Shown here: positions 1 to 64,000 of the stretch, one piece after another
Position numbering within the stretch: the first letter of the stretch is position 1
How the letters are laid out: each line of letters begins with the position of its first letter
NCBI GenBank assembly: GCA_045105515.1
Contig: JBGCDR010000051.1
Location: 1 to 64,000 of the forward strand
Length of the DNA stretch: 64,000 bases
Source of the DNA: Oligoflexales bacterium
GTDB taxonomy: Bacteria; Bdellovibrionota_B; Oligoflexia; Oligoflexales; Bog-1112
Direction of reading: 5' to 3'
Translations under genes and position numbers: made by a program
The notes under the pieces: model-generated
Database searches by the model: none
What the model was told of the DNA's origin: nothing
The model's input: the letters and a program-made list of their open reading frames with translations, nothing else

Positions 1-347
1 TCTTTTGCCTGCATCGAGACAATTTTTGCTTACTTTTGCGTATACCTCACATTTGTGTGCCTGAGAGTCGCTTGAACCGCCGCAATATCACCACTGGCAA
101 TCAGCGATAACGTTGCGAACCTGTGCCGAGCGATATGGCTACCGGACTACTGTAAACAGCACCCGTTGAACGCTGCTTTGAAATTGTCTCGAACAGTATT
201 GTCACGAAGACGTTTTCCTGGCTGCGTTGGGAACACGACGGCCCTAGTTAGCCGTTCATCCCGTAATTTGCTTAATACTTTAGCCACAACCGGAGCTAGG
301 TTAATGATTTGTCGAGATTCGGCAGTTTTCACTCGTCGCGATAAACG
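1..347 (-). pseudogene. Tyrosine recombinase/integrase C-terminal remnant with in-frame stops
   Basis: The minus frame reads KTAESRQIINL...VVFPTQPGKRL...CLQ*SGSHIARHRFATLSLIASGDIAAVQATLRHTNVRYTQK*AK. This matches the integrase HxxRH and LGH...T..Y boxes. Stops lie at 147-149 and at 30-32 (the catalytic Tyr position), with an upstream stop at 348-350. Confidence 0.85.
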
Positions 348-363
348 CTAAGAGTGTACAAAT

Positions 364-399
364 CCCCAGACGATTTACGTGGACACGGATCGTCTGGGG
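364..399. repeat. 11-bp perfect inverted repeat (CCCCAGACGAT...ATCGTCTGGGG)
   Basis: Arms at 364-374 and 389-399, read directly from the sequence. Confidence 0.8.
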
Positions 400-596
400 T
401 CTAGACGCCTAGCCAGAAGTTTCTCTGCGAGGGTTTGAAATTCTGTTTTTTGTTTACGGGCCTTGCTAATCCAAGGTCGAATTCTATTTATCAACAAATA
501 GGTTGTCGGTTAGTATCGGAAGCTGCGATGTATGAGCTAAGTCAATGAAACGATAAAGCTAAAACGTTAGTTTATGGTCCCTAGTTTAACTTCAGC

Positions 597-609
597 TAAT
601 TCGTTGATT
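597..609 (-). promoter_or_regulatory. IHF binding site flanking the tRNA 3' end (att-site context)
   Basis: Minus strand AATCAACGAATTA matches WATCAANNNNTTR exactly, 22 bp from the tRNA-Arg CCA end. Confidence 0.65.
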
Positions 610-631
610 TTACAGAGGTAGAAAAAATGAA

Positions 632-708
632 TGGCGCACCCGGAGCGATTCGAACGCCCGGCCTTCTGATTCGTAGTCAGATACTCTATCCAGCTGAGCT
701 ACGGGTGC
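632..708 (-). tRNA. tRNA-Arg(ACG)
   Basis: Acceptor stem GCACCCG/CGGGTGC, anticodon loop CTACGAA, GTTCGAATC T-loop, encoded CCA. Confidence 0.97.
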
Positions 709-883
709 ACAATTAAGAAAGCAATGTTTACCCAATCTGACGAAAATGAGCAAGAAAAAAAAAGTCGCGCTTTCAAAAAGATCGACTGATTAGAATAAAT
801 AATTTTTATTGCAGATATGAGTGAGCTAAAGATCGAGGAAGCATATTTCGTAGTGGAGTTTTTTTAATCTAGAAGACTTGGAA

Positions 884-973
884 TGGCGGAGAGTCAGGGA
901 TTCGAACCCTGGGAGCAGTTACCCACTCGCCACCTTAGCAAGGTGGTGCTTTCGGCCACTCAGCCAACTCTCC
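884..973 (-). tRNA. tRNA-Ser(GCT)
   Basis: GGAGAGT acceptor stem, CCACC-TTGCTAA-GGTGG anticodon arm, long variable arm, CCA. Confidence 0.96.
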
Positions 974-993
974 GGATCCAGGCTTGTTTGAAT

Positions 994-1083
<90 letters not shown>

Positions 1084-1210
1084 TTAGCACACCGACTTCT
1101 GCTGCTACAGAAGTTATGTATTGCGACACACTATTCAAGGTTTCTTAAAAAATAAAGCCTTTTCTTCATGTCTTGGCTCGGCGGAGAAAGAAAGGTCTGA
1201 TAGCAGATAA

Positions 1211-2107
1211 TCAGATGACTTCCTTAAGCTTCTTTATTCTTTCATCAAGAGGAGGGTGGGTACTAAAGAGTGTTGCAAAAGCTCCGCGCCCTGATATTTT
1301 CAAGCTAGCAAAGGCTGGCTGATCTTTTACAGCATTATCGGGCAGACCTGAGTTTTGTTTCAAGCGCTCTAAGGCTGCAATCATATCTTGCTTCCCAACC
1401 AGAGAGCCAGCACCGGAGTCGGCTCGGAACTCTCTTTGCCTTGAGAACCAATTAACAACAATTGCTCCCAGCAAACCAAATACAACCTGCAATGCCATTT
1501 GAATCATAAACTCTAGCATAAATGAAGGACCTCGACCGTCGTCTCTCATGCTTGAGGCTATTATTCGGCCGATAATTCTGGAAAAAAACAGGACAAAGGC
1601 ATTGATAACACCTTGGATCAGTGTCATGGTTACCATATCGCCATTAGCTATATGTGAAACCTCATGAGCTAGAACCGCGTTGACTTCTTTTTCATTCATA
1701 TTGCGTAATAGGCCTGTTGATACTGCTACTAAAGAGTTACTTTTTGATGGGCCGGTTGCAAAAGCGTTGATTTCAGGGCTGTCATATACCGCTACAGATG
1801 GCATCGATGGTAATTGAGCACCTCGTGCTAAGTTGTGTACTGTGGAAACTAGACCACGTTCAAGGTTATCCAGAGTATTTGGCTCGATTACCTTGAGCCC
1901 CATACCGCGGATTGCAAGAGTCTTAGAAAGCATAAGGGAAATGAAGGCACCTCCCATGCCCCAGATTAGAGACCAAAGTAAGACTCCTTCATACCCGACC
2001 CCATAACCATATAAGTACTGTTCGAGCCCTAAGAGCCTGATAACCAAACTAATAGTTAGCATGATAGCTATATTCACTAGGGCAAATAAGCCAAATCTCT
2101 TTATCAT
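1211..2107 (-). CDS. htpX: Protease HtpX (M48 zinc metalloprotease)
   Basis: NAFATG, AHEVSH.ANGDMVT, SRQREFRAD and STHPPL motifs. Confidence 0.95.
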   Translation of the reverse strand: MIKRFGLFALVNIAIMLTISLVIRLLGLEQYLYGYGVGYEGVLLWSLIWGMGGAFISLMLSKTLAIRGMGLKVIEPNTLDNLERGLVSTVHNLARGAQLPSMPSVAVYDSPEINAFATGPSKSNSLVAVSTGLLRNMNEKEVNAVLAHEVSHIANGDMVTMTLIQGVINAFVLFFSRIIGRIIASSMRDDGRGPSFMLEFMIQMALQVVFGLLGAIVVNWFSRQREFRADSGAGSLVGKQDMIAALERLKQNSGLPDNAVKDQPAFASLKISGRGAFATLFSTHPPLDERIKKLKEVI

Positions 2108-2242
2108 ATCGTCTACCTCACTGAGTTTGTTTTACTATTTAAAAAACCTGGCACAGAGCAGAATGTAAGTTCACCTGAGGCATATGCAAGAGGGTCTAAA
2201 GACGCCTTTTTGTAATAGTCTGAATTAATTAAATTATGTGGT

Positions 2243-2827
2243 CTAGTTAGCTTTAGTTACTTGGGAAAGCATATCAGGAGGTATCACAGGAGGAGGTTGT
2301 CTTAGTAGTGCGGCAATGCCCTTTATGATGCGAGCAGATTCTCCAGCTACATCCTGGCTTGGAACCCAAACGGCTCCAAAGCTTGCAGTCCCAGTACTTG
2401 AGTGCTCCTGGAGAGTTTCGATATTGTTAATAATCATTAATTTGCTTTGTCTATAATTAAAAGGCGTGATCCTAAGCGAAACTTTGTTCCTGAATACTTG
2501 CTTGTCGAGATAAAAGCTGTCCCATTCCGTTGTGATAACTCCGTTCTGTCTATCTATTATGGTGAGGTTGTAGTTTCTCATCAGGACATTTATTGCAGCA
2601 TTCCAAACATCCTCACTTGGAATCAAGATGCTAAAAGTCTGAGAATCAATGGGATATATTGTAGACTGATTGAAGTTCTTTTTCGCTTTTTTGCTTTCGT
2701 CTACAACTTCCAATTCATTTCTTTCTTGAAAATGACTTTGACCTGGTGGGATAAATTGCGGTACACAAGCCTGTAAAAGCATTGCTACCAAGCTTAGTTC
2801 CATGGACTTAACTAGTTTAAATTTCAT
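2243..2827 (-). CDS. Outer-membrane lipoprotein, BamC/NlpB-like helix-grip domain
   Basis: Lipobox LQAC; the VWNAAINVL...DRQNGVITTEW pattern is typical of BamC/DUF3576-type domains. Confidence 0.6.
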   Translation of the reverse strand: MKFKLVKSMELSLVAMLLQACVPQFIPPGQSHFQERNELEVVDESKKAKKNFNQSTIYPIDSQTFSILIPSEDVWNAAINVLMRNYNLTIIDRQNGVITTEWDSFYLDKQVFRNKVSLRITPFNYRQSKLMIINNIETLQEHSSTGTASFGAVWVPSQDVAGESARIIKGIAALLRQPPPVIPPDMLSQVTKAN

Positions 2828-3419
2828 TGGCTGATGGCTCCTTTTCTTTATGCTTGCGTACCCACAAAGAAAATGTCTTTAAAAATTTTGGTTCTCGGTT
2901 CGAGAACAAAATCACGAGAGCAAGGGCGCTGCTAAAAGCAATGAAACCAATGCTGCCGAAACTACCAAAATAGTATTCTGTCCAAAGATTTAAGTTAGAA
3001 CCAAAGGACCCCGCAGTAGAGATTGGGTAATGATTTGAAAAGACGATAGGCATTGTTATTTCAAGGGTTTGGCTAATTGCTGCTATGAAAAGCAACATAG
3101 ATGTCAGGAACTTAGGGAAAATAATTCTTGGGGAAATTTTAAAGGATTTTAAAAACAAGCAACATCCTGTAATTAAAGGAAATATATATGCTGATATCCC
3201 CAAATAGTAAACTGCAATTCCGGCAACCATGGTGCCCCACTTACCCGAGTGACTCTCAACTACAGCCTCCGGAATTGATATAGAAAATGGTGAAGGGGCA
3301 TGTGGTGAGAATGAAAATAGGCACGAATAGTAATATAGAATCAAAATGACGGTAAGTAGCCGAATATACTTCAATTGCGAAGTGGTCTCCGAAAGTGGTG
3401 CTATTGGGATCTCTGTCAT
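2817..3419 (-). CDS. Stand-alone FtsK-type 4TM membrane domain protein
   Basis: FSFSPHAPSPF...SGKWGTMVAG...LGISAYIFP...AGSFGSNL...YFGSFGS resembles the FtsK N-terminal 4TM pattern; there is no motor domain. Confidence 0.65.
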   Translation of the reverse strand: MTEIPIAPLSETTSQLKYIRLLTVILILYYYSCLFSFSPHAPSPFSISIPEAVVESHSGKWGTMVAGIAVYYLGISAYIFPLITGCCLFLKSFKISPRIIFPKFLTSMLLFIAAISQTLEITMPIVFSNHYPISTAGSFGSNLNLWTEYYFGSFGSIGFIAFSSALALVILFSNREPKFLKTFSLWVRKHKEKEPSANEI

Positions 3420-3498
3420 TATACCACAGCTTGCTCATCTCGATTCCTTAGACAACTGATCATAAAAAAGTCAGTTTAAGCACTTTACAGTTTAATAA

Positions 3499-3542
3499 TA
3501 TCAACTACTTAACATGCTTCTGCATCTGGTCCATTTCTTGCT
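3499..3542 (+). promoter_or_regulatory. Sigma54 promoter with upstream IHF site
   Basis: TGGTCCATTTCTTGCT (3527-3542, GG-N10-GC) and TATCAACTACTTA (3499-3511, exact IHF consensus), upstream of ORF 3596. Confidence 0.6.
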
Positions 3543-3595
3543 GATGTCTGAGAAAATCTATTTCTTTGAAATTCTTTGAACTACATTAGAGGAAC

Positions 3596-3940
3596 ATGTT
3601 CATGAGTTTATTTTCAGTGACAGAGCAATGGCAAAAGCACATGGCGATCGAAATTCCGCCACTTTGGCAAGTTATCTATTATGAAGGGATACATGGTCAT
3701 CATATCCTGTTCTCGCCTAGTGACCTAAGCTTATTTGAAAATTTTGATAGTCGAAAGGCTGCAGTTATCGATCAGAAGCAGGTGTCTAAAATAGGATATA
3801 GCTTATTACGCTGCCGGTCTTTTCGTGAAATGGTTTCCATCATCGATCAGTGGGAAGTGGGGATGAGGTGGCACATCTTTAGGCTATATAAACAATGGTT
3901 AATCGAGATTGAACAACGAATTAAAGCCTCGGCTCATTAA
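3596..3940 (+). CDS. Hypothetical protein
   Basis: 114-aa ORF with GAGGA SD-like sequence and an upstream sigma54-type promoter. Confidence 0.65.
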   Translation: MFMSLFSVTEQWQKHMAIEIPPLWQVIYYEGIHGHHILFSPSDLSLFENFDSRKAAVIDQKQVSKIGYSLLRCRSFREMVSIIDQWEVGMRWHIFRLYKQWLIEIEQRIKASAH

Positions 3941-4950
3941 AATAATGGAGGTTGATCATTTGAAAAGAGTGCTTTGACGGTACAGTTAGAGTTTTTCTTA
4001 AATGAGTCGCAGTATTGCTTGGAATATGGACCAAAAAAATAAATTTCTTTTGGCTTAACTTTCTCTATAACTTCATTAAAATCAGCCCCATAACTTGAAG
4101 CATTTAAATTGAAGCATCCACCGATACGATCCTGAATAATTGAGCTAGGCAGTGGTTCCAAATCATTCTTTATTACTAAGAATGGACGATCTGAGGAGCT
4201 GGGTAGCTTACCCTTCTTTGACGGGTAGTATGGGAAAAGCACAACCTTGTTCTTAGAACGGCGTTGCGAAAACTGCGAGTAATTTCCTAATTCTGATCCA
4301 TATGATTCATATATTTTGTTTACTTTGTAAATTTGATGATGAACTGCCAAGGGAATGTCATGTTCGCATAGCCATTTGGTTATTTCTTGAGCAGTTGGAA
4401 GTGCTTTGCAAAAAATTAGGGGCCATTTACCATTTTTTGTATAAGAAATGATTTGGTCCAAGAACGCTTCTTTTTCCCTATTGCGAGTTTTTGAAGGACT
4501 TTGCAAAGGGTCTGGAGTATGAGCTTGAAGTATTAACGTTTTAGCTTTTCTTAGCTGGAGTTGTCGGTGGGTCGGTATTTTAAGGGTTTGCAGGCTCGGA
4601 GCATAAAGAAGTGACTGGTGACTTGTTTCCAAGTAGAGGAGTGCACCACCAAATGAATGTCCAGATGGGAGAAGCTCCATTTTCAGCTGACCAATTGAAA
4701 ATGGTCGATTGTATTGACACACCAAGGCATTTGGCTTTTTACGGAAAGCTTCCAGTACCTTTACGGTTTCTTCGGTGGCTATGACCTGAGGAAGCAGATT
4801 CTTAATACTTTCTCTGGCAACTGAAAGAAAAGAGAGTTGGCCTGTTGAGTACGCGTCAAGCCACAGGATACTGTCTTTCAGATGGAGTCCATCCTCTGTA
4901 GAGACAATCCGCAATGTTTCGGGTTTTAGGTTTGCCTGTGGCATAAACAT
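3937..4950 (-). CDS. MBL-fold/beta-CASP nuclease-like protein, degenerate metal site
   Basis: ATEET...YNRPF.IG...ELLPSGHSFGG retains the AGH.LG motif, but HxHxDH is replaced by SVARES. Confidence 0.7.
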   Translation of the reverse strand: MFMPQANLKPETLRIVSTEDGLHLKDSILWLDAYSTGQLSFLSVARESIKNLLPQVIATEETVKVLEAFRKKPNALVCQYNRPFSIGQLKMELLPSGHSFGGALLYLETSHQSLLYAPSLQTLKIPTHRQLQLRKAKTLILQAHTPDPLQSPSKTRNREKEAFLDQIISYTKNGKWPLIFCKALPTAQEITKWLCEHDIPLAVHHQIYKVNKIYESYGSELGNYSQFSQRRSKNKVVLFPYYPSKKGKLPSSSDRPFLVIKNDLEPLPSSIIQDRIGGCFNLNASSYGADFNEVIEKVKPKEIYFFGPYSKQYCDSFKKNSNCTVKALFSNDQPPLF

Positions 4951-5225
4951 TTCCTTGGTCTAAGCACCTATGGACATGCTGAGTAATTTTCTATAACATA
5001 AACGGCTCGCTTCTGCATACAATCTAATATCCGACTTAATTCTTCTTAACAATTTAAACATACATTCTATCAAAGGTTCTAATAAGGAATTGTAGATTCT
5101 CTACGAAAAGAATACATGTGTTATTTATCCTGATGGAGCATAGTATCAAAAGCCTATATTTTTGTTGAAAAGACCCGTGAATGATTTTTCAGTTATAAAT
5201 AATTGGTTATAGTAGGCGTAGTCTT

Positions 5226-5241
5226 AGGCGCGATGCTTGCT
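5226..5241 (+). promoter_or_regulatory. Putative sigma54 promoter of mdh
   Basis: AGGCGCGATGCTTGCT (GG-N10-GC with TTGCT); a one-mismatch IHF site lies at 5196-5208. Confidence 0.5.
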
Positions 5242-5294
5242 CCTAAGCAAAATTCGGACAAATCAGTGACCTCAAAAAAAAGGAGAGAGGTTTT

Positions 5295-6278
5295 ATGGAA
5301 TCTTTACATGTAGCTATTACTGGGGCAGCTGGACAAATAGGATATAGCATGCTGTTTAGGCTGGCATCTGGTGAGGTGTTTGGCCATGACAAGAAGGTCC
5401 ATTTGCATTTATTGGAACTTCCTCAGGCGATTAAAGCAGCTGAAGGTACTGCAATGGAATTGGATGACTGTGGTTTTGAAACTCTAGCAAGTGTGAACTG
5501 CTATGATAATCCTAAGGATGGGTTCAAAGGAGTCAATTGGGCACTCCTAGTAGGTTCTAAGCCAAGAGGGCCAGGGATGGAGCGCAGTGATCTAATTAAG
5601 GCAAATGGACCTATTTTTGTCGGCCAAGGCCAAGCTCTTAATGGCGCGGCTGCAAATGTTAGGGTGGTAGTGGTCGGAAATCCTTGCAATACTAATGCTT
5701 TAATTGCTCAGCATAATTGTCGTGAGATACCTCCAACGCAGTTTTCCGCAATGACTGCTCTGGATGAAAATAGAGCCAAAGCACAGTTGGCAAAAAAAGC
5801 AGACACGGGGGTTGAAAATATCAAGAATATGATCGTATGGGGCAACCACTCTACGACTATGTATCCGGACTATGAAAATGTCAGTATAGATGGAAAGTTA
5901 GCACCAGAAGTAATTAAAGATCAAAATTGGTTTGAGTCTGACTTCATACCTTGTGTGCAAAAGCGAGGAGCAGCAATTATTGCCGCGAGAGGAAAGTCTT
6001 CTGCAGCATCGGCAGCTTCAGCTTGCATAGACCATATTAAGCGTTTTTCGACTCCCTCGAAACCTGGCGAGTACTTTTCAGCGGCAGTTCCTAGTGATGG
6101 AAAATTATATGACATTCCCCAGGGTCTGATGTTTTCTTTTCCTATAAAATCTCTAGGAAATGGTAAATATGAGATTGCTTCAGATTTCAACTTGAGCGCT
6201 AATGCTCAAGCAAAGCTTAAAGCAACTGCCGATGAACTTGTGGGCGAAAGAGAATTTGTTAAAGACTTATTGGGGTAA
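5295..6278 (+). CDS. mdh: Malate dehydrogenase (MDH type 2)
   Basis: VAITGAAGQIGY, PRGPGMERSDL, VVGNPCNTN, WGNHS motifs. Confidence 0.96.
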   Translation: MESLHVAITGAAGQIGYSMLFRLASGEVFGHDKKVHLHLLELPQAIKAAEGTAMELDDCGFETLASVNCYDNPKDGFKGVNWALLVGSKPRGPGMERSDLIKANGPIFVGQGQALNGAAANVRVVVVGNPCNTNALIAQHNCREIPPTQFSAMTALDENRAKAQLAKKADTGVENIKNMIVWGNHSTTMYPDYENVSIDGKLAPEVIKDQNWFESDFIPCVQKRGAAIIAARGKSSAASAASACIDHIKRFSTPSKPGEYFSAAVPSDGKLYDIPQGLMFSFPIKSLGNGKYEIASDFNLSANAQAKLKATADELVGEREFVKDLLG

Positions 6279-7382
6279 TGTGAATATTGCTTCGCCCAAT
6301 TTACTTCCCATCGAGTGCAATGAGAAAAAGCTCTTGGCAAGAGATGCACGCAGGTCTCTAGCTATATTGGTTTCGCTTATGCTCTTTTCTAATAGATTTT
6401 TGAGCTGCAACACAACTTCAGGGCTAGACTTCCCTTTATAGCTTTCTCCTGCCCCCATAAAAAGAACTTCATTTAAAGCCCCAACTCCCGATACAAAGAT
6501 CGGGGTACCGCAGAGAAGAAACTCTTGAGCGACCCTGCAGATTTCTTCTGAACCTAGGCTTGGTATTGCTCCTAAGCTTGCATTGCTTAGAAGAAGTGTT
6601 GGGTCATCAATTTTGTTGCAGTTGATGATAACATCTTCCCCTAGCCGTAGTTCATTGAGTTTTACTTCCCGTTCAAGTTGATCTTTGCTGGTATTGGCAG
6701 GTAAGCCTACAATTTTTAGACGGGGTAAAAGCTGATGCATTATCATTGCAGGATCCCACATTTTTAAGAGCTGCCTAAATAGCTTAATAAATTCAATGTG
6801 ACCTTTTATGGGATCAAGACGTCCAAATATTAAGATTACTGGTCTTTTGCTCCTTTCAAAAGGATCAGCTGCTGGGTGAGGTTTAAATAGCTTGGTGTCT
6901 ATGCCCAGGTTAAGCGTGAGTACTTTTGGAATCTTCTTAAAATGCTCAAAGGTTTTACTAATTCTATTGCTGGGGCTTAAAAGTAAATCTATGTGTCTAT
7001 GAGAGAAGTAAAATATCCATGGAAAATTTAAAGATCTGGATTTAATCGCATCTCCTTGAAACCTAAAAATCATTAGATTTTTCTTTTTAGGTAGAAACTT
7101 GCACAAAAATTCCTCAGGGCCGCCATAGACTATGATCACATCGGGTTTAATGGACTTGAAATGGTATAAAAAATTAAACAATTGTGCATATTTAAAGCTT
7201 GAAAAACTGAGTGTTTTTAAGTTTTGTGCAATAGCTTTTTTTTCTCCCGGAGAGTTTTTGAGAGGAGAAAACACACACTGATGACCGTGAATCTCAAGTG
7301 CTTTTGTAGCATTGATTGCATAAGCTGTAATTGCACTATACCAACGGTTCGAAATTAGATGCCATATTTTTTTTGCTTTCAC
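6267..7382 (-). CDS. Glycosyltransferase family 4
   Basis: FGRLDPIKGH and PSLGSEEICRVAQE (E-x7-E-like) motifs. Confidence 0.85.
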   Translation of the reverse strand: MKAKKIWHLISNRWYSAITAYAINATKALEIHGHQCVFSPLKNSPGEKKAIAQNLKTLSFSSFKYAQLFNFLYHFKSIKPDVIIVYGGPEEFLCKFLPKKKNLMIFRFQGDAIKSRSLNFPWIFYFSHRHIDLLLSPSNRISKTFEHFKKIPKVLTLNLGIDTKLFKPHPAADPFERSKRPVILIFGRLDPIKGHIEFIKLFRQLLKMWDPAMIMHQLLPRLKIVGLPANTSKDQLEREVKLNELRLGEDVIINCNKIDDPTLLLSNASLGAIPSLGSEEICRVAQEFLLCGTPIFVSGVGALNEVLFMGAGESYKGKSSPEVVLQLKNLLEKSISETNIARDLRASLAKSFFSLHSMGSKLGEAIFTLPQ

Positions 7383-7388
7383 TGCCGT

Positions 7389-8150
7389 CTACTTCCTTAA
7401 GTGATATAGCTCTTTTAGTTTTGCATATTTCACAAACGCATAGAGGCTGCTCAAAAGGGCATAGCAATATCCTGGGTATCCGTCAAGAAATCCGAGTCTA
7501 AAAAAATAACGGTATAAAAACTCAGTCCAGGGACGAAGTACATGAAAAAAATTTATGGTTCTGCCATGATCAAAATGGTTGCTTGCAATTTTACTTGTAT
7601 ATTTATTGAAGCGATCAAAGTAATCGGAGATATTTTCATAACTATAGTGAAATAAACAACCCGCAAGGTTTCCGAGTTTTCCCTCTACTTTAAGCTGTTC
7701 GTGGATTGCTTTGGTAAATGTGGCTTCTCCATTGATAAAGAGTCTTAAAGGTTTATCAGAGCTTTTTCCAAATTTTAAAATCCTTTCCATGAATATGAGC
7801 TGGCGCTTTATTCTGTAAGCATTATGAACCTGTTGATGAGAGGATTGGATGAGCTTGGTGATTTCTTCACTAAGTTCGAGGCTTAAAATCTCGTCAGCAT
7901 CTATAGACAATACCCATTTGCGAGAAGCTAGAGATAATGCGGCATTCTTTTGAGAAGCGTAATTATCAAAAACTCTGGTACTAACCTTGGCGCCAGCTTT
8001 TTTAGCAACTTCAATAGTTTTGTCGGTACTTCCTGAGTCTAGCACAATAATTTCACAGCCTTTTGGCAAGCTAGCAATGGCTTTGGAAATCCGTTTTTCT
8101 TCATTTAAGGTGATAAAAATTGCGCTTAGGTCGAGGTTTCTTGAGTCCAT
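7389..8150 (-). CDS. Glycosyltransferase family 2 (WaaE/KdtX-like)
   Basis: ITLNEE, DSGSTDKT, SIDADE, GFLDG..G motifs. Confidence 0.9.
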   Translation of the reverse strand: MDSRNLDLSAIFITLNEEKRISKAIASLPKGCEIIVLDSGSTDKTIEVAKKAGAKVSTRVFDNYASQKNAALSLASRKWVLSIDADEILSLELSEEITKLIQSSHQQVHNAYRIKRQLIFMERILKFGKSSDKPLRLFINGEATFTKAIHEQLKVEGKLGNLAGCLFHYSYENISDYFDRFNKYTSKIASNHFDHGRTINFFHVLRPWTEFLYRYFFRLGFLDGYPGYCYALLSSLYAFVKYAKLKELYHLRK

Positions 8151-8391
8151 AAAGTATGCTTTACTACGTTTGGGTTAAGGTGTTTTAAAAGTTTGTGCGA
8201 GATGAAATTCTGTTTTGCACAGATTGGCACATGAGGTTTCCTCTAATTTTCATAGCAGCAAGAGTTTAACAAATGCCAAAGCTCCTGACAAAGCGTGAAA
8301 ATATAGATTGATTGTGGTAAGGAAGGTCCATTGGTATATAAATATTTTCCGATCGTTAATTGAAGTCGCTTTTGCTTTTATAGGTGATGAT

Positions 8392-9501
8392 TTGAAGAAA
8401 ACGGCGTTATACGAACAACATGTACGCTTACAGGCTAAGCTAGTCGATTTTAGCGGCTGGAAAATGCCAATTTCTTACCAGAGTGTGCTTGCTGAGCACC
8501 ACCATGTGCGATCAAAACTGGGTATTTTTGATGTAAGCCATATGGGGGAGTTTTGGGTCCGGGGACCTGATGCTCAGGCATTCTTACAGTTCTTAACTAT
8601 TAATGATGTAAACCGCCTAGAGGTTGGCCATGGGCAATATTCAGCCATATGTAATCATCAAGGTGGGATGATAGATGACTTAATTCTATACAGGACCGAA
8701 GAGCAAGAGTTCTTTATATGCGTTAATGCAGCGAATATCAGCAAGGACTTTGAATGGTTCCAACACTCTTTATCGGATTTTGATGGGGTTGAGTTAGAGA
8801 ACGTATCTTCTAGCTGGAGTCAAATTGCAGTTCAAGGTCCTAATAGCCAAGCAGCCATTATGAGCATTGTAAATGCACAGGATCAAGAGCGGGTTTTAGG
8901 TCTGCCTTACACTCAAATCATGGATATTTCCTTTGGCAATACTACATGCAAGCTAGCTAGAACTGGATATACAGGAGAAAAAGGTTATGAGATATACATC
9001 CCCAATAGTGCAGCAGAGGCTTGTTGGCAAGCTTTACTTGCTACCGAACCTCAAACAGAAGTAAAGCCAATCGGCTTGGGAGCTAGAGATACCTTGCGTC
9101 TTGAGGCTTGCTATCTCTTATATGGCAATGATATGGATGAAAGTGTTACTCCTTTGGAGGCTGGTATAGCATGGGCCACAAAGCTTGAGAGCTCTGGTTT
9201 TTGTGGAAAAGAAGCAATAGCAAAACAAAAGGCAGCTGGTGTTCCGAGGAAATTATGTTCTTTCCTATTTGAAGACCAGGGGGTACCAAGGAAAGGCATG
9301 CGTGTTCTCAAAGGAGAAGATGAACTTGGAATTGTTACAAGTGGTTCCGTTCTCCCTAGTGTTGGGGGAAGTGGGGGTTTTGCGCTTGTTAGTGCTGGCA
9401 AAGTTAAAGTCGGTGATGTGATAGAGGTTGATGTTCGCGGAAAGTTAAAGAAAGCAAAGCTTGTAAAAAAGCCTTTCTACAAAGCAAAAACAAAAGATTG
9501 A
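8392..9501 (+). CDS. gcvT: Glycine cleavage system aminomethyltransferase T
   Basis: KKTALYE.H, FDVSHMGE, RTGYTGE, GLGARDTLRLEA. Start moved to TTG 8392 after an AGGTGA SD. Confidence 0.95.
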   Translation: MKKTALYEQHVRLQAKLVDFSGWKMPISYQSVLAEHHHVRSKLGIFDVSHMGEFWVRGPDAQAFLQFLTINDVNRLEVGHGQYSAICNHQGGMIDDLILYRTEEQEFFICVNAANISKDFEWFQHSLSDFDGVELENVSSSWSQIAVQGPNSQAAIMSIVNAQDQERVLGLPYTQIMDISFGNTTCKLARTGYTGEKGYEIYIPNSAAEACWQALLATEPQTEVKPIGLGARDTLRLEACYLLYGNDMDESVTPLEAGIAWATKLESSGFCGKEAIAKQKAAGVPRKLCSFLFEDQGVPRKGMRVLKGEDELGIVTSGSVLPSVGGSGGFALVSAGKVKVGDVIEVDVRGKLKKAKLVKKPFYKAKTKD

Positions 9502-9522
9502 AAGACATGTAAGGAGGAATAT

Positions 9523-9900
9523 ATGGAGTATCCTGAGAACTTATTTTATACCAAAGACCACGAGTGGGTGTCGGGTGAATCAGGGACTGTAACCGTAGGG
9601 GTGACAGCTTATGCTATTGAGCAATTAGGCGACATTGTACATGTAGATTTGCCTGATGTAGGTGAGGAGTTTCATGAAGGAGATTCTTTTGGAACTATTG
9701 AGTCTACAAAAACAGTTTCTGATTTATATATGCCTGGAGAGGCAAAGGTAATTGAAGTCAATAAACTCGTTGCTAATAATCCCGAAGAAATTCAGGAGTC
9801 TCCCTACGATAAAGGCTGGTTGATCAAGGTTCAATTAAGTGAAAAAGCTAAAAGTTTGTTGAATTCAGGCGGTTACGAGAGCTACATCAAGGAAGATTAG
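9523..9900 (+). CDS. gcvH: Glycine cleavage system H protein
   Basis: YTKDHEW, lipoyl motif IESTKTVSD, PYDKGWL. Confidence 0.95.
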   Translation: MEYPENLFYTKDHEWVSGESGTVTVGVTAYAIEQLGDIVHVDLPDVGEEFHEGDSFGTIESTKTVSDLYMPGEAKVIEVNKLVANNPEEIQESPYDKGWLIKVQLSEKAKSLLNSGGYESYIKED

Positions 9901-10043
9901 ACCTACCATACTTATTGAACTCCTTAAAAGTCAAATATTTAAGATAATTAAGATTTATCTACAGCCTTTTTCCTAGGCATCGTGTAGCATTCTGCGTTTT
10001 GACCGCAAGTCAATGAGCTTCTTCCAATTGATAGAAAGTTTTT

Positions 10044-11312
10044 ATGATAAGTCATTTTCAGCAAGAACCTTCGGCTCTGTCTAAAAGAGCTAAGATAAAT
10101 CCAACCACAAGGGTTTTTATTGCTCTATTCCTCGGAATTTTTTTTGGTTTTGTCTTGGGTGAAAAGGCAATTCATCTTAAGTTTTTGGGGGACCTTTTTA
10201 TTAAAGCTGTCAGTATGACAGTGATTCCAGTGGTTTTTGTCTCGATGGTTTGCGGAGTAATTTCTATGAAAGATCCGATAAAAATGGGTCGCATAGCTAT
10301 TAAAACACTGTCCGTTTACTTCTTGACTATGGCTGGTGCAACATCAATGGCTCTATTTATCTCAACACAAGTTTTTTCACCAGGTAAAGGTTTAAAAATA
10401 CAAGCTCTTAGCGTTTCAGACCAAGAGACAATCATTACCAAGCCCATGAATTTTATTGAGACCCTAGTAGGGATGGTCCCATCCAATGTATTTACTTCGT
10501 TTTTAGAAGGTAATATTATTCAATTAATCGTTTTTGCATCCTTAATTGGTATCGCTATTAATTTAACAGGGAAGCACTCCAGGCCGTTAGAAGAGTTTTT
10601 CAACGGACTAATGCCGGTTGTTTTCAAGCTAGTTGAACTTGTAATGAAAATTGCTCCCATAGGGGTTTTTGGACTAATGGCAGTAGTGACAGGAACTCAA
10701 GGAATTGACGTTTTGAAAGCGCTCTTAAGTGTTGTTTTTGTTATCTTTGTATCTATGGCGGCGATTGTGACTTTTATTTATGGAGGTGGATTATTAGTCC
10801 TTGGTCGTATGAACCCCATTCCATTTTTTAAAAAAATGATTCCAGTACAGACCTTAGCTTTTAGCACCACAAGCAGTGCAGCAACCCTTCCTCTCAATAT
10901 GAAGGTAGGAGAAGAACGTTTGGGTCTTTCGAAGGGAATAGTAAGTTTTATCTTACCCTTAGGAGCCACTCTCAATATGAATGGATTATCTGCCTATATG
11001 GGGGTTGTGGCTGTATTCGCAACTAATATCTATGGAATCGAGTTTGGCCTCAAAGAAATGTTGCAAGTAGTTTTGACTTCAACCATCGCTGCGATTGGTT
11101 GTGCTGGTGTTCCTGCGGCGGGACTAATCGTTATGCCTGTTGTTCTTTCCTGTGTCGGTGTACCACTCAAAATAATTGGTGTTATGGCTGCTGTTGATAG
11201 GATCATAGATATGCTGTGCACGACCATCAATATCACAGGTGACACGTTTGCTGCCGTTTTAGTAGCAAAAAGTGAGAATGAGATCTCACTCAAACAATAT
11301 CAAGAAAAATGA
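10044..11312 (+). CDS. Dicarboxylate/amino acid:cation symporter (DAACS)
   Basis: AFSTTSSAATLP, PLGATLNMNG, AGVP, DRIIDM..T..NITGD motifs. Confidence 0.92.
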   Translation: MISHFQQEPSALSKRAKINPTTRVFIALFLGIFFGFVLGEKAIHLKFLGDLFIKAVSMTVIPVVFVSMVCGVISMKDPIKMGRIAIKTLSVYFLTMAGATSMALFISTQVFSPGKGLKIQALSVSDQETIITKPMNFIETLVGMVPSNVFTSFLEGNIIQLIVFASLIGIAINLTGKHSRPLEEFFNGLMPVVFKLVELVMKIAPIGVFGLMAVVTGTQGIDVLKALLSVVFVIFVSMAAIVTFIYGGGLLVLGRMNPIPFFKKMIPVQTLAFSTTSSAATLPLNMKVGEERLGLSKGIVSFILPLGATLNMNGLSAYMGVVAVFATNIYGIEFGLKEMLQVVLTSTIAAIGCAGVPAAGLIVMPVVLSCVGVPLKIIGVMAAVDRIIDMLCTTINITGDTFAAVLVAKSENEISLKQYQEK

Positions 11313-11406
11313 TCCGGATAAAAAATAAGATTTACTCCCACTGAAATCTCATTCGCGGTAAAATATAGGACACAACTCCACTACCAATGTGCTTCAGGAG
11401 GGCGTC

Positions 11407-12603
11407 TTGATACGACCTAGTATTTTTTTATTTTTAGTGATCCTGTGTTCTTGTCAGCTTACAGAGAAAAAGAAACCAAGAACAAATGAAACTTCAAGCA
11501 ATGTTGAAGCTCTTAAGTTACCTGAATTGGAAACTAAGAAGAAAGACAAGAGTTCTCTGAAATTTACTGTCATTGGTACGAAGACTTTCCAATTAGGCGA
11601 TTACCATTTGCCTGTGGTGGAGCTAGGTTTTAATGAAGCTCCATGGGACTATATTTTGTTTAGTGCATGCCAGCAAGATACTAGTAAGTTGTGCATTGAC
11701 GGCAAGGGGGTCGGGAAAGAGATATTGGTTCCATTGCTTGATAAAGGTACTTATAAAGTTGAGCTTAAAGCCTGTTTGGAACTGGACACCACTGTATGTG
11801 GACCTACTGTCAGAACTTTTGCACGTATGGAAAGATCGCTTCCTTCGGAAATTGCTACATATATCATGGAAAATTTTGCAATTGCACAGGATACTGAAAA
11901 GCTAGTTGCCGATCTGAAAATCAAGACGAAAAAATACCTGGACTCACCAAATCCGGCAAAAAATCCAGAGGAAGAGAAGCTCGATGAAATGCTAGCTTAT
12001 TTTTTACAAGTGAATGATGTTGCGATAGCACGCTTATATTTGTCGGATGCATATCTTGGAACAAAAGCAAAATATATTGAAGAAAAACAAAAAAAGCAGA
12101 CTACTTCTAGTACAGAGACTGAATCAGAACGACCACCTTTCCCAGAGGTAAAGGTTAAAAATGAGAGTGATTCTGAGGATAACAATGTAATTCAGGATTA
12201 TTGGAACAGAGAACGTAAGTATGGAATGGTTTTGATCGTCTTAGGTATTTCTTTACCATATGTTTATGGTACTGCTGCATATATGTTAGCACCATTTGCT
12301 TTTGGTGCTGCGGGAGGAATGGTCGCTGCTCCTATTTCTGGGTTCAAAGGTGCTAAGCGAGTTTCCGGAAAAATTTACTCATATACTAAAAGCAAGGTGG
12401 TAAGGGGATTCGTATCAATTATAGCTACTTTTATAGGAATTTCGACAGGAATTTCTGTGGTGGCTAGTGGATTTGATAAATTAATGCTTACGGACTTAAA
12501 TAAGCGACAAAAGCTTCTTCATGAATTTGATTTGGCAACAATACAACTTGAGAAGCTAAGAGACAGGAATGAATTGATTTTGCGAAAATTAAAGCTTAAA
12601 TGA
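11407..12603 (+). CDS. Hypothetical lipoprotein with C-terminal hydrophobic helices
   Basis: SD AGGAGGG then TTG 11407; lipobox LCSC; four-Cys beta-rich region; two Gly/Ala-rich hydrophobic segments. Confidence 0.7.
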   Translation: MIRPSIFLFLVILCSCQLTEKKKPRTNETSSNVEALKLPELETKKKDKSSLKFTVIGTKTFQLGDYHLPVVELGFNEAPWDYILFSACQQDTSKLCIDGKGVGKEILVPLLDKGTYKVELKACLELDTTVCGPTVRTFARMERSLPSEIATYIMENFAIAQDTEKLVADLKIKTKKYLDSPNPAKNPEEEKLDEMLAYFLQVNDVAIARLYLSDAYLGTKAKYIEEKQKKQTTSSTETESERPPFPEVKVKNESDSEDNNVIQDYWNRERKYGMVLIVLGISLPYVYGTAAYMLAPFAFGAAGGMVAAPISGFKGAKRVSGKIYSYTKSKVVRGFVSIIATFIGISTGISVVASGFDKLMLTDLNKRQKLLHEFDLATIQLEKLRDRNELILRKLKLK

Positions 12604-12738
12604 TTAGCAAACTTGGGATTATTCCACTTCCCATAACTCCTTACCCCAACAATTCCTAAAAAATTTTTGTTTGTAGTAATTCGATGAATTTGCAAAATCA
12701 TGTGCTGTTGCATTTGGTTTTTGAGAGGAGATAAACTT

Positions 12739-13110
12739 ATGCGTTGGACGACATTGGTATTGATGAGTAGTTTATTTGGTGCTTTGGCAGTAGCATTTGG
12801 TGCTTTCGGGGCGCATGGTTTAAAGGGCAGAGTTTCAGAAGCGGATCTTCAGATCTATGATCTTGCGGTTAGATACCAAATGTATCATGCTTTAGCTTTA
12901 TTAGGGCTTGGGCTGGTAGCTAGCAAATTGGATCACCCGGCTTTGAATATTTCTGGTATTTGCTTTTGCGTCGGTATTTTCTTGTTTTCGGGTTCACTAT
13001 ACACAATAGTGGCCTCAGGAATTAGGTGGTTCGGAGCAATAACCCCAATAGGTGGGCTTGCTTTAATAGCTGGTTGGCTTATCCTTGGCTGGGCCGTGGC
13101 TTTCAAATAA
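12739..13110 (+). CDS. DUF423 (YgdD/TMEM256) membrane protein
   Basis: GAFGAHGL, YQMYHALAL, FSGSLY, ITPIGG; SD GAGGAG before ATG 12739. Confidence 0.92.
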   Translation: MRWTTLVLMSSLFGALAVAFGAFGAHGLKGRVSEADLQIYDLAVRYQMYHALALLGLGLVASKLDHPALNISGICFCVGIFLFSGSLYTIVASGIRWFGAITPIGGLALIAGWLILGWAVAFK

Positions 13111-13124
13111 GAAATAGTAATTTT

Positions 13125-15191
13125 ATGATTGATATTAATACATTAAATCCTGAGCAATATGAGGCTGCGAGTAACTTTAATGGCCCGATGATGATACTTG
13201 CAGGAGCTGGAACAGGAAAAACACGTGTGGTTACTTATCGAATTGCCCATATGATGGATCGAGGTGTCCTACCGCGCCATATTGCTGCTATGACCTTTAC
13301 CAACAAGGCTGCTACGGAAATGAAGGAACGAATTGGAGGCTTGGTTGGATACAAACGAGCTCAATCGCTCAATATAAGCACCTTCCATAGTTTTTGCTTA
13401 AAATTATTGCGTAGTTATGGTCGATATGCGGGTTTGCCTTCAAAGTTTACTCTTGTTGGAACTGCGGACCAGCTAGACCTTGTTCGCAGGGCATTGGAGG
13501 AGAAGTCTTGGACAGGTTTATACCGAGTTGACCAGCTTCATGCACAGATCGGACAATGTAAAAATGAACTGATTAGCCCTCAAGACCTTGCAAATGGTAT
13601 TCTACCCAAGCAAGCAGAATGTGATCCCGAGCTTTTGGCTGCAGTCTATGCAGTTTATGAGCGGCAGCTTGAGTTGAACCGTGCAATTGATTTTGATGAC
13701 TGCATTTTCAAAGTTGTGAAAATGTTGCGAACTCATGAAAAGATCAAGAAGAAACTTCAATCAATGTATCAGTATATGTTGGTTGATGAATTTCAAGACA
13801 CAAATGCGGCTCAATTCTCTGTCCTTGAAGAACTTGCTTTGGGTACTGGTAATATCTGCGTAGTCGGGGACGACGACCAGTCAATCTATAGCTGGCGTGG
13901 AGCGATGTTTGAGACTCTTGAACGTTTTGAAAAGACTTTTGCTGGGACCAAGGTGGTCAAGCTAGAGCAAAATTACCGTTGTTCAAATGTAATACTTACT
14001 GCAGCTAACCATGTCATTAAGAATAATTTGCATCGTAAAGAAAAAACTCTTTGGAGCAAGTCAGACATAAATAAACCTCTAGTGATCGCAGGTCTTGATG
14101 ATCCTGCTGAAGAGGCTAGGTGGATTAGTGAAAAGTGTTTGTCTTTGATAGGAAGGGGATATAAGCCAAGTGATATTGCAATATTATATCGTGCAAATGC
14201 CCAGGCTAAAGCAATTGAATTAGCATTGCGGGAATGTAACCTGTTCTATAAGACTTTTGGAGGACAAAGCTTCTTTGAAAAAAAGGAAGTAAAGGATTTT
14301 CTAGCTTATCTGCGTCTTGTGATCAATCCAGATGATCATTTGTCTCTATGGAGAATAATTAATACCCCTCCTCGTGGTATAGGTTTAAAAACTCAAGAGC
14401 AAGTTGAAAAGCTAGCAAAATCAAGGGATTGCTCCCCATTTGAGGTTATGAAGGGAGATTTGTGCGATGAAATTTCAACAGGCAGTAAAAAAGCCATCAA
14501 AGGTTTTGTTGCTTTAATTGAGGAATTAGGCAGCCTGCCTTTAGAGAGCGCTAACGATTGTGCTGCACTTGGAAATGCAATTCTAGAAAAGAGTGCTCTC
14601 TTAGACTATTGTAAGCAGGGTGCAAAGAACGTTCTTAGCCGTAAGCATAAAGTCAATAATTTAAAAAGTTTACCTAAATGGTTGGAAAAAGCAGCCGGAG
14701 ATCAAAAAGAGGAACGGGGTGAAGTTGACTGTTACAAATTATTAGACATTCTTACCTTAGGGGATGAGCTTAGATTTAACACAGAAGAAGAAAACCCCGT
14801 ACATATTTCTTTGATGACGATCCATGCCTCTAAAGGTTTGGAATTTCCTGCTATCTTCATTGCTGGCATGGAAGAAGGAAGCCTTCCGCACAGAAATAGC
14901 GTTGAAGCCGGGGATGTGCAGATTTCTGAGGAAAGACGGCTTTTTTATGTAGCTTTAACCCGGGCAAAAGCTGAGCTGTTTTTGTCGTTTGCTGCTGTAA
15001 GACAAAGTGGATTTCAAAAAGAAGAGCGAAAAAAGAGTCGTTTTCTTAAAGAGCTTCCAGTTCATGAAGGGGCTATAGAAGAACATTCTAAACAATTGGA
15101 TAAACGAGAGAAAAAGCAGGAAGAAAAAAAGCGAACCCTGACAAAACTTTCTGCTATTCGAGAGAGCCTTCTGGATGGAAGTTGGGACTAA
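13125..15191 (+). CDS. ATP-dependent DNA helicase, UvrD/Rep family
   Basis: LAGAGTGKT, TFTNKAA, VDEFQD, LEQNYR, TIHASKGLEF, EERRLFYVALTRA. Confidence 0.95.
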   Translation: MIDINTLNPEQYEAASNFNGPMMILAGAGTGKTRVVTYRIAHMMDRGVLPRHIAAMTFTNKAATEMKERIGGLVGYKRAQSLNISTFHSFCLKLLRSYGRYAGLPSKFTLVGTADQLDLVRRALEEKSWTGLYRVDQLHAQIGQCKNELISPQDLANGILPKQAECDPELLAAVYAVYERQLELNRAIDFDDCIFKVVKMLRTHEKIKKKLQSMYQYMLVDEFQDTNAAQFSVLEELALGTGNICVVGDDDQSIYSWRGAMFETLERFEKTFAGTKVVKLEQNYRCSNVILTAANHVIKNNLHRKEKTLWSKSDINKPLVIAGLDDPAEEARWISEKCLSLIGRGYKPSDIAILYRANAQAKAIELALRECNLFYKTFGGQSFFEKKEVKDFLAYLRLVINPDDHLSLWRIINTPPRGIGLKTQEQVEKLAKSRDCSPFEVMKGDLCDEISTGSKKAIKGFVALIEELGSLPLESANDCAALGNAILEKSALLDYCKQGAKNVLSRKHKVNNLKSLPKWLEKAAGDQKEERGEVDCYKLLDILTLGDELRFNTEEENPVHISLMTIHASKGLEFPAIFIAGMEEGSLPHRNSVEAGDVQISEERRLFYVALTRAKAELFLSFAAVRQSGFQKEERKKSRFLKELPVHEGAIEEHSKQLDKREKKQEEKKRTLTKLSAIRESLLDGSWD

Positions 15192-16069
15192 ATATCTAAC
15201 GTCCCTTTTTCTTTAACAAATTCTTTCAATTTCTTGACAATTCTAGATTCAATTTGTCTTGCTCTCTCGCGGGATATACCATAAGCGTCGCCAATTTCCT
15301 GCAATGTCATTGGTTTATCTGCCACTAGACGCCTATTAAAAATATCAAGGTCCCTGCCACTAAGATTTCCTTTAAACTCTTCCAAATGCTGCGCAAAAAT
15401 GTACTTTACCTGTGCATCTGAAAGCAACTCCTCGATATTCACGGAATTTTTATCTTGGATCAGGTCCGCCCGTGTTCCTTGTGTACCTTCGTCGTTGCTA
15501 ATAGGAGCATCTAATGACATATCCGGTGCTTGAAGACGCTTTTGCATTTCAATAACATCTTTTTCTGGTACATCGAGGCTTTTTGCAATGAGCTTAGGAT
15601 CAACCGTGTCATACTCTGATAGTAGTTTGTCGGTCTCTTTTTGCAGGTTATAAAAAAGTTTTCGTTGAGCTGCAGTTGTTGCTATTTTGACCTGACTCTT
15701 ATTATCCAAAAGGTACTTAAGAATATATGCACGAATCCACCAAGCTGAATAACTGGAAAGCTTGACCCCTTTGTAAGGGTTGAACTTTTTTACAGCTTGC
15801 ATTAGACCGTAGTTTCCTTCTTGAATCAAATCGAGCAAACCAGCCTGAGCTTTTCTAAAATCATTTGCGATCTTAACTACTAAGCGTAAGTTAGATGTAA
15901 TTAAACGGTGAGCTGCTTGTATATCGTCACTTTCATAGTGCTTTTTAGCTAGTTCTAATTCTTCTTCAGGCTCTAGCAAAGGGTATTTAGCGATTTCCTG
16001 GAGATATAGCTGTAGTGGTGATATGTTAGCTGGAGACTTGGATCCAGCTGGTATTGGTAATTTGCTCAC
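15188..16069 (-). CDS. rpoH: RNA polymerase sigma-32 family factor
   Basis: SNLRLVVKIA, DLIQEGN.GL, RpoH box QRKLFYNL, region 4 SRERARQIE. Confidence 0.9.
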   Translation of the reverse strand: MSKLPIPAGSKSPANISPLQLYLQEIAKYPLLEPEEELELAKKHYESDDIQAAHRLITSNLRLVVKIANDFRKAQAGLLDLIQEGNYGLMQAVKKFNPYKGVKLSSYSAWWIRAYILKYLLDNKSQVKIATTAAQRKLFYNLQKETDKLLSEYDTVDPKLIAKSLDVPEKDVIEMQKRLQAPDMSLDAPISNDEGTQGTRADLIQDKNSVNIEELLSDAQVKYIFAQHLEEFKGNLSGRDLDIFNRRLVADKPMTLQEIGDAYGISRERARQIESRIVKKLKEFVKEKGTLDI

Positions 16070-16137
16070 TAGTTATCACCTTCTAGAAATTAGTAATCCA
16101 GCTTGAATAATTGTTAATCCTCATAAGGGCCTGAACC

Positions 16138-17070
16138 ATGGCTGGAATAGGCATCATAGCAAATCCGCACTCCAAATTAAACAAACGAAATCCGAGGCGA
16201 CAGCACCTGCTGAGCTATATTGCTGGTGAAAAGGGACGTTTAGAGGTCACCAATAACCTGGATGAGCTACGCAAAGTGGCTCAAGATTTTCGTCACCGCG
16301 CAATAAAAATTTTGGCAATAAATGGTGGAGACGGTACTATCAGTCGCACAATTACCGCATTTATTGATGCATATCAAGAAGAACCCTTACCAAAAATAGC
16401 ACTTTTGGGAGGAGGAACTATGAATATGCTAGCAGATAATCTTGGTATTAAAGGAAGTCCTGAAGAAAACTTGTTTCGCTTAATTGAGCAGCACTCGCTT
16501 CTGGAAGAAGAAAATGTCTTTCCTCTAAATACAATAAAAATTGGCAGTGATTATGGGTTTTTGTTTGCTGATGGGACAAGCGCTCGATTCCTGGATGAAT
16601 TTTATAAAAATAAAACTAGTGCGTTAGGTTCTGCCAGTTTGGTTATTAAAGCTGCTGTTTCAGCATTGGTCAATGGGTCACTGTTTCGCAAAATTGTGAA
16701 GGGGGATATGGTCTCTATAACTCCTATTAATCAAGAAAATATTAGAGTTTTGTCTCTTTCTGTTCTCGTTTCAAGTGTCCCTAAAATTCCTCATGGAATT
16801 CAAATGTTTCCAGAAGTTTCTCAAGGAGACGAAGGTTTTAATGTTTTATGTATTACCCTAAAGGTTGAGGAAGTGATCCGTAAGTTTTTTCAGACGCTCT
16901 TATTTAAGCCGTATAGGGAAGGGTATGGTAAAATAAGATTCCGTTCATCTGGTTTACAAATAAAACATGAAAATTCTATGCCTTATACTCTGGATGGGGA
17001 ACTTTTTAGTGCTGATAGCGGTATGATCAAGTTAGAAAAAGGTCCAGAGATTCAATTCTTAAAAATATAA
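16138..17070 (+). CDS. Diacylglycerol/lipid kinase family protein (DAGK catalytic)
   Basis: IIANPHS, GGDGT, GGTMNMLA, TLDGE motifs. Confidence 0.88.
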   Translation: MAGIGIIANPHSKLNKRNPRRQHLLSYIAGEKGRLEVTNNLDELRKVAQDFRHRAIKILAINGGDGTISRTITAFIDAYQEEPLPKIALLGGGTMNMLADNLGIKGSPEENLFRLIEQHSLLEEENVFPLNTIKIGSDYGFLFADGTSARFLDEFYKNKTSALGSASLVIKAAVSALVNGSLFRKIVKGDMVSITPINQENIRVLSLSVLVSSVPKIPHGIQMFPEVSQGDEGFNVLCITLKVEEVIRKFFQTLLFKPYREGYGKIRFRSSGLQIKHENSMPYTLDGELFSADSGMIKLEKGPEIQFLKI

Positions 17071-18105
17071 GTGAAATTTATGATGGAATCTAAAGATAGT
17101 CGACAAACTAGATCCCCCATAGACATTCTAAGTTTGAAAACAAAAGCACCTAACTTGAAGGTTAGCTGGTTGGCAGGGGATGGGTCGGATCGATCTTATT
17201 TTCGATTATCCGACTGTGAAGTAGGTAAAAGCTGGGTTCTCATGCAACTTGGCGATCTTGATCGCAAGGCTCTCCAAAGCCATGAATATGATTGGATTCA
17301 CGTTCAACATGTATTGCGTAAGGCTGGGCTTCGAGTACCGGAGTTGTATCATATTTTCTCTGACTTTGGTGAAATTGTAATCGAAGATTGTGATAATCAT
17401 GTTTTCGAGCAAGAAATTATAAGGTTTAGTAAAGCGTCGGATACTAAGAAAATAGAAGAGTTATATTTAAAAGCTTTTGCTCTAATAGCAAAGATGCTCA
17501 AAATCAGGAAATCAAAACAGGATGTTTGGTGCTCTCGTTCATTTGATCAAGAAAAATTATCTCAAGAGCTTCATTTTTTTGTTGAGAAATACTTGGTCAA
17601 AAATTTAAAGATGAACTTTAATAGGCAAGAAAAGAAGCTCTTAACATTTGATATAGAAACACTTTCCACTTTTCTTGCTAATAGACCTCAATTCTTTGTA
17701 CACAGAGATTTTCATTCGAGAAATCTCATGATTAGGGATGATGAATTGATTGTCATCGATTTTCAGGATGCAAGGCTTGGGCCTTGCGCATATGATCTTG
17801 TTTCTCTTTGTTTTGATTCTTATGTGCCTATAGGTTTAGAACTGCGTCGTAACCTTCTTAACGAAGCTAAATATTTTTTATCCAAGACAGTAGATCCGAT
17901 TTTGAATCAAGAATTGACCATAACTTCAGAAGCTATGTTGTTACAAAGGCAATTGAAAGCACTTGGTAGTTTTGCATTTTTGACCTTAGATATGAATCGT
18001 GGAGATTACTTACAGTATAGTAAATCTGCAATTGAAACCATTGCAGGTAGTTTTGATAAACGTTGGCCGTTTTTGTCCGGCGCCATGCTGGAAAAAATTC
18101 AATAA
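17071..18105 (+). CDS. amgK: AmgK-like N-acetylmuramate/GlcNAc kinase (APH family)
   Basis: LAGDGSDRSYFR, HRDFHSRNLM, IDFQDARLGP..YDLVSL; adjacent to a MurU-like gene. Confidence 0.8.
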   Translation: MKFMMESKDSRQTRSPIDILSLKTKAPNLKVSWLAGDGSDRSYFRLSDCEVGKSWVLMQLGDLDRKALQSHEYDWIHVQHVLRKAGLRVPELYHIFSDFGEIVIEDCDNHVFEQEIIRFSKASDTKKIEELYLKAFALIAKMLKIRKSKQDVWCSRSFDQEKLSQELHFFVEKYLVKNLKMNFNRQEKKLLTFDIETLSTFLANRPQFFVHRDFHSRNLMIRDDELIVIDFQDARLGPCAYDLVSLCFDSYVPIGLELRRNLLNEAKYFLSKTVDPILNQELTITSEAMLLQRQLKALGSFAFLTLDMNRGDYLQYSKSAIETIAGSFDKRWPFLSGAMLEKIQ

Positions 18106-18119
18106 ATCTAAGGATCTAC

Positions 18120-19172
18120 ATGACTTCTTCTTCTAAATATCTAAACAAATATGTAGGTGTCATCTTGGCGGCTGGTTTTGGCTCTCGTTTGCAACCTATG
18201 ACCAAGTTAGTGCCAAAACCTCTCATACCATTTATGGGAGTACCCTTACTCTATCTCAATCTTGAAAGGCTTGTCACACTTGGCCTTGATCGCTACATTG
18301 TAAATGCTCATTACTTAGCAGATCAAATTGTAGAAGCAGTTGATATTTATCCACGTCCTCTGGCTATCCATACTTCTGTAGAAACCGAAATTTTGGGAAC
18401 GGGTGGTGCTTATGCTCCTATGCATAAAATTAGAAAAGGAAGACCTCTTGTCGTAGTAAATGGAGATATTATAAGCGATTTTAGCTTTAATCGATTAATC
18501 TCCCATCATGAGGCAATAGGTGCTTCAGCAAGCATGGGTCTTTTGGACAAACCTCACGGAGATAGTGAAGCGATAATTTGGGTTCAAGATGGAAAAGTTG
18601 TCCGCATCGGAGGAGGCAGGCCGAATGCTGAATGCTCCGGGCATGGCTATGCATGCGTGCAAGTATTAGGCGATCAATTCCTAAATCAGATAAAAAAAGG
18701 ATCAAAAAAACCTATTATCTCTTACTACAAGACTGCTCTTGAAGAGGGTCAGGTTATCGGAGCCTATTCTGAAAAATGCTTTTGGTATGATCTTGGGACT
18801 CCAAAAAATTACTGGAAAGCTCATAGAGATTATTTGCTAAGGTTAAGTGGTGATCAAGGTTTGATGGCTCGCGATGAGTTAAGTGTCTTTAGATTTGCAA
18901 AAGAATTTATGAATACTACTTATCGTTTAGTGGTAAAAGATTTCAAGGATCAGGAAAATAATCATTATCTTAGTCCATCTTTAATAGGAGATGGGTTAAG
19001 TCTCAGTCGTAATAGTTTACTTGGCCCATTCGCAATTACAACTGGTAACATCTCAATGGATCCAAATGTTCGGATAAGAGACAGTGTTGTTTGTGATAAT
19101 CTGCAGTTACCTGAACAAACATTGATGCAAGATTGCCTGTATTTCAAAGGTATGTCGATGCCACTTAAGTGA
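18120..19172 (+). CDS. murU: NDP-sugar nucleotidyltransferase, MurU-like
   Basis: LAAGFGSRLQPMT..PKPL, LGTGG, NGD, WYDLGTP; downstream of amgK. Confidence 0.7.
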   Translation: MTSSSKYLNKYVGVILAAGFGSRLQPMTKLVPKPLIPFMGVPLLYLNLERLVTLGLDRYIVNAHYLADQIVEAVDIYPRPLAIHTSVETEILGTGGAYAPMHKIRKGRPLVVVNGDIISDFSFNRLISHHEAIGASASMGLLDKPHGDSEAIIWVQDGKVVRIGGGRPNAECSGHGYACVQVLGDQFLNQIKKGSKKPIISYYKTALEEGQVIGAYSEKCFWYDLGTPKNYWKAHRDYLLRLSGDQGLMARDELSVFRFAKEFMNTTYRLVVKDFKDQENNHYLSPSLIGDGLSLSRNSLLGPFAITTGNISMDPNVRIRDSVVCDNLQLPEQTLMQDCLYFKGMSMPLK

Positions 19173-19264
19173 TCGTCGCTAAACATAATTTAATTTAATT
19201 GCAGGCAAAAATGCGTTGATATTTCTCATAAATAATCTGTTTTAATTTTTAGAAAGGAATATTA

Positions 19265-20170
19265 ATGAGCCACGGCTTCAGATTTTTTTTGCTCACTCTA
19301 TTTGGTTGTTTGTGCTCTTGCCATTTTAAATCTCATAAAATGAATGAAATGATCGTAAGTCACGAAGAATTTAGAGATGATAATTTTATAGATCTTCGAA
19401 TCAATAAAAAATCCTACGAACAATTATTGTCTGAACTTTCTAAACAATTAGAAACATCAAGCATCAATAAAAAAACATCAAAGAACTATTATTTTGACTA
19501 TTTTATAGATAAATCTGTTAGGGGCCAGATCCTGCGAAACCATGGTTTAGTGCTACGCATATTTATCGAAGCAGGCTTACCAAAAGTCCACTTAAAAATA
19601 AACCGTATGCTGAGAGACCCAAAAAACTCTTCAATTTTTAGCCGTTTTGATTATATTTGTCAGATTAAAAGCATCGATATTCTAAAGAAAATATTAGCTG
19701 GTGAAAAACCTCTACTTAGTCTCGAAGAAAAAGATTGCAAAATGCTTGACTCAATCAAGCATCCAATAGCGGTTACCAAAAAGTATCTAAGATCAGAAGT
19801 TTTGGGAAAACGAGGGATACCTAGAAGAATTCCGTTGGCAAGCATAAAGCCGATTGCTGTAAACCAAATAACTTCCCACAATTTAGTTGCCGAAATATCT
19901 GGGCAGAAGATTTTATTTCATATAGAAAAAATTATTTATCCGAAAGGAGTCGTAGGTTATAGCTTATTTGTGGATTTTAAAGGAATAGATAGTTTGAATA
20001 AATTTCATACTATATTCAATTATTTGCAACAAAAAGGAATATCTTATGCTCACAATTCACATCACGTCGAGGATCTTACTTTTCTTATTTCATATGCAGA
20101 AGAAACAGATTATTTGGATTTACTAAGATCAGGATATTTAACTAAAAAAGATATGAAGATCAGACTCTAA
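19265..20170 (+). CDS. Lipoprotein with degenerate CYTH-like domain
   Basis: Lipobox LCSC; YEQLL...KNYYFD...LRNHGLVLRI...HLK resembles CYTH/YjbK; ExExK is absent. Confidence 0.6.
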   Translation: MSHGFRFFLLTLFGCLCSCHFKSHKMNEMIVSHEEFRDDNFIDLRINKKSYEQLLSELSKQLETSSINKKTSKNYYFDYFIDKSVRGQILRNHGLVLRIFIEAGLPKVHLKINRMLRDPKNSSIFSRFDYICQIKSIDILKKILAGEKPLLSLEEKDCKMLDSIKHPIAVTKKYLRSEVLGKRGIPRRIPLASIKPIAVNQITSHNLVAEISGQKILFHIEKIIYPKGVVGYSLFVDFKGIDSLNKFHTIFNYLQQKGISYAHNSHHVEDLTFLISYAEETDYLDLLRSGYLTKKDMKIRL

Positions 20171-20556
20171 AGCCCGCCATAACCCTTCATTTGTAGTGTT
20201 TCGATGATCTGGTCAATGATTAGGCGTTGAGTTTTATCGAGCTCGGTAAATACCCCACCGATGCGAAATTTCTTTTCATCAAACCATCTTGTTTCTGTCT
20301 GGCATACCAATCTAGAAGGTGAATATATTCCCAGTGGGGCTAGGGGGATATTGAGCCAGAAAATATCTCCTGGCTTTGCTGAAAATTCGCCTGTGAATTC
20401 AAGTTTGAAGCCTTGTAGACTAATGTCTAAAAGGACACCACTATGAATCCCAAATGGCAACCACTTATACTTCCGTACTTCAACGAGTGCATGGGAAATA
20501 AAGCGCTCTTGCCTAGACTCTCCTTGTTTTCCATGCTGGCCACCTGCTGTCGTCAC
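20167..20556 (-). CDS. PilZ domain protein
   Basis: RQERF then DISLQG, plus the RW...G..F C-terminal pattern. Confidence 0.85.
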   Translation of the reverse strand: MTTAGGQHGKQGESRQERFISHALVEVRKYKWLPFGIHSGVLLDISLQGFKLEFTGEFSAKPGDIFWLNIPLAPLGIYSPSRLVCQTETRWFDEKKFRIGGVFTELDKTQRLIIDQIIETLQMKGYGGL

Positions 20557-20643
20557 CGAAGCACCTATAAAAAAAAAACCACATAGATTGTTTTATTTAA
20601 TTATTATACTTCATAAGTCGGCGTAGCGTCTACGTAATAAGAA

Positions 20644-21918
20644 ATGGCCATGGAGAATAGAAGAACGATGGATTATCGGCATGAAATTCCCAAGCGTGTG
20701 CGTGTCTTGATTCTAGGTGGTGGAATACATGGAGTAGGATTGCTTCATGATCTGGCAAGCCGGGGACTCAAAGATATTTTTCTATTAGAGAAAAATAGCC
20801 TGGCTCAAGGTACTAGCTCTAGGTCGACTAAGCTAATCCATGGAGGATTACGCTACCTTAAAAGAGCAAGTGATTATAGCCTAGTTTCTGAATCTTTGCG
20901 TGAACGCAAACTTTTATTGGATCTTGTTCCTGACTTGGTACATCCACTAGAACTAATTTTCCCAATATTAAATAAGGGGGGTGAAGGTTCCCTTATGGTT
21001 AAGATTGGCTTGAGTCTATATGATCGTTTGGCAGGTAAAGAAAAAGTAAATCCACATACAACTGTTCAGCTAGAAGAAGTATTAAAAAAAACACCCATTC
21101 TTAATCCAAGTGAGTTTAAAAAGTTTTATTCGTTTTGGGATGCACAAACCGATGACCTGGCTCTAGTAATGCGAGCGGCTAACTCAGCAGTCTCCCTTGG
21201 AGGGCGTATTTCTGAGCATTGTAGAGCCGTCAAAGTTTCAAAGTCTAAGGATGGATTTGATGTAGAAGTTCAAGAGGAAGGGTCTGAAATAAAGAAAATC
21301 AGTGCTCTTTACGTGGTCAATTGCCTGGGTCCTTGGGCAAACGATTTTTTGGAAAAAAGTTCAATAGAGCCGGCATTTTATGGTTTGAAAAACAAAGGTG
21401 TTCATTTGATATTGCCAGACAAAGGCCTAAAAGCAGGGCTCTTTCTGCAGTCTCCTGAAGACCGTAGGATTTTTTTCCTTCTTCCTTGGCTGGGTCATAC
21501 ATTGCTTGGAACCACTGAATCAGTTTTTGATGGTGATCCCGACCAGGTAGTAGCCCAAGATGAAGATATTGATTACCTCTTGAGCCGCTGTAATCGATAT
21601 TTGAACGAACCATTCAAGAAAAGTGAGATCGTATCAAGCTTTGCAGGCTTAAGGTGGCTTGCAATGGAAAAAAGTAAGACAATAAGTTCTACTTCGAGGG
21701 AATTTTCGCTCGGAGAGCAAGCTTCAGGCCGCGGCTTGCTAATCACCTTATATGGGGGAAAGCTCACAAGCTATCGTTCCCTGGCAGAAAAGATAGGTGA
21801 TAGAATCTCGTCTCATTTTGGAGAGTTCAGGCCAAGTCAGACTCATAAACAGGCATCTTGGATAAAAGCTGGCGAACATTCGTCGCCGCAAATCCTGGAA
21901 AGGTTCGTGCCAGGTTGA
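20644..21918 (+). CDS. glpD: FAD-dependent glycerol-3-phosphate dehydrogenase (short form)
   Basis: GGGIHG, GTSSRSTKLIHGGLRYL, GGKLTSYR motifs. Confidence 0.85.
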   Translation: MAMENRRTMDYRHEIPKRVRVLILGGGIHGVGLLHDLASRGLKDIFLLEKNSLAQGTSSRSTKLIHGGLRYLKRASDYSLVSESLRERKLLLDLVPDLVHPLELIFPILNKGGEGSLMVKIGLSLYDRLAGKEKVNPHTTVQLEEVLKKTPILNPSEFKKFYSFWDAQTDDLALVMRAANSAVSLGGRISEHCRAVKVSKSKDGFDVEVQEEGSEIKKISALYVVNCLGPWANDFLEKSSIEPAFYGLKNKGVHLILPDKGLKAGLFLQSPEDRRIFFLLPWLGHTLLGTTESVFDGDPDQVVAQDEDIDYLLSRCNRYLNEPFKKSEIVSSFAGLRWLAMEKSKTISSTSREFSLGEQASGRGLLITLYGGKLTSYRSLAEKIGDRISSHFGEFRPSQTHKQASWIKAGEHSSPQILERFVPG

Positions 21919-22066
21919 TAAATTAATAGTAATAAAAATTACTATAAAGAGACTATTTAATAGTGCTCTAATTCTAAAAAATATTAATATATTAAATGAT
22001 TATAATGCAAAATAAAAAAGCTATAAAAAAAATATTAAAATAAAAAGTAAAAGCTATAAAAATAAT

Positions 22067-22095
22067 TTGACTTATTGAATTTAATGGCATACATT
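22067..22095 (+). promoter_or_regulatory. Sigma70-type promoter with A-tract UP element
   Basis: TTGACT-17bp-TACATT, preceded by A-tracts and a duplicated AAAAGCTATAAAAA. Confidence 0.6.
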
Positions 22096-22100
22096 TCTTC

Positions 22101-22194
22101 GTGCAAGGCGAAGCCACACACCGAAGGATCACACAGCCTTGCAGCATCACACATCAGGACCGCAAGCAGGACCACAAAACCTCTTGTTATGCAC
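22101..22194 (+). ncRNA. Candidate small regulatory RNA
   Basis: Starts 6 nt after the -10 box and is GC-richer than its flanks. It has complementary ends (GTGCA/TGCAC), an internal TGCAAGGC/GCCTTGCA stem and three AGGA motifs. Confidence 0.45.
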
Positions 22195-22225
22195 TAGGTA
22201 TTTAGTATTTAGAGTGGGGGGTAAT

Positions 22226-22588
22226 TTAAAGGAAACTTTGGATTTTTTCCCAGGTCAATTCGGATTTTTCAATTTTTCCATCTGCAAATTTATCGATGTT
22301 TTCTTGATCAAAGCCAAAGTGTTCAAGTGTTGAACAAACTAGAATGGTTCCTTTGAATCCTAGGTCAACCCGGACAAACTCTAACAAGTTTAGAGAAACT
22401 ATTGTTTTGCCTTTTAACTTGTAATCAAAGATGATTAGGTCAGTTGAAGCAAGGGTTTCTGCCGATTCCTTTTCTTCCAATTTTCCTTCGCTTAAATAGT
22501 AGCGAGCATTAATATCTTTCCCAGAAAAAATGTCTTTGTATAAATTTAAAAAAAATGACTCATCGTCAAGTACTATCACATTTAGCAT
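22226..22588 (-). CDS. Single-domain response regulator (CheY-like)
   Basis: VIVLDDE, LIIFDY (phospho-Asp), conserved S/T and K. Confidence 0.85.
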   Translation of the reverse strand: MLNVIVLDDESFFLNLYKDIFSGKDINARYYLSEGKLEEKESAETLASTDLIIFDYKLKGKTIVSLNLLEFVRVDLGFKGTILVCSTLEHFGFDQENIDKFADGKIEKSELTWEKIQSFL

Positions 22589-22634
22589 CGTTATTCTCCT
22601 GTATATGCCTACCGATTTAGTCTCAAGTCGAGAG

Positions 22635-23195
22635 CTATTCGGTGTCTTTTTGATTCTTGAGCTTTACAAGCTTCAAGGCTTTGGTTACCTGATCCATCAC
22701 ATCAATATCAAGCTCTTCTAGGTCAGCTACTAAACTCATGAAATTTTCGAAATATTTAGTTTGTCTTCGACCTTTGCTGCAAATTTCAACAAAGCGCTTT
22801 CTTGTTTTGAGGTTGAGTCCATCACACGCCTGGAGAATAATGTTTTCCCAATTTTCGAGACCTTCCTTCAAATTTCCTTGATGATCGAATCTAGGATTTT
22901 CATCTAAAAGGTAAGCTACAAAATCAGTTATGGGTATGTCTCGAAGGTTTGCAAGGGACTGAAGATAACTAATGGCAGTAAGCAGTTTAGGTGTGGGTTT
23001 CGTGGCACCCCTTACTTCGTAGTATCTAGGTAGTCCTATGTTGAGATAATCGGCCATAGCTTGTGACACCGATGGAGAACTTAGATCGTTCGCTTGCTTG
23101 TATTCCATTTCATACTTTTTGATGTAGTGGCTCAGTAGCTGCTGTAGCTTAACCTTCTCGTGTTCACTTAAGGGTACTTTTTCTGGTAACTTCAT
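22635..23195 (-). CDS. Putative XRE-like helix-turn-helix regulator
   Basis: SQAMADYLNIGLPRYYEVRG resembles an HTH; a GGAG SD precedes ATG 23195 (TTG 23243 is an alternative start). Confidence 0.5.
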   Translation of the reverse strand: MKLPEKVPLSEHEKVKLQQLLSHYIKKYEMEYKQANDLSSPSVSQAMADYLNIGLPRYYEVRGATKPTPKLLTAISYLQSLANLRDIPITDFVAYLLDENPRFDHQGNLKEGLENWENIILQACDGLNLKTRKRFVEICSKGRRQTKYFENFMSLVADLEELDIDVMDQVTKALKLVKLKNQKDTE

Positions 23196-23583
23196 GCTAA
23201 CTCCTAATGGAGATGTAAAAAAATCAAAAATTTTTTGTGTCAAATCACATCAGGCGATCATTGGGCAATGATATTAGATGATTGTGCAATCGAAATCGTG
23301 AAAAAACACTATTTAAAAAGTGATAAAAGATAACATAAAGCTATTTCTGATCCAAGCTAATTGTAAAAGTAGGGCATAACATCCTATAATATAGGGAGAA
23401 TATAATTAATATTTTGTCTCTTTTTCTGCTTTTTCATGTTCCTTTGCTTCTAACAATAGCTATGCATCTTCTTTTTTCCTTGCAATCTGAAGCTTTGCTT
23501 CTTTATAAACACAACATAAATGAAAACATCAGGAGCAACTAAGCTTTGTGTAAGAATCTAATAAATATAGTTTTTGTGGGTAA

Positions 23584-24819
23584 TTGCTTATGAAAGAAAT
23601 AGATTGGAACAAAAAACTTTTCAAATTTATATTAGTCTTGGCACCTTCGGTTATGACCTTGGGTATGGCAATGGATATCTATATTCCTTCCGTTCCAAAA
23701 ATGCCGCAATCATTGAATACAAATGCTGGATCTATTCAATTTACTTTGACAGTTTTTCTTTTGGGCTTTGGTCTTGGTCAACTGTTCATGGGACCACTTT
23801 GTGATCGTTATGGGAGGCGCTTGTTAGGTATTTTGAGCGCTATTACCTATATTGCCTCTTCATTAATGTGTGCAGTGGCAGTAAATGTTGAAGTGCTTAT
23901 AATCGCAAGAATATTTCAAGCTTTTGGGGCTTGTGGTACACAAATTGTAGCATTTGCTGTTGTTAAAGACTTGTTACAAGGAAAACAAGCAGTATTAGTA
24001 ATCAATTATCTGAAAGGGGTTATGGGAATTGCTCCAATAGTTGCACCTATCATTGGAGCCTTTCTTGATTCTTATTTTGGTTGGAGGATGTCATTTGGGT
24101 TTTTGGCTTTGTTTGGAGTTTTAGTATTGTCGATATCATATTTTATCCTTTCTGAATCACTACCAATAAAGTCACAAATTCCAATTGATTATCGGTTACT
24201 AAGTCGCTATGGTAGGTTATATGGAAATCCCCAGTTTTTGATTTTTTCTGCATGTTGCATCTCCGCACACTCGGTGTTATTTTGCTTTTTTTCGATTTCA
24301 CCTCATATCATCATTTCTATTCTAGGTTTTGATACCACAGAGTTCAGTCTGTTTTTTGGAATAAATGCAGTGGTGTTTTTTGTTAGTAGTGTTGTTTCTG
24401 GAAAAATTCAGATTCGAGTTGGAGCTACCAATACAATAATTTATGGATCTAGTTTGATTTTTTTCGGTGGTTTGATAATGCTGACTTTTCATGCTTTCAA
24501 TGGTTTAAGCTTGCTTCAATTTTTGTTACCGAGCTACTTAGCATCTGCTGGAGTTGCTTTTGTGTTGGGTAATGCAATGGCTGAAGGTATAGCTCCTTAC
24601 TCTAATATGGTAGGCACAGCAGCAGCAGCTATGGGATGCCTAGAAGTTTTGGTCGCGGGTCTTATTGGTAATACTATGATGAGTTTTGGACCCATAAATG
24701 ATAGTTTTCCAGAAGCTATCACTTTATTGTTTCTTGGGTCTGCTCCGTTGATTCTTCTGTTTTTGAACAGATTTATTTCTAAACAGAAAGTGTTGAAACC
24801 AAGTCAAGTTGTGAGTTAA
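23584..24819 (+). CDS. Bcr/CflA (CmlA/FloR-like) MFS efflux transporter
   Basis: AMDIYIPSVP, GQLFMGPLCDRYGRR, RIFQAFG, APIIGA..GWR motifs. Confidence 0.9.
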   Translation: MLMKEIDWNKKLFKFILVLAPSVMTLGMAMDIYIPSVPKMPQSLNTNAGSIQFTLTVFLLGFGLGQLFMGPLCDRYGRRLLGILSAITYIASSLMCAVAVNVEVLIIARIFQAFGACGTQIVAFAVVKDLLQGKQAVLVINYLKGVMGIAPIVAPIIGAFLDSYFGWRMSFGFLALFGVLVLSISYFILSESLPIKSQIPIDYRLLSRYGRLYGNPQFLIFSACCISAHSVLFCFFSISPHIIISILGFDTTEFSLFFGINAVVFFVSSVVSGKIQIRVGATNTIIYGSSLIFFGGLIMLTFHAFNGLSLLQFLLPSYLASAGVAFVLGNAMAEGIAPYSNMVGTAAAAMGCLEVLVAGLIGNTMMSFGPINDSFPEAITLLFLGSAPLILLFLNRFISKQKVLKPSQVVS

Positions 24820-24849
24820 AGGTGAGTTCTCGGATTTGCAAACTTAAAA

Positions 24850-26808
24850 CTACTGTCGGCCCATCGCGTTTAATTGGTTCAAGGTGTCTTCTAGCTCTTC
24901 GGATGCTTCGAGCCATTCAACTTCTTCGTCCTCTAGGCGGTTTTTTAGTTCCTGATTTTCTTTATGTTTATTGTTGATAGCTTCGTAGTCGTTTGGATCG
25001 AGTGAGCTCAAGCCTTCTTCGTTCAGAGAAATTTTTTCTTTTAAAATTTCCATAGATTTTTCAAGTCTCGAGGCATTTTTTTCAAGTCGGGACTTTTTTC
25101 GTTTTAGTTCCTTAAAATTCGTTTGGACTAAATTATCTAGTGTTTTTGTATTAGCATCTTTTTGCGAATTATCATCATCTGAACATGGATCAAGGACATC
25201 TGGAAAGCCTGCTATTGTAGCTAGTTTTTTATAGTCTTCTAAGTTTCCCTCAAATAGCATAGATCTACCATCAGGTAGCATTGCAAAAACATGGCTACAT
25301 ACTCGATCAATAAGTTCTCTGTCATGGCTTACAAATATCATGGTACCTTTGTAGCCATTTAAAGCCGATATGAGACTTTCTGCGCTCTTCATATCGAGAT
25401 GGTTGGTTGGTTCATCCAATAGAAGCAAATTTGATTTTCTACTTAATACATTCGCTAAACCAACACGGCTTTTTTCACCACCTGACAAAATTTTTACCTG
25501 TTTAAATACGTCATCTCCGCTGAATAAAAAGCTTCCTAACAAACCACGGATTTCCCTTTGTCCCCAATCTGTATTTCTTTGAATGTTATCGAAAATGCTT
25601 AGCTCGGGATTTAGGGTTTCTAGCTGGTCCTGAGCAAAATAAGAAATTAGAGTTTTGTTACCTGTGAGAAAATTTCCTTCTAATGCTTTAATCTTACCAA
25701 CAATTGTTTTGAGAAATGTCGATTTACCAATGCCGTTAGCACCGATTATCGCAATCTTATGACCACGCTCAATTTGAAGTTTAATTCCACGGCTTAAGGC
25801 TTTTGTATAGCCTATCGATCCATTATCGACATTAAAAAGAATGCGATCTGATTTTTCGGGCTCTGGTAGTGTAAAGGATAACTTTATATCAGGTCTTTCT
25901 TCTGGAATTTGTGATTCTTCTTGCTCGAGGCGAGCGATCATCTTTACTCGAGATTGGGCTTGTTTGGCTTTTGTTGCTTTAGCACCAAAGCGTTTGACAA
26001 ATGACTCTAACTCATCTTTACGACGTAGAAGTTGAGCTCTAGTTGCTGCTTCCTGATCCCGCCTGAGGGTACTAGATTCTAAGAATTTATTATAATTGCC
26101 CTTATAAGGGACCAAAGCACCTTGGTGAAGGTGTAAGGTCATACTTGCAAGACGGTTCAATAATGTCTTATCGTGGGAAACAAATAAAAGGGTACCTGCA
26201 AAGCTTTTTAAATAGTTTTCAACCCAAACCAAACTCGGAAGGTCTAAATGGTTTGTAGGCTCATCGAGAATTAGGAAATCAGGATTTTTGATAAACAGTT
26301 TAGCCAGCTCAAGTCGCATTCTCCAGCCACCCGACAGTTTCAATGGTGACTCCTTGAGTATCTCAGGAGAAAATCCTAGTCCACTTAGGATTGAACTAGC
26401 TTTTGCAGTGAGGCTATAACCTCCTGCTGATTTATAAGCTGTTTCGGCCGCTTCGTAGGTTTGGATGGAATCTTCTTGATGGTCCATCTCCATTGTTTTT
26501 ACAGCTGCATCCATCTTAAATTTGAGGTCAACAAGGTGTTTATTGCCTGCTTCACATTCTTCGATTACAGTAGGTTTTGGATGATTGTTGGGCTCTTGAG
26601 GTAGGTACCCCAAGCTTATCTTTTGTGGCTTTAGTATGGTTCCTTCATCAGGACTCTCAAGCTCAGTTATCATATTAAGAAGAGTCGACTTCCCTGCTCC
26701 ATTGTCACCTATGAGAGCTATTTTTTCCCCATGTGGAAAGTGAAATGATGCTCCTCGCATCAGTATTTTATTGCCATATGATTTTACTAAATTTTCTATG
26801 CGGATCAC
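24850..26808 (-). CDS. ABC-F family ATPase
   Basis: Two ABC domains (GDNGAGKS/LSGGW/DEPTNHLD and GANGIGKS/LSGGE), no TM segments, C-terminal coiled coil. Confidence 0.95.
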   Translation of the reverse strand: MIRIENLVKSYGNKILMRGASFHFPHGEKIALIGDNGAGKSTLLNMITELESPDEGTILKPQKISLGYLPQEPNNHPKPTVIEECEAGNKHLVDLKFKMDAAVKTMEMDHQEDSIQTYEAAETAYKSAGGYSLTAKASSILSGLGFSPEILKESPLKLSGGWRMRLELAKLFIKNPDFLILDEPTNHLDLPSLVWVENYLKSFAGTLLFVSHDKTLLNRLASMTLHLHQGALVPYKGNYNKFLESSTLRRDQEAATRAQLLRRKDELESFVKRFGAKATKAKQAQSRVKMIARLEQEESQIPEERPDIKLSFTLPEPEKSDRILFNVDNGSIGYTKALSRGIKLQIERGHKIAIIGANGIGKSTFLKTIVGKIKALEGNFLTGNKTLISYFAQDQLETLNPELSIFDNIQRNTDWGQREIRGLLGSFLFSGDDVFKQVKILSGGEKSRVGLANVLSRKSNLLLLDEPTNHLDMKSAESLISALNGYKGTMIFVSHDRELIDRVCSHVFAMLPDGRSMLFEGNLEDYKKLATIAGFPDVLDPCSDDDNSQKDANTKTLDNLVQTNFKELKRKKSRLEKNASRLEKSMEILKEKISLNEEGLSSLDPNDYEAINNKHKENQELKNRLEDEEVEWLEASEELEDTLNQLNAMGRQ

Positions 26809-27044
26809 TCTTACTTCTCCTTGATACCCAACTTTATATAGGTTTTGAGATCTTAAATTTTTTTATAGTTCCATGCAATCTGCAAGCTAAGAAAGAGTGT
26901 CTTATTGATCAAGGTTACGCATTTATTGAAGTTTTAGTTGGATTTTATACTAAGATCATTTAATCTGAGGTATATTAGATATGAACTTAACTATCCTAAA
27001 AAACTAAAGCTTTCTCCAATCTTTAACCACTGAAAGAATCTGCT

Positions 27045-28451
27045 ATGAGTGTTGTTTCGAACGATGAGTGGTTTGGTCACCCTAAAGGGCTCTTCATTTT
27101 GTTTTTTACAGAGCTTTGGGAACGGTTTAGCTATTATGGAATGAGAGCTATCCTCGTACTATACATGATTTCGCTCTCTTCAGGGCAAAACCCAGGGTTT
27201 GGTTGGGATGAAGCGACTGCACTTAGCATTTATGGTTGGTATACCATGGCTGTTTATTTAGCCTCCATACCGGGGGGCATTCTAGCTGATCGCATGCTTG
27301 GTCAGAAAACAACGGTTATGTTAGGTGGAGGTTTGCTGTGTGCTGGGCATATGGTTTTGGCAATCAATGCCATGTGGGCATTTTTTCTTGGTCTCGGCTT
27401 GATAGTCTTGGGTGTTGGTGCTTTAAAGCCAAATATTTCGACCATGGTTGGAGGTTTGTACGAGCCTTCTGATATTAGACGTGATTCTGGTTTCACCATT
27501 TTTTACATTGGCATCAACTTAGGAGCATTTTTGGCGGCTCTTGTGGTTGGGTATGTGGGCGAGAAGGTGGGCTGGCATTATGGCTTTGGCTTAGCAGGCA
27601 TTGGGATGTTTGTAGGACAAGCAGTCTACATCTTTGGGCAAAAGCACTTAAAACATGTTGGTAATCTATATGCAGGCGAAAAAGGTGAAGGTCAGGGTAA
27701 AAACAAGCATTTAAGCCCCGTAGAGAAAGATCGGATTGTTGTCCTATTCATATCTTTTCTTATTGTCATTGTATTTTGGGGAGCTTTCGAACAAGCCGGC
27801 GGGTTGATGAACATCTATACCAAGCAAAAAATAAATCGCATGATGTTTGGTTTCGAAATTCCGGCAAGTACCTTTCAGTCGTTAAATCCGCTGTTTATCA
27901 TGATGTTTGGTACTTTGGTTGCAACATTTTGGATGGGCCGAAAGCGAAAAAACAAGGAATCATCATCACTTTTCAAGATGGCTATTGGAACCATGATAAT
28001 GGGTTTAGGATTTCTGCTCATGAGTTTTGCTGCAATTGAAGCGCAAACAGCAAGCAATGGCCAAGCCGCCATGGTTTGGTTAGTCGGTGCATATTTTCTC
28101 CACACAATTGGAGAGCTTTGTGCATCACCTGTTGCTCTCTCATTTATTACGAGATTGGCTCCCGCCAAATATGCTTCTATCATGATGGGAGTTTTCTTTG
28201 CCTGTACAGGCCTCGGTAACAAGATTGCTGGCCTCGTTGGTGAAGCAGCTCAGGATGCAGGTGAACTGCATGTTTTTACTGGAATTTGTGTTTTTTGTGT
28301 GATTTTTGGCCTCCTTATTATTGCCTTTTTAAGGCAATTAAAACGGCTAACTCATGGAGCGGAAGAAGATTTAGTGTCGAGTATCCGTGCTGATAGCAAG
28401 CTCAATGACAAATTTTCATCCCAAGGTGATGAGCAGGTTCGAACTTCGTAA
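27045..28451 (+). CDS. POT/PTR family oligopeptide:H+ symporter
   Basis: FGHPKGL, ELWERFSYYGMR, FYIGINLG, GELCASP motifs. Confidence 0.95.
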   Translation: MSVVSNDEWFGHPKGLFILFFTELWERFSYYGMRAILVLYMISLSSGQNPGFGWDEATALSIYGWYTMAVYLASIPGGILADRMLGQKTTVMLGGGLLCAGHMVLAINAMWAFFLGLGLIVLGVGALKPNISTMVGGLYEPSDIRRDSGFTIFYIGINLGAFLAALVVGYVGEKVGWHYGFGLAGIGMFVGQAVYIFGQKHLKHVGNLYAGEKGEGQGKNKHLSPVEKDRIVVLFISFLIVIVFWGAFEQAGGLMNIYTKQKINRMMFGFEIPASTFQSLNPLFIMMFGTLVATFWMGRKRKNKESSSLFKMAIGTMIMGLGFLLMSFAAIEAQTASNGQAAMVWLVGAYFLHTIGELCASPVALSFITRLAPAKYASIMMGVFFACTGLGNKIAGLVGEAAQDAGELHVFTGICVFCVIFGLLIIAFLRQLKRLTHGAEEDLVSSIRADSKLNDKFSSQGDEQVRTS

Positions 28452-28475
28452 AACCCCGACCCCAAAGGCTTTTGC

Positions 28476-28501
28476 CCTTGCTAAAAAGCTCATTAGCAAG
28501 G
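28476..28501. other. 9-bp inverted repeat between the POT gene and ileS (hairpin or operator)
   Basis: CCTTGCTAA-8nt-TTAGCAAGG; overlaps a possible TTGCTA-18bp-TATCTT promoter. Confidence 0.5.
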
Positions 28502-28590
28502 TATCTTCAAAAGCTTGTATCGATAAGGCCAATGAGTCATAAATGGTCACTCAAGCCGAAAAAATTGTCTATTAAATTGGGGTAAGTTAC

Positions 28591-31500
28591 ATGAAAACGG
28601 TGGCTCCAGAGGTTAGCTTTCCTAAGATTGAAGATGAAGTTTTACAGGAATGGCAGAAGAACAAAACTTTTCAGAAGCAAAACCAGTGGCGAGAGAGTGC
28701 CAAAGAGTTTGCTTTTTATGATGGGCCTCCTTTTGCAAATGGACTTCCTCACTATGGTCACCTCTTAGCGAACACCATAAAAGATACCGTGCCAAGGTAC
28801 TGGATTATGCGAGGCTTCAAGGTCAATCGAAGATTTGGCTGGGATTGTCATGGCTTACCGGTTGAATTTGAGATAGAGAAACGTGAAAAATTAAAAGGGC
28901 GTCCTGATATATTGAAGCTGGGAATTTCTCAGTTCAATGAAATGTGTCGGGAGTCCGTTCTTCATTATGCAGAGGAATGGAAGAAAACCATAACTCGTAT
29001 GGGAAGATGGGTCGATTGGGACGACCAATACCGTACAATGGATTTGGATTTCATGGAGTCAGTATGGTGGGTTTTTGGTGAACTTTATAAAAAGGGCTTA
29101 GTTTACCAAGGATTTAAGATTGTTCCCTATTCGCCTCGGACAGGCTCCGTAGTTTCGAATTTCGAAGCAAATCAGAACTATAAAGATGTTCAAGATCCAT
29201 CAGTCACAGTAAAGTTCAAGTTAAAAGACGAAGATGCATGGATACTTAGCTGGACCACTACTCCTTGGACTTTGCCATCAAATCTCGCTTTAGCTATTGG
29301 TGAAGACATTGAATATGTGAAAATCAAAGACAATGAAAGTGGTGAGCACTGGATCTTGGCAAAAGCTCGTCTTGATGCACTTTACCCCTCAAAAAAAGGG
29401 AAGAAATCAAAAGCTGAAGCCAAACCTTATGAGTTGATTGAGAGCATAAAGTCATCTGATTTGGCAGGAAAGTCTTACAAGCCAATGTTTCCTTTCTTTA
29501 AGGACCAGCCGAATGCTTTCATCATCATACTTGCAGATTTCGTTTCAACAGAAGATGGAACTGGGATTGTTCACCAAGCTCCAGCATTTGGTGAGGATGA
29601 CTACCTATGCTGCCGTAAGCACAATATCGATCTTGTTGATCCCATTGATGACAATGGATGTTTCACTAGCCAAGTTCCTGCATATAAAGGACTAAATTTC
29701 AAGGAAGCTGATAAGCATATCTGCAAGGACTTGCGCGAAATAGGAGTCCTCCTACGGCATGAAACCTTGGTGCATAGCTATCCTTTTGATGAGAGGACTG
29801 ATACCCCTCTCATTTACAAGGCGGTGCCTTCATGGTACGTGGCTGTAGAAAAATTTGTTTCAAAGCTAGTCGAAAATAATAAAAAAATTAACTGGGTCCC
29901 TTCCCATATTAAGGAAGGACGGATGGGAAGCTGGTTGCAAAATGCAAGGGATTGGGCTATCAGCCGCAACCGTTTTTGGGGAACTCCGCTGCCAGTTTGG
30001 GTTTGTGAAAATGACAAAGAACACCTTGAAGTTGTAGCAAGTGTTAAAGATCTAGAATCTAAAACTGGGGAAAAAATAGATGATATTCATAAACATTTTA
30101 TTTCAAAGCTGAGCTTTTCATGTAGTCAGTGTTCGGGGTCAATGAAAGCAGTAGATGTTGTATTTGACTGTTGGTTTGAGTCTGGTTCAATGCCTTATGC
30201 TCAGCTCCATTATCCTCATGAGAATAAAGAACGCTTTGCCTCAATATTTCCCGCAGATTTCGTTGCTGAGGGTTTGGATCAAACCAGGGGTTGGTTCTAT
30301 ACTTTAAATGTTCTATCAAATGCTTTATTTGATAAACCAGCCTTTAAGAACGTTATCGTAAATGGCGTGATTCTTGATGAAAATGGCAAGAAAATGTCAA
30401 AACGCCATCGAAATTACACTCCACCTGACGAACTAATTGCTAAATATGGTGCTGATAGCGTTCGTTTGTATATGCTTAATTCCTCACTTTTACGGGCTGA
30501 AAATCTTATTTTCACTGATAAGGGGGTGAAGGATGTTACGCGAGCTGTATTGTTGCCTCTGTGGAATGCTTATAGCTTTCTGTCCACATACGCCGAGTCA
30601 GATGAATGGAAGCCTTCCGCTAAACTAAGTAAGGCTCAGATCCCTCACTTAGAAAATGATCTTGATCGTTGGATCGTTTCCAGACTCCAGTCATTGGTTG
30701 AGAAAGTTCATAATCACATGGAGGAGTACAAACTATATCAGGTAGTTCCGCCAGTTGTGGACTTTATTGAGGATCTCACCAATTGGTACATTCGCCTAAG
30801 TAGAAGACGGTTTTGGGGTGACCCGCAAGTCGATGGCTTAAGCCCTGACCAGCAGCAAGCTTATTCCACCTTGTTTTATGTGCTGCTAGAGTTTTCAAAG
30901 ATATTCGCGCCTTTTGCGCCATTTATTTCCGACAGGATTTATAACAACCTTTTGAATTCTCAAGCGGAATCTCCTGAGTCTGTGCATTTGTGTGATATGC
31001 CAGTGATGAATGAAAAACTTCAGGATATTAGCTTGGAATCTGATATGGACTTGCTTCGAAGAGCCACAAACCTTGGCCGGTCTTTGCGTCAACAACATAA
31101 AATCAAAATCAGACAGGTGCTCCCCTCAATGCTGGTGATCACCCACAAAGAAAGTGATCGCAGTGCAATTCAACGGGGAAGCGCATTACTTAAGAGTGAA
31201 TTGAACATTAAGCAGATTGATTTCACCACTGAGGAAGCGAAACATGTCCGCCTCTCTCTTAAACCAAATCTAAAAACCTTAGGACGGCGGTTAGGTAAAA
31301 ATCTCAACGTAATTCGTCAGCATCTCACAGAACTAAATAAGTCCCATGAAAAAGTGAGTAAGCTGCTTCAAGATCTTGCTGAGCAAGGAAGTATTGATAT
31401 TCTTGGACACTGCTTAACTCTGGAAGATTTTTTGGTGGACAGGGGTCCGCTTGATGATCGTTTAATAGCTACTGAGATGGGAGTTACAGTATTATTAGAT

Positions 31501-31803
31501 ACTAACTTGACTCCTGAATTGGTTGCTGAGGGCTATGCTCGGGAGTTGGTTAATAGAATTCAAAACCTCCGTAAAGACAGTCAGTTGAATATTTCTGATA
31601 GAATTCTCTTACAGGTACTTGCACCTGAAAAGCTGGTGACTGCAGTCGAAAGTTACCAGGATTATATCCTTAGGGAAACCTTAGGAACCTCTTTGAACCT
31701 AATAGAAGGTGGGGGTGAGTGTGATCTTGAGTTTACACAAAGTTATGAAATTGAGGGTATGAACTGTGTCATTGCCTTGGAGACAGTTTCGAGCCATTCT
31801 TAA
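28591..31803 (+). CDS. ileS: Isoleucine--tRNA ligase, type 2 (IleRS2)
   Basis: DGPPFANGLPHYGH, GWDCHGLP, DWAISRNRFWG, KMSKR; long type-2 C-terminus without a Zn finger. Confidence 0.96.
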   Translation: MKTVAPEVSFPKIEDEVLQEWQKNKTFQKQNQWRESAKEFAFYDGPPFANGLPHYGHLLANTIKDTVPRYWIMRGFKVNRRFGWDCHGLPVEFEIEKREKLKGRPDILKLGISQFNEMCRESVLHYAEEWKKTITRMGRWVDWDDQYRTMDLDFMESVWWVFGELYKKGLVYQGFKIVPYSPRTGSVVSNFEANQNYKDVQDPSVTVKFKLKDEDAWILSWTTTPWTLPSNLALAIGEDIEYVKIKDNESGEHWILAKARLDALYPSKKGKKSKAEAKPYELIESIKSSDLAGKSYKPMFPFFKDQPNAFIIILADFVSTEDGTGIVHQAPAFGEDDYLCCRKHNIDLVDPIDDNGCFTSQVPAYKGLNFKEADKHICKDLREIGVLLRHETLVHSYPFDERTDTPLIYKAVPSWYVAVEKFVSKLVENNKKINWVPSHIKEGRMGSWLQNARDWAISRNRFWGTPLPVWVCENDKEHLEVVASVKDLESKTGEKIDDIHKHFISKLSFSCSQCSGSMKAVDVVFDCWFESGSMPYAQLHYPHENKERFASIFPADFVAEGLDQTRGWFYTLNVLSNALFDKPAFKNVIVNGVILDENGKKMSKRHRNYTPPDELIAKYGADSVRLYMLNSSLLRAENLIFTDKGVKDVTRAVLLPLWNAYSFLSTYAESDEWKPSAKLSKAQIPHLENDLDRWIVSRLQSLVEKVHNHMEEYKLYQVVPPVVDFIEDLTNWYIRLSRRRFWGDPQVDGLSPDQQQAYSTLFYVLLEFSKIFAPFAPFISDRIYNNLLNSQAESPESVHLCDMPVMNEKLQDISLESDMDLLRRATNLGRSLRQQHKIKIRQVLPSMLVITHKESDRSAIQRGSALLKSELNIKQIDFTTEEAKHVRLSLKPNLKTLGRRLGKNLNVIRQHLTELNKSHEKVSKLLQDLAEQGSIDILGHCLTLEDFLVDRGPLDDRLIATEMGVTVLLDTNLTPELVAEGYARELVNRIQNLRKDSQLNISDRILLQVLAPEKLVTAVESYQDYILRETLGTSLNLIEGGGECDLEFTQSYEIEGMNCVIALETVSSHS

Positions 31804-31822
31804 AACTGGGAGGGGACTCCAC

Positions 31823-32830
31823 TTGTCTCCTCTCCTAATCTTTTGTTTATTCCTTCCATCTTGCTACCTAACCAAGCTGGCTTACTATCATAACAATCAA
31901 TTTAATTCGCGAAGATTGGTGAGCTCAATTGTTGCCGATCCAAAAACCTCTGTAAGTGTTAAAGAAAGGCTTCTTTTATTCAATAAAATTATGGAGTATG
32001 CGGATGGACAAGGCCTCAATACTAGGCATGCTTATCGTTACTTTATAAATACCGGGCAGGATGCCGTAAGCTACTTAGTTCAAGCAGCATATCCTGATCG
32101 CTTGGCGTCATACACCTGGTGGTATCCTATTGTTGGCACTGTTCCCTACAAGGGCTTTTTTGATAAAGAAGAGCGAGATGTCCTCGGAAAGCAACTTAAA
32201 GATGAGGGCTATGATGTCCATCTTGGCGAAGCTGGCGCATACTCCAGTTTGGGTTGGTTTGAGGATCCAATTTATTCCTCAATGCTACAAAGGTCTAAAC
32301 CAAGTCTGGCCGCTTTGATTTTTCATGAGTTAACTCATCGAACTTTGTGGATTCCTGACCATGTCGAATTTAATGAAAATTTAGCATCTTTCATCGAGGA
32401 TTTGCTGACAGTTCAGTATTTGCGCGAAACGGGGCAGGCTCGTGCACTTGAAGCTTATGAGTTAAAAAAAGCAGATAAAAAGCTTTACAGAGCTTGGCTC
32501 ACTGAGTTGCGCGACGCGCTTAACCTGTTTTATAAAAATACAGACTTTTCTCTTAATAAAAAGCAGGCTACCCTGGGCAAAGCAAAGTTATTTGAGCACT
32601 ATACCAAAGAACTGCGCCCTAAATTTCAGAGATACGACTATGTTGGTAAAAAGCAATGGAACAATGCACGAGTCTTGGCAACATCTTTGTATAGCCCTGA
32701 CCTTGAAAGGTTTTCGAGTGCTTTCTCTTGTCATAAGCATCTGAATGTAGGTGCTTTTTTAAAGGTCCTTGGTGACATGATTGAAGATTATGATGATCCC
32801 TTCGTAGCTCTAGATAGTTTATGTAAGTAA
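31823..32830 (+). CDS. Putative zinc aminopeptidase lipoprotein (DUF2265-type)
   Basis: Lipobox LPSC; W.YPIVG.VPYKGFF, AYSSLGWF.DP, FHELTH...FNE. TTG 31823 follows a GGAGG SD. Confidence 0.85.
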   Translation: MSPLLIFCLFLPSCYLTKLAYYHNNQFNSRRLVSSIVADPKTSVSVKERLLLFNKIMEYADGQGLNTRHAYRYFINTGQDAVSYLVQAAYPDRLASYTWWYPIVGTVPYKGFFDKEERDVLGKQLKDEGYDVHLGEAGAYSSLGWFEDPIYSSMLQRSKPSLAALIFHELTHRTLWIPDHVEFNENLASFIEDLLTVQYLRETGQARALEAYELKKADKKLYRAWLTELRDALNLFYKNTDFSLNKKQATLGKAKLFEHYTKELRPKFQRYDYVGKKQWNNARVLATSLYSPDLERFSSAFSCHKHLNVGAFLKVLGDMIEDYDDPFVALDSLCK

Positions 32831-32867
32831 TTTTCCCAACAGCAGTAACCGATTAGGAGGTGGGTTC

Positions 32868-34238
32868 ATGGTTGTTGAAACCCCACTTACATCTCAGTTT
32901 GTTAAACACGCCCTAGATTTTCGCGATTTCCGCTCTCTAAGATCTGCCTTTAAAGATAACGAGGTAGCAGACATTGCTGAAATTTTTTCGGAGCTAGAAA
33001 TAGATGAAATTATTCCATTGTTTCGACTTGTTCCTAGGGTTAGGCGCTCGGCTTTATTCTCCTTCCTTACCTTTGAAAGGCAGGAAGACCTACTCGAGGA
33101 GTTGCCTGATGTCATCGTTACTGCTCTATTAAATGAAATGGAACCTGATGATCGGACTAAACTGCTTGAGGATCTTTCCGTTGAAATTCGAAACAAGATA
33201 TTACTAAAACTAGATCCCGAGGAGCGCAAAGTTGCATGGACGCTTCTGAGTTACCCAGAAAACTCAGTTGGCCGTCTAATGACCCCCGATTTTTTAGCTT
33301 TGAATGTAAGTATGTCAGTTTCCCAAGCACTTGAGTCAATCAATTGGAGTACCACCCTCCCTATTGAATACTTAAATTATTTGTTTGTTACCGAGGAGGA
33401 TGGAACTTTAGTAGGAGAGGTAAGTCTAGCATCGATAGTGGTGAGTGACCCAAGAAGTTTGCCGATCACTCAGATTATGAAAAAGAGTTATGTCTACCTT
33501 AACCCAACGCAAGATGCTGAAGAAGCAGTTGAGATCTTTAGAAAATATGACTCTAACTATATGCCAGTTGTCGATGAAAACCGGCATTTGATCGGCATCG
33601 TTACAGCCGATGATGTGTTTGATATAGCGGAAGAAGAAGCTACCGAAGATATACAGCAGTTTGGTGGACAAGGGGCATTAGAAGATTCCTATTTTCAAAC
33701 ACCGTTTACCACAATGGTTTGGAAACGTGTTGGCTGGTTAGCCCTTCTTTTTTTTGGTGGATTTATATCTGGTGAAGCAATTCGTAGTTACGATGAAATG
33801 CTAAATAAATGGGGCTTTATTGTATTTTTCTTAACTACAATCAACTCCACTGGAGGGAATTCTGGGACGCAAACGGCTTCACTTATCATCCGTGGACTTG
33901 CAATCAATGAGATTTCCCCACGAGATGCCGGCAGAGTGCTTTTGCGAGAGATGCTTGTGGGCTTGACCTTAGGCGTGATCTTATCAATGATTGGCGCGAT
34001 CAGGGCGTTTACTTGGGGGCTTGGATACAAGGTTGCTATTATCATCGGTGTAGTTGTGATCATGGTAGTTCTAGTTGGAGTAGTTGCGGGTTCGATGTTG
34101 CCCTTTATCTTTCGTTCAATAAAGCTAGACCCCGCCGTGGTTTCTTCTCCATTTATCTCAACTATCATGGACCTTACGAGTGTCATCTTGTTATTTAATG
34201 TCACGAATTTGGTCTTGCGATATTTTGGCTACCCATAA
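32868..34238 (+). CDS. mgtE: Magnesium transporter MgtE
   Basis: YPENSVGRLMT, CBS pair, GGNSGTQ, DPAVVSSPFISTIMD. Confidence 0.95.
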   Translation: MVVETPLTSQFVKHALDFRDFRSLRSAFKDNEVADIAEIFSELEIDEIIPLFRLVPRVRRSALFSFLTFERQEDLLEELPDVIVTALLNEMEPDDRTKLLEDLSVEIRNKILLKLDPEERKVAWTLLSYPENSVGRLMTPDFLALNVSMSVSQALESINWSTTLPIEYLNYLFVTEEDGTLVGEVSLASIVVSDPRSLPITQIMKKSYVYLNPTQDAEEAVEIFRKYDSNYMPVVDENRHLIGIVTADDVFDIAEEEATEDIQQFGGQGALEDSYFQTPFTTMVWKRVGWLALLFFGGFISGEAIRSYDEMLNKWGFIVFFLTTINSTGGNSGTQTASLIIRGLAINEISPRDAGRVLLREMLVGLTLGVILSMIGAIRAFTWGLGYKVAIIIGVVVIMVVLVGVVAGSMLPFIFRSIKLDPAVVSSPFISTIMDLTSVILLFNVTNLVLRYFGYP

Positions 34239-34264
34239 ATGGTCTAGAAAAGAGTATTTTTATT

Positions 34265-35002
34265 ATGTGGATAGACGACGATATTCTTTGCAAATGCCAT
34301 GAGTTGCAGGTTGTTTCGACCTGGGTTCCGGGAGCTGCAATGGTGGTTTTGGGAAGCAGTAATAAAGCTCATATTGAAGTCAAAGAGTCCGCTTGTGTGG
34401 CGGATGAAGTTCCCATACTTAAACGTTATGGTGGTGGTGGCACAGTCGTATTGCATCCTGGGTGTGTCGTAGTCAGTCTAGGTATGTGGGTTTCTCAGTT
34501 TTATGGGAATGACCGATATTTCAGAAAGATCAATGAAGCCGTCATTCAAACCTTAGCCGCCAAATGGCCTGTTCTATCAGGCTTGGGACAAGACGGTCTG
34601 AGTGATTTGACCTACGGTGAACGTAAAGTAGCTGGGACCTCTCTGTTTCGTTCTCGTAACTATTTGCTTTATCAAGCTTCTATTCTGGTTGACGCAAAAG
34701 TGGACTTGATGGAGCGTTATTTGAAGCACCCGAGCCGGGAACCCGATTATCGTGGCGGCAAGTCACACCGTAAATTCGTTTCAGGTTTGGATGAATTTGT
34801 AGCGACTCTAGTTCCCTCAGATATTGAAAAGTTATTAGAGCAAAACTTATTGCCCCAAGTTTACCGGCTTTTGGATAGTGATCTAATTGCTGCTCAGCCC
34901 AAACAGTTTAAACATTTATACCGACGAGCTGGGCTTGGGGAAGAAGATGCAAGGTATCATGATCCAGCTTTAAACCATGTGATTGATCCGCGACCGAACT
35001 GA
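34265..35002 (+). CDS. Lipoate--protein ligase family protein
   Basis: KRYGGGGTV, SDL...RKVAG, YLKHP.REPDYR motifs. Confidence 0.85.
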   Translation: MWIDDDILCKCHELQVVSTWVPGAAMVVLGSSNKAHIEVKESACVADEVPILKRYGGGGTVVLHPGCVVVSLGMWVSQFYGNDRYFRKINEAVIQTLAAKWPVLSGLGQDGLSDLTYGERKVAGTSLFRSRNYLLYQASILVDAKVDLMERYLKHPSREPDYRGGKSHRKFVSGLDEFVATLVPSDIEKLLEQNLLPQVYRLLDSDLIAAQPKQFKHLYRRAGLGEEDARYHDPALNHVIDPRPN

Positions 35003-35812
35003 GTAGTATAGGCTTACAAGATAGCAGGCAACTAAGGACAAGATCATTGTAATTCCTAATGCATAAGATATATTTGCGAGAAAATACATTGGGCTAAAAG
35101 GCATGCTTGGGATTGCAAGGGACCAAGGTAGCCTCGGCAAGTTGAAGTATTCGTCTGCATGGAGCAATAGTTCATAGAGAAGACCGAGGCTGTACTCGCA
35201 CGCAAATACTAAAGCACCTAAGCCAATTATGACAAACGCTGCAGAAAATCCACCTCCATGAATCGGTGAGCTATATCTGAAAAGCATTGCATGTTTTAAA
35301 GCACCGAAGCAACCCTTACGGTCGTTTACCATTATGACAATTGCCATTAGTGAAAATAGAGTAAAAATTCTAAAAGGTCCCAGAAATGCATGCTCTAGTG
35401 ACATAAGTGAAGCAAAAATTACAATAACCAGGCCGTGAGGAAAAGTACTCTTAAGTCCAAGCTTTATAGCAGATTCAGGTGAGAATTCTTCTTCCTTGAT
35501 CACTGCAGAGGATATGTGGACGATCGCGGTAAACCCAGCAATACCTAGGGCTAAAAGAGCCAAACTTATGCCTATTGTAAAAATTAAAAAGGCATAGGTT
35601 GGCCCGAGAATGCTTGTATAGTCTAGGTGTCTAGTTTCTATTATTTGTCCGACTGTATATGAGCTTTGATAAGCAAAAAAGAGCATCGATACTAGGTAGG
35701 GTAGGAAAAAGCATAGTAAACCAACTTTGCCAATAGGCTTTATTTGCCCACTCAAAAGTTCCAATGCCTTTGTCCAAATCTGAAAAGTGGTAGGGGTTTG
35801 CCTTTCTTGCAT
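34970..35812 (-). CDS. Hypothetical multi-pass membrane protein
   Basis: 280-aa ORF with about six hydrophobic segments. Confidence 0.7.
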   Translation of the reverse strand: MQERQTPTTFQIWTKALELLSGQIKPIGKVGLLCFFLPYLVSMLFFAYQSSYTVGQIIETRHLDYTSILGPTYAFLIFTIGISLALLALGIAGFTAIVHISSAVIKEEEFSPESAIKLGLKSTFPHGLVIVIFASLMSLEHAFLGPFRIFTLFSLMAIVIMVNDRKGCFGALKHAMLFRYSSPIHGGGFSAAFVIIGLGALVFACEYSLGLLYELLLHADEYFNLPRLPWSLAIPSMPFSPMYFLANISYALGITMILSLVACYLVSLYYSVRSRINHMV

Positions 35813-36081
35813 TGCTTGGCCTCTCTAGCTGCTTGTTATCAATCATCGGTCCTATGGCTATATACCGAAAATAGTGGCACTTGAAAACGGTGACACTAGT
35901 CTATTTTAAATCATTTTCTTAAGGTCATTTTCTACTTAGTTGTGAACCTCAGCCTATTGGTAGAATAAATGCCCATGGCATTAGCGAGCTATGGTGTGAT
36001 ATGAATGGATGCATTTGCTTAAGTGGACAGAGTAAAGAGAGAAAGCAACTCTGTTGTTAGAAAATGGATTGGGATGGAATC

Positions 36082-38739
36082 ATGAGCCAATTTGAAACAA
36101 CCTATGATCATAAGAAATACGAAAAGAAATGGTGGGACCACTGGATGACTGGTGGGTGGTTCCATGCAAAGGCAGAAAGCCAAAAGCCAGCCTATACTAT
36201 TTTGATTCCCCCACCCAACGTAACCAGCCGGCTTCATATGGGACATGGGCTAAACAATACCATCCAAGATATCTTAGTTAGATGGAAAAGAATGCAAGGT
36301 TACAATTGCTGTTGGCTCCCCGGGACTGATCATGCTGGCATTGCGACCCAAATGATGGTGGAAAAATCCCTAGAAAGTGAGGGCAGCTCTCGCTTGGAGC
36401 TTGGCCGAGATAAATTCTTACAAAAATGTGTAGAGTGGAAAGATGAAAACGGCGGAATAATAATCGAGCAGCAGAAAAGGCTTGGATCCTCGTGTGACTG
36501 GGATCGCGAAGCCTACACAATGAGTCCAGAGCTGTCTAATGCTGTGCGGCGAATATTTGTCGATTTATATTCAAAGGGGCTGATATACCGTGGGGAGCGC
36601 CTAGTTAACTGGGATCCAGTGCTCAAAACGGCGATTTCTGATGATGAAGTAGTGAGTGAGGAAGTCACTGGAAACCTTTGGTATTACCGTTACCCTTTAG
36701 AGGATGACCCCGAGCAGGGGGTGGTCATTGCTACAACAAGGCCAGAGACCATGTTTGGTGATACTGCTGTTGCTGTTAATCCTGAAGATGAGCGATTTAA
36801 GCATCTGATTGGTAAGCGAGTGGTGGTCCCTTTTGTGGAAAGGTCAATCCCAGTAATTGCCGATGACTATGTCAAAAGTGAGTACGGAAGCGGCTGTGTT
36901 AAGATTACTCCAGCCCATGATCCTAATGACTTTGAAATGGGCAAACGTCATGATCTTCCCTTCATCAATGTGATGAATCTCGATGGAAGCATGAATGATG
37001 TCTGTCCGGAACCATTCCATGGTCTTGATCGTTTCGAAGCAAGAAAACTTCTCATTAAAAAATTAAAAGAACTAAAATTACTAGAGAAGACAGAAAGCAA
37101 TCGCCATGCTGTCCCCTTCTCAGATCGGAGTAAGGTCCCCATCGAACCTAGGCTATCGAAGCAGTGGTACGTTAAGATGGCTGAACTTGCAGTGCCTGCA
37201 ATCGAAGCAGCAAAATCCAAACAGCTAAAATTTTACCCGCCAAGTTGGGAGAAAACGTACCTACATTGGCTAGAGAACATTCAAGATTGGTGTATTTCTA
37301 GGCAGTTGTGGTGGGGACATCAGATTCCTATTTGGTATTGTGCTGACTGCGGCGAGGTAAGCACAGGTTTAGAAGACCCAAGCGAATGCTCAAATTGTCA
37401 AAGCAGTGCGTTAAAACAAGATGAAGATGTGCTTGATACCTGGTTTTCAAGTTGGCTTTGGCCATTGAGCCCTTTTGGTTGGCCTGAAGAAACTAAAGAC
37501 TTGAAAGCTTTCTTCCCGTCAAATGTCCTGATTACGGCACCAGAAATTATCTACCTCTGGGTGGCTAGAATGGTAATGATGAGTTATTTCACCAAAGGAA
37601 CCCTCCCTTTTAAAGATGTTTACTTCAATGCCACCATCTGTGACAAACAAGGACGAAAATTCTCTAAGACTCTTGGCAATGGGATCGATCCTCTCAAAGT
37701 GATTGACCAGTATGGAGCTGATTCGGTCAGATATACCTGCGTTTCGCTTGCCCCATTAGGTGGGAGAGTGAAAATGGCAGAAACAGATTTTGAAGCGGGT
37801 AATAAGTTCATAAATAAGATTTGGAATGCTTATCGCTTTTTGATGGGTAAACTGGATGGCAAAGATGCGATCTTAGCAATTGATGATAGCTCGTTAGATC
37901 TACCCAGTAAGTGGCTTTTACAGGAATTGCATATGACTGCTCAAGTCATGGACGAGTTCCTAGGTAGATACCAAATCAACGAGGCAGTCGAAGCACTTTT
38001 TCACCTGATTTGGCGTAGTTACTGTGACTGGGGTCTTGAAACTGCCAAAGATGTACTCGATGGTAAGCCGTCTAAGGATAAAGATCAGGTTCTGTCCACC
38101 TTAGTTTTCGTTTTTGAAGGAATCATGAGGCTTGCGGCCCCAATTATTCCATTTATCTGCGAAGAGATCTGGCAAAATCTTCCTGAGCATCCTTCTTGGC
38201 AAAAGCCTGAAAGCCTTATGATAGCAGAATATCCTAAAGCAGATAGCTTGCCGACCTTTGTTGAAGATGGGCAAAGGTGGAAGCAGGTTCAGGAAGTGAT
38301 CAGTCATGTGAGATCTGTGCGTACACAAGCCAAAGTCCCTCCAAAAGACAAGCTTACAGCTTACGTTTGCTGTGACCAGAAGTTCGTTGACCTATTGCAA
38401 AAAAGTGAGAAGTGGGTCTCCCGTCTGGCTGGTATCAACTCTTTAGTTGTAGGTGATAAGCTTGAAAAGCCAAAAAAATGTCTTGTTGCTACAGGAAAAG
38501 GTTGGACGCTCTATGTTCCAGTGGGCAAGTACTTGGATTTTGAGAACGAAAAAATCCGTCTTGAAGGTGAAGTTAAGCGTGTGGAGCGAATTGTTAAAGG
38601 ACTTGAAGGTAAGCTAAACAATCCAAATTTCGTTAAAAAGGCTCCTAAGGAGGTAGTCGAGCAGTCAAGTGCTCAGCTCGAGAATATGCAAGGACAGCTT
38701 AAGTCCCTGAGGGAAAATTTAAGCTCTATTTCAAATTAG
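36082..38739 (+). CDS. valS: Valine--tRNA ligase
   Basis: PPPNVT..LHMGH, DHAGIATQ, WCISRQLWWGH, KFSKT, C-terminal coiled coil. Confidence 0.97.
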   Translation: MSQFETTYDHKKYEKKWWDHWMTGGWFHAKAESQKPAYTILIPPPNVTSRLHMGHGLNNTIQDILVRWKRMQGYNCCWLPGTDHAGIATQMMVEKSLESEGSSRLELGRDKFLQKCVEWKDENGGIIIEQQKRLGSSCDWDREAYTMSPELSNAVRRIFVDLYSKGLIYRGERLVNWDPVLKTAISDDEVVSEEVTGNLWYYRYPLEDDPEQGVVIATTRPETMFGDTAVAVNPEDERFKHLIGKRVVVPFVERSIPVIADDYVKSEYGSGCVKITPAHDPNDFEMGKRHDLPFINVMNLDGSMNDVCPEPFHGLDRFEARKLLIKKLKELKLLEKTESNRHAVPFSDRSKVPIEPRLSKQWYVKMAELAVPAIEAAKSKQLKFYPPSWEKTYLHWLENIQDWCISRQLWWGHQIPIWYCADCGEVSTGLEDPSECSNCQSSALKQDEDVLDTWFSSWLWPLSPFGWPEETKDLKAFFPSNVLITAPEIIYLWVARMVMMSYFTKGTLPFKDVYFNATICDKQGRKFSKTLGNGIDPLKVIDQYGADSVRYTCVSLAPLGGRVKMAETDFEAGNKFINKIWNAYRFLMGKLDGKDAILAIDDSSLDLPSKWLLQELHMTAQVMDEFLGRYQINEAVEALFHLIWRSYCDWGLETAKDVLDGKPSKDKDQVLSTLVFVFEGIMRLAAPIIPFICEEIWQNLPEHPSWQKPESLMIAEYPKADSLPTFVEDGQRWKQVQEVISHVRSVRTQAKVPPKDKLTAYVCCDQKFVDLLQKSEKWVSRLAGINSLVVGDKLEKPKKCLVATGKGWTLYVPVGKYLDFENEKIRLEGEVKRVERIVKGLEGKLNNPNFVKKAPKEVVEQSSAQLENMQGQLKSLRENLSSISN

Positions 38740-38778
38740 AAGGATTTTCAATTAACTGAGGAAATATAAAAGATTCGC

Positions 38779-39624
38779 TTACTCACTGACTGTATCAATG
38801 TCGTTATCTTCTTCAAGTGGCATACCTTCGAATTTTGCGCATGTTGCCTCCTGATCGCAAGCTTCGCCTGCACACCCGTAGATTTGCTGAATCCTTTTTA
38901 CATCGCCGCAGGAAAGATTGCGATTTGCAAGACCTTCGCCGATGTAAATGGTCGGGTTCATAATTGATAGCCGGTCATACTTTTTATCGATATGGGTTAA
39001 GCCTAGCATATGACCTAACTCATGAAGGCATAGGGTTGTCATGTCTACCACTTCCCTAGGATCATTTGAATCAGCAATCATAGTAAAACTGTCACCAATC
39101 ACGTAGTGTTGTGTGTTGAATCTTATATCTGCTGTCAAGATTTGATCGTGATTTTGTGCGGAAGTGTCCCAGATGGTGGTCGCAAGGACCATATTTGATT
39201 TGCCTGTCTTATCCCAATCGGTATCTAAATAATGTCCGTTAGTCTTGTCAGACAACGAGCTATATAGGTCGTTGAAGGAATCCCCATCTTTGGTATCAGG
39301 CCCTAAGTAATCAAATAGCTCTTTGCCCACTGCTTGTTCCCACATCCCAATGCAGTCATTGAGGCCTTTTTTCTGATCAGCATTAAGGGTTATGCCTGTC
39401 TTAAAAGGAATGGGAAGATTATGCCAACCATCGGTTGCATGTAATCCATAGTACTGGGAGTCTGGGTTCTTGGCATATGTGGGAACTTTAGTTGCGTCAT
39501 GGTCCTCTTCGAGAGATGCCTGATACATCTGGGCTCCACAAGCAAAATTCAAGAACACCACTATTGTGCTACATACATTTGCTGAAAACTTAAGCGACTT
39601 AATGTTCAAGAGTTGGTCCTCCAA
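38779..39624 (-). CDS. Matrixin (M10) family metalloprotease, probable lipoprotein
   Basis: HELGHMLGLTH zinc motif, SIMNP Met-turn, lipobox-like FAC. Confidence 0.88.
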   Translation of the reverse strand: MEDQLLNIKSLKFSANVCSTIVVFLNFACGAQMYQASLEEDHDATKVPTYAKNPDSQYYGLHATDGWHNLPIPFKTGITLNADQKKGLNDCIGMWEQAVGKELFDYLGPDTKDGDSFNDLYSSLSDKTNGHYLDTDWDKTGKSNMVLATTIWDTSAQNHDQILTADIRFNTQHYVIGDSFTMIADSNDPREVVDMTTLCLHELGHMLGLTHIDKKYDRLSIMNPTIYIGEGLANRNLSCGDVKRIQQIYGCAGEACDQEATCAKFEGMPLEEDNDIDTVSE

Positions 39625-39883
39625 ACCCAGTATTTGGTCTTTTCTTTCACCTGACCTTTATTTGTAAACAATATCGACGAAGCCTAGGCTTGCTTTAGAC
39701 TTCTACCTATCTCCCTAAGATCTTGGTTTAAATAGGAAGAGTTTTTATTACGAGTCTGCTAGGGTAGAGATGGTTTTAAATTTTTATCAATAAATTCAAC
39801 GGCTTGAAAATCAATGTAATCACCTAAAATGATGTGAATATATCATGTGGCAAAAATCTCATGAACACCACAGGTTAATCTTT

Positions 39884-40363
39884 TCATGAGCCTTCTATAG
39901 CAAGGAGCTCCACTTCAAATATAAGAGTGCTACCTGGGGGGATTAATCCAGAAATACCTTTTTCGCCATAGGCTAAATGGGGAGGGATCGTAAGACGCCT
40001 TAGGCTTCCAACTGTCATACCAGATAAGCCTATTTCCCACCCTTTGATCACGGTCCCTTCGCCAAGGGTAAAGGTAAACACCTTACCGCGTTTTTCAGAA
40101 CTGTCGAAAAGAATGCCACTTTCAAAGAAAGCTTTGTAGCTAACCCGTAAAGTTTGATTTTGTTGGGCTTCTGCCCCTTTTCCCTGCTTAAGGTCTTTTA
40201 TTCCAAGTTCCCCAAGGTTTTTGTCTGATAAGAGAGCTTGCCCTGATGAGGTATTTATCGGCATGGCCGGTGCTTGCTCAATGGAACTTGATTGTCTCGC
40301 TCCTTTCTCGCAGGAAAAAAGAAATGTCATTAAAAGGATTAGTTCAGGTCTTAGAAGGTTCAT
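39884..40363 (-). CDS. FKBP-type peptidyl-prolyl isomerase lipoprotein
   Basis: LFSC lipobox; FDSS, VIKGWE, IPPHLAYG, TLIFEVEL. Confidence 0.93.
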   Translation of the reverse strand: MNLLRPELILLMTFLFSCEKGARQSSSIEQAPAMPINTSSGQALLSDKNLGELGIKDLKQGKGAEAQQNQTLRVSYKAFFESGILFDSSEKRGKVFTFTLGEGTVIKGWEIGLSGMTVGSLRRLTIPPHLAYGEKGISGLIPPGSTLIFEVELLAIEGS

Positions 40364-40394
40364 CTTAAATACTGCCCTTGAGAGGATTGATCTT

Positions 40395-40721
40395 TTACCT
40401 TGGCACTAACGGTTCAATATTATCACCATTGATACTGGTGGTCCCTATCTCAAAAGGAGTAAATAGAAACTTGTAATATTTCTTATCGCTATGTTTGAGC
40501 AGAAAAACCTTCTGAGTATTTTCGTACTCCTTGATCTGGAAGTACTCGTTTTTAAAACTGGATTTATCTACTTTGTTCGGCGGCAATCGTATCTTTGCGT
40601 CTTTGATTTCCACCTTTTCCGGTGAAAAAATTAGGTAGCTGGTGCCCGGAATCTTGGACTTCTGCCCATAGCTAACAAGACTCCATAGACCGTAAGATAG
40701 GATGATCAGGATTGCTTTCAT
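40395..40721 (-). CDS. Hypothetical secreted protein
   Basis: 108-aa ORF with an N-terminal signal-peptide-like segment. Confidence 0.55.
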   Translation of the reverse strand: MKAILIILSYGLWSLVSYGQKSKIPGTSYLIFSPEKVEIKDAKIRLPPNKVDKSSFKNEYFQIKEYENTQKVFLLKHSDKKYYKFLFTPFEIGTTSINGDNIEPLVPR

Positions 40722-40808
40722 ATAGGTCTTTCCATCTCGGGGTAATATTGGGTACTGGCATCAAAAAAGGAGATCCGACTTCAATCTTCGGTAACTTAGA
40801 TATCGTAA

Positions 40809-41330
40809 TCAAAATCCACACATAAAAGGGACCTTGTCATACAAAGGAAACCAATCGTCGGTCTTGTAAATAGGATGCTTTATTGCTCTAATTGGATTTG
40901 TAGGGTGTGGTTTGGTGACAAGCAAACCCTCTACACTTATTCGAATCCCACCACTACAAGCAGGGCCAATTGTGCATGATTCGCATTTTGCTCTAACTAA
41001 ATACCGGTTGCCGACCCTAGTATAGGTGGTCAAATCTCCGGGGGTGCCAATTTCAATTAAGGTTTCGGCAGCAGTTTTTGCGATTTCTACATAATCGCCA
41101 TCTGAGCAGGTGAAGCCCAAATCATCTAAGGTTGTTGCGCAGTCCACGTCTTTATTGATTTCGCTTTTAACATATAAAGACAGTAGCTTAAGGTGTTTTT
41201 GTTTTTCAAATCTTTTAAAATTCATAAATACCTGCATCATAAGTTGGACAGTCATTATCAATATCCCACTCATGATAAGAGTTTCTAGCAATCCTGCGCC
41301 GCATTGGCTTTTAAAGTACGACTCTTTCAT
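40809..41330 (-). CDS. Type IV pilin/pseudopilin-like protein
   Basis: Class III signal G|AGLLE (Glu at +5), a hydrophobic helix and a Cys-rich head; start placed at MKES. Confidence 0.65.
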   Translation of the reverse strand: MKESYFKSQCGAGLLETLIMSGILIMTVQLMMQVFMNFKRFEKQKHLKLLSLYVKSEINKDVDCATTLDDLGFTCSDGDYVEIAKTAAETLIEIGTPGDLTTYTRVGNRYLVRAKCESCTIGPACSGGIRISVEGLLVTKPHPTNPIRAIKHPIYKTDDWFPLYDKVPFMCGF

Positions 41331-41507
41331 ATCACTTCCCCGCTTAAAGGAAGTTCGGAAAGACACACCACCAACTTGAATACTAATAATAGTATTAATA
41401 ATTCTAAAATGTTGGCGAGAATCTTTCGCAGTATTTACAGCAGCTTTTGTTTTTAGTGTTTCGAAAAATTCAGGATTAAGAGCTTTAGATGACAGGAGCC
41501 TTTCAAT

Positions 41508-42464
41508 TTACCTGCACTTTTGCGCCAACCAGGAAGCTATAAATCCATAGTAATTTCTGTCGTCCTCAGGTGCTTGAAGGAGGCGGGGACTGGTGATATT
41601 GATTTCTGAAACTAGGTCTCCGATGATATCAAAACCTAGAAGCGGAATGCCTTTAGTAAGTAATGTACTAGCAATCCTTTCTACTTTTTTGCTTAGTGCC
41701 TCACTTGGCTTATATGCATGAATAGTGGCACCTGAACTTGTGTTGGCCATGAATTCTCCTGGCGAGGGTTTTTTCAGACTCCAGGCTAAAGCTTTGCCGC
41801 CAATGGTAAATACTCTAACTTCGCCTTCATAGATAAGCTGGTTGAAGGGTTGGGTAAGCCTCATTTGATGACCCTTTTGACTTGCTTCTTGTAGGCGCTC
41901 GAAGGCCTGTTGTTCACTAATTTCCACAAGATTTATGCGAAAAATGCCGCGGCCGCCATATAGGTCTAAAGGTTTTATGATTGCATCACCGTTGCAAGAG
42001 TTTTTGATAAACTCTAATATCTCTGCAGGATCAAAGCTTGCTAATGCAGGTCCTATGTCTTCTGGGAACTGCATGATTCCTAGCTTTTCATTGAAGCTTC
42101 GAAGTGCGGATGGCGCGTTAAACACTTGAGTTTTTTGGCCCACGGCATCCAATAACCAGGTGATTGACATGTAGTTCATGTCAAAAGGAGGCTCTTTACG
42201 CATATGGATTCCAGAAAATTCATCCATTGGATATGCTTGTTTGCTGTTTAGATCTACAGATGCAGGTTCAAAATCTTCGAACTCCATCGATGCTGCCTTG
42301 ACAAATGGTCGACCTGCAATGGAATTCCATGATAGATCGATAGGGACGGAGAAATAGCATTGATGGCCAAGCCTAGATAATTCACTTGCCATTCGTAGAC
42401 TACTATCCAATTTGAAGTTTAGTTTATCAAGAGGGTCCATGATAAAAAGGTGTTTCTGATGCAT
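41508..42464 (-). CDS. gshB: Glutathione synthetase
   Basis: FIMDPL...DSS, MRKEPPFD, NEKL, KPL..GGRG, EINITSP. Confidence 0.9.
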   Translation of the reverse strand: MHQKHLFIMDPLDKLNFKLDSSLRMASELSRLGHQCYFSVPIDLSWNSIAGRPFVKAASMEFEDFEPASVDLNSKQAYPMDEFSGIHMRKEPPFDMNYMSITWLLDAVGQKTQVFNAPSALRSFNEKLGIMQFPEDIGPALASFDPAEILEFIKNSCNGDAIIKPLDLYGGRGIFRINLVEISEQQAFERLQEASQKGHQMRLTQPFNQLIYEGEVRVFTIGGKALAWSLKKPSPGEFMANTSSGATIHAYKPSEALSKKVERIASTLLTKGIPLLGFDIIGDLVSEINITSPRLLQAPEDDRNYYGFIASWLAQKCR

Positions 42465-42590
42465 ATGAGATCCTTAGGCTTGATCTTTTTTCGATGGAAA
42501 ATGGTGATTTCGGCATTAAACTTTGGATACATGCTTTATGAACCCCAAAAATAGATCAACTTGATCGTGATATAAAGAGAAAGGTTTACA

Positions 42591-43781
42591 ATGAAGTTTA
42601 ATCGCTTAGAAGAGGTGAATCTCGAGGGTAAGGCAGTCCTGGTGCGCCTGGACCTGAATGTCCCTCTTTCAGACGGCAAAATACTCGACGATACTAGGAT
42701 TCAAGCATCATTACCAACTTTAAGGTATTTGCAGTCTAAGCACGCGAAAATTGCCATCATGAGTCACCTTGGCCGACCAAAGGGAAAGGTGAACTCAAAG
42801 TTTTCTCTTGAACCTGTGGGTGAGCGACTTGCAGAAATTTTGGACTGTGAAGTCGTCATGGTTAATGACTATCATAAAGAACCGGCTGACCAGGTTTTAA
42901 AGCAGCTAGGGAAAAACCAAATCATGATGTTTGAGAACCTGCGCTTCCATGCAGGGGAAACGGCTAACGATTCAGAGTTTGCACAAATTCTAATCAAGGG
43001 AGTCGACTTTTATGTGAATGATGCTTTTGGGGCAGCCCATCGGTCCCATGCTTCGGTGGTTGCTGCACCGAACTATTTACCAAAAGACCACTGCTTTCCT
43101 GGTTACTTAATGACAAAAGAAATCGAAGCTTTAGATAAGCTCAAGAATAGTCCCAAGGTACCCTTTACTGTAGCTATTGGTGGGGCTAAGGTATCAGATA
43201 AAATTGGCGTGATTTTAAGCCTTATAGAAAAGTGCAACCACCTTCTGATCGGTGGGGCTATGGCATACACTCTTTTAAAGTATAAGGGGTTCCGAGTTGG
43301 GACCTCTAAAGTTGAAGAAGATAAAATGGATCTGGTTGAAGCAATTTTTCGTAATGCTGAAAGTAGAAAGGTTGCAATTGAATTACCTATAGACCATGTT
43401 TGTGCTGAAGCATTTGAATCTAAAACAGCAGCTGTTGTGGTGAATGATATCAACATTCCTGATCATCTGATGGGCCTAGACATCGGGCCTCAGACTATTG
43501 CGAAATATCGTGAGATTATAAAATCGTCATCAACTGTGTTGTGGAATGGTCCCATGGGAGTTTTCGAATGGGACGCTTTCGCAAAAGGAACGACCGCTCT
43601 TGCTGAGGAAATCAGCGAGTGTGCAGGTTATACCGTTTTGGGAGGTGGGGAGTCAGTAGCAGCAGCACAGAAAGCTGGGGTTGCTGACAAAATAAAGCAC
43701 GTTTCAACTGGCGGAGGCGCTTCTTTAGAATATCTAGAAGGGGCTCATTTACCTGGAATTAAAGCACTTGAGTTGGTTTAG
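42591..43781 (+). CDS. pgk: Phosphoglycerate kinase
   Basis: RLDLNVP, SHLGRP, NDAFGAAHR, GGAKVSDK, STGGGASLE. Confidence 0.97.
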   Translation: MKFNRLEEVNLEGKAVLVRLDLNVPLSDGKILDDTRIQASLPTLRYLQSKHAKIAIMSHLGRPKGKVNSKFSLEPVGERLAEILDCEVVMVNDYHKEPADQVLKQLGKNQIMMFENLRFHAGETANDSEFAQILIKGVDFYVNDAFGAAHRSHASVVAAPNYLPKDHCFPGYLMTKEIEALDKLKNSPKVPFTVAIGGAKVSDKIGVILSLIEKCNHLLIGGAMAYTLLKYKGFRVGTSKVEEDKMDLVEAIFRNAESRKVAIELPIDHVCAEAFESKTAAVVVNDINIPDHLMGLDIGPQTIAKYREIIKSSSTVLWNGPMGVFEWDAFAKGTTALAEEISECAGYTVLGGGESVAAAQKAGVADKIKHVSTGGGASLEYLEGAHLPGIKALELV

Positions 43782-43803
43782 CCTAATTTGTTGAAGGAGG
43801 CTT

Positions 43804-44583
43804 GTGATGAGAAAGCAATTGTTAGCTGGAAATTGGAAAATGAATGGTTCAGCATCAGTTTTAGAGAACTACTTCTCAGAGTTTCGCGAATGCCTTGGGC
43901 TTCCAATTTCACAAGTTATAGAAAAAGTAGATATTAGCCTTGCTTTACCCTTTACTTTATTGGGAAAGGCAAAAGAAATTTTTCGGGAAACTGGAGTGCA
44001 GATAGCAGCACAAAATTGTCATTTTGAGGAAAAGGGAGCTTATACAGGCGAAATTTCCTTGGAGATGCTAGTAGAGCTTGGCATCAATGCTAGCTTGGTG
44101 GCCCATAGTGAGCGTCGGCAGTACTATAATGAGACTGATAACACTGCAAGTCAAAAGGTCAAAAGCCTTCTGAACAAAGGGTTTATTCCTATCTTGTGTG
44201 TTGGTGAAACGCAGGCTGAAAGAGAGCAAGGTCAAACTACCAAGGTCTTGGAAACTCAGCTTTCTGCTGTGTTTGATGGTTTGAAGAGTACTCAGTCATT
44301 GGTGCTTGCCTATGAACCTGTGTGGGCAATTGGAACTGGCCTTGCAGCAACCCCTGAGTTAGCCAATGATGCACACAAATATATTAGGTCTTTCATCAAG
44401 GAAAAGTTTGGCGAAAAAACTGCTGCCAAAACGAGAATTCTTTATGGTGGTAGTATGAAACCTGACAACGTAGATAGCCTTTTGAAAATGGAGCATATTG
44501 ATGGAGGCTTAGTGGGAGGTGCGTCCCTAAAGCCAGCAGACTTTGCAATAATGGTCAAAGATGCAATAAAGTTAAGCAGCTGA
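43804..44583 (+). CDS. tpiA: Triosephosphate isomerase
   Basis: AGNWKMN, HSERR, AYEPVWAIGTG, YGGS, LVGGASL. Confidence 0.97.
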   Translation: MMRKQLLAGNWKMNGSASVLENYFSEFRECLGLPISQVIEKVDISLALPFTLLGKAKEIFRETGVQIAAQNCHFEEKGAYTGEISLEMLVELGINASLVAHSERRQYYNETDNTASQKVKSLLNKGFIPILCVGETQAEREQGQTTKVLETQLSAVFDGLKSTQSLVLAYEPVWAIGTGLAATPELANDAHKYIRSFIKEKFGEKTAAKTRILYGGSMKPDNVDSLLKMEHIDGGLVGGASLKPADFAIMVKDAIKLSS

Positions 44584-44916
44584 ATAGTGGATTTGCTGGC
44601 GTGAGGCATGGCAGCCTTCGATAGCAGCATGAAATTGCTTAGAATGGCACAAAAGTTCAGAGGTTAGCAGTAGGGTGATATCGGTATTCAGCCGATTAAC
44701 GCCTCTTTTCTTTAAAATCTTTAAAAGTTCGACGACTCCACCTTCTGGCCTAAAAATGATATTGTTAGTTTTAAACTGACCTGCCTTTTCAACAAGGTCT
44801 TCCTCTGATTTAACCCCCTCAACTTTCAGCTTTACATTTAACTTGGCTTCCAGCAGTTGCTTGGTTGTAAAGTACTTATAACAATTATCTTCTATGATTA
44901 GGATTTGGGTTTTCAT
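44572..44916 (-). CDS. Atypical (pseudo-)receiver domain protein
   Basis: Starts ILIIEDN, but the phospho-Asp position reads IIFR. SD GGGAGG precedes ATG 44916. Confidence 0.6.
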   Translation of the reverse strand: MKTQILIIEDNCYKYFTTKQLLEAKLNVKLKVEGVKSEEDLVEKAGQFKTNNIIFRPEGGVVELLKILKKRGVNRLNTDITLLLTSELLCHSKQFHAAIEGCHASRQQIHYSAA

Positions 44917-44959
44917 GTGCACCTCCCTGGCAAAGCTCAATTTCTTCCAATTTAGGTAC

Positions 44960-44975
44960 TGCATTTCGGGTGCCA
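44960..44975 (-). promoter_or_regulatory. Sigma54 promoter
   Basis: TGGCACCCGAAATGCA (TGGCAC, GG-N10-GC), 44 bp upstream of ATG 44916. Confidence 0.6.
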
Positions 44976-45198
44976 GATTCATATACACGCCATATTAAAA
45001 GACAAATAAATATATGGGTGATTTTGACTACAAGTGTGATAGATAACTAAGCCTCTGAGGAGTTGCAGGTGTATCTTTAAGGACATAGGTTTCTTAAACC
45101 TTCTAAAATTAAATGATTTTTTAAGATACACACCTGACAAAAGTTAAGATTGCTTGCTTTGGTTTTCGATGCAAGTTCGATAAAGAAGGAAGAATATT

Positions 45199-46575
45199 AT
45201 TAATAAGAAGGTACATATTGTCGGAGGAGGCTTAGCTGGTTCTGAAGCAGCTTGGCAGGCATTGCAGATGGGTGCTTCTGTCGTTTTGTATGAGATGCGG
45301 CCAAAGCAACTTACCCCTGCCCATAAGACTGGCGATCTTGCAGAGCTAGTTTGCTCAAACTCACTGAAATCATTGGATGAGCATAGTGTTCCCGGGATGC
45401 TAAAGCAAGAGATGGCCGCATTCAAATCTTTGATTGTAGGTGCGGCTTTTAAAGCACAGGTGCCAGCTGGTGCTGCCTTAGCTGTAGATAGGTCATTGTT
45501 TTCACAGGAAATTTCAACGCGTTTGAATGAACACCCTTGCTTTGAACGTGTTGACCAGGAAGTGACTTCTATTCCTTCACAAGAGCAGCTAGCTAGCAAG
45601 GATGAGTGCATGATAATTGCCTCAGGTCCACTTACTAGTACCGGGCTATCTGAAGAAATTAAGAAATTGTGTGGTGGGGATGAAAGTTTATACTTTTATG
45701 ACGCCATTGCTCCGGTCTTGGCCGCTGAGTCTCTTGATTGGAATCACTGCTTCCGTGCAGATCGATATGGGAAGGGTGATGGTGATTATGTAAACCTTCC
45801 TTTAAATAAAGAGCAGTACGAAGCTTTTTTAGCAGACGTCACAGAAGCAGAGAAGGTGCCACTTCACAGTTTTGAGAAGGTTGACTATTTTGAGTCCTGT
45901 TTGCCCATAGAAGTAATGGTCGAACGTGGTCCCGAAACTCTGCGTTTTGGTCCATTAAAGCCGGTAGGTCTAGTTGATCCAAAAACGGAGAAACAGCCTT
46001 ATGCTTGCATTCAGCTGAGGATGGAAAATACAGCAGGCTCTATGTATTCCATGGTTGGCTTCCAAACGAAAATGAAGTGGCCGGAACAAAAACGTGTATT
46101 TTCCAAAATACCAGCTTTACGTGATGTAGAGTTTTTACGTTATGGTTCGGTACATCGTAATACCTATGTTCAGAGTCCTAAGGTCCTAAATCCAAACCTA
46201 TCTTTCAGAAATAATAACCGTGTCTTTCTTGCAGGTCAGATTACGGGAGTAGAAGGGTATACGGAGTCAGCAGCAATGGGACTGATTGCTGGCAGAGCAT
46301 GCTCAGCATTTCTGGGACTTGGCCCCTTTTTACTACCCCCAGTAACCAGCGTCATGGGGGCATTGCTCAATTACGTGACTTTTGGATGCAGAGGAAAGTT
46401 TGCACCAATGAACGCTAATTTTGGCTTATTACCAACGATGCAAAAAAAGCGTGGGATGAGTAAAAAAGATAAAAAAGTACAACAAAGCCTAAAATGTCAG
46501 GAGGCTTTTGCCACTTACTTTAAAGACAATCAGGTAGGGAGTTTACCCTGTGAATTGGGGGAAGGTCTGAGTTAA
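45199..46575 (+). CDS. trmFO: tRNA (uracil-5)-methyltransferase TrmFO (Gid), non-canonical ATT start
   Basis: HIVGGGLAGSEAAW, ELVCSNS, FYDAIAP, FESCLPIE, AGQITGVEGY. The Rossmann motif lies upstream of the first ATG/GTG/TTG. Confidence 0.93.
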   Translation: MNKKVHIVGGGLAGSEAAWQALQMGASVVLYEMRPKQLTPAHKTGDLAELVCSNSLKSLDEHSVPGMLKQEMAAFKSLIVGAAFKAQVPAGAALAVDRSLFSQEISTRLNEHPCFERVDQEVTSIPSQEQLASKDECMIIASGPLTSTGLSEEIKKLCGGDESLYFYDAIAPVLAAESLDWNHCFRADRYGKGDGDYVNLPLNKEQYEAFLADVTEAEKVPLHSFEKVDYFESCLPIEVMVERGPETLRFGPLKPVGLVDPKTEKQPYACIQLRMENTAGSMYSMVGFQTKMKWPEQKRVFSKIPALRDVEFLRYGSVHRNTYVQSPKVLNPNLSFRNNNRVFLAGQITGVEGYTESAAMGLIAGRACSAFLGLGPFLLPPVTSVMGALLNYVTFGCRGKFAPMNANFGLLPTMQKKRGMSKKDKKVQQSLKCQEAFATYFKDNQVGSLPCELGEGLS

Positions 46576-46593
46576 GTAATTCTAATCTTGAAA

Positions 46594-46791
46594 TTATAAG
46601 GACTTTTTATCTGCTTCTAAGGCAGATGTCACCAAGCCGATCAATTGACTAGAAACTCCAATGATATCCTTGTTCTGGCAACCTTCATCTTTTAGTGACC
46701 GGTAAATCGAGTTGGCAAGAACTCTGACAGTTTTATCGGGAATTGGTTGAGCTTTCTTCTTTTTATCCTTTAGTGCGGTATCAAATTTCAT
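46594..46791 (-). CDS. Small hypothetical protein (65 aa)
   Basis: Strong GAGGAG SD, amphipathic helices (VRVLANSIYRSLKDEG...IIGVSSQLIGLVT), upstream sigma54-like promoter. Confidence 0.7.
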   Translation of the reverse strand: MKFDTALKDKKKKAQPIPDKTVRVLANSIYRSLKDEGCQNKDIIGVSSQLIGLVTSALEADKKSL

Positions 46792-46891
46792 TTATGGGCT
46801 CCTCAAACCTATTGATTCTGCTAATTTAGCGTTAGTTGTAATCGATTTAATTTAACTGAGCTTCTAATGTGGGAAGCATTGCTGTATTTTG

Positions 46892-46907
46892 TACAATAAT
46901 CATGCCA
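46892..46907 (-). promoter_or_regulatory. Sigma54-like promoter (-12 variant)
   Basis: TGGCATGATTATTGTA; a palindrome CTTGAC-N10-GTCAAG lies upstream at 46950-46971. Confidence 0.45.
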
Positions 46908-47178
46908 GTTGGTCTGCATAGAATAATTCGATTACAAGTACAAATATACCTTGACTATTTCATCGGTCAAGTTGCCATCAGTTTAAGAGCAAAAACTTTA
47001 TACAGTCCCATAAGGCCTCTTAACGTGGTAAAAAAGTCACATGATTAGAAGAAACCTGTCGCTTTCGAGCCACAGATGTTTTAACTGTTTTTGCGGGACA
47101 GACTGACAAACGCATGTGCCTAATGGCGAGACTTCTGGGTTCTCTGAAAATTGGTGCATTTATTTGCTTGGAGCAGTA

Positions 47179-48042
47179 GTGAAAGATTTAGTGATCCTTA
47201 TGAAGTTCATTCCTCAAAATTTCCTAAGCTTTATATGTGGTTATTTAGCCCGCCTCAAGCTTCCCGGAAAGATTCAAAAAATTCTCAATAGCTTGTTCGC
47301 TCTTAGCTTTGGCATAGATATGAGTGAAGCGGAAAAGCCATGTGCTGATTTCAACTCAATTGAAGATTTGTTTACTCGAAAATTAGAGGTGGGTGCAAGA
47401 AGAGTCCAAGGGGAGGTTGTCTCACCTTGCGATGGTTTCTTAGCGATATCAATGGCTCCTGAAGATGGCAGTGTGATCCAAGCAAAAGGCATCAAATACC
47501 ATTTTAAAAACTTATTGCTTGGAAATAAGCCGGATTTTGACCAGGAATTTGTTCCTGGCTGGGTTTCTACTATTTATCTTGCACCACATAATTATCACCG
47601 TGTTCACAGTCCAGTGTCAGGTGAGCTCCGTTCCATTCGTTATATTCCTGGTCAGCTTTGGCCGGTCAACAAAGCTGCTGTTTTAAAAATCCCTAAGCTA
47701 TTTATTAAAAACGAACGCATGGTCTTCGAAATTGAAACAAAATCCCATGGTAAAGTCTATGTAGTCATGGTAGGAGCTTTTAACGTTGGTCGGATAGAGA
47801 CTAAGTTTTGGCCAAAATTTGCAAGCAACTCTTGGGATCGTCAGTTTAAGGCTTCTCCAATAGAACTTGATATGAGGCATCCCGCTGCTTGTAACATAGA
47901 GAAAGGGGAGGAGCTTGGTGTATTTATGCTCGGTTCAACCGTGGTCACTGTCTTTTCCGAATCTTTCGCTAGTGCTTTTGGCTTTTACGAAGCTCAAGCA
48001 GGCGAGCCAATTCGGATGGGCCAGAGCCTATTGAAAGACTAA
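47179..48042 (+). CDS. psd: Phosphatidylserine decarboxylase proenzyme
   Basis: FTRKL, SPCDG, YLAPHNYHRVH, NER, VGAFNVG, LGST cleavage motif. GTG 47179 follows GGAG. Confidence 0.93.
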   Translation: MKDLVILMKFIPQNFLSFICGYLARLKLPGKIQKILNSLFALSFGIDMSEAEKPCADFNSIEDLFTRKLEVGARRVQGEVVSPCDGFLAISMAPEDGSVIQAKGIKYHFKNLLLGNKPDFDQEFVPGWVSTIYLAPHNYHRVHSPVSGELRSIRYIPGQLWPVNKAAVLKIPKLFIKNERMVFEIETKSHGKVYVVMVGAFNVGRIETKFWPKFASNSWDRQFKASPIELDMRHPAACNIEKGEELGVFMLGSTVVTVFSESFASAFGFYEAQAGEPIRMGQSLLKD

Positions 48043-48101
48043 TTGGGATTTACTGAAACCTAGAGGAAATACTGCTTTAGAAAAGCAATGGAGATTCGCC
48101 T

Positions 48102-49541
48102 GTGCAGATAACGAGAGAAAAGCATCAGACTAAGATTATTTGTTCTCTTGATAGCGTTGGCTTGAAGCCCGATTATGCCAAGGATTTTTCTGACCGCACC
48201 GATATCGCTGCTTTGCGGATTTTGTATGATCCAAGAAACACAAAAAAAATTTTGGAGTTCATACCTTTAGTTGACGAATTCAGATCCCCTGAGTTGAATA
48301 AAATCCCTATTATGATTGACGTTGGTTCATTTCCCCGAGCAAGCGTCGCAAACATAAAATTAAATGAAGATCTCCAGTATTCTCAGATCTTGAATATATC
48401 CAAGCTTGGCATGGGTGGAGATATTGAGATTAATACCGAGGACTGGCAGAGTCTATTTGCTAAGAATGAATCACTGTTTTTTGGCTTTGGCAGTATTGAA
48501 TGCCGGGTCTTGGAAATTGGTAAGGAGCAAGTAAAGGTCAAGGTCTTAAAAGGAGGAGGCTTAGTTGCAGGAACCGCTGTCCATGTGCCTGCAACTAGAA
48601 AAGCTCCTTCAATATTTGACCTAAGCTATATTGACATTAAACCCTTCCAAGAACTGGGGGTTGATTATGTGGTTCTACCGGGAGTAAATTCTGCTCGTGA
48701 AATTGCTGTGGTGAGAAAAAAGTTGGATAATGATCGCAGCAAATGCCCATGGCTCCTTATTAGAGTCGACCACCTAGATGTCTATGAAAAAGTAAATGAC
48801 CTCTTAGATGAAGCTGATGGTGTGCTTATATCAAGACGAGACTTAGCTCTGACCATGGAGGCTGCCACGGTCCCGATGGTTTGCAAAGAGGTTATCCGCG
48901 AATGCAACAAGAAGGCTAAGCTTGCAATCATTGCAAGTGATATCCTTGGTTCTCTTCAGTTCAATCCCACTCCGACGCGAGCTGAAGTTTCCGACATAGC
49001 TAATTCAGTTATGGATGGTACGGATGCGATTGTTCTTTCTGAAGAAGTCGCTCACGGGAAGCACCTTATGCGTGGTTTATCTTTATGTCGCAGTATTATT
49101 CTAGATGTGGAAGAACAACAAACTGAAGCCGATATAAATTGGAAAAAAGAAGAGTTAGCTATCAATAATGAATTAGATGCAGTAGCCTTCCATGCTTTTA
49201 AAACAGCTCAAAGAGTTAAGGCAAAGGCAATTGTTTGTCTTACTAAAGAGGGAAATACTGCTCTAAGGCTTGCGAGATTTCGTACCTCTGTACCGGTGAT
49301 CGCTGTTACCTTTAGCCAGGAGGTTAAACGTCGTTTGTCTCTGGTAAGAGGTGTGTATTCCATGGTCCTTGATATTGCGCCTCATTTGGATGAAGTGCTA
49401 CCGGTTGTGAATAAACATTTGAAACGAGAAGGTTGGTTGCGAAGTGGGGACAAGATTGTCTTTGTAACCGTAACTCTCTCATCTGTTGGGCGTGAAGCAA
49501 GCAATTTATTTACCATTCAGAGTGTAGATAGGTTAAAATAG
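48102..49541 (+). CDS. Pyruvate kinase-like protein with degenerate active site
   Basis: PTRAEVSDIAN..DGTDA and the C-domain (T..GNTA..LARFR) are retained; several catalytic motifs are altered. Confidence 0.85.
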   Translation: MQITREKHQTKIICSLDSVGLKPDYAKDFSDRTDIAALRILYDPRNTKKILEFIPLVDEFRSPELNKIPIMIDVGSFPRASVANIKLNEDLQYSQILNISKLGMGGDIEINTEDWQSLFAKNESLFFGFGSIECRVLEIGKEQVKVKVLKGGGLVAGTAVHVPATRKAPSIFDLSYIDIKPFQELGVDYVVLPGVNSAREIAVVRKKLDNDRSKCPWLLIRVDHLDVYEKVNDLLDEADGVLISRRDLALTMEAATVPMVCKEVIRECNKKAKLAIIASDILGSLQFNPTPTRAEVSDIANSVMDGTDAIVLSEEVAHGKHLMRGLSLCRSIILDVEEQQTEADINWKKEELAINNELDAVAFHAFKTAQRVKAKAIVCLTKEGNTALRLARFRTSVPVIAVTFSQEVKRRLSLVRGVYSMVLDIAPHLDEVLPVVNKHLKREGWLRSGDKIVFVTVTLSSVGREASNLFTIQSVDRLK

Positions 49542-49602
49542 ATCGTGCAGAACGCTTAAGTTCAATTGGTTTGATAGCAGCATCGTTCATAGGTTCGCTA
49601 TA

Positions 49603-50601
49603 TTGATTCAAACTCGGTGTAAGTTTTGGCAATGCTTTATGCTTGTCAACTTTGGCCTCCTAGGTTCTAGCCTTCCTGGCAGAGGTGAGCAGTTAGTAAA
49701 AGGTGGGCAGAGTTTACCTATCGCCTCTGCGAGTATAAGTGACATCAAGAGCGTAGACATAGCACCCATCTTTTATAGCAATGTTGAACTGCGACACCAG
49801 CTAAATGCATATATTGAAAAATCGTCAGCAAGGCATAGTCGTCAAGATCCCAGTGTGCAGTTCCGAGCTCAGCTAGGATCTGTTTTGTACCAAGGAATTA
49901 TAGATTTATATTTGAATCTTTCAGCTGAAAAATTGCCTAAAAATCTTGCAGTGTATCAGCGAAGGCCCGAGCTAAATGCAAATGTCTATATGCTGAGATC
50001 CAAACACTTCAAAATAAGACAGTACAATATTTGGAGATTACCATTTTCACCCAATGATGAAGAGGCTGAAGAATACGAGACAAAATGGGATGAAGAGTTA
50101 GATCGTGAAGGAACAGTATATATCGTAGGCTTAAATCCTAGTGCAATGTTCAATTTTGATAGTTCATTTGCACATTGGGATGCTCATGCTGCGATTGATT
50201 TAAACTCAAGGTTGTATAGCAGAACCCAGTATACAGCCTATATAGATAGGAGAAATGGTGAGTTACGCATCATAGAGGATCATGTTCCGCGGCTCGGTAG
50301 TATTCAATCCTTAGGCGGATCTGTGTCGCCAAAAGCCTTGAATGGGCTAAAGATTGCAGGATCAATTTACTATCGTTCATTCTTTCTCCCTGTCTACTTT
50401 AAGACAAATGACCTTGGTGTACAGAATCGATATACAGCAGATCGTGCTAGTTATTATAGGCTGAGGTTCCAGTTTCAGCTAAATAAAAGAACTACTTTGA
50501 TCAACGACTTTATGCATTTTCATCAGGGTTTTTTTGCTGCTAAGAGAGTAGGTAGAGAAAAACGCTATAAAAATATTTTGAGACTTTCATGTGTTCTTTA
50601 A
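49603..50601 (+). CDS. Hypothetical exported protein, possibly beta-barrel
   Basis: Signal-like N-terminus and alternating aromatic beta-strand pattern. Confidence 0.55.
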   Translation: MIQTRCKFWQCFMLVNFGLLGSSLPGRGEQLVKGGQSLPIASASISDIKSVDIAPIFYSNVELRHQLNAYIEKSSARHSRQDPSVQFRAQLGSVLYQGIIDLYLNLSAEKLPKNLAVYQRRPELNANVYMLRSKHFKIRQYNIWRLPFSPNDEEAEEYETKWDEELDREGTVYIVGLNPSAMFNFDSSFAHWDAHAAIDLNSRLYSRTQYTAYIDRRNGELRIIEDHVPRLGSIQSLGGSVSPKALNGLKIAGSIYYRSFFLPVYFKTNDLGVQNRYTADRASYYRLRFQFQLNKRTTLINDFMHFHQGFFAAKRVGREKRYKNILRLSCVL

Positions 50602-50867
50602 AGGGTGAGTTACCTATCGCTAAGAATGATCGAATTTTTTTTTCTGCTCCTAGAGTTGTTTTATTTTTCAACTTAAACTCGTCTCATGCAAAGATTTATA
50701 AGATTGAAGGAGTCACTTTGTTTTTCGGTATGTGTCTTGGTCAACAGAGGAGTACTACCCATTAGCTTAGTAAGCTGTCAATCAGAAATCTGTTATTTTT
50801 TCTTCGTTCCAGTTCAATTAAATTCGTCCAAATTATTCCTGACTAAATTTAAAAAAAGGAGATCTGT

Positions 50868-51200
50868 GTGGAGATCAAAGCAAGAATTCTTGCAGATATG
50901 AAAACAGCAATGCAAAGTGGTGACTCTGTGCGAAGAGGGGTTACCCGCATGCTTCTAAGTGAATTAAAATATGCTGAAGCAGCAATGCACAATTGTGGAT
51001 CACTGAATGAGGAAATGGCAGTTAACATGATTATAGCCCACTATAAGAGGCTCCGTAGCTCTATAAGTATTCATCCGGATGGTAGCAATAAGCAGCTTTT
51101 ATTGGCACAAATGTCCATTGTTGCTGATTATCTTCCCAAAGACTTTTACGAAAATGATGATCGGGGAAACATGCCTTTGGAATTTTATCGAGCACTCTAA
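50868..51200 (+). CDS. GatB/YqeY domain protein (N-terminal domain only)
   Basis: IKARILADMKTAM..GD..R....RMLLSELK...YLPK pattern. Confidence 0.75.
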   Translation: MEIKARILADMKTAMQSGDSVRRGVTRMLLSELKYAEAAMHNCGSLNEEMAVNMIIAHYKRLRSSISIHPDGSNKQLLLAQMSIVADYLPKDFYENDDRGNMPLEFYRAL

Positions 51201-51353
51201 ATTTGCCACTGCCCAAAAGCATTCTTGTTGCCATTGTTGTACTTTATGAATTCTCTTGATCTAAATTGAATATCTTTGTTTTTCTTTGAATTTTATTTTC
51301 CGATTAATCTCTTTTTGGCAGGACAGAGGTTAATTTGATTTTCATTCGAGCCG

Positions 51354-53885
51354 ATGTATCGATGGGAGATGCTGATTGCGTATCGGTGGCTTATAAACAT
51401 TGCGTATTGGTTTGAAGCTATGATAGGAAACCCTAAATACAGACGAATTTACCTTCTTATGAAAGGGATTTATTTGGATTTTAGCAGAGGGTTTAGGTTT
51501 TTCTTAAAGGGCCATATTGCTTGCTCTTTGGCCACGCTATTGGTTCCATTCTTGGCTCCCAGCCTCATAGAGGCGAAAGAAGTACAGCTTGAAGAAGTCT
51601 TGAGCCTACCGCCAATGTCTGTCCAGCAGATTATAGGCCGGTATGTAGACAAACGTACAGCACCGTCTTCGGCTTTGGGTGCCTCCAAGCTTCCACACAA
51701 AAACCTTAAAATTTTAAGGGCTGGTGAAGATTTCCAGATTTCTAGCTTACTTGGACAGGAATCTATGCCAGCAGGGATCTTGTTTAAATCTCTTGGAGAC
51801 GTTGACAAGCTCCCCGAAGAGCAGAAAATGCTGGCTGAATTGAGTAAGACTTCCCGTGAAGATGACTTTATTAAATCCAGTGTTTCTGAGTCGTTGAAGC
51901 ATGGAAATACACCGTCGCAACAAGTTTTGATTAGAGTTCAAGGTGAGCAAAAGGCCGTAGCAAGTAAGTTGCTAGAGATAGAGCAACCATCAAGCTCTGA
52001 AGAGCAGCTCGAGGTTTCTGAACAGTTAACTGGGGACATAGATGCAACTTCAGAGTTCTTGAGTTCTTATCTTGCTGGCCTTGGGAAAAATGATGATGCC
52101 TTGGCTCAGGATTCAGTCTCGCAAAAAGGAAAACGGCTTGTTGTACATATGCATGATGGACAGGCTGAAGTAGAGCCTAAAGAGATTTCTGGTACGGTAG
52201 GAGATATTTTCGAAGTAAGGGTGGCGAACAAGGAAAAGTTTAGCGAAGCTAAGCTGTTTGTTCGTAATCAGGATCTGCTGAGCTGGGACTCTCAAGCAAG
52301 AGAACTTCGAGCTGAGAAAAAGGGGCGCACAGAGGTATTTTTCTCCCTTGGTGATAAGATGCTCATCATACCTATTGATATCCATGCAGGTGAGGCAAAA
52401 AAGCTGTTATCAGACCTGTCAGCTCCTAGAAGCATGGTAGGCTTTGAATCTTTGGAAGTCCTTTCGGCAAAATCTGTTAGACAAAATGCAAGTCTTTCAG
52501 AAGAGCTTAAACTGACAGGAAACCTAGATATCCTTCCCTTTACACCTTTTGTACGCAATGATGGTGAATGGAAAATTAAGCCGGTTAAATCGTCTAGTCC
52601 ATACTTGGTAGACCTAGTTCCTGTTGAATATGATAAAATTCGTATCCAATTGATAGACGAACAATCAATACTAGTAAATAAGGAGCTGAGACCAGCTGCC
52701 GGTGTACAGCTCAAAATTATTGGAACTCAGTACTCTGAAGTGACCAATGCAAAAGGTATGGGATCTTTTATTAATGTTCCGCATGGATCTAGGTTTTTTA
52801 TAGAAACTTCAGATACCAGCCAATATTATGCACCAAGTATTGTTGAAGTCCATAGTCAAAACCAAAAAAGGGCGAGTGATCAACCCATTCGGATCAAGCT
52901 TATGCAGAGATCTCTCTTACATCATTTGCGGGCAATCCATGGAATTGAAGCTGATCCGTTTCAAGCTAGTTTGTGCGGTGTAGCCGTAGGAAGCGATAAG
53001 AATCCACTTGCTGGAGTGAATGCTTTTGCGAGGTATGATGCGAACTCTGGACAAGAGGCTATTTATTTTAGTGAGACAGGTTTCCCAGGTGAGGCTAAGG
53101 TGACCGGGTCTGATGGGAGGTTTTGCTTCTTGGCCCTTGATGAAGGTCCTATTGGAATTGAATTTTCTCAAGGGCAAGAGTACATAGGTTCTGTTTCTGT
53201 GAGTGTCTTTGCAGGAAAGCATTTGGAGCACACCTTCCCTGTGTTAGATAAACTAGAATTGAAGACCCATATCTCCTCTTTACCGGCCGCAAAGGACATC
53301 GATCTCTTACCTCCAAATGACTCTGACAATCACACCATGGTAGATATGGCTAACTTGTTGGCTGTCAGCGATGAATCTCTATTCCTTCAGCTTGATTTTG
53401 GATACCTAGCAGCAGTTGAGCCGCTTAATGTGCATAATGGCCGGAGCTGCTATGTGAATGAAAGTCCTGAGTTTGAGTATGCATATTACTGCTATGAGCA
53501 AAGTGAAAACGAAAATGAGCATGTGACATCACTTATTCCTAATGGATTTATCGATACCATATTTCAGAAATACAATATGTCGGTGGTGGATCCAGACTTA
53601 GGTCGTGTGCTTGTGGAGCATGGGTCTATGTTGGGACGAGAGCATGATTCTGAACTGGTTGTCATTGAGTTAATCGATAGCTTTGGAAATACAACTGAAA
53701 ATCGGGTTCATATTTCAGATAAGCCGACCACCCGAGCAGTGTTCTTAAATTTGAAACCTGGATCCTACACAGTTATTGCAAAAACTAGCCAAGGCTTTTG
53801 GTTGGATATGGACACAGTGACCGTATTTTCAGATACCACCTCATATTTGCGAACTGGAAGTCCAGTTAGGTACAAAAACAAGTAA
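51354..53885 (+). CDS. Large exported protein with carboxypeptidase-regulatory-like beta-sandwich repeats
   Basis: A signal peptide ending LIEA (true start probably downstream of 51354); repeated P.AGV...T...G.F.F..L..G patterns. Confidence 0.65.
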   Translation: MYRWEMLIAYRWLINIAYWFEAMIGNPKYRRIYLLMKGIYLDFSRGFRFFLKGHIACSLATLLVPFLAPSLIEAKEVQLEEVLSLPPMSVQQIIGRYVDKRTAPSSALGASKLPHKNLKILRAGEDFQISSLLGQESMPAGILFKSLGDVDKLPEEQKMLAELSKTSREDDFIKSSVSESLKHGNTPSQQVLIRVQGEQKAVASKLLEIEQPSSSEEQLEVSEQLTGDIDATSEFLSSYLAGLGKNDDALAQDSVSQKGKRLVVHMHDGQAEVEPKEISGTVGDIFEVRVANKEKFSEAKLFVRNQDLLSWDSQARELRAEKKGRTEVFFSLGDKMLIIPIDIHAGEAKKLLSDLSAPRSMVGFESLEVLSAKSVRQNASLSEELKLTGNLDILPFTPFVRNDGEWKIKPVKSSSPYLVDLVPVEYDKIRIQLIDEQSILVNKELRPAAGVQLKIIGTQYSEVTNAKGMGSFINVPHGSRFFIETSDTSQYYAPSIVEVHSQNQKRASDQPIRIKLMQRSLLHHLRAIHGIEADPFQASLCGVAVGSDKNPLAGVNAFARYDANSGQEAIYFSETGFPGEAKVTGSDGRFCFLALDEGPIGIEFSQGQEYIGSVSVSVFAGKHLEHTFPVLDKLELKTHISSLPAAKDIDLLPPNDSDNHTMVDMANLLAVSDESLFLQLDFGYLAAVEPLNVHNGRSCYVNESPEFEYAYYCYEQSENENEHVTSLIPNGFIDTIFQKYNMSVVDPDLGRVLVEHGSMLGREHDSELVVIELIDSFGNTTENRVHISDKPTTRAVFLNLKPGSYTVIAKTSQGFWLDMDTVTVFSDTTSYLRTGSPVRYKNK

Positions 53886-53912
53886 TCTACTTCAAGTTTA
53901 AATGAAGGTTGC

Positions 53913-53937
53913 TGAGCAGATATGTGCTCATTTTTTT
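53913..53937 (+). terminator. Intrinsic terminator
   Basis: TGAGCA-GATATG-TGCTCA followed by T7. Confidence 0.6.
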
Positions 53938-54670
53938 AGCTTGTTGGTATTGTTGCTGGGATTTTTAAAAGCTCTAGTTGCTCAAGAAAGCTTGCTTTAA
54001 CTTCAGGGTCCAACTCGATGATCTTTACCCCGTAGCCTGGAGCTTTTTTACCCTCTGATTTCTTTCGGGTCCAGGCAACTTTACCCAAACAGATGAGTTC
54101 TTTTATATCGCCATTTGCAAATTGCAACTCAGAGCGAATAAGGTCTCCAACTTCAGGAAGCTGCTCCTCACAGTGAATAAAAAAACCTGAATTGCCAAAG
54201 TTAATCAAATGCCCTGGATTGTTAAATTGTAGTTGATCAGATTTTAGCGTGATCATTTGCTTGTAAGCATTGGACGTCGTGTTACTTGCCCACCTTTTCG
54301 AACTTGGCATTAATAGATTTATTGCAGAGTGTAATATATCTTCTGGATCAAATGGTTTGGGAAAAATGTCATTAGCACCACGTTGGTATGCTTCATCATT
54401 TGAAATGTCTGCAAAGCCAGTAACAAAAATAAGTGGAATATGCTTTAATGAATTATTCTCTCGAATTTCTTGTAATAGTGAAAGACCATCTGCATCTGGC
54501 ATACGTATATCTGAGATGATAAGTCGTATATCTGCAGCTTTGAGGATCTCCATTGCAATATGACCATTGCCTGCTTCGAAGGCTGTAAATCCACTCTTTT
54601 TAAAGAAGTAGGCTAAAGTTTCTCGCAATTGTATGCTGTTGTCGACGATTAGAATATTGCAATTTTCCAT
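53936..54670 (-). CDS. Response regulator with C-terminal PilZ-like domain
   Basis: ILIVDN, ISDIRMP..DG, VTG, KPF receiver; then NFGNSGFF...GKVAW...GYGV. Confidence 0.88.
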   Translation of the reverse strand: MENCNILIVDNSIQLRETLAYFFKKSGFTAFEAGNGHIAMEILKAADIRLIISDIRMPDADGLSLLQEIRENNSLKHIPLIFVTGFADISNDEAYQRGANDIFPKPFDPEDILHSAINLLMPSSKRWASNTTSNAYKQMITLKSDQLQFNNPGHLINFGNSGFFIHCEEQLPEVGDLIRSELQFANGDIKELICLGKVAWTRKKSEGKKAPGYGVKIIELDPEVKASFLEQLELLKIPATIPTS

Positions 54671-54817
54671 TATAGAAACCCAATTTTTTGAAAAGATTTA
54701 CTTTTCTCCTTTATATGGAAAAAGTATCGGTATAGCTAATTTGGCTTTTAAATACAGGCATAAGATCTTTAAATTGAAAAGAAAAATGGCCTAGATTTTT
54801 TATTTATTGGCATGTTA

Positions 54818-54913
54818 GTGAGTCATCCCGAGCAAAGTCGGTGAGTCATCCCGAGCAAAGTCGAGGGATCTCAGGTGCTCTTAAGGAGGCCTCTCCATTG
54901 GAGTCGGGGTGAC
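54818..54913. repeat. Palindromic REP/RPE-like element with a 23-bp tandem duplication
   Basis: GTGAGTCATCCCGAGCAAAGTCG twice (54818-54840 and 54841-54863); element ends GTCATCCCGA...TCGGGGTGAC (9/10 complementary). Confidence 0.7.
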
Positions 54914-54935
54914 CAATGGGAATTTAATATTTAAC

Positions 54936-55697
54936 CTAGGGTATTAGATCACGAGCTGCTATGTCTGAAATCTGATATAAGCCTGGCTTTTGCTTCAATA
55001 TCCAATGTCCAAGTACGAGAGCCCCTTTTGCAAATAGGGTTCTAGAGTAAGCGCGATGAGAGATGGATATTTCTTCATGCTCTCCTAAGAAGCGTATCTT
55101 ATGCTCTCCAAATACCCCTCCACCTCTAGTAGCTTGGACCCCGATCTCTTTGTCATGGCGTATATTGTCACGTCCATACACTGGATTGAAGGAAGTTTCT
55201 TCTGCAAGCTGTTTTGCTAGGTAGACAGCTGTGCCACTAGGAGAGTCCTTCTTGTGCTTGTGGTGAGTCTCTTCTATTTCTAAGTCAAATCCGTGTCCGG
55301 TGCAGATACTCGCAATATTGAGAGCTGCTTGCAAACTTAGATAAATTCCTAGGCTCGTATTAGGAGCCAATAGGATATTATGAGAAAATTCGCTCGCAAG
55401 GTCTTTCCATCTGTTCAAATCTTCAGAGCTAATACCAGTGCTGCCAATAAGTATCGCCTTTTTTTCTAGTCGCTCATCAGCTAGCAAGTTGAGCAGAGCT
55501 TTGTTTCCATTTGCCCCGGAAAAATCTAAGACTAGATCTGCTTCTCCAACTCCTGAAACGTTTGTTTTTAAGCTTGTATCCTCTTCGGTGCCCCCTAAAA
55601 GGTTAATCTGCTTCTGGTGATGCGATAGGTCTTGAATTTCCTGACCCATCCTTCCAGAAATACCAAAGATCCAAAGATTTTTTTGTTCACTTTTCAT
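54936..55697 (-). CDS. dapB: 4-hydroxy-tetrahydrodipicolinate reductase
   Basis: GISGRMG, DFS, GSTG, ETHHKHKKDSPSGTA, RGG.V.GEH. Confidence 0.95.
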   Translation of the reverse strand: MKSEQKNLWIFGISGRMGQEIQDLSHHQKQINLLGGTEEDTSLKTNVSGVGEADLVLDFSGANGNKALLNLLADERLEKKAILIGSTGISSEDLNRWKDLASEFSHNILLAPNTSLGIYLSLQAALNIASICTGHGFDLEIEETHHKHKKDSPSGTAVYLAKQLAEETSFNPVYGRDNIRHDKEIGVQATRGGGVFGEHKIRFLGEHEEISISHRAYSRTLFAKGALVLGHWILKQKPGLYQISDIAARDLIP

Positions 55698-55701
55698 AGC
55701 A

Positions 55702-56643
55702 TTATCCTTTCAGGTCGAGCTGTGAAAGCAAGCGATCAGTTTGATCCATTTGTTCTTTCAAAATTGTTTCATGCTCTACACTGATAGGTGCTAGAGGTAG
55801 GCGAAGGGTGTTGGAACCAAATCCCTTGTAGTGCATACAGTATTTTAAGGGGCAAGGATTAGTTTCGACAAATAGTGCTTCCATAAGCGGAGCAAGCGTA
55901 TGATGAATTTTCATTGCAGTGCTTGTATCTCCAGAATTGAAGGCGCTTAAAAGGGCCTTCATAGCTGCAGGATAAATATTTGAAATAACGCTTATACATC
56001 CTTTTGCACCAATAGCTAGGCTTGGCAAAAAAGTTGGATCATCTCCTGAGAGAAATACTTGATTTGGGATGCTACCAATTGCTTTGGAGAAGAAATTGAG
56101 GTCCCCACTTGCTTCTTTTACAATGCTGACACGCTCTAACTCACATATTTTGCTAAGCTCACTATGCGAGAGCTTTTGAGCCGTTCTACCCGGGACATGG
56201 TACAGGCAAATGGGTAGCCCAACCTCGTTATTTATTGCTTGGAAATGTCCAAGGAGCCCCTGAATATTTGGCTTATTATAAGGTGGAGTGACGACAAGCA
56301 GTGAGTCAGCTCCTGCGTCTGCTGCTAGTTTAGAAAGTTCAACACTTTGTTTGGTACTTTGTCCACCTGTTCCGGCCATTACATGGATATTTCCAGACGT
56401 AAGGGCCTTAGCTTTGCGAATGAGGGAAAGCTTCTCTTGAACAGAAAGGGTTGGAGATTCGCCGGTGGTGCCTGCAATGACAACACCGTCAATTCCTCTG
56501 TTGACCTGATTTTCAATGATTGATTCAAAGGCTTGCCAGTCGATGGAGCCGTCTTTTTCAAACGGAGTTACAATAGCTGTAAAAATTCCCGAAAATGATT
56601 CAGGGAGATTCTTTACTCTGGCTGTTTGTTCTATTATTGTCAT
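55702..56643 (-). CDS. dapA: 4-hydroxy-tetrahydrodipicolinate synthase
   Basis: AIVTPF, GTTGESPTL, PPYNKP, YHVPGRT, KEASG, SGDD, ETNP.P.K. Confidence 0.95.
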   Translation of the reverse strand: MTIIEQTARVKNLPESFSGIFTAIVTPFEKDGSIDWQAFESIIENQVNRGIDGVVIAGTTGESPTLSVQEKLSLIRKAKALTSGNIHVMAGTGGQSTKQSVELSKLAADAGADSLLVVTPPYNKPNIQGLLGHFQAINNEVGLPICLYHVPGRTAQKLSHSELSKICELERVSIVKEASGDLNFFSKAIGSIPNQVFLSGDDPTFLPSLAIGAKGCISVISNIYPAAMKALLSAFNSGDTSTAMKIHHTLAPLMEALFVETNPCPLKYCMHYKGFGSNTLRLPLAPISVEHETILKEQMDQTDRLLSQLDLKG

Positions 56644-58120
56644 AGCTTTGCCTGATTTGGTTGTCTGAGCTTACATCTGGTCTAGAGTGTCTTGGTTCTT
56701 TTACTTTTTCAAGAGGGGATTGCAAGGGTTTTCCTGGATCTTCGTAGGATTTAAAGTTTAGTTCTTCATTGGGCGTTTGAGGACGGTAGTCAATAATATC
56801 GCTTTTCGGCGCACTTTTTATACCACAAGCAGCTACGAGCACTAAGACCAGGATGATTATTCCAATTTGTTCCAGTTGGTTCAAATAGTTTTTAAACCGT
56901 TCAGACAAGCAATTTGCTCGCTCAAGTGTCTTCTTTTTCTCACCTATTGCTACCTTAATATGGTCTTGTGAGGAGCAGAAATCTTTCAGCAATTTTAATG
57001 ATTTAGGTGTAAGTATATGGTTTATTTTGCCAAGCTCAGCTTCCAGCAATTCCGAGGGTTCGATAGTGTTTTTCTCCATGTAGGAAAACAGTTCTGCCGC
57101 AGCAGAATTGGCCGTCTTCGCTGGGGATCCTTCTGCAATTAAGTCTGATGTGATTCGCCTTTCCACATCTTTTCCTGGTTTAAAAGCAGCTCCTCCTGCA
57201 AAAGTATCTTTCTGATGTTCAGAAACCAGATCATAGAATGCCTTCTGTAATTTTCCAATGCTTGTTTGAATACAGCCTAAAGCATTGAGGAATATAATCC
57301 TTCTAATATCCCACGATAAGAGATGAGAGCTGCGCGTCAGCGGCTCTTGTCTGAGTTTTTGACATTCAGAATAAGCCCATTCGCACAAGACAGTTAAAGG
57401 AGGCTCATTTTCTAAAGGGGATTTTTGAGACATCTGCCAACTAATTTCTAAAGCAGCATCGAGGATAGGCTCAATACAATCTGCTATAGAGTAGCCAATT
57501 TTTTTATTGCTTAAGTGAGGGAAGGGGTCAAAACACAGCTTGCTAAATCCAAGAGCTTCACAGATTTGTTCATCAAGGGTGTATTCTGCTTCTTCACCTG
57601 CCGACATTGAATGGGGAAAATAGCTGCTGCACACCTTATCTAAGTTCCAGAGCTTCTGGCAGCAGTCATCAATTGTTTGTGCAAGCTGCAATAAAATGGA
57701 TGAATAAAGGCATCGCATTTCTGTGTCAGTTCCAGAATAGAGAACAAATCCTCGATTAAAGCAGCGTTTAGCGAGTGGTATTAATTGATCTCCCCACTCG
57801 CTAAGGTTTTGAATCAATCGATGCAAGCCAGGTCTCAGGGTGTAGCGAAAAACATTCGAACCGAGACGGTTTGAACCATAGCGTGAAAATAGTACATACA
57901 AGTACTCGGTATCTTGCTTAATGAGTGTTTGCAAAAGGGGGAGAACACGCTCATCCTCTCTGCTTTGGATGCTACTTAGCGCGACCCTAAGGTTGTCATT
58001 GTCCTTTAGACTTAGGTAACTATGCTTGTTAAACACACTCGCTGAAGTGGTTAGAAAGTCCACAATCAGTGCATTGTCGATGTGTTCGGAGAAATTAGAT
58101 TTTAGTGGGAGGATATCCAT
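56600..58120 (-). CDS. Degenerate argininosuccinate-lyase-fold protein fused to an LptM/YifL-like lipoprotein module
   Basis: The helical pattern aligns by eye to ArgH (..LDEQICEALGF..; ..DLIAEGSPAKTA..ELL.AELGKI..). The C-terminal IIILVLVLVAACGIKSAP is followed by a Pro-rich tail. Confidence 0.65.
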   Translation of the reverse strand: MDILPLKSNFSEHIDNALIVDFLTTSASVFNKHSYLSLKDNDNLRVALSSIQSREDERVLPLLQTLIKQDTEYLYVLFSRYGSNRLGSNVFRYTLRPGLHRLIQNLSEWGDQLIPLAKRCFNRGFVLYSGTDTEMRCLYSSILLQLAQTIDDCCQKLWNLDKVCSSYFPHSMSAGEEAEYTLDEQICEALGFSKLCFDPFPHLSNKKIGYSIADCIEPILDAALEISWQMSQKSPLENEPPLTVLCEWAYSECQKLRQEPLTRSSHLLSWDIRRIIFLNALGCIQTSIGKLQKAFYDLVSEHQKDTFAGGAAFKPGKDVERRITSDLIAEGSPAKTANSAAAELFSYMEKNTIEPSELLEAELGKINHILTPKSLKLLKDFCSSQDHIKVAIGEKKKTLERANCLSERFKNYLNQLEQIGIIILVLVLVAACGIKSAPKSDIIDYRPQTPNEELNFKSYEDPGKPLQSPLEKVKEPRHSRPDVSSDNQIRQSYDNNRTNSQSKESP

Positions 58121-58237
58121 AGCACACCTTCTATTTAAATGGAAAAACCAGTTAAATTATAGCATGCTATTTGGAGATCGAAATTTGGATTTCTGTTATG
58201 CCCCAATCTTGGAAGAACGCTGGGGCAACTTTTGTAT

Positions 58238-59872
58238 TTAGAAATTAAAACTTATGTAGCTTTGAACAAGGAATGAGTTTTCAGGGTCAGATTCTTCTTC
58301 AATCTGCCAAGCCTTGCCTGGGAGAAGTGCTGCACCTGCTATACCTACATCTACATCTTTACCAAAGTTCGTCCAATACTTAATATCTATTTCGTAGCCA
58401 AGGTCATTTCCATAGAAACCAAAGGGTCTTGTTTCACTGGTATTTGCTTCGTAGTAGGCTTTGATATCAGCATCAGAGAGGCTATTATTTAGGAAGCCAT
58501 AACTGGCTTTGGCTTCAAAATTTCCTAGACTCAGGTCTTCGTATCGATATCCCAGTGAATATACCTGAGCATTCATTACTCTTGTTGGGTCAAAAATACC
58601 GTCAACTGCAAGGTCATCGATTTGCGAGCGTCCATTAAACATCAAAAGGTTTGGTTTGAAGTTTTTGTGAAACGCCAAAGCTTCTGCTTTTGAGGAACGT
58701 TTTCCTACATTCATGGCTTGGTATTTTGCATCTGCAAGAGCGTCATCAGCTTCGAGGGCTCTGTTGTCACTGTAGTAGCCGTCAGCATCCCCTGGAGCGT
58801 ATGCATAATTTACCAGAAGTTGGTGTCTTGTGGCGTTTCCCTGCCTATAGATTTCTGGTCCAATATACCTGCCAGAGCTTGCAAGTGTCCAAGCTAATTC
58901 ACCGGCAAATCCGATGGTGTTCATCTTATTTGTTGCGGGTTCGCCATTTGCTTCATAAGCTCCTCCGAGTCCAGTTAGATTGGGATCGGCAGTCTTGCCT
59001 AGGGTAAGCAAAATTTCGTTTTTAAGAGCTAAATTTGAAAAGAAAAATCCAGTGTATAAATCAACAAATGTGAGCTCTGTGTTATTTCCTCCATCATCAA
59101 GCGATGCAGAGTTCAACCTTGCTCCGTAAAAGCCTATTTGTTTGGTTAGTGAAGATCCAGCATTTGACTTGCGATCATCATACATGATGGTCAAGAAAAA
59201 CTGATTAACATCATCGCTTTTATTGGCAGGGCCGAACCCAAAGTCTTTATCACTTTGCAGGGAATGGCGCACATAGGTACCGGTTTCACTGATCTTGTCA
59301 AAGCCAAATGAGATTCCAAGGGTCTGGGATTTTTGGAGGTTGATATCGCAGGATATACCATCAAAAACACTTGCATCAATTGCGAATGGGTCTTCACCAG
59401 AATCTAAAAATGCACCCATTCCCCATTGTCGTCCTCGTCGACCAGCCTCCAGGATACACCAATCAAAGGCATATCGACCGTAGGCTTTGGTTATTTTTGG
59501 AGCGTAGGGTTCATAGCGTGGTTCCATTACACTTTGGTGTTGCCCATCGCAGCCTTCTTCACTTCCGGTAGTACAACCTGCTTTGAGTTTAGCTTTGTCT
59601 CCGAGGTAGGCGTTCTGGGGGTCATCAAAAATGCTTAATTCTAGGAAAAAGCTTGATTTGTCATTGACTCTTGCTTCCCCTAGTAGGCGAAAACTTTGAT
59701 CCAATGCCTGATGAATTCCGCGTTTTCCTGATGCTCCTGGATTGGTCCTTGTCTCCCCGCGCAGTGAGTAATGTCCTTCACCATCTAAGCTAAGGGCAAC
59801 GGAGTGACTAGGTAAGGAACTTGTAACGACAGATAGAACCAAAAACTTTTTCAGCGATGCTTGAAATCCCAT
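58238..59872 (-). CDS. Outer-membrane beta-barrel protein (porin-like)
   Basis: Signal peptide, GR....WGMG..LD.G, LGYEID, C-terminal YISFNF. SD AAGGA precedes ATG 59872. Confidence 0.75.
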   Translation of the reverse strand: MGFQASLKKFLVLSVVTSSLPSHSVALSLDGEGHYSLRGETRTNPGASGKRGIHQALDQSFRLLGEARVNDKSSFFLELSIFDDPQNAYLGDKAKLKAGCTTGSEEGCDGQHQSVMEPRYEPYAPKITKAYGRYAFDWCILEAGRRGRQWGMGAFLDSGEDPFAIDASVFDGISCDINLQKSQTLGISFGFDKISETGTYVRHSLQSDKDFGFGPANKSDDVNQFFLTIMYDDRKSNAGSSLTKQIGFYGARLNSASLDDGGNNTELTFVDLYTGFFFSNLALKNEILLTLGKTADPNLTGLGGAYEANGEPATNKMNTIGFAGELAWTLASSGRYIGPEIYRQGNATRHQLLVNYAYAPGDADGYYSDNRALEADDALADAKYQAMNVGKRSSKAEALAFHKNFKPNLLMFNGRSQIDDLAVDGIFDPTRVMNAQVYSLGYRYEDLSLGNFEAKASYGFLNNSLSDADIKAYYEANTSETRPFGFYGNDLGYEIDIKYWTNFGKDVDVGIAGAALLPGKAWQIEEESDPENSFLVQSYISFNF

Positions 59873-59979
59873 GAGATCAATCCTTTTACAGTAAACCATG
59901 CTCAAAAGCATATAACACAAAAGATTTGGTGTGAAAACAAACCTGAGTTAAACCAAGACAATCTAAGTGCGGAAGAGGT

Positions 59980-60843
59980 CTAAGAACTTGGCATAGCATA
60001 GGTCTTGGGTGTGGCAATATTTTCTACTGCTTCTTCGGTAAATTTCAAGCGCTCTCGTCTTAAATCTATACATTTTCCCGAAGATAGGTCAATTGTGCAC
60101 AGCAATGCGCACAACCAAGGCTCAAGATTTGATGGCTCGAACTTTGCTCTACCCTTGCCTAAAAAATGACCTAAAGAGGCGGAAGTTTTTACCCCAATTA
60201 CAGAGTCATAAGATCCGGTCATACCGACATCGGTTACGTAACCCATAGAATGGTCAAATATCCTTTCGTCGGCTGTGGGGCAATGGGTATGGGTGCCATA
60301 GAGCAAAGTACAGCGGTTTCTAACATACTGAGCAAATGCCTGCTTTTCGCTAGTTGCTTCTCCGTGAAAATCTACAATAAATATATTGGTTTCTTCTTTT
60401 AGAGAGTCGTATATTCTGTCAAATGTTTCAAACGGGCACCGGTTATCACCCTTCATAAACACTCTGCCAGTAAGGTTGATGATTGCAACCTTTTTATCAC
60501 CAAGCTCGAGAAGACAGTAACCTTTACTTTCCTGATCAACATTGTACATATTTGCCGGTAGCAATAGATTTGCATACTGGTCTTTGAAACTATAAATTTC
60601 CTTCTTGTCGTGCCAATGGTTTCCAGTTGTGACGGCGGATATTCCCAGGTCATTGATCATTTGTAGGAAGATTTTTTTAGTGATACCAAACCCACCCGCG
60701 GAATTTTCGCCGTTGGCGATAATAAGGTCGGGAGAAAAGCTAGTCTTTAGTTTTGGCAGCAGTTCCTTGAGGCATCGGCGGCCTGCTCGGCCTACCACGT
60801 CCCCAATAACGATGATTCTGCTGGGTTTGTCTGAATTAGTCAT
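59980..60843 (-). CDS. ymdB: YmdB-family metallophosphoesterase (TIGR00282)
   Basis: IGDVVG, NGENSAGG.G, GNH, DFHGEATSEK, GTHTH, TDVGMTG. Confidence 0.93.
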   Translation of the reverse strand: MTNSDKPSRIIVIGDVVGRAGRRCLKELLPKLKTSFSPDLIIANGENSAGGFGITKKIFLQMINDLGISAVTTGNHWHDKKEIYSFKDQYANLLLPANMYNVDQESKGYCLLELGDKKVAIINLTGRVFMKGDNRCPFETFDRIYDSLKEETNIFIVDFHGEATSEKQAFAQYVRNRCTLLYGTHTHCPTADERIFDHSMGYVTDVGMTGSYDSVIGVKTSASLGHFLGKGRAKFEPSNLEPWLCALLCTIDLSSGKCIDLRRERLKFTEEAVENIATPKTYAMPSS

Positions 60844-60887
60844 TTTAGTTCCTAGGCCCAGAATGGGCTAGTAAGGGAGCTTTTGGC

Positions 60888-62477
60888 TTAGGTTGCGTAA
60901 TCAATGTACTTGCTCTCACGTAGTACAGAAATACGCACTTGACCCGGAAAAGTCAGTTCTTGTCTAATTTTTAATGCAAGCTCGTCCGAAAGGTCTCTGA
61001 CTTCGTCATCAGTGACTCCTTCGGGTTTTACCAAGGCTCGCACTTCCCGGCCAGCTTGAAGGACATAGGCACTTTCAATGCCTTGAAAGGTTTTAACGAT
61101 CTTCTCCATATCCTCAAGGCGTTTGATATAACTCTCCATGACTTCTTTTCTTGCGCCCGGCCGGTTGGTTGATAAAGTATTGGCGGCGCCAAGTATAACA
61201 GCCAGTGCTGAGGCATTGAGTAAGTCTTCGGCATGGTGGAGTCTTATTGCAGTGGATACTTCTTTATGCTCGCCGTATTTTTCAGTGATTTCGGCTCCAA
61301 GCTCAGCATGGTGTCCTTCAAATTCTTGGTCAACCGCTTTACCAATATCGTGAAGAAGACCAGCGCGTTTTGCCCTTTTTATATTCACTCCCAACTCTGA
61401 TGCTATCATTCCGCAAATTTGAGCGGTCTCCACAGAGTGCTGGAGAACAGATTGTACTCCTGTGGAACGAAACCTTAGTTTTCCAAGCAAGGAGATAATC
61501 TCCGGGTGCAAGTCGGTGATGCCGGTGTCGAAAGCTGCTTGCTCTCCATACTCTGAAATGATGCCATCAAATTCAGATTCAACTCTTTTAACGGTCTCTT
61601 CAATTCTAGCAGGATGAATTCTGCCATCTGCAATGAGTCGTTCCAGAGTTATTTTCGCAACTTCTCTGCGAACAGGGTTAAAACATGAAATTATGACCGC
61701 CTCTGGGGTGTCGTCAATTATGAGGTCCACTCCAGTAGCTTGTTCGATGGTGCGGATGTTTCGCCCTTCCCGTCCAATGATCCTGCCTTTCATCTCTTCA
61801 CCTGGTAAGTTAACAACAGTGATAGTCGAGTCGTTGACATACTCTCCAGAAAGCCTTTGGACAGCGAGGCTAATAACCTCAGTGGCTTTTTGTGAGGCAA
61901 CCTTCCTGGTTTCAGCCTCAATATGGCGGATGGATTCCTTCGCAGATTTGCGAGCTTCTTCTTCCAAGGAACTCATCAATTCCTTCTTAGCTTCCTCTAC
62001 AGATAGGTTCGCTATTTTTTCGAGGGTCTTCTTATTTTTTTCTAAATTAAGCTCATACTCAGCAATGATACGAAGCTTTCGCTTTTCTTCTGATAGGAGT
62101 TTTTGTTCGAGCTCAAGGTTCTTTGTCTCTTTAGCTTCTAGGGTGCTAAATTTCTTCTCAAGAGTCTGCTCCCTTAGCTTAATTTTCTTCTCGAGCTTAT
62201 TCATCTCAGTTTTGCGCCGTTTTGCTTCTTCTTCGAAGTTTTTGCGGCGTCTGCGCGACTCTTCTTTAGCTTCTTGGAGAGCCGACTTTACGATGCGATC
62301 AGCGTCTTTTCGAGCTTCATCGAGAATTTTTTTTGATTCTGACTGAGCGCTTTCATAGACACTCTCAAGTTTTTTCTTATTTGCGAAGAAAATCCCATAC
62401 AATGCTACGCCAAATAATAGGCCGATTACTACTAATAACCCTTCTAAAAAACCCACGGAATTAACCTCCGAATACAA
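60888..62477 (-). CDS. rny: Ribonuclease Y
   Basis: N-terminal TM, coiled coil, KH (MKGRIIGREGRNIR), HD (LLHDIGK), QAGREVR. Confidence 0.96.
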   Translation of the reverse strand: MYSEVNSVGFLEGLLVVIGLLFGVALYGIFFANKKKLESVYESAQSESKKILDEARKDADRIVKSALQEAKEESRRRRKNFEEEAKRRKTEMNKLEKKIKLREQTLEKKFSTLEAKETKNLELEQKLLSEEKRKLRIIAEYELNLEKNKKTLEKIANLSVEEAKKELMSSLEEEARKSAKESIRHIEAETRKVASQKATEVISLAVQRLSGEYVNDSTITVVNLPGEEMKGRIIGREGRNIRTIEQATGVDLIIDDTPEAVIISCFNPVRREVAKITLERLIADGRIHPARIEETVKRVESEFDGIISEYGEQAAFDTGITDLHPEIISLLGKLRFRSTGVQSVLQHSVETAQICGMIASELGVNIKRAKRAGLLHDIGKAVDQEFEGHHAELGAEITEKYGEHKEVSTAIRLHHAEDLLNASALAVILGAANTLSTNRPGARKEVMESYIKRLEDMEKIVKTFQGIESAYVLQAGREVRALVKPEGVTDDEVRDLSDELALKIRQELTFPGQVRISVLRESKYIDYAT

Positions 62478-62620
62478 TTCATTCTGGTTCAGACAGGAAA
62501 CATCTGCGTTTTAGGCCTGCTGATCTAAAAACTATCTTGAACTAGCTACGATTGCAACGCACGAATCATCAATATAGCGAGGCTTGGCTAGGTGAGGTAA
62601 AAATAGATCGCAAACTGCAT

Positions 62621-62656
62621 AAAAAAATCCGACCTTTAAGCAGAAAAAGCCGGATT
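62621..62656 (-). terminator. Intrinsic terminator of pal
   Basis: Minus strand AATCCGGCTTT...AAGGTCGGATT running into a T-tract. Confidence 0.7.
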
Positions 62657-62691
62657 ATTCATAAACTTTTTAAATATCTTGAGCGTTAGGT

Positions 62692-63189
62692 CTATTGCAT
62701 TGTGAATTCTGCTCTTCTGTTCTGTGACCAAGCGCTTTCATCATGTCCCTCAACAGCAGGCATCTCTTCACCGTAGCTAATGGTGGTGATGCGGCTATCC
62801 TCAACCCCTAGTTGCACCAGATATTGCTTAACAGATTGAGCTCGGCGCTCACCAAGTGCTAAGTTGTACTGAGTGGAACCTCTTTCGTCACAGTGACCTG
62901 CAACTTGTAAAGAAGTACTATTGCCTTTCAAGCTTTCTGCTAAGGCACTTAGCTTGTTTTGGCCTTCCATAGAAATCACGTCACTGTCGAAAGCAAAGAA
63001 AATGGTCTCAGGAGAATACGATGCCTGTGAGTCCATACTGTCCATTCCAGGGTCTGCTGGAATTTCTTGAGCTTGCTCGTCTGTTTGGACTGGCTCTTCT
63101 GCTGGTGGCGTCTCTTCGCAGCCGTAAAAGGTAAGACCAGAAACAGCGAGAAATAAAACAAGTAAAGTTTTGCGATTTATCCCCAACAT
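62692..63189 (-). CDS. pal: Peptidoglycan-associated lipoprotein (OmpA family)
   Basis: Lipobox FYGC; FFAFD, GHCDERG...YNLALGERRA, SYGEE.P, NRRAE. Confidence 0.92.
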   Translation of the reverse strand: MLGINRKTLLVLFLAVSGLTFYGCEETPPAEEPVQTDEQAQEIPADPGMDSMDSQASYSPETIFFAFDSDVISMEGQNKLSALAESLKGNSTSLQVAGHCDERGSTQYNLALGERRAQSVKQYLVQLGVEDSRITTISYGEEMPAVEGHDESAWSQNRRAEFTMQ

Positions 63190-63366
63190 GGTGTGCTTCT
63201 CCTCAAGTGCGACCGATGTTATGACGTACTATTTATAGAAAAAATTATTTCACAAACCCGCCTTCATGACAAATATTTCGTCAACAAAAGTTTGTTTGCC
63301 GTCAGTTTAAGAAGTTAAGACAAGCAGAGCTGATTTGCAAGCAATTAGGCTGCGCAGACCCTTGTT

Positions 63367-64000
63367 TTAGGTATACTTAGGGGTGCTTGCGGTTTTTAGG
63401 GAGCTGCAAAATTTCTTCACAATGCCAGAAAAGCTACCACATGACATGAAGATTACCGAGTCACCTGCGCGGCTGTGTTGAGCCAGCCAATCATAGACTT
63501 CACCATTGGTGTTGAAGGCATGTGATTCGTCTCCGACATTGGCAGCAATTTCCTTCGTATCCATTCTTTCTTGCTTTGGGATTCTTTCATCATTGGCGCA
63601 GGCACCAATCAACGACACATCTGCTTTTTTTAATGCTTCGGTGTAATCTGCAGCGAATATTTTGCGTCGTGAAGTAGCATTTCTTGGTTCGAAGGCGACG
63701 ATCACCCTTTTGTCGGGGTGCGAAATTCTGAAACTTTCAATTACGGTCTTAACCGCGGTCGGGTGGTGGGCAAAGTCTTCGTAGACCTGAATACCTTTGC
63801 TAGTGCAAAGATGGTCGAGCCGCCTGCGTACACTCTTAAACTTAAGAAGTATTTCGCCTAGCTCTTGAGCGTTGCAGTTCTTATTGAGAAAACCATTTTG
63901 TTGCATATAGCTTAAGCATCCGATAACCATAGCTATATTGGCAGCATTGTGTGCTCCTCCTAGCTTACAAGAAAGGGTCATTTGCCCCCAGAGGTCTGTG
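63367..64000 (-). CDS. mpl: Murein peptide ligase Mpl, C-terminal part (runs off the window edge)
   Basis: G.HN..N, F.SVRRRL, DFAHHPTAV, FEPRNAT, MS.GSF.G; the frame stays open to 64000. Confidence 0.85.
   Translation of the reverse strand, partial: TDLWGQMTLSCKLGGAHNAANIAMVIGCLSYMQQNGFLNKNCNAQELGEILLKFKSVRRRLDHLCTSKGIQVYEDFAHHPTAVKTVIESFRISHPDKRVIVAFEPRNATSRRKIFAADYTEALKKADVSLIGACANDERIPKQERMDTKEIAANVGDESHAFNTNGEVYDWLAQHSRAGDSVIFMSCGSFSGIVKKFCSSLKTASTPKYT

Follow-up and report, generated by a model that had tools for sequence, protein, structure and literature searches.

Results

The locus in the source genome

The window, i.e. the whole stretch of 64,000 nucleotides analysed here, belongs to contig C51 of the source genome (G000), a MAG of 6.3 Mb in 461 contigs that is 90.9% complete. 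The element described in this study sits within a 307-nt gap separating two convergent genes. One of them encodes a DAO-family FAD oxidoreductase (20644-21918, + strand; PF01266, E 1.8e-47), the other a 120-aa protein that belongs to no Pfam family (22226-22588, - strand). Together with a gene of 202 aa, the latter occupies 22226-23243 of the - strand. By eye, the N-terminus of the 120-aa protein (VLDDE...DLIIFDYKL) resembles the acidic pocket of a receiver domain; the protein has paralogues in its own genome and relatives in five of the 15 other genomes of the family.

The GC content of 22101-22200 is 0.53, whereas 21919-22066 has 0.12 and the window as a whole 0.41; the four bases of 22101-22200 are unevenly represented (A 33, C 31, G 22 and T 14 per 100). 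Neither BLAST nor motif search revealed paralogues, i.e. the element is present as a single copy in the source genome. Contigs from three probable source runs carry an identical locus, and one other run contributed the flanking genes only. An initial annotation of this region had described a promoter, a GC-richer stretch with GTGCA and TGCAC at its ends, a stem and five repeat units. All of them are present, with the coordinates given below.

Promoter and upstream region

The predicted sigma70-type promoter (22067-22095, + strand) consists of the -35 hexamer TTGACT (22067-22072), a 17-nt spacer and the -10 hexamer TACATT (22090-22095), the hexamers scoring 9/12. Transcription is expected to start near 22101-22103, as predicted from the position of the -10 hexamer. 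Upstream lies an A/T-rich region in which AAAAGCTATAAAAA is present twice (22016-22029 and 22049-22062, + strand), a possible UP element or regulator site. The two copies are 33 nt apart and located just upstream of the -35 hexamer; this 14-mer occurs five times in the genome and only here beside TTGAC. The conserved box AAAAGCTAYAAAAA is a possible site for a regulator. Sigma54 promoters have a TTGC downstream element in their consensus; reading TGGCAT as part of such a promoter was rejected, since inspection of the sequence showed this element to be missing in both species compared below. A scan of 21700-22700 for intrinsic terminators gave no terminator-like site on the + strand, including the part from 22096 to 22700.

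Hairpin, GGA units and tail of the predicted RNA

As delimited by the species comparison, the conserved transcribed core of the predicted non-coding RNA extends from 22101 to 22177 on the + strand. It opens with a 5'-terminal hairpin (22102-22143, + strand), in which TGCAAGGC (22102-22109) pairs with GCCTTGCA (22136-22143) to form an 8-bp stem closing a 26-nt loop with the first GGA. This stem is the core of both the minimum-energy and the centroid fold. The + strand folds with -24.5 kcal/mol (z = -0.94), an energy matched by 33 of 200 shuffles, and the - strand with z = +0.47.

The five units, all on the + strand, are AAGCCACAC (22111-22119), AGGATCACAC (22125-22134), AGCATCACAC (22143-22152), AGGACCGCA (22156-22164) and AGGACCACA (22168-22176). 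They had been described as repeated AGGA/CACAC motifs. Five units are indeed there, but only three of them carry GGA, at 22126, 22157 and 22169, and three GGA per 100 nt is about the number expected from base composition. The units that display GGA have the form (C/A)AGGA(Y)CACA. The first, AAGGATCACAC (22124-22134, + strand), exposes its GGA (22126-22128) in the hairpin loop and corresponds to CAGGATCACAA in the sister species. The second and third, CAGGACCGCAAG and CAGGACCACAA (22155-22177, + strand; GGA at 22157-22159 and 22169-22171), form a 12-nt tandem of 1.9 copies, and both are kept in the sister species. As binding sites, the three GGA thus read GAAGGAUCACACA in the 26-nt loop, followed by UCAGGACCGCA and GCAGGACCACA, the GGA outside the loop being predicted as unpaired or as part of a stem that is not conserved. 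A single CsrA dimer can span two sites if these are at least 10 nt apart, and the 12-nt spacing of GGA exceeds this limit. At least three [AC]AGGA[CT]C together with at least five CACA within 80 nt are found at one locus in the 6.3-Mb genome; as the criterion was set after seeing the locus, this count describes the locus and is no statistical test.

Downstream of the core follows a poorly conserved tail (22178-22225, + strand; 21/48 positions identical to the sister species), which reaches up to the stop codon of the convergent gene for the 120-aa protein. The alignment score of the 3' tails of the two species was reached by 52 of 500 shuffles and is hence no better than that of shuffled sequence.

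Conservation in a sister species

BLAST searches of 41 relatives and of the complete set of 16 family genomes returned a single real homologue, in a species of the same genus (G001, here referred to as the sister species), with 82% identity over 92 nt (E 7e-19). The orthologue is found at the same place, downstream of the orthologous gene for the DAO-family oxidoreductase. The two oxidoreductase proteins are identical at 371 of 416 positions. At four-fold degenerate sites identity drops to 51/152 (34%), which implies that neutral positions are saturated between the two species. The RNA core is identical at 38/43 positions in 22101-22143 and at 27/34 in 22144-22177 (79-88%), with conservation of all three GGA and of four of the five units. 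Upstream, the -35 and -10 hexamers are each identical at 6/6 positions and TGGCATACATT at 11/11, the spacer merely at 7/17; the promoter-proximal copy of AAAAGCTATAAAAA is retained as AAAAGCTACAAAAA. Perfect hexamers, a diverged spacer and a conserved block from the expected start onwards are together characteristic of a promoter in use that yields a functional transcript. Taken alone, the features of the locus are not beyond chance; conservation in a second species lifts them above it. The comparison indicates purifying selection on the promoter hexamers as well as on the transcribed core. With both conserved, there is good support for the proposal that a sigma70-type promoter drives a small RNA here.

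Indels of 4 and 16 nt separate the two species within the conserved core; they break every reading frame and argue for a non-coding element. The initial annotation had named an open reading frame starting at TTG 22139 as the competing explanation of the region. This frame does not hold up: it is broken by the indels, and its GGA is read as Gly in the source genome and as part of AGG (Arg) in the sister species. At the predicted 5' end, a GTG frame of the source genome and an ATG frame of the sister species share the first seven residues only, MQGE(A/T)TH. The long open frames seen in the sister species result from the scarcity of U in its RNA, which makes stop codons rare.

Concerning structure, seven pairs of the 8-bp stem are invariant between the species and one changes from G-C to G-U. 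Such a change is tolerated by the RNA of the + strand only, pointing to constraint at the RNA level on this strand. The covariation looked for in homologues was not found, since orthologues number two, which likewise leaves no statistics on the retention of GGA. The suggestion of two alternative folds was not borne out. It relied on pairing of GTGCA (22101-22105) with TGCAC (22190-22194), and this outer pairing has no counterpart in the sister species, where repeats take the place of the sequence after 22177.

These repeats expand the GGA array. In the sister species the core contains 14 GGA in about 200 nt, all preceded by CA or AA and spaced by 12-13 nt in 9 of 13 intervals. The expansion lies beyond the shared core and consists of a 24-nt unit in 5.7 copies (94% match) with two GGA per unit. 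This RNA folds no better than shuffles (z 0.05), its units can form 3-bp GCA/UGC stems only and the ensemble is mostly open. Both RNAs are poor in U, and apart from the 5' hairpin they are predicted to be mostly open.

A DNA-level explanation has to be considered here, namely an array of repeats that bind a protein, or a tandem repeat whose conservation beside a promoter-like A/T-rich sequence is fortuitous. Promoter-like sites are indeed no commoner at the locus than in shuffles (2 observed in 21700-22700, 3.1 +/- 1.7 in shuffles), and the intergenic DNA of this genome often contains tandem repeats. Yet perfect hexamers around a diverged spacer are specific to a working promoter, and the strand-asymmetric composition together with the G-U-compatible change in the stem points to an RNA from the + strand. 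We regard the DNA-level explanation as very unlikely. As judged by these comparisons, the locus very probably represents a real and conserved non-coding RNA gene with its own promoter.

Could the core merely be the 5' leader of a longer transcript antisense to the convergent 120-aa and 202-aa genes (22226-23243, - strand), controlling them by transcriptional interference or duplex formation? Such a transcript would agree with the lack of any detected + strand terminator between 22096 and 22700 and with the stop codon of the convergent gene lying merely about 45 nt past the conserved core. The sister species, however, keeps core and promoter intact, although its contig, up to its end, matches no more of the 120-aa protein than residues 77-120. 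Likewise, none of the seven loci inspected beside relatives of the 120-aa gene carries the element. Moreover, a mere leader needs neither 79-88% identity nor an expansion of repeats. An antisense transcript therefore appears highly improbable. Concerning the truncated match itself, the last 44 residues (77-120) are found at 1-190 of locus L002, on contig C402 of the sister species near its end, and the frame is closed 59 codons upstream, reflecting either a truncated gene or an assembly break.

Distribution of the element

A covariance model (R1), built on the two sequences and hence narrow, found the element in 2 of 95 genomes of the order and not in the other 93. BLAST did not find it in the 14 other genomes of the family. 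When the syntenic site downstream of oxidoreductase orthologues was inspected at 13 loci, only the source genome and the sister species carried the element. Among the genomes searched, the element is thus restricted, as far as sequence searches detect it, to one genus of uncultured Oligoflexales (Bdellovibrionota). Small RNAs diverge fast, so functional analogues without sequence similarity would escape such searches.

Several other matches were discarded. BLAST additionally gave a match inside a coding region of one relative (G010) and a 17-nt match in another (G002, E 0.06). With R1, matches at E <=1 were obtained in 25 genomes. Apart from the element in the source genome and the sister species, there were 24 other rows and one weak second row of the sister species; the 13 loci inspected among them were devoid of promoter, hairpin and units and were taken as chance. 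The single match of a pattern scan of metagenomes lay in a GC-rich coding region and was likewise attributed to chance. A pattern scan of a genome collection yielded 17 loci, one of them genuine (L063), with an array that is the same as at the locus of the sister species; the other 16 lay inside long open frames of unrelated taxa. A family-wide search for three spaced (C/A)AGGA gave 33 rows in 11 of 16 genomes. Inspection of 11 of these loci found only the array of the sister species comparable; nine of the others lay in long open frames, and L103 and L095, situated outside such frames, were unconvincing. Scans for GGA-dense intergenic DNA yield many unrelated repeats, and GGA density alone therefore fails to single out the locus. 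The Rfam search suggested by the initial annotation matched no family: there was no match at gathering scores in the window and none at E <=10, Csr/Rsm families included, on either copy of the element.

Two kinds of repeats in the source genome were noted in passing. A second intergenic GGA-repeat on contig C138 (about 48150-48370, - strand) consists of four 29-nt AUAGGAUAGGUCAGGACCACACAAGAAUC-like units and has CAGGACCACAC in common with the RNA gene. TTGACA-16-TATAAG lies ahead of these units, and a 7-bp hairpin and a T-run come after them; searches of the sister species and the other family genomes did not recover this repeat, and no promoter was called on the relevant strand. Unrelated to the RNA gene are dispersed intergenic tandem repeats with units of about 22-24 nt that contain CTCGGGATGAC, often beside a CCCTCGAC-type motif (C415:549-856, C108:15496-15669, C108:4724-4808, C286:64463-64584, C153:10972-11073 and C169:5530-5640).

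CsrA, FliW and Hfq

A sponge for CsrA had been proposed for this RNA, with the presence of csrA as a check. The gene is present: the source genome encodes, on contig C191, one CsrA of 94 aa (PF02599, 75.1 bits, above the Pfam cut-off), and csrA was found in 13 of the 16 family genomes, including the sister species. The N-terminal segment MLVLTRK and the segment VHREEIY align with RsmE of 2jpp and also with E. coli-type CsrA. The best PDB match is 5dmb_D, with 78 residues aligned, the C-terminal extension included. Directly downstream of csrA lies fliW (PF02623, 147.5 bits). Moreover, the CsrA carries Asn at position 55, the residue named as key for FliW binding in one report (PMC13407953). By gene order and sequence, this CsrA is of the FliW-partnered type.

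Candidate targets are found among flagellin mRNAs. One flagellin leader (contig C65, upstream of 25660, and locus L074 of the sister species) contains UUGAC-AGGAG-GUCAA, conserved in both species, which forms a 5-bp hairpin with GGA in the loop over the ribosome-binding site. Judged from its sequence, this leader is a textbook-like candidate CsrA site. A second pair of flagellin genes keeps CACGGAAUGGAG in both species. The genus thus probably uses CsrA on flagellin mRNAs.

Hfq (PF17209) was found in none of the 16 family genomes; among 14 control genomes five gave a match. This finding bears on the possibility that the RNA acts in trans by base pairing. Its CA-rich segments (CCACACACCG, AUCACACA and GGACCAC) would then be seeds that pair with U/G-rich sites of mRNAs, GGA would be incidental or part of the seeds, and CsrA would perhaps be a helper only, as reported for SR1 in B. 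subtilis. Conservation does extend over the whole 77-nt core, beyond the GGA motifs alone, and many small RNAs share the layout of a 5' hairpin with an unstructured region behind it. A role of CsrA in the pairing of small RNAs with mRNAs is described as well (PMC6546359). The absence of Hfq from the search results of all 16 genomes speaks against base pairing, as does the multiplication of a 24-nt unit 5.7 times in the sister species, which is typical of protein decoys and unusual for seeds. The longest perfect complementarity in the RNA's own genome is 13 nt, at chance level (E 5.5), though short seeds could escape this search. Altogether, we consider a base-pairing regulator rather unlikely, if worth keeping in mind.

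Discussion

In this study, we describe a predicted non-coding RNA with GGA-containing units in a FliW-bearing lineage. As a working interpretation, we propose that it is a decoy of CsrA, a plausible assignment and the best single reading of the sequence data, though we hold it to be somewhat short of probable. According to this proposal, a sigma70-type promoter with an A/T-rich upstream region would start the RNA near 22101. The RNA would open with a stable 8-bp hairpin, followed by a U-poor, A/C-rich and mostly unstructured stretch displaying the GGA units. These (C/A)AGGA(Y)CACA units would be decoy sites for CsrA, the GGA-binding translational repressor, so that the RNA, when made, would titrate CsrA off mRNA leaders such as that of flagellin. 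Hereby an RNA input would be added to the protein antagonist FliW encoded beside csrA.

What is published on CsrA binding allows the sites to be compared. CsrA recognises GGA, often with ACA upstream, in weak hairpins, with the SELEX consensus RUACARGGAUGU (PMC7652899). For C. jejuni, whose CsrA is of the FliW type, the bound motif is (C/A)A(A/T)GGA, the optimum site spacing being 18 nt (PMC4894983).

Several observations favour the decoy: the conservation of GGA in a (C/A)A context, the unstructured display and the expansion in the sister species, along with a CsrA whose RNA-binding face is intact and the failure to find Hfq. The 14 GGA of the sister species, mostly 12 nt apart, are as expected under selection for more binding capacity. 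Other observations argue against it. The copy in the window has only three GGA, approximately the compositional expectation. Few GGA lie in short hexaloop hairpins, most being predicted as single-stranded or in a large loop. The gap between ACA/CAC and GGA is 3 nt, as compared to 1 nt in the SELEX consensus, and the fit is therefore partial. CA-rich spacers are conserved as much as GGA, something a pure sponge does not need. Neither a + strand terminator nor an Rfam match was found. Finally, the CsrA is of the FliW type, and fliW and Csr sponge RNAs are reported to be anti-correlated, FliW-type lineages being described as lacking such RNAs (PMC7652899, PMC4894983, PMC13407953). Of the original sponge proposal, the presence of csrA, the conserved GGA and an orthologue with 14 GGA stand in its favour; several features of the known families are missing.

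Alternatively, the partner might be a different RNA-binding protein, with the RNA as its decoy or scaffold; such a protein would recognise the AGGA-YCACA unit or CACA tracts. The repeated unit does exceed GGA, its CACA part is conserved and the published CsrA consensus sequences are matched imperfectly. Against this, there is no candidate protein, and CsrA is the only known global GGA-binding protein that was searched for and found. A different protein partner hence strikes us as hardly likely.

CsrA is among the most widespread post-transcriptional regulators. Two controls of its activity, which rarely co-occur, are set apart in three reports: sponge RNAs in Gammaproteobacteria and the protein FliW elsewhere (PMC7652899, PMC4894983, PMC13407953). 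If the CsrA decoy is real, a GGA-repeat RNA in FliW-bearing Bdellovibrionota, a predatory lineage, blurs this division. We tentatively put forward, with less confidence than the decoy function itself, that sponge RNA and FliW coexist in the control of CsrA in this genus, and that the RNA is the first dedicated CsrA-titrating small RNA outside Gammaproteobacteria, having arisen independently by tandem duplication of GGA units. Searches of open-access papers and preprints turned up no CsrA-titrating small RNA described for Bdellovibrionota or FliW-type lineages, mRNA leaders such as flaA aside, and nothing on small-RNA biology of Bdellovibrio/Oligoflexia in connection with CsrA. If true, the two sister species show the origin of a sponge in progress, with three sites in one and 14 in the other, and they offer RNAs of about 80 to 240 nt as compact objects on which the origin of sponge RNAs can be studied. 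If the RNA were a base-pairing regulator instead, it would still represent a new small RNA family, in a bacterial family where Hfq was not found. The finding rests on two genomes of uncultured bacteria, and the claim should be cheap to test in vitro.

Comparison with known systems

The closest counterparts are CsrB/CsrC and RsmX/RsmY/RsmZ of Gammaproteobacteria. As with these, the locus would encode a stand-alone, promoter-driven non-coding RNA with repeated (C/A)AGGA units, copy number varies across species through duplication of units (here 3 and 14 GGA), and the genome encodes a CsrA with conserved RNA-binding segments. Unlike them, the RNA has no match to a sequence or structure family in Rfam and no intrinsic terminator was found, its GGA lie mostly outside short hairpin loops, and its host is a FliW-bearing lineage of Bdellovibrionota. 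Upstream boxes of the TGTAAG...CTTACA type belong to Csr/Rsm small RNA genes; none was visible on reading 21919-22066.

The leader of C. jejuni flaA, a titrator of CsrA in the CsrA-FliW system, offers a second parallel. As would hold for the RNA proposed here, this leader provides an RNA input to a FliW-type CsrA and has few GGA sites in an A-rich context (PMC4894983). The flaA leader is part of a coding mRNA and presents its sites in two hexaloop hairpins (PMC4894983), whereas the RNA proposed here would be the product of a separate non-coding gene with mostly unstructured sites. It is short, has few GGA sites and includes conserved single-stranded segments that are able, in principle, to pair with mRNAs.
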